From the IMG/VR virus record IMGVR_UViG_3300045988_022585: 16,878 nucleotides of DNA, one strand, 5' to 3'. The translations under genes and the position numbers were made by a program. The DNA comes from a virus. The notes beneath the pieces were generated by a model. It had not been told where the DNA came from. It saw only the letters and a list, made by a program, of their open reading frames with translations, and did no database searches. Within the stretch, counting starts at the first letter, position 1. Each line of letters begins with the position of its first letter. Of the stretch, positions 1 through 16,878 are shown in pieces.

Positions 1-34
1 GAGGTATATGTACACACGCCTACATAAAAATACT
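1..34. repeat. Left inverted terminal repeat (34 bp), presumed replication origin
   Basis: GAGGTATATGTACACACGCCTACATAAAAATACT is the exact reverse complement of 16845-16878. The match breaks at position 35. Confidence 0.95.
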
Positions 35-208
35 CCCACCCTTACTCACCACCTCACGACACGCGCTTATTAAAGCTCTCAGGGCTACTCTTTTAACTGT
101 CATTCATAGCTTACACATTCTCTCAAATGATTTTCATTACTAGATCATATAAAGTCATTTAAAGCCTAGTCTAACAAAGCCCTTTAAATCATAGCCCAGC
201 AGATCATT

Positions 209-236
209 TTAACTAGACTGAAACGAGAGATATATT
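209..236 (+). promoter_or_regulatory. Candidate weak sigma-A/70-type promoter (P-left1)
   Basis: TTAACT (209-214), a 16-nt spacer, then TATATT (231-236). The -10 element and predicted start are overlapped by the 235-252 palindrome. Confidence 0.3.
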
Positions 237-252
237 GTGAAAATTTTCACAC
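235..252. promoter_or_regulatory. Perfect 16-bp palindrome TGTGAAAATTTTCACA (Rex-box / CRP-FNR-type operator)
   Basis: 236-251 is a perfect palindrome. It fits TGTGAA-N4-TTCACA (Rex operator pattern) and TGTGA-N6-TCACA (CRP pattern). The flanking bases give TTGTGAAAATTTTCACAC. Confidence 0.45.
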
Positions 253-275
253 TAAAGCGTTAAAGAATAACCTTA

Positions 276-295
276 ATTTATGGCATACCATAAAT
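276..295. promoter_or_regulatory. Inverted repeat ATTTATGG-cata-CCATAAAT (operator-like)
   Basis: Perfect 8-bp arms separated by a 4-nt spacer. It lies between the two candidate left-end promoters. Confidence 0.3.
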
Positions 296-324
296 AATTG
301 ATATGATTAAATTTAAAATAACTC

Positions 325-353
325 TTGCAATTACTGTTTAAATGTGGTATTAT
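325..353 (+). promoter_or_regulatory. Candidate early promoter with extended -10
   Basis: TTGCAA (325-330), a 17-nt spacer, TG at 345-346 and then TATTAT (348-353). It lies about 50-70 nt upstream of the first gene. Confidence 0.5.
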
Positions 354-377
354 AATATCAAGGAAAAGGAAACAATA

Positions 378-403
378 CAGAACAGAACAAACCAGAACAG
401 AAC
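378..403 (+). repeat. Direct repeat CAGAACAGAAC x2 in the leader of the first gene
   Basis: 378-388 and 393-403 are identical 11-mers separated by AAAC. Together they amount to four ACAGAAC-like units just before the coding start. Confidence 0.8.
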
Positions 404-421
404 ATGAAAGGAGAACTTAAT

Positions 422-664
422 ATGACTCTCACGAATCTCCGTAAATGGATTCCCATTTATAAGGCAGCTAAAATTCAAATTGACACGGATAAGAAGATGT
501 GCAATAGCTGGATTAAAGCATACGACAATTTTGATAGACTTCTTTGGGGAGCTTTTGAAGGCATTATTAATTTCGCATGGTATGAAGGTTGTGCAGAGGA
601 TTATAAAGTAGTTCTTAGAGCAACCATGCATTATTACAATATGCAATATAAGGAGGGGCTATAA
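422..664 (+). CDS. Hypothetical early protein (80 aa from ATG 422; the track ORF begins at 404)
   Basis: AAAGGAGA (407-414) lies 7 nt upstream of ATG 422, while ATG 404 has no SD. The ORF is in the same frame as track ORF 404..664. Confidence 0.6.
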   Translation: MTLTNLRKWIPIYKAAKIQIDTDKKMCNSWIKAYDNFDRLLWGAFEGIINFAWYEGCAEDYKVVLRATMHYYNMQYKEGL

Positions 665-874
665 ATGCGTTACACCTTCGACAGCATAAACGCTCTTGCA
701 AGAGACGTTTACCCGGATTTCAGAGTTTGCAGTTATAACACGACATGGATGCTTTCAGTCAGAGTTAACGAGTATGGAGGCATCGAACCAATATTTCAAG
801 CCAAAACAGCTAAAGAGATAGCCAACTACCTTTATAGCTTGCAAAAGCTAAGACGTTTGGGCGTCGTTAAATAG
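665..874 (+). CDS. Hypothetical early protein (69 aa)
   Basis: AAGGAGG at 651-657 lies 7 nt upstream of ATG 665. The gene is tightly packed behind the previous stop codon. Confidence 0.65.
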   Translation: MRYTFDSINALARDVYPDFRVCSYNTTWMLSVRVNEYGGIEPIFQAKTAKEIANYLYSLQKLRRLGVVK

Positions 875-893
875 TAGGTTAGGCCCAAAGCGT

Positions 894-919
894 GGAGAAC
901 AGCTTTAAAGCCGTTCTCC
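894..919 (+). terminator. Intergenic hairpin (terminator/attenuator-like, no U tract)
   Basis: GGAGAAC (894-900) pairs with GTTCTCC (913-919). The loop contains the palindrome GCTTTAAAGC (902-911). Confidence 0.3.
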
Positions 920-959
920 GGTCCTGAAAAGGAAAATCAAATTTAAAGGAGAATGAACC

Positions 960-1241
960 ATGAAATTCACACGTACAATCAAATCCACTCGTTATATCTT
1001 CGGAGAGTCTAAGAGAGTTAGTGGAAAAATTGAGGTTCAGGAGGTCGGATCTTTTGTTGGTGCTCCTAATTTGGGAAGTCGCACTCTTGCCAAAGAGAAG
1101 GAAGCTCACGGCGTTCCTAAATCCGCTCTTCTCGTGGCAACAGAAGATGTCATTGAAAAGAGGGCAATGGATTTTGAGACGTTCCTCAAGTATTCCGAAG
1201 TAGTGAGCGACGATGAAGCGGAGGATGGAGTGGAGGGCTAA
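960..1241 (+). CDS. Candidate phi29 p6-like histone-like dsDNA-binding protein (93 aa, acidic C-terminal tail)
   Basis: AAAGGAGA at 944-951 precedes ATG 960. The protein has a basic N-terminus and an acidic tail (SDDEAEDGVEG). By eye, GKIEVQEV..SFVG..L and FETFLKYSEVV resemble remembered phi29 p6 segments (GEVQVEQ..ETFVGNL and VEKFLEVATV). It sits in the early replication module. Confidence 0.45.
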   Translation: MKFTRTIKSTRYIFGESKRVSGKIEVQEVGSFVGAPNLGSRTLAKEKEAHGVPKSALLVATEDVIEKRAMDFETFLKYSEVVSDDEAEDGVEG

Positions 1242-1250
1242 CGCCCTCCC
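1233..1250 (+). terminator. Small hairpin overlapping the stop of the p6-like gene
   Basis: GGAGGGC-TAAC-GCCCTCC forms a 7-bp GC-rich stem. There is no U tract. Confidence 0.25.
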
Positions 1251-1389
1251 TCTGGGACTCAATTTAAAGCGCCACTACGCTAACGCTTTAATCTGTTAAA
1301 GAAGATCACAATTCACCATCGCTTTACATCGCTAAAGTAAGTCAGCCCTAACTTCGCCACTTTAACGAGCTAAAGGAGGTCAAAAATAA

Positions 1390-1812
1390 GTGAACTCAGA
1401 CATTAGCGCCCTGAAAGCACAAATCAGGAACATCGACAAAAACATTTCTGATATCAAGTATGTGTTATCCACTTATTCCGACTATTTTAAATCACATTTT
1501 TCAGAGGGACCCGGGGGTACTAAAAATGACGAGTTTAAAACCCCTCCCTCCCCCTTCCAGCCAGAGACATTCCCCTTAGAAAATCTTTCAGACGATGATA
1601 TTATTTATCGCCTTAAAGCCTCCGATTCGTGGATGTATTTAAAATCCATGTTAGGAATGAATTATCACGAGATGGGTTTATTTAACCTTCTTCCCTGGTT
1701 AGATGGCCTAGTTAAATATGCGTCAGCATTATCTAGTGTAGCAAAGGTATATAAGTCTATGCAAAATGATGTAAAGGAGTATGAAGATTTTTATGGAGAC
1801 TCTTTTGAATAA
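1390..1812 (+). CDS. Hypothetical early protein (140 aa, GTG start)
   Basis: AGGAGG at 1374-1379 lies upstream of GTG 1390. The N-terminus looks like a coiled coil (ISALKAQIRNIDKNISDIK). No family was recognised. Confidence 0.6.
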   Translation: MNSDISALKAQIRNIDKNISDIKYVLSTYSDYFKSHFSEGPGGTKNDEFKTPPSPFQPETFPLENLSDDDIIYRLKASDSWMYLKSMLGMNYHEMGLFNLLPWLDGLVKYASALSSVAKVYKSMQNDVKEYEDFYGDSFE

Positions 1813-1990
1813 TCTTGCATCCCTCGTAACAGCTAAGTCTTTAATGGCTATCTGTCTTACAATCGTTTTTTGCGTGGCAGAGTGTACCGTGGGACTCAGC
1901 TCTGATTTTATGAGCTTGTATGCAATCGTAATAGGCTTTTATTTCGGTCAGAATAGCACAGATACAACCAACTTAATTAGCTACAAATAA
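1781..1990 (+). CDS. Small hydrophobic (about 2 TM) early membrane protein; start at 1781 or 1793
   Basis: There are two hydrophobic stretches (SLMAICLTIVFCVAECTV and LYAIVIGFYF). It overlaps the end of the previous gene. AGGAG at 1775-1779 is awkwardly spaced for both candidate ATG codons. Confidence 0.5.
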   Translation: MKIFMETLLNNLASLVTAKSLMAICLTIVFCVAECTVGLSSDFMSLYAIVIGFYFGQNSTDTTNLISYK

Positions 1991-2001
1991 GGAGATCAAA
2001 T

Positions 2002-2181
2002 ATGTTTACAAAAGAGAAGCAGGAGAGAAGAGCAACGCAACTTACAGACTTCAAGAGCGGCGGATTCATTAGCAACAACATGATTGCGAACACAAATTTG
2101 GGCCTTTACGAAGCCCTCTGTAACATTAACGAAAACCTCTCCCGCATAGCTGATGCTTTAGAAGGGAGAACGAGAGAATGA
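2002..2181 (+). CDS. Hypothetical protein, 59 aa (below the ORF-track cutoff)
   Basis: AAGGAGA at 1989-1995 lies 6 nt upstream of ATG 2002. My manual translation is MFTKEKQERRATQLTDFKSGGFISNNMIANTNLGLYEALCNINENLSRIADALEGRTRE. Its stop overlaps the next gene's start as ATGA at 2178-2181. Confidence 0.6.
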   Translation: MFTKEKQERRATQLTDFKSGGFISNNMIANTNLGLYEALCNINENLSRIADALEGRTRE

Positions 2182-2384
2182 GTATTATCATTTATTACAA
2201 TGAGCAGCCTTTTTATTACAAGGATCTAGGAGAGATTATTTTCTTCTCTTTTAGGCAACCATTTTGCAGTATAATAGGTCGGTCATTATTTTACAGGTTT
2301 ACACCATATTCAGCATTGTATGACGCAGACGTTAAATGTGCGCGCTTACCGGATTCTCAATTCCATGGCGTGATTTACCCGTAA
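2178..2384 (+). CDS. Hypothetical early protein (68 aa)
   Basis: The ATGA overlap with the upstream 59-aa ORF suggests translational coupling. The protein is rich in aromatic residues. No family was recognised. Confidence 0.5.
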   Translation: MSIIIYYNEQPFYYKDLGEIIFFSFRQPFCSIIGRSLFYRFTPYSALYDADVKCARLPDSQFHGVIYP

Positions 2385-2414
2385 ACTATAAGTGGAACGA
2401 AGTGAAGTTTAGAA

Positions 2415-2657
2415 ATGAACGAGATTTTTTACGACAGATTCAAAGAATTAAGGGATAACAGAGGATGCCTTTTAGTTCACATTTCAGATGGTATCGCTAA
2501 AACACTGGTTATTATGTATCCTGCCGGTTATCATACAGTGGAGTGCATTCAGTTTATCACAAGATATACAAAGTTATCTCACCAAACAGCATATACTTTA
2601 ATTGACACCGTATGGAGAAATTATTTAAAGCGGTTGGAGGTTAGACTGAATTGGTAA
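2415..2657 (+). CDS. Hypothetical early protein (80 aa)
   Basis: ORF with a weak purine-rich upstream stretch (GAAGTGAAG). A helix-turn-helix-like segment (LSHQTAYTLIDTVWRNY) is only suggestive. Confidence 0.45.
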   Translation: MNEIFYDRFKELRDNRGCLLVHISDGIAKTLVIMYPAGYHTVECIQFITRYTKLSHQTAYTLIDTVWRNYLKRLEVRLNW

Positions 2658-2902
2658 GAAGAGATAGCCTAGTTATTAGGAATTTAATGGTTTATGAATA
2701 TAAATTCTTAAATCCAGAAACCAATGAAGAGTTCATTATTACAGATTGTGAAGAACTTACTCTTAAACAAGCAACTAAAATGGCGCATGAAAAAGGACTA
2801 CTGTTTATAGTATGTACTACAAGAACTGAGCGTAGAGTAATGAGCAAAAAGTTTTTCTTTGATAATTCCAGCGTTTCAAACGCAGGAAAGTATTACAAGT
2901 GA
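2651..2902 (+). CDS. Hypothetical early protein (83 aa from TTG 2651; alternative ATG 2687)
   Basis: GGAGG at 2635-2639 lies 11 nt upstream of TTG 2651. ATG 2687 has only AGGA upstream, so the start is uncertain. Confidence 0.45.
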   Translation: MVRRDSLVIRNLMVYEYKFLNPETNEEFIITDCEELTLKQATKMAHEKGLLFIVCTTRTERRVMSKKFFFDNSSVSNAGKYYK

Positions 2903-2953
2903 ATAACCGTCTAGGGTATTCAAATATAACTTATTTTAAAGGAGTAAAGAACA

Positions 2954-3376
2954 ATGGAAAACGCTATGACTACTACCAATGACAAGATGCTGGACTTCAA
3001 CGCATTCAACAGAGAGACTAATCAGTTCGTTTCCTTCCGCGCCGAAGATATGAAGAGTAAGGTCAGACTGTTCAACGCCATGAATCAGCCGAAGTACAAA
3101 GTCAGCGACATGATTAACAAGAAGATCAAGCTCAAAGACGTTATTCTGATGAACGTCACAATGGAGGGTGAAGATGGCGAACAAGACACCGGAATTCGTT
3201 CCGTTCTGATTGATGCTGATGGAAATGCCTACAATGCGACCTCTAACGGCATCTTCTCCAGTCTCACGAATCTGTATATGATCTTCGGCACTCTCCACTT
3301 CGAGGACCCGCTGGAAATTCTGATTTCTCAGATTCCCACTAAGAGAGGTTCTACTCTCTCTATCACTCTTCCCTAA
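2954..3376 (+). CDS. Candidate single-stranded DNA-binding protein (140 aa)
   Basis: AAAGGAG at 2938-2944 precedes ATG 2954. The gene lies directly upstream of the TP and polymerase genes, as gene 5 does in the phi29 early operon. The sequence is beta-rich and OB-fold-like (KLKDVILMNVTMEGEDGEQDTGIRSVLIDADGNAYNATSNG). The call rests mainly on position. Confidence 0.35.
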   Translation: MENAMTTTNDKMLDFNAFNRETNQFVSFRAEDMKSKVRLFNAMNQPKYKVSDMINKKIKLKDVILMNVTMEGEDGEQDTGIRSVLIDADGNAYNATSNGIFSSLTNLYMIFGTLHFEDPLEILISQIPTKRGSTLSITLP

Positions 3377-3401
3377 CTAACCATCTTCCCATTCTCTAAT
3401 A

Positions 3402-3432
3402 GAGAGCCGCCTTAAATTCTAAGGCGGCTCTC
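3402..3432 (+). terminator. Perfect 13-bp stem hairpin after the SSB-like gene (terminator/RNA stabiliser, no U tract)
   Basis: GAGAGCCGCCTTA (3402-3414) pairs perfectly with TAAGGCGGCTCTC (3420-3432) across the loop AATTC. Confidence 0.45.
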
Positions 3433-3449
3433 ACAATAGGAGTGATATA

Positions 3450-4211
3450 ATGGCAAAATCTAAAAGAGGCGGACCGCCTAAAGGATGGAAACAGGCTGAG
3501 TACAACCTATTTAAGCGTCAAGTAGCGAACTACAATAAGCGAGTTAGAGCATTAAGAAAAAGGACAAGGCCAGAGCTGTTAAAATTTGCGCCAGAACCAA
3601 CGACAGTAAAAGGGCTGTTAGCAAGCCAGGGGAAAAGAGAAGCTAAGAGAACAGCTAAAGCATTAGAGCAGTTCAGAGAATCGGGTTTGAAATGGACAAT
3701 GTATCAAGGACAGCCCATGCTTAAAGCTCAGAAAGCAATTATAGAACGCAATCTAGAACGTGAAAATAAGCGGCGTAGGCAATTAGCAAAGAAGGTTAAA
3801 GAAGCACAAGCTCAAACAGGACGTTTACCAACTCAGATAGATCAAGATTTGAGAGAGGAACAATTTGAGCAGTTGACTCCGCGAAGATTAGCAGATTTAA
3901 TGAGGTTAGACTATACACCAGTTATAGATAGAAGAACAATAAATTGGAATACAAACTATATTTCACAACTAGAGGAAAACCTTCAATTCATGGAATTAAC
4001 TGGAGCCGGAACAGAAGAAGCTATGCAAATGGTAAGAGAGATTGAGCAGATGGCAACAACGATAACACCAGAAGAGTTTTATCTTGTTCAACGCTCTGTT
4101 CCTGAGATAGCTATTACAAACATTTCTGACGTTCCATATTTTATGAACAATATCGCATCTGTTCATAGAAGATGGTTACAGTTCTATGAGTCAAGAGGTT
4201 ATAGACTATAA
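3450..4211 (+). CDS. Terminal protein (protein primer for DNA replication), 253 aa
   Basis: AGGAG at 3437-3441 precedes ATG 3450. The protein is highly basic and lies immediately upstream of PolB, as phi29 gene 3 does. By eye, N-terminal KQAEYNLFKR resembles phi29 DKAEYARLVK. C-terminal ITPEEFYLVQRSVPEIAITNISD resembles phi29 IPPDDFYELFLRISEISFEEFDS. The candidate priming Ser is codon 226 (TCT, 4125-4127). Confidence 0.75.
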   Translation: MAKSKRGGPPKGWKQAEYNLFKRQVANYNKRVRALRKRTRPELLKFAPEPTTVKGLLASQGKREAKRTAKALEQFRESGLKWTMYQGQPMLKAQKAIIERNLERENKRRRQLAKKVKEAQAQTGRLPTQIDQDLREEQFEQLTPRRLADLMRLDYTPVIDRRTINWNTNYISQLEENLQFMELTGAGTEEAMQMVREIEQMATTITPEEFYLVQRSVPEIAITNISDVPYFMNNIASVHRRWLQFYESRGYRL

Positions 4212-5875
4212 TTGCTTGCGACTTTGAGACAATCGTTAACGACGAGCGTACAAGAGTCTGGGCATGGTGTGGAGTACAAGTAGAGAGTGAAAAGATTGAA
4301 TACGGGACGAAAATAGAAGACTGGCTAACATACGCATTTAGTTATGGAGAAGTTTGCTACTTTCACAACTTGAAATTCGATGGTTCTTTTATAGTAGATT
4401 TTCTATTTAGATTAGGCTATGAATGGAGTTCAAAAAGAAGGCTTGATGAAAAGACATTCACAACTCTTATCTCTGATATGGGAATGTGGTATACTATCAA
4501 GATCAGAGGCGAAGATGGGCCAGGAGGATTGAAACGAGAAGTTACAATATATGATAGTTTAAAGATCATTCCAATGCCAATCTCTCAAATGCCTAAAACG
4601 TTTGATATTGGATTAGAGAAACTAGACCTAGATTATGAAGGAGACAGAGAAGAAGGCCACGAATTAACAGACCATGAAAAGCTCTATATTAGAAATGATA
4701 CATTGATTTTGGCACGGGCTTTAAAATTCATGCGCGAGCACAACATGAAGAAGCTAACAACAGCTTCAAATGCTATGAACGATTTTAAAACCCGTTTAGG
4801 AAAAGCAGAATTTGATAGACTGTTTCCTCCGTTAGATGCAATAACTGATAGAGATATTAGAATGAGTTATAAAGGCGGTTTTACATATCTCAATCCTGTT
4901 TACAAGAATAAGCCTATTGGCAGGGGACAAGTTTATGATGTTAATTCAATGTATCCATGGGCAATGAAGTTTTGTAAACTCCCTTACGGAGAGCCTGTTT
5001 ATTTCACTGGGCAATACGAAGAGGATGAAGGTTATCCATTATACGTTCAATCCCTCGTATGTGATTTCAAATTAAAACCCGGTTGTGTACCATCAATTCA
5101 GATCAAGAATAATTTTCATTATTCAGAAACAGAATACCTAAGAGAGTCAGAAGTAGAAACCGTATTAACTTTAACAAGTGTAGACCTAAAGTTGTTTTTC
5201 GATAACTATGATGTGACCGTATATTCATGGGAAGGTGGATATAAATTTAAAGGTATGGTTGGTATGTTCGCTGACTATATCGACTATTGGTATGAACAGA
5301 AGAACGAAGGAAAGAGAACAGGAAATAAAGGTTTAACTCAGATTGCTAAGTTGATGCTTAACTCACTGTACGGGAAATTCGGTGCATCTCTTACAGGAAG
5401 ATCAAAGATTCCACAGTTTGACAGAGATCAGGATAAGGTAACATATTACTATGGAGCAGAAGAGAGCAGAACAGCCTATTATGTGCCAGTGGCATCCTTT
5501 ATAACGTCTTATGCGCGTGATAAAATCATTCGTGCGGCTCAGCAGTTGGGTGAAAGATTTATTTACGCTGACACAGACTCACTTCACGTTAAAGGAACAG
5601 AACCGGCAGATATTGATATTGACGAATACAGATTAGGAGCGTTCAAGATTGAAGAAGAATTTGACCATGCTGTTTTCATTCGTCAAAAGACTTATATGGA
5701 AAGCATAAATGGAAAGAATGACGTAAAGTGCGCAGGAATGCCTAAGAATATCAAAGAAACAGTTACATTTGATAACTTCAAAGAAGGCGCTACTTTTGAA
5801 GGCAAGTTAATGCCTAGAATAATACCAGGTGGGACAATCCTGCGAGAAACAACGTTTAAAATCAAGTCAAAATAA
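4208..5875 (+). CDS. Protein-primed family-B DNA polymerase (phi29 gp2-like); N-terminus extends upstream of the track ORF and the start codon is non-canonical or unresolved
   Basis: The frame stays open back to TAG at 4202-4204 and encodes T-I-I-A-CDFET (ExoI). Other motifs are YFHNLKFDGSF (ExoII), YIRNDTLILARAL (ExoIII), DVNSMYP (motif A), KLMLNSLYGKFG (motif B), YADTDSLH (motif C) and RQKTY / VKCAGMP. All of these closely match phi29 polymerase. Confidence 0.95.
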   Translation: MIACDFETIVNDERTRVWAWCGVQVESEKIEYGTKIEDWLTYAFSYGEVCYFHNLKFDGSFIVDFLFRLGYEWSSKRRLDEKTFTTLISDMGMWYTIKIRGEDGPGGLKREVTIYDSLKIIPMPISQMPKTFDIGLEKLDLDYEGDREEGHELTDHEKLYIRNDTLILARALKFMREHNMKKLTTASNAMNDFKTRLGKAEFDRLFPPLDAITDRDIRMSYKGGFTYLNPVYKNKPIGRGQVYDVNSMYPWAMKFCKLPYGEPVYFTGQYEEDEGYPLYVQSLVCDFKLKPGCVPSIQIKNNFHYSETEYLRESEVETVLTLTSVDLKLFFDNYDVTVYSWEGGYKFKGMVGMFADYIDYWYEQKNEGKRTGNKGLTQIAKLMLNSLYGKFGASLTGRSKIPQFDRDQDKVTYYYGAEESRTAYYVPVASFITSYARDKIIRAAQQLGERFIYADTDSLHVKGTEPADIDIDEYRLGAFKIEEEFDHAVFIRQKTYMESINGKNDVKCAGMPKNIKETVTFDNFKEGATFEGKLMPRIIPGGTILRETTFKIKSK

Positions 5876-5900
5876 TTGTCGAGCCGATTGGAAAACGAAC

Positions 5901-5929
5901 TTGACAAGTGTTGAAAGAAGGTGTACAAT
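5901..5929 (+). promoter_or_regulatory. Near-consensus sigma-A/70 promoter (probable late promoter)
   Basis: TTGACA (5901-5906), an exact 17-nt spacer, then TACAAT (5924-5929). It sits in the polymerase-ATPase intergenic gap. Confidence 0.7.
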
Positions 5930-5935
5930 AGTAGT

Positions 5936-6046
5936 GGGGCAGTATATGGTTTTCGTTTCCACGATTCGGGAGTACAACGGCGAAGAGTCGGCCTGGATGT
6001 GACTGGGGTTTGTATCCTGTGACGCTACAACTGTATATATGCCCCG
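5936..6046 (+). ncRNA. Candidate structured RNA (pRNA-like packaging RNA or regulatory leader)
   Basis: About 100 nt downstream of the promoter have no ORF and no SD and look more GC-rich than the flanks. GGGGCA(G)TATAT (5936-5947) pairs with ATATATGCCCC (6035-6045) as a closing helix of 6+5 bp with one bulged G. Internal hairpin candidates lie at 5979-5993 and 5995-6017. The region is immediately upstream of the packaging ATPase. Confidence 0.35.
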
Positions 6047-6056
6047 CTCTAATATT

Positions 6057-7046
6057 ATGAGTAAATCAATGTATTATGACATAAACAAAACCTTGTCATA
6101 TAATACTCTATTTAATTTCGTTGTTGGTCCTCGTGGTGCAGGTAAGACTTATGCGGCAAAAAAGCGAGCTATAAGTAACTTCCTTAAAAGGGGAGAGCAA
6201 TTTGTTTATTTACGCCGCTATGATACTGAGCTTCCTTCAAACACAATTAAGAACTTCTTCGATGATGTGATGCAGGAGTTTCCAGATCATGAGTTTAAGT
6301 CAAATCTAGGTATATTCAGAATAGATGGCGCAATAGCCGGATGGTATTTTCCGCTTTCTAAAGCCACTATGATGAAATCAACTCCATTTCCCAATGTAAG
6401 CATGATAATCTTTGACGAGTTTATTATTGACGTGGGCATGGTGCATTACCTTCCTAAAGAAGTAACAGCTTTTCTTGAATGCTATTCGACTGTCAGCAGA
6501 GATCGAGACATACCAGTATTTTTCCTCTCTAATGCAATTACATTTACTAATCCATATTTTCTTTACTTTGATATAACTCTTGAAGAAGGCCAGAGACTAA
6601 AGATAAAAGGTGACATATCTTTAGAGCTTGTGGAAAATCCAGCTTATACAGATCATGTAAAGAATACGAGATTTGGCAAATTGATTGCTAATACAGAGTA
6701 CGGAAAATATAACATGGAGAACAAGTTTCTTAGAGATACGGATACCTTTATTACAAAGATGTCAAATAATTCTTTCTATGTTGCAACGCTTATTATGCAG
6801 AATCAGGAGTTTGGCATTTACCGCGATATGAAAGATGATTTAATGTTTATCTCTGAGAAGATCGACCCGACCGCTAAGAAGTTAGTATTGGACACTGATT
6901 CACATAACGGTGATACTCTACTTGTTAAAATGCGAGGAAGTGTTGTTATCAATATGCTTCTTGATTACTACACAAAAGGCAATGTTCGGTTCGAGACACA
7001 GAAAGCTAAAAATATGGCCATTGATTTGTTTAGGAGGTTAATATAA
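6057..7046 (+). CDS. DNA packaging (encapsidation) ATPase, phi29 gp16-like; start at ATG 6057 (or 6039)
   Basis: Walker A is GPRGAGKTY and Walker B is MIIFDEF. By eye there is extensive similarity to phi29 gp16 (LSYNTLFNFVVGPRGAGKTY, GEQFVYLRRY, QEFPDHEF, YPNVS-like, LSNA...NPYF). MSKSMYYD from ATG 6057 aligns with the phi29 N-terminus MDKSLFYN. Neither ATG has an SD. Confidence 0.93.
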   Translation: MSKSMYYDINKTLSYNTLFNFVVGPRGAGKTYAAKKRAISNFLKRGEQFVYLRRYDTELPSNTIKNFFDDVMQEFPDHEFKSNLGIFRIDGAIAGWYFPLSKATMMKSTPFPNVSMIIFDEFIIDVGMVHYLPKEVTAFLECYSTVSRDRDIPVFFLSNAITFTNPYFLYFDITLEEGQRLKIKGDISLELVENPAYTDHVKNTRFGKLIANTEYGKYNMENKFLRDTDTFITKMSNNSFYVATLIMQNQEFGIYRDMKDDLMFISEKIDPTAKKLVLDTDSHNGDTLLVKMRGSVVINMLLDYYTKGNVRFETQKAKNMAIDLFRRLI

Positions 7047-7375
7047 TGCCGTTCGAGTTTAACACAGACGCTTGGAACGAGTTTACAAAGAAAGTTCTTG
7101 AAGCCAATGGAGATCAAGCCACGCTTACCACTCTTTTGAGTGATATGCAGGATACATTTACAACAGGAATTACAACGCAGGGAGAACTGGATAAAACAAA
7201 CAAGAGTTTAAAAGAAGAGAATGGAAGATTGAAAGAAGCAAATATGGCTCTGTTTCTTAGAGTTGGTGAACAGAAAAAGGACTCTCAGGAGCCTGAAAAA
7301 TCCGGAGAGCCTAAACCCGGCGAAGAAGGTCACGCCGTAGACAAATTTTTGGATAATCTATATAAGGAGAAATAA
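7046..7375 (+). CDS. Head scaffolding protein (phi29 gp7-like), 109 aa
   Basis: AGGAGG at 7032-7037 precedes the start, and there is a TAATG overlap with the ATPase stop. The protein is coiled-coil and acidic. ELDKTNKSLKEENGRLKEANMALFLRVGEQKKD resembles phi29 gp7 [33 protein letters not shown]. It lies directly upstream of the capsid gene. Confidence 0.7.
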   Translation: MPFEFNTDAWNEFTKKVLEANGDQATLTTLLSDMQDTFTTGITTQGELDKTNKSLKEENGRLKEANMALFLRVGEQKKDSQEPEKSGEPKPGEEGHAVDKFLDNLYKEK

Positions 7376-7378
7376 ATT

Positions 7379-8416
7379 ATGGCTAGTAACAAGACTCCGC
7401 AAGTTGCTTCTGCTGAGATGCTTAACAGCATTCGAGCAGACGCTTCTGATGCTTATAAGAATGCGGTCCCCGTAGCAACTCCGTATAACCTCGCTGACGT
7501 TGGCAACCCTATTCTCACTTACGAGGCAGTTGCAAACGAATTTCTGAATGCCCTTGTTAACAAAATTATTATGACTCTCGTTATCAGAAAGACTTGGAGC
7601 AATCCTCTGGCAATGCTTAAAAAGGGCACTGAGGCGCTTGGTCTTGACGTTGAAGAGATTCAGGTTAACCCCGCTAACGCAACCGCGTTTGACGGTACGA
7701 CTGAAAATGGCTATTCTGACATTTTGAAGCCCGCTCTGCCTGATGTGAAGGCAGCTTGGTATCGTCTGAACCGTCAGGATAAGTATAAGGTTACTATCAA
7801 CAATGAAATGCTGACTAACGCATTCACTTCCTGGAATACTCTGGAAGGCACGATTGCCGCTATTGTTGACAGCCTGTATAATGGTAATACCATTGACGAG
7901 TTTAAATACACAAAGCAGCTCATTGATAATGCTCTGACTGGAACAAAGCTCAATACAGTTACTGTTACGGCTCCTACTAATAGAGACACGGCGGCGGCTT
8001 TCCAGCAGACTATTCAGAACCTCTCCCTCCAGTTTCAGTTTCCTTCTACCGCATATAATAACTACACTAAAATGGGTGGTACTGGAGGTCGTACAACCTG
8101 GAGTTCTATTGAGGACCAGATTATCATTATTAACGCGGAAGTTGCGTCCGCTGTTGGTGTTCAGTTCTTGGCGGCAGCATTTAATCTGTCTTACGCTGAG
8201 TACGCAACGAAGCAGATTATCGTGGATAGCTTTGCCGCTAGTTCTAAGTGCCTCGCAATTCTGGCTGATGTGAACGCTTTCCAGATTAGAGAAAAACTGC
8301 GTCGTATGACCAATTTTTATAATGCTGGTAATATGGCATGGCAGTATTATTTCCATTGTTGGGATACCTTCTCCCTGTCTCCGTTCCATAACGCTGTCGC
8401 TCTGGTTACTGAGTAA
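7379..8416 (+). CDS. Major capsid protein (phi29 gp8-like, lacking the C-terminal Ig-like domain), 345 aa
   Basis: AAGGAGA at 7363-7369 precedes the start. By eye, NSIRADASDAYKNAVPVATPYNLADVG...LVIRKTWSNPLAMLKKG matches phi29 gp8 [27 protein letters not shown]...VVIRQVSLNNPLKKFKKG. C-terminal WQYYFHCWDTFSLSPFHNAVALV matches [23 protein letters not shown]. Confidence 0.9.
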   Translation: MASNKTPQVASAEMLNSIRADASDAYKNAVPVATPYNLADVGNPILTYEAVANEFLNALVNKIIMTLVIRKTWSNPLAMLKKGTEALGLDVEEIQVNPANATAFDGTTENGYSDILKPALPDVKAAWYRLNRQDKYKVTINNEMLTNAFTSWNTLEGTIAAIVDSLYNGNTIDEFKYTKQLIDNALTGTKLNTVTVTAPTNRDTAAAFQQTIQNLSLQFQFPSTAYNNYTKMGGTGGRTTWSSIEDQIIIINAEVASAVGVQFLAAAFNLSYAEYATKQIIVDSFAASSKCLAILADVNAFQIREKLRRMTNFYNAGNMAWQYYFHCWDTFSLSPFHNAVALVTE

Positions 8417-8425
8417 ATTAAATAT

Positions 8426-8453
8426 GGGAGGGGGTCTTTACAGGCCCTCTCCC
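8426..8453 (+). terminator. Hairpin after the capsid gene (attenuator/terminator-like)
   Basis: GGGAGGGGGTC (8426-8436) pairs with GGCCCTCTCCC (8443-8453), giving 11 bp including 2 G-U pairs, with loop TTTACA. The SD of the next gene follows directly and there is no U tract. Confidence 0.4.
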
Positions 8454-8466
8454 TGGAGGTAAAAAT

Positions 8467-10509
8467 ATGCCTATTCTTTCCCCAACAACTAGAATATACC
8501 TATGTGAGAATGCAGGTATTACAAAAGATCATAAAGCATATTTTAGCTCCAATTCTGCAATGATCTCTTATCTGCAAGGCAAAGTAGCGCATTCGTTTAC
8601 AAACTGTACTTATCAGAGAGCTGATGAGCGAGAGTACACGCAGTTAAACATTGATTACTATGATGCCTTAAAATGTGATGTAATGTTTTGGCAAAATCCG
8701 AACAACAGCACAAAATATCTGGTTGCACTTATTACCGGCTTTGAATACTTGAATGAAGGAACAACTAGAATTTATTTTGAAATTGACCCTTATTCAAGTT
8801 TTTGCGGGGACATTGAATGGCAACCATGTTATGTAGAAAGGGAGCACGTTACAGGCGATTGGGTTGATGGTCAACCGAACTGGAATAATTGTGGTATTTC
8901 TGAACCAATTTCAGGCGCTCCTGTTGTAGTAGAAAACGAATTGACATATCCTCTTGTGCCTACAAGATATGTTATCTTGACTCCGTATAATGAGGACGGA
9001 CAAGTATCCATTCACGGCAATACTTTAGGCGGCATCTATTCAGGAATGAATATGATTGTTAAAAATACTGCCGAAGAGGTTGACGATTACCTGAATACTG
9101 TTGCGGTTCATATTGCCACAACACTGGATAACATTGGACCTATTCTTTCTGTTCCCTCTTTCTTCCTGAATGATAAAGAATGGGAAATGGGCACTTTACA
9201 GTCTCCATGGATAACGCTTAATGGGCATTTCAATAATGCAAAGGTGTACACTTCTCAATATACGATGCTGAGAGTAGAAGGAGCCGCCGGGAGACAAAAA
9301 GAATTTCTTCCCGAATTGATGGGACAGAACGGCCTCGCTACTCCACTCACTCAGTTATTCGCTAAGGGTGGGTTAATTGGAGGCATTGGTGGTTTCGCTG
9401 TTTATCTAAAGAACTATAAGGGTATTGAAACAAGTCTTGAAGATGCTTATTTAATTACCGATATGCCGTCAGGCGTTTGGGTTGGTAATAATCTTTTGGA
9501 TAATTGGCAGAACGCCATTATGAAAACAATTAGCGGAGGATTGAAGGGAGCCGCAGCCGGAAGCGTGGCAGGCCCAGGAGGAACAGCATTGGGCGCACTA
9601 GGAGGAGCAGCTTTATCTCTCGTAGGTATGGCAGATCAAATGGTTGCCTCCGGTGGTCAGGTAAATACAACAGCTAATGCCGCAGTTGCTTTTGGAGCTT
9701 ACAGAGTGTGCACACGATGGTATATTAGCCCCACTCAAATCATGGAAGCAGTTGACGATTTCTTTGATCGTTTCGGCTATGCCGTGGGGCTTCTTAAAAT
9801 TCCAAATGTAAACACTCGTCCTATTTGGAATTATGTGAAAACAAGTGAAGCTCACATTGGCGGAGACATTCCAGAGCATTATAGAGAGCAAATTTGTGAT
9901 ATGCTGAATAATGGCGTCACATTCTGGAATGTAAATAGACGTTCAATCGGTGATTTCTCTAACCCATCCGCTAATCAGATTGAGAACTATAGTTATGATG
10001 ATTTCTTAGAAGACCCACCCTTCCAGGAGTATGACCCGCCTAAGCCAGACCCGGAACAGCCGGACCCACCTGCCGCTGATGATTTTAGTGTTCTTCCAGA
10101 CGAAGTTGTGGAATATTCTTTAGCTGCTGATGGAGATACTTATTTAAGTAAGAATTTCAAAGTCAGAGAGTTCAGATGCCACGATGGTAGTGATAAAATT
10201 CTTGTGAGTAAAAGACTTGTTGAGCTGTTACAAATCATTCGTGACCATTATGGAGTACAAGTCATTATTAACAGCGGATATAGAACCACTTCCCATAATG
10301 CCGCTGTTGGTGGAGCCGCTAAGAGTCAACATCTTTATGGCCGTGCCGCTGATATTGTAGTAACTGGACAGACTCCGCTTAATGTTTATAATTGGATAGC
10401 CAATAACGTTATGCCTTCTGGAAAGGGGGGTATGGGGTGTTACAGATCACAGGGTTTTGTCCACGTTGATGTTCGTCCCTCTGGTTACTGGAGAGACAAC
10501 AATGTGTAA
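8467..10509 (+). CDS. Tail knob / distal tail tube protein (phi29 gp9-like) fused to a C-terminal peptidase M15A-type cell-wall hydrolase domain, 680 aa
   Basis: N-terminal VMFWQNPNNSTKYLVALITGFEYLNEGTTRIYFEIDP...YVEREHV resembles phi29 gp9 [36 protein letters not shown]...IVREHV. There is a Gly/Ala-rich hydrophobic segment (about 9535-9660). FGYAVGLLKIPNVNTRPIWNYVKT resembles gp9 [24 protein letters not shown]. A Pro-rich linker (about 10010-10085) is followed by SGYRT..HN..VGGA..SQH..GRAADI...FVHVDVR (10141-10506). Confidence 0.85.
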   Translation: MPILSPTTRIYLCENAGITKDHKAYFSSNSAMISYLQGKVAHSFTNCTYQRADEREYTQLNIDYYDALKCDVMFWQNPNNSTKYLVALITGFEYLNEGTTRIYFEIDPYSSFCGDIEWQPCYVEREHVTGDWVDGQPNWNNCGISEPISGAPVVVENELTYPLVPTRYVILTPYNEDGQVSIHGNTLGGIYSGMNMIVKNTAEEVDDYLNTVAVHIATTLDNIGPILSVPSFFLNDKEWEMGTLQSPWITLNGHFNNAKVYTSQYTMLRVEGAAGRQKEFLPELMGQNGLATPLTQLFAKGGLIGGIGGFAVYLKNYKGIETSLEDAYLITDMPSGVWVGNNLLDNWQNAIMKTISGGLKGAAAGSVAGPGGTALGALGGAALSLVGMADQMVASGGQVNTTANAAVAFGAYRVCTRWYISPTQIMEAVDDFFDRFGYAVGLLKIPNVNTRPIWNYVKTSEAHIGGDIPEHYREQICDMLNNGVTFWNVNRRSIGDFSNPSANQIENYSYDDFLEDPPFQEYDPPKPDPEQPDPPAADDFSVLPDEVVEYSLAADGDTYLSKNFKVREFRCHDGSDKILVSKRLVELLQIIRDHYGVQVIINSGYRTTSHNAAVGGAAKSQHLYGRAADIVVTGQTPLNVYNWIANNVMPSGKGGMGCYRSQGFVHVDVRPSGYWRDNNV

Positions 10510-10520
10510 GGAGGATTATT

Positions 10521-10961
10521 ATGCAAAATGAAGCTAGGATTTATAGTAAATCTCTTGAAGGTGATAAACAGCTGACTTCCTCTTTTAAGGTAAAAGAGTT
10601 TGCCTGCAATGATGGGAGTGACGTTATTCTGATTCACCCTGATCTTCCAGCCGTATTGCAGAATATTCGCAATCAGTTCGGAAAACCCATTATCATTAAC
10701 AGTGGTTACAGGACTCCCGAATATAACAAGAAGGTGGGAGGCGCTACTCGCTCTCAGCATTGTTATGGTACTGCCGCTGATATTGTGGTTGACGGCGTTT
10801 CTCCCGCTTCTGTTGCCATTGCCGCTGAAAAGGCATTGAAAAAGACTGGATATCCTGGTGGGATTGGAATCTATAAGAGTTTTGTTCACGTTGATGTCAG
10901 ATCAAAGAGGTATAGATGGGACCAGAGAAGCGGTAAAGAAGTGGCGGTGAGCGGGTTTTGA
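10521..10961 (+). CDS. Endolysin, peptidase M15A-type (zinc D-Ala-D-Ala carboxypeptidase-like fold), 146 aa
   Basis: AAGGAGG at 10505-10511 precedes the start. The motifs are SGYRTPEYNKKVGGATRSQHCYGTAADIVV...FVHVDVR. It is paralogous to the C-terminus of the tail knob protein and is followed directly by a holin-like gene. Confidence 0.85.
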   Translation: MQNEARIYSKSLEGDKQLTSSFKVKEFACNDGSDVILIHPDLPAVLQNIRNQFGKPIIINSGYRTPEYNKKVGGATRSQHCYGTAADIVVDGVSPASVAIAAEKALKKTGYPGGIGIYKSFVHVDVRSKRYRWDQRSGKEVAVSGF

Positions 10962-11164
10962 AAACCGTAACTAAATTCGTTGTATTCTGCATTACATTTC
11001 TGGTTCTCTATACTATCGCCTCACTTATTATCTTTTATAAGACCGGATATGAAGCATCCACTCTCACAAATATGGTTTTCACTGTATTCGGGATTGAACT
11101 GGTATCCTGTATGGTAAAGGCGATTATCAATGGAAGGAATAAAGGAAATGGAAGCTCTACTTGA
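10958..11164 (+). CDS. Holin candidate (68 aa, two TM segments, charged C-terminus; TTG start)
   Basis: The TTGA overlap with the endolysin stop suggests coupling. Two hydrophobic helices are present (FVVFCITFLVLYTIASLIIF and MVFTVFGIELVSCMV), with a basic tail RNKGNGSST. Confidence 0.6.
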   Translation: MKTVTKFVVFCITFLVLYTIASLIIFYKTGYEASTLTNMVFTVFGIELVSCMVKAIINGRNKGNGSST

Positions 11165-11456
11165 AACAGCTAAAAACATTTCTCTAATCGCTGGAGCGGT
11201 TGCAGTTGTTTGGAGGGTATTTACCTTTACTTCCAATATCGGTAAAAAGATTGACACTAACTCTGACGAAATCAGAGATATAAAAGAAAAGTTAAATAGA
11301 GATTATGACAAGATAGATAAGTTAAATCAAGCAGATAAGCATATTTGTCTGTTCCTGGTTGATATATCAGATCACATGATAAATGGAAATCATATAGACA
11401 AACTGAAAGAGACAAGGAAGAATGTTATCACTTTCTTATCTGAGGGGGTAGATTGA
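11130..11456 (+). CDS. N-terminally membrane-anchored coiled-coil protein (lysis accessory / antiholin-like?); start at 11130 or 11148
   Basis: A single hydrophobic segment (ISLIAGAVAVVWRVFTF) is followed by a charged helical region. The gene overlaps the holin 3' end. Its function is not recognisable. Confidence 0.5.
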   Translation: MEGIKEMEALLETAKNISLIAGAVAVVWRVFTFTSNIGKKIDTNSDEIRDIKEKLNRDYDKIDKLNQADKHICLFLVDISDHMINGNHIDKLKETRKNVITFLSEGVD

Positions 11457-12409
11457 TGTTTCCTCTTATGGATGCCTTCCCCATTCTTTCACTACCTGAT
11501 TTTAGAGTTAACACTAGCGGATTAACTAAACGGCAAACAAAGATGCTTAATACCATTCAATTTGCCGAAGTATTTTCCAGGCTAATGAATGTTATGCTTT
11601 CCAGGTTTAAATGGAATGGGCTTCCGGCGTCGTGCAATGAAAGGGCATTAGAAATTACTCTAGCATTCTACGGTTACGCATTGTTCTTTAATGACGAGAA
11701 TATCGGCTTTGCTCATACTCCTTGTACATTATCCGGCCCATTTAATATCTACTATGAGAGTGTTAATAGGCGGGCATACAGTTACAACTATGAGAAGAAC
11801 TACACGATTGATGATAGTGTGCTCATTAGGGGTAATTTAACAATGACTCCTGACTATCTCATTCTAATGAATTACGCTCCAAAGATTGCAGACGCCATTA
11901 GAGCTATTGACGTTCATACGCAGACTTTGAAAAAGCCTTATATGGTTTCTTGCGAAGAGCGTCAAAAGAACTCTGTTATTAGAGCTTTAAATGACATTGC
12001 AGACAATGAAGTAACTGTTCTGGCCGTTCCGAATTCAGGAATCAATACTTTGAGTGTTCTCACGACTGGAGTACAAAGCTACCTGGGAGATATGTGGGCG
12101 AACGTCAAGAATATGTTCAATCAGGTGTACTCCGCTTTAGGAGTAGCAAATGAGTTTACTTCCAAAAAGGAAAGACTAGTTGTAAGTGAGAGTCAGGGAG
12201 AACAAACGCCTATTAGACACTCTCTGGAAAGCGAGCTTGAATGCAGACGTAAAGCGTGCGAAGAGATTAACAAGATGTTCGGCCTTAATATTTCTGTTGA
12301 AGCAAATCAGCTTGAACAGTTTAAGGAAGAGCAGATTGAAGACCTATTGGCAAAGATGGGACAGCAGGTGGAAGGAGGGAATGAAAGTGTTTCCATGGAA
12401 TCCGATTAA
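11456..12409 (+). CDS. Portal / upper collar connector protein (phi29 gp10-like)
   Basis: GAGGGGG lies upstream, and ATG 11456 overlaps the previous stop as TGATG. [28 protein letters not shown] resembles phi29 [37 protein letters not shown]...[18 protein letters not shown] resembles KKERMVTDE...REEACEKINELYGLNVKV. Confidence 0.9.
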   Translation: [317 protein letters not shown]

Positions 12410-13457
12410 CCCTCGTAACTATGAGCTAGGCCAGCTTGTATCCACTGGCTATAAAGTCTTTGATGATACATGGAGCACCTATATTCCCGAACACAAAAGC
12501 GAGTTGTGCGCTAAGATTGTACGGCATTATTTCTTTTACGAAATTGGGCAGGATACTCCGGATAAGTTCAAGCTATATCTAAACGAAACACTTGAACGTA
12601 TCATGCCATTTTACAATCAGTTGTACAAAAGTGAGCTGATTAAGTTTGACCCCATTATGAATCATTTATTGGAGACGAATGGAAGGTCTATTGAAAATGT
12701 GCTGAGAAAAGCACAGAAGGGAGATAGCGAAGTAATTAGCGCATTAGAGAACTTCGCTAAATCCTCTAAAGGTATCACCAACTCCACACAGGGGACAAAG
12801 CAAGGTATCACAGAGCAAGAAGACTACAAGAGAGATTACACAGAAAACAAAGAGAGAACAGAGAACGAAACAACCGGAGTCAATAGGAAATTGGATGGCA
12901 CGGTCACAAGAGACGGTACAACTGATACCACGACTAATGAGACGGTTGCCGAAAATCATAACGGAGACAAGCGGTTTGCAGACACGCCGCAAACTACCGT
13001 TGGGGATAATCCAAATAACGCCTATATGACGAACTTCACAAAGGAGAGTCAAACCAGAGATACCACAACGAATGCAACATCTAACAGTACAATCCACCAA
13101 ACAGACGAAACAGACGAGACGGAAACAACTGATACTGACCGTAAATTAAATGGAACAGAAGATACGGTTGGAAATATCACTGATGAACGAACCAAAACTT
13201 CACAGCTCAATAGAGATGTTGATACAAAAGCTACTAATGATGGATTTGAGAACGGTTCTAGTAGCCAGGATACAAGCAAGGCAAAACAGACTCTTGAAGA
13301 CGAGTCTCAGACAACTGATGAAGGAAAGCATGAAATCATTTCCGGATTTATGAATATGACTCCATCTCAGCTTTTGCAAGGTTTCCGTGAAACATTCCTG
13401 AACATTGACGAACAAATCATTAAAGAGCTTCAATACAATTTCATGGAGGTATTTTAA
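12381..13457 (+). CDS. Lower collar protein (phi29 gp11-like) with a long Thr/Asp/Glu/Asn-rich central region; start at ATG 12381 or GTG 12387
   Basis: AGGAGG at 12373-12378 precedes the start. The gene follows the portal, as gene 11 does in phi29. N-terminal segments are NPRNYELGQL..FDDTWSTYIPEHK..IVRHYFFYEIGQDTPDKF..IMPFYNQLYKSE, and there is an RFADTPQ motif. The track start at 12186 would overlap the portal by more than 200 nt. Confidence 0.7.
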   Translation: MKVFPWNPINPRNYELGQLVSTGYKVFDDTWSTYIPEHKSELCAKIVRHYFFYEIGQDTPDKFKLYLNETLERIMPFYNQLYKSELIKFDPIMNHLLETNGRSIENVLRKAQKGDSEVISALENFAKSSKGITNSTQGTKQGITEQEDYKRDYTENKERTENETTGVNRKLDGTVTRDGTTDTTTNETVAENHNGDKRFADTPQTTVGDNPNNAYMTNFTKESQTRDTTTNATSNSTIHQTDETDETETTDTDRKLNGTEDTVGNITDERTKTSQLNRDVDTKATNDGFENGSSSQDTSKAKQTLEDESQTTDEGKHEIISGFMNMTPSQLLQGFRETFLNIDEQIIKELQYNFMEVF

Positions 13458-13458
13458 T

Positions 13459-13773
13459 ATGTTTACTGTTGACGAAATTATCCACCTGTGGGAAGAGGGC
13501 AAGATTACTACCGAAGAGGCGAACAGACGCCTTGCGGAAATTGGCTCTCGTGTTCGTCTCGATGATACTAAGGAAAGCGGCTGGACCGAAGAGGAAATGA
13601 AGGAAGGTTTCATTCCTGGCAAGCCCGGTGAGCCTGTTCAGAGAGAGCTGGATAGAAGCCGCCGTATGGATATGGCTGGTAAGACCGCTTTCCAGAAGGT
13701 CAACGGAAAAATCTACAAGGTGTGGTACAACGAGGATGGCTATTTCCAGAAGGCTGCCCGTGCGAAGAAGTGA
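13459..13773 (+). CDS. Hypothetical late protein (104 aa)
   Basis: GGAGG at 13446-13450 lies 8 nt upstream of ATG 13459, so the track start at 13405 is unlikely. It sits between the collar and tail-fibre genes. No family was recognised. Confidence 0.6.
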   Translation: MFTVDEIIHLWEEGKITTEEANRRLAEIGSRVRLDDTKESGWTEEEMKEGFIPGKPGEPVQRELDRSRRMDMAGKTAFQKVNGKIYKVWYNEDGYFQKAARAKK

Positions 13774-13784
13774 GGTAATACACT

Positions 13785-16544
13785 ATGAGTAATTGCAATC
13801 ACTACAAATGGGATGGCCATGGACATCCTCTGACTGATGGTTATTGCTATCCGGAGGGCTGTTGCCCCCCGGAGGGGCACAGACCTCCGCCCTGTGAGCC
13901 TGAGTTCTGTGCTATTCCTGTTCCCCCTCCCATTATGCCTGTTGTTCCACCTCCTGTTCCCGGCTTCAATCCGCAGGCTCAGATGGGGGCTGTAATTGAA
14001 AAGACAAATGAATGTATCAACCGTTGGAATTACATTCAGGCAAATTGCTTCAAGGCTCTGAACGATTGTGTAGGTGCGGCGAAAACTAGTCCTGTTTACT
14101 ATGATGACTGTGAAGTGCATCTTGAGCAGGGTTATTCCAGTGATGACAGCGCCGTTTACCATATCGTGCGTGTAAACAAGTTTGACAAGGCGGGTTGTCC
14201 CATTCGCGTCAAGTTGGGTCTTGCGTATGATAACCCCACGAACTCTAACGTTCGGCAGAGTATGCACGATTATAGCTTTGTCAAGAGTGCGAACGTCATT
14301 ATGACAGCTGTCAATCCAGCTCAGGAGGGATGGAATGGGCCGGCTATGTGGCGCGGCATGGCGATTGCCGGAACACCTAACACTGAGGGCTATATCGCTG
14401 GTTTCAATTCACTGGGCACTTTGAAGGTTTACAAGGGAAATGTCAAAACCACTAACCTGTGGCAGGATAAAATCGTTGATATGATTGGGGCTGTTACGCC
14501 CATTATTCTGGATAGCGAAATCACTGAGCAGGCAAAGACGCTGACCACTAAGAAAGCTATTACTGCTATCGGCTACAATAGTGGTTGCGGGCAGACTATC
14601 CTTTTCAATGTTGGCATTACTGAAAATCCCGGTATGCAGGGAATCACGGTTGCAAATATCCTGAAAGAGATGGGATGCAATACTGCTGTTATTACTGCAA
14701 TGCAAGATGCGACTGACGAGCCGTCTATTGGTATGCAGTATTTGGGCCGCTGGACTGATGTCCCCTCTCAGTACAATGACCCGCAAAACGTGGCCTTCTG
14801 GTATGTAAGCAAGCGTACTGAATGCGGATTCAAGAATGACTTTGAGACGGAGATCGCTAATCTAGTTCAGAGCACTGGCTATTGCGCTAACGGTATCACT
14901 GAGCTGAGAGACAAGGTGGAGAATGCGCAGGAGACGGCTGACGAAGCCCTCTCCCTTGCGCAAGATAACGCTGATAAAATCGCAACTATTCAGGGCCAGA
15001 TCACTGAAATTTATTCTAAGATTGATGCTCTGAACACTCGTCTCACTAAAGTTGAAGGCGATATTACCACGATTAAAGGACAGATCGACACAATCAATCA
15101 GCAGATTACCACTATTAATCAGGCTATCTCTAGCATTAGAGAAGAGATCAGTGACATAACTGAGCAGATTGCAGGTATTACTAGCTCCATTACTGATCTT
15201 ACGAATAGGGTTAAGACGGTTGAAGGTAAGGTAACAACCATTGAGGACAATATTAGCGATATTCAGGATAACATCACTAATATTGAAGATGATATTACCA
15301 ATATCAACAACGCTCTGGATGACATTAAAGGCGGAACAACTGAACTTCCTTACGTTAAGAAAGCCGGAGATACTATGACCGGCGCTCTTAATATGGGAAG
15401 TAATAAGGTGAGTGCTGTGGCAACGCCTACTGATGACGCAGACGCTGCCACTAAAAAGTATGTTGATGATAAGGTAAGCGGAGCAGAATACAAATTGCCT
15501 ATCGCTGGACCTACTAAACTTGGCGGCGTGAAAGTAGGTAGTGGTCTTAATATCACGGCTGACGGTACACTGAGCGCAACCGGAGGCGGCGGAGGGGTTG
15601 GAGATTATCTGCCTCTGGCTGGTGGTACAATGTCTGGTGACATTGTTATGAGTGATGGTACTAACATTAACTTCGACCAGAGCGGAAGTATCTATAATGA
15701 TAATGGTAGCGTTGTGGTAAAAAGCAATGGCTCTGTTGTCGGCATGGGTACTCAGGTAAAGATCCAAACCGAAGGCGGTGACCCTATTCAGATCAAGAAT
15801 GTGGCGAATGCTACTGAAAATGGGGATGCTGTTAACAAGGGGCAGATGGATGGTGAACTTGACCCCATTAAGACCGATATTAACGAGGTCAAAACTGATA
15901 TTACTAATATCAAAAACGGCACGGACGCTCTGCCTTATGTTAAGAAGAGCGGGGATACGATTAATGGAAATCTTCAAATAAATGGAAATGTAACCATTGC
16001 TAAAACAAGCGATCTTAGATTCACTGATGGCGGAAGTATTACGGTAACGCCTGGAGATGATACTAATCAAATTAGTATCGGAAACCTGCATGGTGCTGTA
16101 GCAGTTAAATCTAATGGTGATATCCTTCTCAGTGGACAGGGGGCTATTACATGTAACAACGACCAGATTAAGAATGTAAAAGACCCTACGGAGGCGCAGG
16201 ATGTTGCTACGAAGGCTTATGTGGATGCAAATGCGGGAGGAATTAGTGTTTACACTTATTCCAGAAACCAAAATGTAACCTTTGGAGGAAGCGGTTTCAC
16301 ATTATCATCTGATATTATCATCCCGGAAGGATTTCAACCGGCTGATACAAACAATCCGACAGCTTGCCTTATGTATAACTTTAATACAACTGCAAGTAGA
16401 TGCCTGTTTCTAGGCGGCCCAATTACTTATGACAGTAAAAGCAGAACCTATAATATCAACTTGCATTGGTATAGGAACACACAAGACACCGATGTAATTG
16501 GAAATTATAGTGTTAACTTTATTATCTTTATTAAAAAGGTATAA
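13785..16544 (+). CDS. Tail fibre / appendage (receptor-binding) protein, 919 aa, multidomain
   Basis: GAGG lies upstream of ATG 13785. The N-terminus is Cys/His/Pro-rich and is followed by a globular domain. A coiled coil of about 147 aa with an Ile heptad pattern spans 14889-15330. Repeated tail-fibre motifs are present: LPYVKK(A/S)GDT(M/I)xG twice, LPLAGGTMSGDI, and I/V-x-NV-x-(D/N)-(P/A)-T-x(3-4)-DA/V-x-(T/N)K-x-(Y/Q)-(V/M)-D three times. Confidence 0.85.
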   Translation: MSNCNHYKWDGHGHPLTDGYCYPEGCCPPEGHRPPPCEPEFCAIPVPPPIMPVVPPPVPGFNPQAQMGAVIEKTNECINRWNYIQANCFKALNDCVGAAKTSPVYYDDCEVHLEQGYSSDDSAVYHIVRVNKFDKAGCPIRVKLGLAYDNPTNSNVRQSMHDYSFVKSANVIMTAVNPAQEGWNGPAMWRGMAIAGTPNTEGYIAGFNSLGTLKVYKGNVKTTNLWQDKIVDMIGAVTPIILDSEITEQAKTLTTKKAITAIGYNSGCGQTILFNVGITENPGMQGITVANILKEMGCNTAVITAMQDATDEPSIGMQYLGRWTDVPSQYNDPQNVAFWYVSKRTECGFKNDFETEIANLVQSTGYCANGITELRDKVENAQETADEALSLAQDNADKIATIQGQITEIYSKIDALNTRLTKVEGDITTIKGQIDTINQQITTINQAISSIREEISDITEQIAGITSSITDLTNRVKTVEGKVTTIEDNISDIQDNITNIEDDITNINNALDDIKGGTTELPYVKKAGDTMTGALNMGSNKVSAVATPTDDADAATKKYVDDKVSGAEYKLPIAGPTKLGGVKVGSGLNITADGTLSATGGGGGVGDYLPLAGGTMSGDIVMSDGTNINFDQSGSIYNDNGSVVVKSNGSVVGMGTQVKIQTEGGDPIQIKNVANATENGDAVNKGQMDGELDPIKTDINEVKTDITNIKNGTDALPYVKKSGDTINGNLQINGNVTIAKTSDLRFTDGGSITVTPGDDTNQISIGNLHGAVAVKSNGDILLSGQGAITCNNDQIKNVKDPTEAQDVATKAYVDANAGGISVYTYSRNQNVTFGGSGFTLSSDIIIPEGFQPADTNNPTACLMYNFNTTASRCLFLGGPITYDSKSRTYNINLHWYRNTQDTDVIGNYSVNFIIFIKKV
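15246..15329 (+). repeat. Four degenerate 21-nt tandem units encoding the heptads DNISDIQ / DNITNIE / DDITNIN / NALDDIK
   Basis: Read directly from the sequence as gacaatattagcgatattcag gataacatcactaatattgaa gatgatattaccaatatcaac aacgctctggatgacattaaa. Confidence 0.8.
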
Positions 16545-16565
16545 TAAGTTATAGGAGAATAAGAG

Positions 16566-16696
16566 ATGAAAATTGTCAAAATCGAGGAAATGGTAATTGA
16601 CCTCGTAGAAACTGTGATTTAAACCTTGTTGGTAAGATTGCAGAGAGTGAAATTACTCTGGATAGATTTCAGAAGCTGTATAAGTATTATATGTAA
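16566..16696 (+). pseudogene. Small terminal ORF split by a frame change (18-aa ORF 16566-16622 plus a start-less continuation 16622-16696)
   Basis: AGGAG at 16553-16557 lies 8 nt upstream of ATG 16566, giving MKIVKIEEMVIDLVETVI-stop. The -1 frame continues as NLVGKIAESEITLDRFQKLYKYYM-stop and contains no start codon. A hairpin follows. Confidence 0.35.
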
Positions 16697-16702
16697 ACGG
16701 TG

Positions 16703-16737
16703 AAGAAAAGAAGGCTCTTAATGGGCCTTCTTTTCTT
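16703..16737 (+). terminator. Strong hairpin at the end of the rightward transcription unit
   Basis: AAGAAAAGAAGGC (16703-16715) pairs perfectly with GCCTTCTTTTCTT (16725-16737). The 13-bp stem can be extended by C-G and U-G pairs. The 3' arm is U-rich but there is no separate U tract. Confidence 0.55.
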
Positions 16738-16744
16738 GCGTCAA

Positions 16745-16783
16745 TATAACACTGTTATATAACACTGTTATATAACAGTGTTA
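16745..16783. repeat. Three 13-bp-spaced palindromic boxes AACA(C/G)TGTT (operator-like array) next to the right ITR
   Basis: The units are TATAACACTGTTA (16745-16757), TATAACACTGTTA (16758-16770) and TATAACAGTGTTA (16771-16783). Positions 16761-16782 form a perfect 22-bp palindrome. Confidence 0.9.
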
Positions 16784-16844
16784 TCTGTAACATAGGTGGA
16801 GTGACATTTTAAATGCTTCTGCGAGAAGGGTTAATAAAGCGTCC

Positions 16845-16878
16845 AGTATTTTTATGTAGGCGTGTGTACATATACCTC
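16845..16878. repeat. Right inverted terminal repeat (34 bp)
   Basis: It is the exact reverse complement of 1-34. Confidence 0.95.

Follow-up and report, generated by a model that had tools for sequence, protein, structure and literature searches.

The window, by which we mean the whole 16,878-nt stretch of viral DNA analysed here, is the complete genome, bounded by perfect 34-nt inverted terminal repeats, of a small gut phage whose polymerase is abundant. An SSB gene (phrog_6243), a terminal protein (TP) gene and a DNA polymerase gene follow one another in it, with the TP gene in the middle. One of the claims made in an earlier reading of the letters alone (hereafter, the sequence-only reading), namely that the open reading frame upstream of the polymerase encodes a TP, holds, and the protein is of the phi29 type. 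Taken as a single sequence, the TP has no match in PHROG or PDB; the match came only with the profile of its ORF family, which aligned with the phi29 TP at an hhalign probability of 98.9% (E = 2.1e-17, 210 columns) and with PDB entry 2ex3_B, 'DNA terminal protein', at E = 3.4e-16. The polymerase, in turn, matches phrog_1907 along residues 2-554 (E = 9e-152), and PF03175 is precomputed for all of its homologues. In its translation one can read DFET, HNLKFDG, YIRND, DVNSMYP, KLMLNSLYGKFG and YADTDS, corresponding to ExoI/II/III and motifs A, B and C, and the D, F, E and T of ExoI are nearly invariant among 22 homologues.

The features of the TP-polymerase junction are collected in Table 1. It had been pointed out in the sequence-only reading that the polymerase gene has no canonical start codon ahead of its ExoI motif, and this is indeed the case, with every coordinate matching the sequence. 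Namely, past the TAG that closes it, the polymerase frame reads ACT (4205), ATA (4208), ATT (4211), GCT, TGC, GAC (4220), TTT, GAG, ACA, or T I I A C D F E T, and between this TAG and the Asp codon at 4220 the window sequence contains no ATG, GTG or TTG. In an ORF scan of the window, the earliest in-frame codon of this kind in the polymerase is the TTG at 4370, which lies 55 codons into the open frame and 50 codons past the ExoI Asp. One clade variant, L010, carries TAC in place of the TAG, and its frame is open back to a TGA at 4187-4189; the extra open stretch adds no ATG, GTG or TTG. The remaining details of the earlier description also agree with the sequence: the SD-like AAGAGGT lies 8 nt from ATA and 11 nt from ATT, and the TP stop shares 2 nt with ATA (ATAA) and 1 nt with ATT.

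Table 1. Features of the TP-polymerase junction, in window coordinates
Feature	Position (strand)	Description	Basis
TP gene	3450..4211 (+)	253 aa; stop TAA 4209-4211	ORF list
Polymerase gene, proposed extent	4208..5875 (+)	PF03175, phrog_1907	
SD-like AAGAGGT within TP 3' end	4193..4199 (+)	anti-SD duplex -7.0 kcal/mol	
TAG closing the polymerase frame upstream	4202..4204 (+)		read from sequence
ATA, proposed polymerase start	4208..4210 (+)	AUAA overlap with TP stop	comparative
ATT	4211..4213 (+)	codon 2 (Ile) if the start is ATA, else alternative start	
ExoI codons GAC TTT GAG (D-F-E)	4220..4228 (+)		translation; homologue alignment
TTG, false start of gene callers	4370..4372 (+)	501-aa product	
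Out-of-frame mini-ORF (MSQEVIDYNCLRL, then stop)	4186..4227 (+)	ends CTT TGA; judged non-functional	

Reproducibility of the junction

A missing start codon may simply reflect a sequencing or assembly indel, as the sequence-only reading had allowed, and this explanation is refuted by the available assemblies. We compared 25 of them, comprising the window, GenBank MT835826, three JGI, one Logan and 10 IMG/VR sequences, and nine ENA or other metagenome contigs; together they form a species-level clade drawn from many projects, and several of the contigs are, like the window, approximately 17 kb long. All 25 contain TATAATTG and have a junction of equal length with identical frame structure, ATA ATT is unchanged in every one, and neither an indel nor an ATG variant at the junction was found among these 25 assemblies, which represent 24 distinct TP-polymerase sequences. 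What is more, a pattern search of IMG/VR and of a metagenome collection, in which a gap of 10-18 nt was permitted between TCAAGAGGTTAT and TGYGAY, returned 19 contigs with a gap of exactly 14 nt each, again with TATAATTG invariant. It had also been considered that relatives might all carry an ATG at this position, which would point to an error specific to this one assembly. An ATG of this kind is seen only in relatives at 69% protein identity or less, which indicates an evolved state of the clade rather than the error of a single assembly. On the evidence of these comparisons, the ATA junction is a conserved, evolved feature of the clade and not an assembly error.

Choice between ATA and ATT

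Initiation at AUA or AUU, one of the possibilities listed in the sequence-only reading, gains support from comparison with relatives, and positional homology together with typical SD spacing narrows it to the ATA at 4208. In particular, where the window has ATA, 12 nt ahead of the Asp, the closest of the other lineages carry ATG (L091), GTG (L092) or TTG (L006 and L095/L017). The start of L006 reads TTG ATA GCG GCG GAC, and its Ile codon 2 (ATA) aligns with the ATT of the window. As measured by the scoring script, ATA has an SD spacer of 7, with most SD-bearing genes of the window falling between 5 and 8, and ATT has one of 10, above every SD-bearing gene in the window.

Sequence variation within the clade sets a further boundary. 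Sites 4204-4206, just before ATA, vary, and two of the three changes, synonymous in TP, would be T/I/A replacements if read in the polymerase frame; this variation argues that the polymerase starts at or after 4208. The AAGAGGT, on the other side, is unchanged across 16 clade members gathered through protein or DNA similarity, and the 45 nt upstream (4159-4203) are invariant in 16 sequences against a background of 15% variable sites (P = 6e-4). That said, the SD, which has the strength of GAGGU, lies within the TP coding sequence, and this provides a second explanation for its conservation. The SD sites of the nearest lineages L006, L092 and L095 are poor or misplaced. As for the two candidate codons themselves, neither varies and the TP stop partly fixes each of them, so that conservation does not tell them apart.

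Would our conclusions be different if ATT were the codon in use? An AUU start at 4211-4213, as in infC, could arise de novo or by reinitiation after the TAA (TAAUU), would give M-A-C-D-F-E-T, and might even operate alongside AUA. Besides being invariant in 25 of 25 assemblies, the ATT would yield an N-terminus like that of homologue P0010 (MAADFET), which likewise has just two residues before the Asp; in E. coli, AUU, the start of infC and pcnB, is the sole non-canonical start to have been confirmed (10.1101/063800), and the 1-nt TAAUU overlap resembles the known TAATG/TGATG coupling junctions (PMC6728339). However, in addition to requiring a spacer longer than that of any SD-bearing gene in the window, this start would depart from the four nearest lineages, which all begin one codon earlier and of which L006 has Ile as codon 2 at the ATT position. 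Moreover, both candidate positions are taken by ATA rather than ATT in L094, which likewise lacks a canonical start. We consider an AUU start unlikely for these reasons, and it is our belief that the polymerase is probably translated from the near-cognate AUA at 4208, with the assistance of the SD and of coupling to TP.

Frameshifting, fusion and truncation

The evidence speaks against explanations that place the start elsewhere or that dispense with a functional gene, namely frameshifting, a fusion protein, a truncated enzyme or a pseudogene. In the first of these, translation would begin at the out-of-frame ATG at 4186 (MSQEVIDYNC...) and reach the polymerase by a programmed +1 frameshift, or else a 4-nt duplication, visible as the TTGCTTGC tandem at 4212-4219, would have disrupted a gene that once started at ATG. 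Without one TTGC copy, the sequence would indeed run ATG...AAT TGC GAC TTT GAG and encode the phi29-like M-S-Q-E-V-I-D-Y-N-C-D-F-E-T, and the end of the mini-ORF, CTT TGA G, resembles the prfB shift site. However, a shift at CUU UGA (CTT TGA 4222-4227, the only prfB-like site) would skip the ExoI Asp codon, +1 re-pairing is impossible at any codon in 4205-4219, and no slippery site was found before the Asp codon. Furthermore, the ATG is replaced by ACG in L107 and L108 with the remaining junction unchanged, most assemblies have CTGC in place of the second TTGC, meaning that the tandem is not conserved, and the N-termini of relatives are short (M-x-A-A/C-D), unlike that of phi29. With junction length being equal in every assembly as well, we regard both forms of this explanation as highly improbable.

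A TP-polymerase fusion, which would require a -1 shift within the final two codons of TP or some other recoding at the TP stop, is no more credible. Relative to TP, the polymerase lies in the -1 frame, which is open from 4205, and the TP stop at 4209 leaves a 2-codon window for such a shift; yet an X XXY YYZ heptamer is absent in 4203-4211, and the AGA and CUA tRNAs would be unable to re-pair at UAG and ACU in the -1 frame. In the family as a whole, junction geometries are varied and include gaps with stops in all frames, the gap in phi29 being 22 nt, and a fusion is consequently not a family trait. Another argument against it comes from phi29 biology, in which the TP must be a free primer and ends covalently attached to DNA.

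One could also take the gene callers at their word and assume that TTG 4370 opens a 501-aa polymerase devoid of ExoI, or regard the gene as decaying in a defective phage. The former is how all database entries (P0001, P0002) are annotated. However, within the ExoII motif HN-L-KFDG the conserved Leu is encoded by this very TTG, which has no SD (-1.7 kcal/mol), and the sequence upstream of it behaves as coding. Namely, variable sites in 4220-4369 are distributed over codon positions 1/2/3 as 3/5/17 within the clade (P = 4e-4), and this predominance of third positions argues that the 50 codons before TTG 4370 are translated; at least 60% of these codons are alignable to relatives, from residue 1-4. 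The rest of the gene (4370-5872) shows 193 synonymous and 46 nonsynonymous substitutions within the clade. A decaying gene, moreover, sits poorly with a clade found in 25 assemblies from many projects and with a window that is a complete genome, and we find it exceedingly hard to maintain either form of this reading.

The truncated annotation has practical consequences. In a database of 5.8 billion proteins we found two clusters of 98-99% identical sequences, with 164 and 472 members, in both of which the proteins are 501 aa long and start at the equivalent of TTG 4370; no full-length polymerase above 70% identity was found in that database. Since gene callers accept only ATG, GTG and TTG, the database copies (more than 600 members in the two clusters) are 501 aa long and come without ExoI. 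Anyone mining such entries for phi29-like amplification polymerases would clone a dead fragment.

Two further candidates were rejected. Stop-codon recoding fails, as readthrough of the TAG at 4202 reaches only the TGA at 4187 with no start between them, and every other gene reads intact with table 11. A perfect -10 hexamer, TATAAT, stretches over the junction at 4207-4212; as an internal promoter it lacks an acceptable -35 or TG extension, a scan gave no + strand promoter there, and a leaderless mRNA made from it would require a 5' AUG.

Start-stop overlap and relation to known systems

The TP and polymerase genes are co-directional, and the ATAA at 4208-4211 has the same -4 geometry as the ATGA, TTGA and CTGA of relatives. 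A 4-nt start-stop overlap of this kind, with ATG, TTG, CTG or ATA, is present in 18 of 69 distinct family junctions. Among 93 distinct junctions, a canonical start is absent in only three lineages, and in each of these a near-cognate codon falls precisely within the 4-nt overlap, which is ATAA in the window clade as well as in L094, and CTGA in L088. In L094, a CTG with GGAGG 4 nt upstream offers an alternative to its ATA, and this second ATAA lineage is ambiguous; a search of IMG/VR yielded no further members of it. Given the ATAA overlap and the -4 overlaps of relatives, coupling to TP termination, which the sequence-only reading had also raised, is supported comparatively, and it is compatible with an AUA start.

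In the mechanism that we favour, ribosomes terminating on TP would be released straight onto the polymerase start via AUAA, and both SD-guided binding and termination-reinitiation would feed the weak AUA codon. The initiator tRNA would read AUA 4208-4210 as fMet, giving the N-terminus M-I-A-C-D-F-E-T. As to its origin, an ancestral ATGA could have turned into ATAA by one G-to-A transition, whereby TGA would become TAA, keeping the TP stop, and ATG would become ATA. The expected polymerase output would be low and TP-coupled, and such low output would suit a catalytic enzyme, the primer protein TP being consumed once per new DNA strand. In other words, we infer that AUA rather than AUU is the codon in use, that coupling contributes to initiation and that little polymerase is made. 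An SD-masking RNA hairpin, by comparison, is unsupported by the folds of 4150-4215 (z = -0.67) and 4150-4260 (z = -1.29), and nothing comparable to a masking structure was found in L006, L091, L092 and L095.

A bolder proposal, possible if rather doubtful, is that AUAA here, together with CUGA and the second AUAA elsewhere, is a selected device rather than a mutation that is simply tolerated, and that it reserves polymerase synthesis almost entirely for ribosomes coming directly from the end of TP. Namely, a ribosome or subunit that reinitiates while still bound to the mRNA might escape the normal start-codon proofreading of IF3, and this escape would hard-wire a low, fixed polymerase-to-TP ratio. 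If true, the repeated loss of canonical starts within the 4-nt overlap would represent a general phage route to setting the stoichiometry between an enzyme and its substrate protein.

How much initiation can one expect from AUA? In E. coli reporters it amounts to 1-2% of that from AUG (bioRxiv 10.1101/063800); an AUG-to-AUA mutant of T4 rIIB retains a residual expression of about 15%, a phage HB-3 hydrolase construct with AUA gave 7.5%, and in an optimised initiation region AUA showed AUG-like activity in vitro (PMC5499595). Few natural non-canonical starts are confirmed at all; in E. coli they number two, infC and pcnB, both of them AUU (10.1101/063800), and in the literature on near-cognate initiation (10.1101/063800; PMC5499595) we found no confirmed natural AUA start. 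With infC and pcnB the polymerase shares a conserved open reading frame whose sole possible start is an AUN behind an SD, the codon being kept among relatives, and a low efficiency of initiation is to be expected, as for their AUU and for the AUG-to-AUA mutants (10.1101/063800; PMC5499595). Unlike them, it would use AUA, encodes an essential phage replication enzyme and is fused to an upstream stop (AUAA); unlike in infC, autoregulatory logic of the IF3 type is not evident in the phage junction. As far as sequence comparison goes, the marks of a near-cognate start are present, namely conserved coding sequence upstream, an SD-placed codon at the position where homologues start and a reproducible state. 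What we describe is most likely a rare natural AUA start operating by a type of mechanism that is already known.

In a similar vein, the junction is a variant of the start-stop coupling arrangement and not a textbook member of it, with coupling itself suggested by the layout of the genes. As in ATGA coupling (Huber et al. 2019, PMC6728339), the partners are co-directional and heteromeric (the TP-polymerase heterodimer), stop and start share nucleotides and the SD lies in the upstream gene. Unlike in the coupling described there, where starts are ATG, GTG or TTG (PMC6728339), the start would be a near-cognate AUA, and the stop is TAA instead of TGA. An AUA start that is conserved population-wide on an essential replication gene and fused to the stop of its partner would make a clean natural test case, one that could reveal how weak starts and start-stop overlaps jointly set protein ratios. 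For direct comparison, the family supplies ATG, GTG, TTG, CTG and ATA versions of one and the same junction.

Finally, a related arrangement is known from genes 3 (TP) and 2 (polymerase) of Bacillus phage phi29, with which the window shares the order SSB, TP, polymerase, homologous TP and polymerase proteins, and inverted terminal repeats; start codons go unmentioned in a review of phi29-like phages (PMC11476376). The 22 nt noted above lie between the two genes in phi29, whose polymerase starts at an ATG of its own and has a lead of 11 residues before D12. Here, unlike in phi29, TP and polymerase overlap, the lead is 3 residues long and the start is non-canonical, and the replication genes are co-oriented with the structural genes.

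A polymerase frame without a canonical start

The window ends in perfect inverted terminal repeats and therefore represents the complete linear genome of a phi29-like phage with protein-primed replication (G+C 40.8%). Its family B DNA polymerase is an unbroken translation in which all motifs are found, namely DFET (ExoI), HNLKFDG (ExoII), YIRND (ExoIII), DVNSMYP, KLMLNSLYGKFG and YADTDS, and which matches phrog_1907 over residues 2-554 (E = 9e-152); PF03175 is present in its homologues. The upstream ORF has no PHROG or PDB sequence match as a single sequence, and a 30-member alignment of the same-position ORFs in relatives matches the phi29 terminal protein (TP; hhalign probability 98.9%, E = 2.1e-17) and PDB 2ex3_B, "DNA terminal protein" (hmmsearch E = 3.4e-16). 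The adjoining genes encode a phi29-type SSB (phrog_6243) and a packaging ATPase (phrog_2150).

At the TP-polymerase junction (4186-4233, ATGAGTCAAGAGGTTATAGACTATAATTGCTTGCGACTTTGAGACAAT), the polymerase frame is closed by TAG and then reads ACT ATA ATT GCT TGC GAC TTT GAG ACA. The sequence-only reading, which had noticed that no canonical start precedes ExoI, was right in this and in all its coordinates, which we rechecked against the window sequence, the mechanical ORF list and the translation. A sequencing indel, which it had offered as one explanation, can be dismissed, since 25 assemblies share the junction and a pattern search found 14-nt gaps only. Namely, when a gap of 10-18 nt was permitted between TCAAGAGGTTAT and TGYGAYTTTGARAC, the matches were ten IMG/VR contigs with the same junction and nine further metagenome contigs, in all of which the gap is exactly 14 nt and TATAATTG is invariant. 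Three JGI contigs and one Logan contig carry the same junction, as does GenBank MT835826 (human faeces, Mexico; 97.8% identical) except for one substitution, T4216C, synonymous in the polymerase frame. ATG, GTG and TTG are absent before ExoI throughout the 25 assemblies of this species-level clade (24 distinct sequences over the TP-polymerase region).

The consequence for annotation is that every database copy of the window polymerase is truncated. In the protein database, the two clusters of 98-99% identity, with 164 and 472 member sequences, are both 501 aa long and start LKFDG, and the best full-length database protein is only 69% identical. A 720-aa database protein, P0019, from a 2982-bp ENA contig, matches the C-terminal 56% of the polymerase at 99% identity, with the final ~20 polymerase residues replaced by unrelated low-complexity sequence; a frameshift or a chimera in the assembly is the probable cause.

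Coordinates of the features discussed
Feature	Position (strand)	Details
Inverted terminal repeats	1-34, 16845-16878	perfect, 34 nt
Pistol ribozyme match, Rfam RF02679	851-926 (+)	full model 1-68; 53.3 bits, gathering score 34.5; E = 1.8e-7
TP gene	3450-4211	253 aa; stop TAA 4209-4211 (mechanical ORF list)
AAGAGGT	4193-4199	
TAG in polymerase frame	4202-4204	
Polymerase translation	4205-5875	556 residues
TATAAT	4207-4212 (+)	perfect -10 hexamer, coincides with AUA/UAA/AUU junction
Candidate polymerase starts	4208, 4211	ATA, ATT
Earliest ATG/GTG/TTG in polymerase frame	4370	TTG (mechanical ORF list)
Promoter-like site	5901-5929 (+)	TTGACA-17-TACAAT
Predicted multi-branch fold	5934-6047	-41.4 kcal/mol, z = -2.0
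Packaging ATPase ORF	6039-7046 (+)	in-frame ATGs 6039, 6057, 6069
ORF	11453-12409 (+)	318 aa, TTG
ORF	12186-13457 (+)	423 aa, GTG
Inverted repeat near right end	16746-16784	perfect, 19 nt, 1-nt spacer

Position of the polymerase start

In 16 clade sequences, the variable sites of 4220-4369 fall 3/5/17 on polymerase codon positions 1/2/3 (binomial P = 4e-4), a pattern absent from the other two frames. Synonymous changes number 17 in this segment and nonsynonymous ones 10; the remainder of the gene has 193 and 46. Because this segment varies as coding sequence, and because no Shine-Dalgarno (SD) site precedes TTG 4370, which is the codon of a conserved Leu within ExoII, the start must lie between 4205 and 4219.

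In the DNA of the nearest four other lineages, the polymerase start always lies 12 nt ahead of the Asp codon, where the window has ATA ATT GCT TGC GAC: L091 (69% protein identity) reads ATG GTA GCG GCG GAC, L092 (66%) GTG TAT GCT TGT GAC, L006 (69%) TTG ATA GCG GCG GAC, and L095/L017 (67-68%) TTG CGG GCG GCT GAT. ATA 4208 thus occupies the homologous start position. By the same duplex measure by which most window genes have GGAGG-type SD sites with spacers of 5-8, its SD scores -7.0 kcal/mol with a spacer of 7. Within the clade, the variable sites just 5' of ATA are 4204, 4205 and 4206; changes at the latter two are synonymous in TP (AGA/AGG, CTA/TTA) and would be Thr/Ala/Ile replacements in the polymerase frame, which is compatible with polymerase coding from 4208 or later. 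The AUA/AUU initiation offered earlier stands on the homologous position and on the spacer, and the polymerase most likely starts at AUA 4208. Initiation at AUU 4211 is the main alternative, and a rather improbable one: ATT aligns with Ile codon 2 of L006 and has an SD spacer of 10. Conservation does not separate the two codons, since both are invariant and 4209-4211 is also the TP stop.

Other routes into the frame were rejected. A mini-ORF from ATG 4186 would need a +1 shift before 4220, where no codon re-pairs; its prfB-like CUU UGA lies 3' of the Asp codon, the ATG is ACG in loci L107 and L108, and most assemblies read CTGC in place of the second TTGC of the TTGC-TTGC tandem. A -1 frameshift fusion with TP lacks a slippery site, and the geometry of the junction differs between family members; read-through of TAG 4202 leads to TGA 4187 with no start in between.

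The junction across the family and a proposed mechanism

We surveyed the junction in every collected locus (93 distinct contexts). A canonical start precedes ExoI in 82, the one nearest Asp being ATG in 65, GTG in 11 and TTG in 6. A 4-nt start-stop overlap, in which bases 1-2 of the TP stop double as bases 2-3 of the start, is found in 18 of 69 distinct junctions: ATGA (L018/19, L049, L053/54/56, L074, L083, L084), TTGA (L006), CTGA (L088) and ATAA (window clade, L094). Only three lineages have no canonical start, namely the window clade, L094 and L088, and each time a near-cognate codon sits exactly in the 4-nt overlap. L094 (59% identical; its 1321-1401) has 24 open codons with no ATG, GTG or TTG and reads AGG ATA ATA TAT GCC TGC GAT, the first ATA being overlapped by TAA; an alternative start is a CTG 4 nt after GGAGG. 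The 66 nt up to its junction fold unusually well (z = -3.1). In L088 (1489-1510), CTGA takes the place of the ATGA of L049 and L084. The simplest origin of ATAA would be one G-to-A transition in ATGA, which keeps the TP stop (TGA to TAA) and converts ATG to ATA. Phi29, in contrast, has an ordinary polymerase ATG and a 22-nt TP-polymerase gap.

Two of the three bases of AUA pair with the initiator anticodon. As measured with E. coli reporters, initiation at AUA, AUU, AUC and CUG is about 1-2% of that at AUG (0.02-3% in other constructs), and the confirmed natural near-cognate starts in E. coli are infC and pcnB only, both AUU (bioRxiv 10.1101/063800). An AUG-to-AUA mutant of T4 rIIB retained ~15% of translation, the values for a hydrolase construct of phage HB-3 were 7.5% (AUA) and 5% (AUU or AUC), and AUA was AUG-like in vitro within an optimised initiation region (PMC5499595). 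Stop-start overlaps (ATGA, TGATG) couple translation through termination-reinitiation, and for most such pairs an SD site lies inside the upstream gene (PMC6728339). Since near-cognate AUA initiation and overlap coupling with an internal SD are both reported, we propose initiation at AUA 4208, which would draw on ribosomes terminating at UAA 4209-4211 and on SD-bound 30S subunits, and would yield little polymerase, in an amount tied to TP. TP-coupled reinitiation, suggested earlier, stands as a proposed explanation given the ATAA overlap. The window polymerase would be a rare natural case, with a mechanism of known kinds (near-cognate initiation, start-stop overlap coupling). In phi29, one TP is consumed per new DNA strand and the polymerase recycles; a small TP-linked output would fit this biology.

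The 45 nt at 4159-4203, before the junction, contain no variable site in 16 sequences gathered independently of this stretch, against a background of 15% (P = 6e-4), and none of 15 third positions varies (P = 0.003); with 24 distinct sequences, a single variable site, 4187, appears. This invariance hints at an extra constraint, for example an initiation region. RNA structure as its explanation found no support (fold z = -0.7 and -1.3). A promoter at the TATAAT was rejected, as there is no usable -35 and no TG extension, and the promoter scan calls none there.

Other features of the window

The Pistol match spans the end of ORF 665-874 and precedes the SD and ATG of ORF 960-1241, in the early-gene block. 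Just 3' of the polymerase stop lies a strong promoter-like site, and in the ~112 nt after it the 5' and 3' ends pair in an ~18-bp helix closing the predicted fold. At the same place, L006, L091 and L017 have a -10-like box, and their hairpins are conserved and show compensatory changes; of 28 predicted pairs, 17 differ on both sides in one or more sequences. The region (5901-6047) has no credible Rfam match and is a candidate gene for packaging RNA (pRNA), with the packaging ATPase immediately 3' of it. None of the ATPase's in-frame ATGs has a recognisable SD; ATG 6039 would fall within the candidate pRNA, and gene callers start the ATPases of close relatives at the equivalents of 6057 or 6069 (329 and 325 aa). 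Finally, the two ORFs from 11453 and 12186 overlap by ~220 nt in the mechanical list; since the SD of GTG 12186 is weak and its spacer is 13, the second gene probably has its true start further 3'.

Follow-up and report, generated by a model that had tools for sequence, protein, structure and literature searches.

The locus between the DNA polymerase and ATPase genes of a phi29-like phage from the human gut raises the question of whether such a phage carries a packaging (prohead) RNA, pRNA. In a 2024 review, pRNA is called unique to phi29 and related Bacillus phages (PMC11476376). A 2025 survey reported 12 further pRNAs, all of them via phi29, GA1 and DLc1 seeds and the named ones from Bacillus phages (PMC12670572), and the study of the Lactococcus phage asccphi28 had as its motive that there was "no evidence for a pRNA" (PMC7823558). 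The question of an ancestral pRNA as opposed to one recruited late is discussed in PMC7672431. The window, by which we mean the whole stretch of DNA analysed, is a complete genome of 16,878 bp with 34-bp inverted terminal repeats at its ends. It encodes a protein-primed type-B DNA polymerase (4370-5875, Pfam PF03175) and a capsid protein of the phi29 type, together with the two packaging proteins listed in the table below. Its gp16 is 39% identical to phi29 gp16 over the full length, and the Pfam Podovirus_Gp16 alignment begins at residue 7 of the open reading frame (ORF) that opens at 6039, which is ATG 6057. At the phi29 gp16 residues proposed as pRNA contacts (PMC7672431), F240 and W254 are both replaced by Y, but K236 is replaced by N and K239 by F; conservation is thus mixed, and these residues were left out of the supporting evidence. 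As a functional and structural class, pRNA is delimited by binding to proheads, requirement for DNA packaging and absence from mature virions, in a phage with a gp16-type ATPase, a gp10 connector and a protein-capped unit-length genome (Hill et al. 2016, PMC5066667), and the predicted gene content of the window is that of such a phage.

A preliminary description of this DNA had proposed a TTGACA-17-TACAAT promoter at 5901-5929 with transcription starting near 5936, and had read the RNA that follows as pRNA-like. The promoter holds up well. It matches 11 of 12 consensus positions, is listed first among the sites of this score, of which the two strands of the 16.9-kb genome have only three, and has its predicted start at G5936, which is identical with the first base of the RNA defined below. 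As a class, promoter-like sites in the window exceed their number in shuffled sequences only slightly (49 versus 42 ± 5.6). Among the relatives described below, a promoter of at least 9/12 is found in 36 of 43 family members, many of them reaching 12/12, with its -10 element ending 6-8 nt ahead of the 5′ end set by the model. A U tract follows the last base of the RNA directly in 16 of the 43 copies, including all three that lie distant from gp16; in the window, neither a U tract nor a terminator follows.

The segment had also been described as lacking both ORFs and a Shine-Dalgarno (SD) sequence. The latter is correct; the former is true only loosely, as the RNA is overlapped by two mechanically called ORFs, 5829-6002, which starts with GTG, and 6039-7046. 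A protein-coding reading of the segment was considered and ruled out, since substitutions in the helices are compensatory and not codon-patterned, and ORF 5829-6002 has no SD. For gp16 itself, no SD is present ahead of ATG 6039, 6057 or 6069, unlike nearly all other genes of the genome, which are preceded by AAGGAG or GGAGG.

Table. Positions of the promoter, the RNA with its structural elements and the two packaging genes in the window
Feature	Position	Strand	Description
sigma-70-type promoter	5901..5929	+	-35 TTGACA 5901-5906, 17-nt spacer, -10 TACAAT 5924-5929
pRNA-like non-coding RNA, domain-I equivalent	5936..6045 (110 nt)	+	cmsearch and covariation
A helix, 5′ strand	5936..5951	+	5936-5941 with 6040-6045; 5942-5951 with 6029-6038
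A helix, 3′ strand	6029..6045	+	single-base bulge A6039, the A of in-frame ATG 6039
inner A-helix segment A2	5954..5957	+	CGUU pairs with 6021-6024; adjoins the three-way junction
C helix, 5′ strand	5960..5970	+	5960-5962 with 5999-6001; G5963 bulged; 5964-5970 with 5992-5998
C helix, 3′ strand	5992..6001	+	constrained fold and A8 consensus
CE bulge AGUACAA	5971..5977	+	proposed kissing site ACAA 5974-5977 at its 3′ end, complementary to the D loop
E hairpin CGGC-GAAGA-GUCG	5978..5990	+	4-bp stem, purine loop 5982-5986
D hairpin	6002..6020	+	6002-6003 with 6019-6020; U6004 bulged; 6005-6009 with 6014-6018; loop UUGU 6010-6013
gp16-type DNA encapsidation ATPase	6057..7046	+	Pfam PF05894 (Podovirus_Gp16), 1e-82
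gp10-type head-tail connector	11453..12409	+	Pfam PF05352, 7e-35; PHROG upper collar connector

Folding of the segment recovers the pairing of its two ends that had been noticed earlier: 5936-5951 pairs with 6029-6045, with A6039 bulged, in the minimum free energy (MFE) fold, the centroid fold and the comparative consensus. The stability of the fold, on the other hand, is not above chance (z = -0.92 for 5936-6060 and z = -1.34 for 5936-6045), and single-sequence folding was dropped as evidence. The case that the structure exceeds chance rests wholly on the comparison with relatives. We obtained these with a covariance model seeded from the clade of the window only and then iterated; the three rounds (R1, R2 and R3) recovered 13, 24 and 40 full-length matches in 100 sources of related loci. 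All 40 matches of the last round lie upstream of a gp16-type ATPase gene and on the same strand as gp16. The window RNA itself scored 128, 112 and 106 bits with R1 to R3, over the full length of 1-110. With filters off, R3 gave one match only in the genome, 106 bits at 5936-6045, and at most 18 bits elsewhere, in agreement with the earlier view that no other pRNA locus is visible. Positions 35-403, which had been named as a possible alternative site, gave no model match and no excess of structure (z = +0.21).

The pairs are strongly supported by covariation in the alignment of the 40 sequences (A8), where 88.3% of pair cells are paired, compared with 56.1 ± 0.9% in shuffled alignments (0 of 500 reached the native value) and 43-45% when the partners were slid. 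Changes on both sides are seen at 44 of the 45 pairs; they comprise 16 of 16 in the A helix, whose terminal helices are 94% and 92% paired, 4 of 4 in A2 (96.5% paired, also present in the constrained fold) and 4 of 4 in the E stem (92.5% paired). RNAalifold independently predicted the same helices, with a covariation term of -11.25 and compensatory changes at 34 of 34 pairs. The MAFFT alignments of divergent members (A1, A3 and A4) were left out of the pair counts because the strands of the C helix and of the terminal helix were one column out of register. Even near-identical relatives show compensatory changes in the C helix (CGGG/CCUG, CUGG/CCGG, CCUG/CAGG, CCAG/CUGG), and within the clade of the window each substitution in a helix preserves its pair; the two other substitutions of this clade fall in the CE bulge, where one is unpaired and the other retains the proposed kissing pair as G-U. 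Judged from these comparisons, 5936-6045 is a conserved structured RNA and a real RNA gene.

The comparative fold corrects the internal hairpins suggested previously. The one drawn from G5979 to C5993 was off register, the conserved E hairpin running from C5978 to G5990 with 4 bp and the loop GAAGA; no other sequence of the family is as conserved as this loop (GAAGA, GGAGA, GAUGA, GUGAAA). The one drawn from G5995 to C6017 is absent from the consensus, in which 5992-5998 belong to the 3′ strand of the C helix and 6002-6020 to the D hairpin. GTGAC and TACAAC do occur as direct repeats, as described, but gained no comparative support as features. Within the A helix, A2 is parted from the outer portion by an internal loop, UU (5952-5953) opposite CUAC (6025-6028), and in many relatives the 5′ strand has at the equivalent place a bulge of 3-5 nt that is rich in U and A and resembles UUAAA.

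The kissing pairs that join the D loop to the last four CE-bulge bases (UUGU and ACAA in the window) were outside the covariance model, and their complementarity was determined separately. The pairing classes of the family include ACAA/UUGU, ACCA/UGGU, ACUA/UAGU, AUCA/UGAU, GUCA/UGAC, GCAA/UUGC, GCUA/UAGC, UCUU/AAGA and GGCAUA/UAUGCC. When the partners were swapped among 30 non-redundant RNAs, with loops set by the model columns, the mean Watson-Crick run fell from 4.13 to 2.97 ± 0.16, and none of 20,000 swaps reached the native value; two independent loop definitions gave the same outcome (0 of 5000 and 0 of 10000 permutations). An automatic rule taking the best local hairpin as the D loop chose wrongly in about half of the cases, which diluted the signal, still significant, and it was replaced by constrained MFE folds and model-column loops. 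With fixed columns, 74.5% of the kissing pairs are paired, compared with 31-57% when slid, and 4 of 500 shuffles reached this value; the result of this shuffle is only moderate because loop composition is conserved and the register shifts with the length of the E stem. Across the lineages compared, the sequences of CE bulge and D loop change in step. Such covariation may equally reflect pairing between molecules or an intramolecular pseudoknot.

We next compared the RNA with the pRNA of phi29, as delineated by Rfam RF00044 on phi29. The order of elements is the same in both: A helix, three-way junction, C helix, CE bulge, E hairpin and D hairpin. With approximately 110 nt, the window RNA is close to domain I of the phi29 group (117-120 nt), and the two have in common a long A helix made from the 5′ and 3′ ends and interrupted by a bulge or internal loop, a CE bulge on the 5′ side of the C helix with a 4-bp E hairpin directly 3′ of it, and complementarity over 3-5 co-varying bases between CE bulge and D loop (PMC5066667). 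A strong host-type promoter and a phage encoding gp16 and gp10 are likewise common to both. The differences are as follows. The E loop is of the GAAGA type in the window RNA and UUGAGU in the phi29 group. The C18C19A20 bulge of phi29, on which packaging depends and to which the ATPase binds (PMC5066667), is absent, and the A helix has the 1-nt bulge A6039 and the UU/CUAC internal loop instead. Domain II (helices B and F), located 3′ of domain I in Bacillus phages, where it is conserved but dispensable in vitro (PMC5066667), is missing from the window, only 11 nt separating the RNA from ATG 6057; in some relatives (L104-107, L110-114, L139 and L141), a large additional hairpin stands between the RNA gene and gp16. 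Finally, the gene of the window RNA lies in mid-genome, after the polymerase gene and before gp16, where the morphogenesis genes begin, and on the strand of gp16, unlike that of Bacillus phages, which is found at the left genome end.

A search with the Rfam pRNA model, proposed earlier as a check, was silent: RF00044 matched neither the whole window nor the 151-nt slice 5920-6070, at the gathering threshold (100 bits) or at E ≤ 10. The same model scores 145 bits on phi29 itself and found nothing on 8 non-Bacillus phi29-like genomes, and the family model R3 had no match on the phi29 left end. The only Rfam match on the slice was Ms_IGR-2 at 11 bits, a chance hit. The window RNA thus appears to belong to a family that is distinct from RF00044 at the profile level but has the same architecture, and that occurs in dozens of gut and environmental phages. 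No earlier description of this family was found in open-access papers and bioRxiv, and the standard databases had no record either. A putative pRNA of Streptococcus phage Cp-1 (Martin et al. 1996, as cited in PMC6266182) resembles it, as far as that citation goes, in coming from a non-Bacillus phi29-like phage and in not being reliably found by Bacillus-derived covariance models; R3 gave nothing in SOCP, a Cp-1-type genome. In Eggerthella phage LE1-1, a gap of 210 nt precedes the ATPase region, and a search without filters reached no more than 5 bits. Cultured carriers of the RNA are Hungatella phage CH17P1 and Clostridium phages CI461P1 and phiCP7R. The RNA is located at 13687-13790 of OP172758.1 in CH17P1, in the polymerase/packaging gap of NC_073481.1 in CI461P1, and on the minus strand at 16472-16571 of JQ729990.1 in phiCP7R, a phage of C. 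perfringens. As the sole basis for assigning hosts, these cultured phages suggest that the phage probably infects gut Clostridia rather than Bacillus.

Taken with the covariation, the phage context, the element order of phi29 domain I and the CE/D complementarity argue for the pRNA-like reading of the preliminary description, and we infer that 5936-6045 quite probably encodes a divergent prohead RNA with a role in packaging. Other readings have to be weighed against this. That the segment is non-functional, a chance promoter match and a fortuitous hairpin between the polymerase and ATPase genes, would agree with the insignificant folding z-scores and the near-background number of promoter-like sites, but is refuted, to the point of negligible probability, by 40 full-length and correctly placed homologues with co-varying pairs, by the conservation of the promoter in register with the RNA and by the independent RNAalifold prediction. 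The structure could also be a cis-acting leader of the gp16/late-operon mRNA that has no motor role and controls read-through or gp16 translation; binding of gp16 to its own leader is an example of such a mechanism. In the window, the RNA ends just ahead of the gp16 start without a U tract, gp16 is the sole major gene without an SD, and the in-frame ATG 6039 is covered by the 3′ strand of the A helix, all of which suit a leader, as does the position of most family members directly upstream of gp16. Three copies (in loci L115, L131 and L033), however, are 400-600 nt upstream of gp16 with 6-7 U within the next 8 nt and resemble stand-alone genes, and Clostridium phage phiCP7R has its match on the opposite strand, 10 kb from gp16 and ahead of the head genes; a leader therefore cannot be the common function of the family. 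In many relatives, moreover, a normal SD and a 20-80 nt spacer follow the RNA outside the structure, and control in cis gives no reason for co-varying distant loops or for an element-by-element pRNA fold. We consider a leader without motor role unlikely, while an additional role of this kind in control of ATPase translation may hold in the clade of the window.

A phage small RNA with another function in trans, such as regulation of host or phage genes or an anti-defence decoy, is to be considered as well; in such an RNA, CE bulge and D loop would close a pseudoknot within one molecule and build no ring. Structure and covariation fit an intramolecular tertiary pair of CE bulge and D loop equally, the strong promoter suits any abundant small RNA, and the lack of a sequence match to RF00044 would be expected. 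Nevertheless, the RNA is confined to phages encoding a gp16-type ATPase and is linked to the packaging/morphogenesis module, its element order equals that of pRNA, and the complete genome offers no alternative candidate for the RNA scaffold that phi29-type gp16 proteins need for docking on the prohead (PMC5066667, PMC7672431). We assign this possibility a low probability.

If the RNA is a prohead RNA, its action can be outlined as follows. The near-consensus host-type promoter would direct transcription from the first base of the terminal helix. CE/D pairing would be intermolecular and would assemble a ring of five or six RNAs at that vertex of the empty prohead which bears the connector, with the E/CE/D region touching the prohead and the gp10 connector as the presumed attachment site. 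The A helices would point outward as docking sites for the gp16 ATPase, whose gene begins 11 nt after the RNA, and the motor would then package the protein-capped linear genome. The RNA of the window clade probably arises as the leading portion of the gp16/late-operon transcript, since it is followed by no U tract and gp16 lacks a ribosome-binding site; with its 3′ end so near the gp16 start and no terminator, a discrete RNA would need processing, and it is probably freed or trimmed by host RNases. In phi29, the 174-nt pRNA occurs as a 120-nt form in purified proheads.

A second pRNA family would show that the RNA scaffold is widespread, and would bear on whether pRNA is ancestral or recruited late (PMC7672431). 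It would also provide genome annotation with a model for a gene that is overlooked at present, turn cultured phage-host pairs into test systems for the packaging-RNA idea, and supply studies of RNA self-assembly and RNA nanotechnology with over 40 natural variants, in which at least nine kissing-loop pairings are represented. More tentatively, and with the odds rather against it, pRNA could be a general and ancient part of the protein-primed podophage motor that sits at the head of the morphogenesis genes and appears here as the processed 5′ leader of a gp16 mRNA without an SD. If so, pRNA would be present in many gut and environmental lineages, including the cultured Hungatella and Clostridium phages, and not be a peculiarity of phi29 and Bacillus, and in the clade of the window one transcript for RNA scaffold and ATPase would couple the supply of both motor parts. 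By way of analogy only, ROOL and GOLLD RNAs, which are several-fold larger, of unrelated architecture and without a link to gp16, are also phage- or mobile-element-associated homo-oligomers formed via kissing loops (PMC12990946).

The conserved RNA feature at 5936-6045, directly upstream of the gp16-type ATPase gene, is almost certainly real, and it is probably the packaging RNA (pRNA) of this phage. The exact 34-bp inverted terminal repeats (GAGGTATATGTACACACGCCTACATAAAAATACT, at 1-34 and 16845-16878) show that the 16,878 bases of the window are the entire linear genome of a protein-primed phage, and MT835826.1, an unannotated 'Bacteriophage sp.' record from human faeces, is 95% identical to it. 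All large genes are carried on the + strand, and the ATPase shares 39% identity with phi29 gp16 over the entire length. The RNA thus lies within the 181-nt gap that parts the replication and morphogenesis modules of a phi29-like phage. M15 peptidase domains occur in two adjacent genes, C-terminally on the tail-knob protein and as a separate endolysin of 146 aa.

Genes of the window and elements of the RNA
Feature	Position	Strand	Remark
Protein-primed type-B DNA polymerase	4370-5875	+	
A helix	5936-5941 with 6040-6045, 5942-5951 with 6029-6038	+	A6039 bulged
Internal loop		+	UU / CUAC, between outer and inner A segments
Inner A segment	5954-5957 with 6021-6024	+	followed by three-way junction
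C helix	5960-5962 with 5999-6001, 5964-5970 with 5992-5998	+	
CE bulge	5971-5977	+	
E hairpin	5978-5990	+	loop GAAGA
D hairpin	6002-6020	+	loop UUGU at 6010-6013
gp16-type encapsidation ATPase	6057-7046	+	
Scaffold protein	7046-7375	+	
phi29-type major capsid protein	7379-8416	+	
Tail knob fused to M15 peptidase	8467-10509	+	
M15 endolysin	10521-10961	+	
gp10 connector	11453-12409	+	
Lower collar	12186-13457	+	
Long coiled-coil tail or appendage protein	13785-16544	+	

Single-sequence folding of the RNA segment was no better than that of shuffles (z = -0.92 for 5936-6060 and -1.34 for 5936-6045), and the significance of the RNA therefore rests on comparison with relatives. The preliminary description, which had the two ends closing the segment, is partly confirmed: the terminal pairing of 5936-5951 with 6029-6045 was seen in both the MFE and centroid folds, and the two internal hairpins as drawn there were misplaced. 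Relatives were gathered from IMG/VR by scanning with the window ATPase and then with an ATPase alignment, which gave 146 loci. By eye, many loci with ATPases just 35-68% identical to that of the window had the same layout upstream of the ATPase, namely a consensus promoter and a segment whose G-rich 5′ end is matched by a complementary 3′ end, with a purine-loop hairpin inside (window, CGGC-GAAGA-GUCG; other relatives, loops GGAGA, GAUGA and GUGAAA). Since MAFFT alignments of these divergent RNAs were out of register, they were set aside, and a covariance model was seeded with four distinct window-clade sequences and the structure from constrained folds, and then iterated. Successive rounds (R1, R2 and R3) matched 13, 24 and 40 times in 100 sources totaling 535 kb, searched on both strands, and every match was full length, on the ATPase strand and upstream of the ATPase. 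On the window with filters off, the model gave a single match of 106 bits and no second RNA locus, the next-best score being 18 bits inside a coding region.

In the 40-sequence alignment, standard pairs accounted for 88.3% of pair cells, a percentage somewhat inflated by the fitting of the alignment to the structure of the model; shuffling the 3′ partners gave 56.1 ± 0.9% (0 of 500 reached the native value) and sliding them by 1-3 columns gave 43-45%. Both sides had changed in 44 of the 45 pairs. RNAalifold, run on the same alignment with no structure supplied, returned the same helices with a covariation term of -11.25 kcal/mol and compensatory changes in all 34 predicted pairs (34/34). The C helix, for example, reads CGGG/CCUG, CUGG/CCGG, CCUG/CAGG and CCAG/CUGG in four phages, and among the near-identical sequences of the window clade the pair was kept at every within-helix substitution. 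Both the slid controls and the many different pair types point to a genuine covariation signal.

The phi29 left end was fetched and its pRNA was aligned by the Rfam model. The order of elements in the phi29 pRNA, i.e., A 5′ strand, C 5′ strand, CE bulge, 4-bp E hairpin, C 3′ strand, UUU, D hairpin and A 3′ strand, is identical in the window RNA. Neither domain II nor the CCA bulge is present in the window RNA, which also occupies another part of the genome. Rfam RF00044 had no match on the window RNA or on eight non-Bacillus phi29-like genomes, and the family model had none on phi29. The window RNA is built like a pRNA, and probably works like one, but does not belong to RF00044. A U/A-rich bulge of 3-5 nt (UUAAA-like) recurs on the 5′ strand between the outer and inner A segments of many relatives (e.g., loci L019, L021, L042, L095, L104 and L117), at the place corresponding to that of the CCA bulge with which phi29 pRNA binds the ATPase; in the window clade, the UU/CUAC internal loop is found there instead.

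What defines a pRNA is that its CE bulge and D loop are complementary and, by pairing between molecules, assemble the prohead ring (PMC5066667). The CE bulge of the window RNA ends in the four bases ACAA, complementary to UUGU of the D loop, and among relatives the two loops shift in step (ACCA/UGGU, ACUA/UAGU, AUCA/UGAU, GUCA/UGAC, GCAA/UUGC, GCUA/UAGC, UCUU/AAGA, ACCGA/UCGGU and GGCAUA/UAUGCC), with some G-U wobbles beside the E stem; four loci (L014, L021, L146 and L102) have only three pairs or a mismatch. Three swap tests defined the loops without using their complementarity, and the covariance model itself holds no CE/D pairs. The mean run was 4.24 when the CE bulge was compared with the 32 nt that follow the C helix (swapped, 3.44 ± 0.13; 0 of 5000 swaps reached native), 3.65 when its partner was the first hairpin loop in a constrained MFE fold (2.58 ± 0.15; 0/10000) and 4.13 for the model-defined columns of 30 non-redundant RNAs (2.97 ± 0.16; 0/20000). 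A fixed-column count, which loses power because loop composition is conserved and 5-bp E stems shift the register by one column, gave 74.5% paired versus 67.1 ± 2.4% for shuffles (4/500) and 31-57% when slid. That these loops instead form an internal pseudoknot, in a small RNA with another function, is quite improbable.

The other main alternative, a pure cis-regulatory leader of gp16, is also unlikely. The promoter of the preliminary description, TTGACA-17-TACAAT, is present at 5901-5929 and is the first-listed sigma-70 match in the genome, one of only three sites scoring 11/12. Of the 43 RNA copies, 36 have a promoter of at least 9/12, in many cases a perfect TTGACA-17-TATAAT, whose end is 6-8 nt upstream of the first base as the model defines it, and the A helix therefore begins at the predicted +1. 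At the other end, 16 of the 43 copies have at least five U within 8 nt after the last base, so that the entire RNA would serve as a terminator hairpin. The window clade differs and gives some grounds for a leader: it lacks this U tract, the RNA ends just 11 nt ahead of ATG 6057, and gp16, as had been noticed, has no Shine-Dalgarno sequence before its three possible ATGs (6039, 6057 and 6069), whereas AAGGAG or GGAGG precedes nearly all other genes. For the same reasons, a discrete RNA in this clade would need cutting or trimming from a longer transcript. Outside the clade, gp16 of relatives has a Shine-Dalgarno sequence. Against a leader, three copies (loci L115, L131 and L033) are located 400-600 nt upstream of gp16 with intervening ORFs, each followed by a U tract, and the copy in Clostridium perfringens phage phiCP7R lies away from gp16 and on the other strand, in front of the head genes and flanked by ORF23 and ORF22. 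These copies argue for an independent RNA gene and against a gp16 leader, and a secondary leader role alongside is conceivable in the window clade.

The phiCP7R copy (L151, JQ729990.1; 16472-16571, minus strand) scored 27.7 bits with GCCA/UGGC loops. Two other cultured phages have matches in the polymerase/ATPase gap, Hungatella phage CH17P1 (13687-13790, 26 bits, GCUA/UAGC) and, weakly, Clostridium phage CI461P1 (17.6 bits, ACCA/UGGU). These three provide laboratory systems in which the packaging-RNA prediction is testable. A 2024 review restricts pRNA to phi29 and the Bacillus phages related to it (PMC11476376), and a 2025 survey seeded with phi29, GA1 and DLc1 added 12 pRNAs, those named being from Bacillus phages (PMC12670572). 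The published description of C. perfringens podophage genomes, phiCP7R included, names no pRNA gene (PMC3362512), and 'no evidence for a pRNA' in asccphi28 was the reason for choosing that phage for study (PMC7823558). A pRNA that Bacillus-derived models miss has been reported for Cp-1 (PMC6266182). No prior account of the present family was found in open-access papers and bioRxiv.

In several relatives (L025, L030, L104-L107, L110-L114, L139 and L141), the RNA and the ATPase start are separated by another large hairpin or by an evident intrinsic terminator, which could be the counterpart of pRNA domain II or simply a terminator. Elsewhere in the window, a full-length match to the Pistol self-cleaving ribozyme (Rfam RF02679; 851-926, + strand; 53.3 bits versus a gathering score of 34.5) occupies the gap that separates two small early ORFs (665-874 and 960-1241); the predicted ribozyme would cleave the early polycistronic transcript. 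Just inside the right terminal repeat, 16737-16788 forms a nearly perfect A/T-rich palindrome that contains a direct repeat (AACACTGTTATATAACA ...); the palindrome gave rise to a spurious mir-2804 match and to weak family-model matches, and could be a terminator or a replication-origin element.

Follow-up and report, generated by a model that had tools for sequence, protein, structure and literature searches.

The DNA analysed here (a single stretch of 16,878 bp, hereafter the window) is from a phi29-type phage of the gut which has not been cultured. We found that it encodes a 680-aa protein in which a gp9-like tail knob runs on into a peptidase domain of the M15A type, and that the next gene encodes a stand-alone M15 protein of 146 aa. 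We consider it likely, with a probability of about 0.7, that the virion carries the fused domain as a tethered entry enzyme and that the free protein is a separate endolysin. In this reading the presence of the fused domain in the virion, its activity, the bond which it cuts, its geometry and the sharing of entry and exit between the two enzymes are inferred.

The window is a linear genome flanked by 34-nt inverted terminal repeats (Table 1). Since these repeats were found at both ends the genome is complete, and the inventory of wall hydrolases is therefore also complete: besides the two copies of M15, no other wall hydrolase domain was detected anywhere in the genome. In phi29 the corresponding enzyme, gp13, is kept as a separate protein; domain and homology searches of the complete genome found no homologue of gp13 (Phage_lysozyme2, Peptidase_M23), no homologue of the tail-tip lysin of Andhra and P68 and no detectable plug-like tail-tip protein. 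The fused M15A domain does not belong to the gp13 family, although it can be analogous to gp13 in function.

Table 1 Features of the window discussed in the text.
Feature	Position	Strand	Remarks
Left inverted terminal repeat	1..34	.	34 nt, 100% complementary to 16845-16878
Gene, 680-aa tail knob and M15 peptidase fusion	8467..10509	+	ATG start, intact in relatives
Knob part, residues 1-506	8467..9984	+	Full-length homology to phi29 gp9
Gly/Ala-rich hydrophobic loop, residues 342-398	9490..9660	+	Counterpart of gp9 L-loop / Andhra channel loop
Acidic Pro-rich linker, residues 507-540	9985..10086	+	10 Pro, 11 Asp+Glu
Fused Peptidase_M15_3 domain, residues 541-680	10087..10506	+	Pfam, AF2, Foldseek
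SGYRT, fused domain	10273-10287	+	Motif
SQHLYGRAAD, fused domain	10324-10353	+	Motif
FVHVD, fused domain	10456-10470	+	Motif
Free 146-aa Peptidase_M15_3 protein, putative endolysin	10521..10961	+	ATG start; Pfam, phrog_894
SGYRT, free M15	10701-10715	+	Motif
SQHCYGTAAD, free M15	10752-10781	+	Motif
FVHVD, free M15	10881-10895	+	Motif
68-aa two-TM ORF, holin candidate	10958..11164	+	TTG start overlaps free M15 stop (TTGA)
108-aa ORF	11130..11456	+	One hydrophobic segment, remainder coiled-coil-like
Right inverted terminal repeat	16845..16878	.	Pair I1 with 1..34

The sequence-only reading had proposed a gp9-like knob with a Gly/Ala-rich stretch resembling the membrane-active loop of gp9, a Pro-rich linker, an M15A-type peptidase and a neighbouring free M15 protein with the same motifs, and each of these parts was recovered. 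The gene of the fusion is preceded by a strong Shine-Dalgarno sequence (GGAGG, 8455-8459). Within the knob part, Pfam identified phi29_gp9_C at residues 343-497 (46.6 bits against a cut-off of 27, E = 2.9e-12) and Caud_tail_N at residues 15-112, the latter at 25.7 bits and thus slightly below its 27-bit cut-off. A profile of the knob comprising 33 homologues matched 5fb4 (E = 1.4e-83, positions 7-523 against 8-597), and Foldseek matched the knob model, with a probability of 1.00 in each case, to the known structures 5fb5 (1.1e-24), 4eo2 (C1 gp12, 4.8e-20) and 8egs (Andhra knob, 3.5e-18). Outside the loop, the body of the knob was modelled by AF2 with pLDDT values of mostly 76-96. The loop itself consists of 49% Gly, Ala and Ser with only 4 charged residues; it aligns in the knob profile alignment with residues 407-507 of gp9, which is where the gp9 L-loop lies, and residues 342-393 have a pLDDT below 50. 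Residues 440-455 of the gp9 L-loop are disordered (PMC6542822), and the chain of the Andhra knob runs in the order top, bottom, top, channel loop and C-terminal domain (PMC9710869). The knobs of unfused relatives stop at the equivalent of residue 506 (...IGDFSNP.GNK, then the stop codon).

The region containing the linker (residues 507-544) also has a pLDDT below 50 in the AF2 model. In the fused clade the linker is steady in length at 34-35 aa and variable in sequence. An internal start that could free the M15 domain from the knob gene was looked for, but the stretch from the linker to residue 648 contains no Met. Pfam found Peptidase_M15_3 in both the 680-aa and the 146-aa protein. In the former it covers residues 564-668 (E = 5.2e-23, 81.7 bits against a cut-off of 23.2), with active-site residues at S620-D629, F664-H666-D668 and R606. 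Modelled on its own, the fused domain reached a pLDDT of 91.6 (AF2), and its best Foldseek match was 1LBU (E = 1e-4, probability 1.00), followed by hedgehog N-terminal domains, VanY, LdcB and Ply500, placing the model in the LAS (hedgehog / DD-peptidase) fold. The SxHxxGxAxD zinc-ligand motif, the FxH(x)D motif and the substrate Arg have been defined for the M15A endolysin LysPM1 and for 1LBU (PMC13461873), and all three are carried by both copies in the window. H82, D89, H126, D128 and R66 were invariant in 122 aligned sequences.

The free M15 gene has its own strong Shine-Dalgarno sequence (AAGGAGG, 10508-10514) and sits in what appears to be a lysis cassette. Peptidase_M15_3 was assigned at residues 24-125 (E = 1e-24, 87.2 bits against a cut-off of 23.2), the active-site residues are S78-D87, F121-H123-D125 and R64, and the protein matched phrog_894 'endolysin' (3.5e-40) and, by sequence, 1LBU (2.1e-7). 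Its N-terminus, MQNEARIYSKSLEGDK, is hydrophilic and a signal sequence is absent. The adjoining 68-aa ORF has hydrophobic segments at residues 1-30 and 35-58 (hydropathy) and a charged C-terminus; small ORFs resembling this holin candidate also lie 3' of the free M15 gene in two unfused relatives (L004 and L007). The overlap between the stop codon of the free M15 gene and the holin-like start suggests coupled translation. With a muralytic domain, no secretion signal and a holin-like neighbour, the 146-aa protein has the sequence features of an endolysin. The 108-aa ORF is a candidate for a second lysis protein or a small tail protein, and all relatives have an ORF of 96-106 aa in this place, directly upstream of the connector gene. 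In unfused relatives the slot between knob and connector genes holds a single free M15_3 gene (L004 and L007) or a gene for an M15_4-like protein (L008).

The fusion is not confined to the window. The same pair of 680 and 146 aa was found in a GenBank contig, MT835826.1 (L001), which is 95% identical and whose free M15 is 97% identical to that of the window, and two further genomes (L002 and L003), with knob proteins 60% and 50% identical to that of the window, carry both the fusion and the free M15 gene, which is thus kept in each of the fused genomes. Of P0001, a 90% cluster with 673 members, all 15 members listed are 680 aa long, and the fusion was present in many human gut metagenome assemblies. 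No stop codon separates knob and peptidase, as the frame is open in L001, L002, L003 and cluster P0001; because the pair is intact in these independent relatives, the concern that resequencing might reveal such a stop, and so two genes, is already answered. When the window was compared with L002 and L003, dN was 0.19 and 0.27 for the fused M15 domain, 0.36 and 0.50 for the knob and 0.31 and 0.44 for the free M15, making the fused M15 domain the slowest-evolving, lowest-dN part of the 680-aa protein. A hydrolase domain lies within a structural protein of virion type, in a single ORF that is kept in independent assemblies, and to judge from this pattern of conservation the fusion is real and under selection.

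We aligned the two M15 parts to each other and found them to be clearly related, with 48% identity over 138 aa (BLASTP, E = 3e-36). It had been proposed that they represent one lysin fold which was duplicated, the resident endolysin gene having been copied in tandem and one copy fused to the knob, so that the two would be sister paralogues. This would fit with their adjoining positions, shared orientation and shared family, with the short islands of nucleotide similarity that remain where the catalytic motifs lie (D2, 81% over 36 nt; D9, 91% over 22 nt), and with the single M15 gene right after the knob stop in L004 and L007, which would be an ideal starting point; rapid divergence of both copies after duplication could also have inflated the distance between them. 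However, the two copies are not each other's closest relatives, as tandem duplicates would be. All 120 outside stand-alone M15 proteins were closer to the fused domain than was the neighbouring free copy, and 89 of these 120 were closer to the free copies than was the fused domain. In neighbour-joining trees with bipartition counting, based on ~130 columns and with weak deep support, the fused group was monophyletic in 100/100 bootstraps and was sister to the free group in ≤ 1/100; its sister was instead P0039, the free lysin of another phi29-like phage. The free copies and the free M15 of L004 also have in common a private 19-residue C-terminal tail motif, which is absent from the fused domain and from 120/120 outside sequences. 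We therefore regard tandem duplication as unlikely. From the distances, the bootstraps and the tail found only in free copies, it looks as if the free gene is the resident lysin, which unfused relatives also have, and the fused module was acquired separately. This module would have come from another branch of the enzyme family and been joined to the knob in the ancestor of a single clade. A 2-residue indel before FxHxD was rejected as a lineage marker, being polymorphic among outside sequences (53 short, 27 long).

To place the fusion in context we surveyed the best 150 representatives of 8,709 knob relatives. Among these 150, C-terminal domains were found on other knobs as follows: Peptidase_M23 (n = 3), Phage_lysozyme2 (n = 1) and CHAP (n = 1), most of them joined to the knob by Pro-rich linkers. 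M23 and Phage_lysozyme2 are the two domain types of phi29 gp13. Each of the knobs bearing M23, lysozyme or CHAP has unfused knobs as its nearest neighbours, and by this distribution the knob fusions arose independently, making the knob C-terminus a recurrent fusion site. It is not reserved for enzymes, because the knob P0221 is extended by a binding-type repeat (Flg_new_2) and P0193 by an extension to which no domain was assigned. MT835939.1 was rejected as a further knob-lysozyme fusion: it matched P0262 by tblastn over 97% of the length, but it holds two in-frame genes, for a knob and a gp13-like protein, separated by one stop codon and 12 nt.

The mechanism which we propose starts from a knob that has the gp9 architecture, with a tube-forming body and an internal Gly/Ala-rich loop. 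The phi29 loop is extruded to pierce the membrane, and the knobs of phi29, C1 and Andhra are hexamers. At the C-terminus of the knob an acidic, Pro-rich leash of ~35 residues leads to a complete zinc peptidase, and a hexameric knob would imply six tethered peptidase domains per virion, lying outside the knob. After adsorption the tethered domains would cut the peptide stems or cross-links of the peptidoglycan locally; the knob would then reach the membrane, the loops would insert and the DNA would leave. The tethered M15 would thereby do the job of phi29 gp13 and of the Andhra/P68 tail-tip lysin, and the free 146-aa M15 would act as the endolysin for release at exit. It should be noted that five unfused relatives (L004, L005, L007, L008 and L009) apparently have one detectable hydrolase each, so that a tethered entry enzyme would not be obligatory in this phage group.

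The fused M15 could instead be mainly a module for wall binding or receptor recognition which anchors the tail tip, with catalysis secondary or absent. LAS-fold domains can serve for binding, the structural neighbours of this one include hedgehog N-terminal domains, and the non-enzymatic repeat of P0221 occupies the same C-terminal site. We nevertheless consider binding alone improbable, since the zinc ligands, substrate Arg and acidic residue are strictly kept throughout the fused clade, no other part of the protein is as conserved as the fused domain, and the other fusions at the knob C-terminus belong to the catalytic families M23, CHAP and lysozyme. Somewhat more remote still is the idea that the fused domain works at exit, cytoplasmic knob protein reaching the wall after the holin fires and aiding the endolysin. 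The knob is produced late, alongside the lysis genes, and one hydrolase suffices in relatives. Against this, every fused genome keeps a dedicated free endolysin which is translationally coupled to a holin candidate, the independent arrival of four enzyme families on one structural protein is more easily explained by delivery with the particle, and entry enzymes at the knob have precedents in gp13 (PMC11476376) and the Andhra tail-tip lysin (PMC9710869). That the fusion is an artefact, through an assembly chimera or a sequencing error which deleted a stop, is scarcely credible even though the two genes in one frame of MT835939.1 mimicked a fusion, given that assemblies made independently, in different studies and countries, have the frame open, that it stays open in relatives whose protein identity falls to 50% and whose synonymous sites are saturated, and that the junction is a linker of 34-35 aa with no intergenic spacer.

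Compared with known systems, residues 1-506 match the fold of phi29 gp9 (5FB4/5FB5), C1 gp12 (4EO2) and Andhra gp12 (8EGS), and gp9-type knobs have an equivalent internal hydrophobic Gly/Ala-rich loop and the same place among capsid, connector and collar genes. These three proteins end where the knobs of the unfused relatives end, whereas the window protein adds 174 residues. The proposed entry job is the same as that of phi29 gp13 (Phage_lysozyme2 and Peptidase_M23), which is distinct from the endolysin (PMC11476376), and of the tail-tip lysins Andhra gp10 and P68 gp11 (glycosidase and CHAP) (PMC9710869). Those enzymes are separate proteins docked non-covalently at or into the distal knob, in low copy number (2 per virion in Andhra). 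The window enzyme, by contrast with gp13, is a single M15A domain of unrelated sequence which is covalently attached to each knob subunit, with six copies implied. The two window copies share Pfam family and fold with Proteus LysPM1, Burkholderia ST79 peptidase M15A and Streptomyces albus G 1LBU, and all are alike in size (~115-146 aa) and in having SxHxxGxAxD, FxH and a conserved Arg. LysPM1 and the ST79 peptidase are free endolysins from phages of Gram-negative hosts, whereas one of the window copies is in a structural protein. Entry enzymes within virion proteins include T4 gp5 lysozyme, T7 gp16 transglycosylase, the M23 domain of lactococcal TP901-1 Tal and the lysin motifs in mycobacteriophage tape-measure proteins. 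The principle of building an entry enzyme into a virion protein is the same in all of these; the difference is that here the carrier is a podoviral gp9-type knob and the enzyme is an M15A domain at its extreme C-terminus, after a long Pro-rich leash. Enzyme-bearing tail proteins are already known, and the M15A-knob fusion refines this concept and introduces no new principle.

This fusion was not found in any cultured phage among a collection of 50,697 records, where the only record with it was the unannotated metagenomic contig MT835826.1. A 2024 review of phi29-like phages does not mention knob-lysin fusions, and literature phrase searches found no description of one and no paper joining tail knob protein and peptidase M15. 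The M23, CHAP and gp13-type lysozyme domains on other uncultured knobs are new here.

The phage phi29 is the textbook model of a short-tailed phage crossing a thick wall, and its gp13, at the tip of the knob, is a protein of its own and is poorly resolved. A covalent fusion fixes both the stoichiometry, with one enzyme per knob subunit, and the point of attachment, and so offers a defined object for structural study of how an entry enzyme is presented. Thousands of knob genes which are labelled only 'major tail protein' or 'hypothetical' could also be annotated by a simple rule based on it. More tentatively, and with the odds rather against it, uncultured phi29-like phages may have in the C-terminus of the knob a general socket for leashed M15A, M23, CHAP or lysozyme modules, displacing gp13 or the tail-tip lysin. 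If so, DNA release would be gated without any tail-tip plug; were the module also to follow the chemistry of the host's peptidoglycan, the knob tail would act as a determinant of host range and would predict wall type for phages whose hosts are uncultured. The independent fusion of four enzyme families at the same residue suggests an exposed knob C-terminus that accepts additions, a property of use in engineering phi29-type particles or in lysin design.

The 919-aa tail fibre was considered as a guide to the host and gave no usable signal, its matches being mostly to a short motif at ~520-600 and largely in Bacteroidota genomes. One longer match, with 31% identity over residues 34-819, was to a ~15-kb contig binned with a Rikenella MAG; this contig is possibly a mis-binned related phage. 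Most relatives of the free M15 came from gut Clostridia, among them Oscillospiraceae and Lachnospiraceae MAGs, which is a weak hint of the host.

A sequence-only reading had proposed that a gp9-type tail knob runs through a Pro-rich linker into an M15 peptidase, and that the next gene encodes a related free M15 protein. We found both ORFs as described, encoding proteins of 680 aa and 146 aa on the + strand and preceded by GGAGG and AAGGAGG ribosome-binding sites respectively. When the 680-aa protein was compared to Pfam, Caud_tail_N matched weakly (25.7 bits, cut-off 27), phi29_gp9_C matched with an E value of 2.9e-12 and Peptidase_M15_3 was assigned at residues 564-668 (E 5.2e-23); the same peptidase family was assigned to the 146-aa protein (E 1e-24). 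The M15A/Peptidase_M15_3 family contains carboxypeptidases as well as endopeptidases. The two peptidase units are 48% identical over 138 residues (E 3e-36). The fused peptidase domain, modelled separately with a pLDDT of 91.6, had as its best structural match the Streptomyces albus zinc D-Ala-D-Ala carboxypeptidase 1LBU, the type enzyme of M15A, followed by other LAS-fold proteins. The motifs quoted in the sequence-only reading were all present. Both M15 copies contain SxHxxGxAxD, FxHxD and the Arg of SGYRT, which in 1LBU and in the characterised Peptidase_M15_3 endolysin LysPM1 are described as features that bind zinc and substrate (PMC13461873).

For the knob part, a profile of 33 knob homologues matched phi29 gp9 (PDB 5FB4) over essentially the whole knob (E 1.4e-83). 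The AlphaFold2 model of the fusion protein had knob-body pLDDT values mostly between 76 and 96, and its only significant structural neighbours were phi29 gp9, phage C1 gp12 and the phage Andhra knob. The Gly/Ala-rich stretch which had been likened to the membrane-active loop of gp9 (residues 342-398, nt 9490-9660) does align with gp9 residues 407-507, a region which includes the hydrophobic L-loop, of which residues 440-455 are disordered in phi29 (PMC6542822). Within the model it is this stretch that has low confidence, which a mobile loop would be expected to show.

No stop codon separates the knob from the peptidase, and the open frame is also kept in the nearest public record, MT835826.1 (95% nucleotide identity across 99% of the window), a human faecal contig from Mexico which was deposited without annotation as "UNVERIFIED Bacteriophage sp.". 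It is likewise kept in L002 and L003, two complete or near-complete metagenomic genomes whose knobs are 60% and 50% identical to that of the window, and a length of 680 aa was found in all 15 listed members, from several data sources, of a 673-member cluster of near-identical proteins. Unfused relatives stop at ...IGDFSNP.GNK and the fused proteins run on from exactly that point, through a linker of 34-35 residues in which the sequence varies and the length and acidic Pro-rich character are kept, to the conserved peptidase start FSVLPDEV.... The knob-peptidase fusion is real. Synonymous sites were saturated between the window and L002 or L003. Non-synonymous divergence (window vs L002 and vs L003) was 0.36 and 0.50 for the knob body, 0.31 and 0.44 for the free peptidase, and lowest for the fused peptidase, at 0.19 and 0.27, which marks the latter as the most constrained part of the predicted fusion protein.

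Perfect 34-nt inverted repeats at both ends show the window to be a complete, linear genome of the protein-primed phi29 type. Nearly all of its genes are on the + strand.

Features of the complete genome and their positions in the window
Feature	Position	Remark
Terminal inverted repeats	1-34 and 16845-16878	perfect, 34 nt
phi29-type SSB	2954-3376	
253-aa protein	3450-4211	unassigned; terminal-protein candidate by position only
Type-B DNA polymerase	4370-5875	
gp16 packaging ATPase	6039-7046	
Scaffold	7046-7375	
Phi29_MCP capsid protein	7379-8416	
GC-rich stem-loop	8427-8453	
Knob-M15 fusion gene	8467-10509	
Free M15 gene	10521-10961	
Two small membrane-type ORFs	10958-11164, 11130-11456	68 aa (first)
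Connector	11453-12409	
Lower collar	ends 13457	
Coiled-coil tail protein	13785-16544	919 aa
Hairpin and palindromic units	16702-16792	near right end

Several minor features of this layout were recorded. The DNA polymerase ORF has a TTG start and encodes 501 aa, where relatives have 512-572 aa; in the unfused relative L009 the polymerase (5278-6934) is found as two ORFs of 209 and 320 aa. The region from the capsid gene stop to the knob-gene ribosome-binding site contains the stem-loop (GGGAGGGGG...CCCTCTCCC), which has no T-run after it. Residues ~520-600 of the 919-aa tail protein match, at 45-70% identity, proteins from many genomes of Bacteroidota (among them Pedobacter and Microbacter). 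Near the right end, a hairpin (gaaaagaaggc...gccttcttttc) precedes a set of overlapping palindromic TATAACACTGTTATA units; this element could be a terminator and then a replication-origin or protein-binding element.

The free M15 gene is best read as a putative endolysin because of its gene context. Its stop codon overlaps, in TTGA, the TTG start of the 68-aa ORF, whose two hydrophobic segments and charged tail have the usual shape of a small holin, making it a holin candidate. The N-terminus of the free M15 protein is hydrophilic, and a holin-like partner would therefore be needed for it to reach the wall. The slot between knob and connector also holds lysis genes in related phages: in the nearest unfused relatives, L004 and L007 (knobs 46-47% identical), a 520-528-aa knob is directly followed by one free M15_3 gene and small membrane ORFs, and in L008 the slot contains an M15_4-like protein. 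L005 (1472-2092) and L009 (2545-3195) each have a single detectable wall hydrolase, a Peptidase_M23 protein whose gene lies in the early region and not in this slot. Relatives of the free lysin were mostly found in Oscillospiraceae and Lachnospiraceae genomes (Clostridia), and the unsplit knob and long lower collar fit a Gram-positive-type wall if the trend reported in PMC11476376 is followed. Immediately before the connector gene, an ORF of 96-108 aa (11130-11456 in the window) occurs in the window and in each of the eight relatives compared (L002-L009); it encodes one hydrophobic helix, and the rest of the protein is coiled-coil-like. A search for a family assignment gave none, and the protein may have an accessory role in lysis or be a small component of the tail tip.

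The two M15 copies had been taken for one lysin duplicated for entry and exit, an idea which was not borne out once more sequences were compared. When a database was searched with the fused domain, 1,300 stand-alone M15 proteins were retrieved; its best matches among them were 54-62% identical, vs 48% for the neighbouring gene. We then compared distances in a trimmed alignment of 130 sequences, 120 of them outside proteins: each of the 120 was nearer to the fused domains than were the free copies, and 89 of them were nearer to the free copies than were the fused domains. In neighbour-joining trees, which are distance-based, cover ~130 columns and have weak deep nodes, the four fused domains were monophyletic in 100/100 bootstraps and the four free copies in 70/100, with the two groups as sisters in at most 1/100. 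A 19-residue C-terminal tail (G[KR]E[VI]xVxxF) is common to the free copies, that of the unfused L004 among them, and is absent from the fused domains and from all 120 outside sequences. The outside proteins, the rarity of the sister grouping and the tail restricted to free copies all speak against an origin of both copies from one lysin, which we consider unlikely. In the simplest history, the resident lysin would be the free gene, and the fused module would have been acquired at the base of one clade from another branch of this enzyme family. Despite the 48% overall protein identity, two islands of nucleotide similarity exist between the M15 genes, 10326-10361 vs 10754-10789 (81%) and 10451-10472 vs 10876-10897 (91%), both exactly at catalytic-motif codons; these reflect either codon-level constraint or small gene-conversion patches.

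From its sequence, then, the genome encodes an intact, strongly conserved M15A catalytic domain as a covalent part of the predicted knob subunit, and a second, free M15A gene in the putative lysis cassette. Among all ORFs of the complete genome, neither a gp13-like protein nor a wall-hydrolase domain beyond the two M15 copies was found, and the genome has no equivalent of gp13, the separate tail-associated wall hydrolase of phi29. The knob-peptidase fusion is probably an entry enzyme. Since gp9-type knobs are hexamers (PMC6542822; PMC9710869), each particle would carry six peptidase domains on flexible leashes of ~35 residues, with an estimated reach of up to ~110 Å if extended, vs a length of ~145 Å for the Andhra knob, whose chain passes through top, bottom, top, channel loop and C-terminal domain in that order (PMC9710869). 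The peptidase domains may lie at the very tip of the tail, where the sequence-only reading had put them. After adsorption the tethered peptidases would thin the peptidoglycan locally; the knob would then reach the membrane, where the Gly/Ala-rich loops would be extruded to form a channel, as in phi29. At the end of infection the free enzyme, let out via the holin, would lyse the cell. The fusion, the neighbouring endolysin and the retained membrane loop of the sequence-only reading thus stand, and its common origin by duplication does not.

Enzymes are recurrently fused at the knob C-terminus in other phages. An exhaustive profile search with the knob part (E ≤ 0.001) gave 8,709 cluster representatives, and 8 of the best 150 continue beyond the same conserved end with a C-terminal extension of 150-235 residues: Peptidase_M15_3 in P0004 (the clade of the window), Peptidase_M23 in P0183, P0192 and P0202, the gp13-type lysozyme Phage_lysozyme2 in P0262, CHAP in P0298, the InlB-type, binding-type repeat Flg_new_2 in P0221, and a 190-aa domain without family assignment in P0193. 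The two domain types of phi29 gp13, M23 and Phage_lysozyme2, are thus both also found as knob extensions. Pro-rich linkers occur in most of them, and long 'Major tail protein' entries from uncultured podoviruses are also present in BFVD. The eight knob parts are 22-38% identical to one another, except those of P0183 and P0221, which share 49% identity and differ in their extensions. In seven cases out of eight an unfused knob is the nearest neighbour within the set, and P0183 is nearest to P0221 and then to unfused knobs; given these neighbours and the divergence of the knob parts, the predicted fusions are independent events.

Entry enzymes built into tail proteins are already known, and we found no description of knob-lysin fusions in the literature; in uncultured phi29-like phages, wall hydrolases of at least four families have repeatedly been attached to the gp9 C-terminus. 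When the M23, lysozyme2 and CHAP knob fusions were used as queries against 50,697 deposited phage records, no single ORF corresponding to any of the three was found. MT835939.1 was considered as a knob-lysozyme fusion and rejected, as it has two in-frame genes with a stop codon between them: at 10264-13002 a 544-aa knob gene is followed by the stop codon and 12 nt, and then by a 363-aa gene in the same frame, whose match is the extension of P0262 that contains Phage_lysozyme2. A single point mutation would turn this arrangement into a knob-lysozyme fusion.
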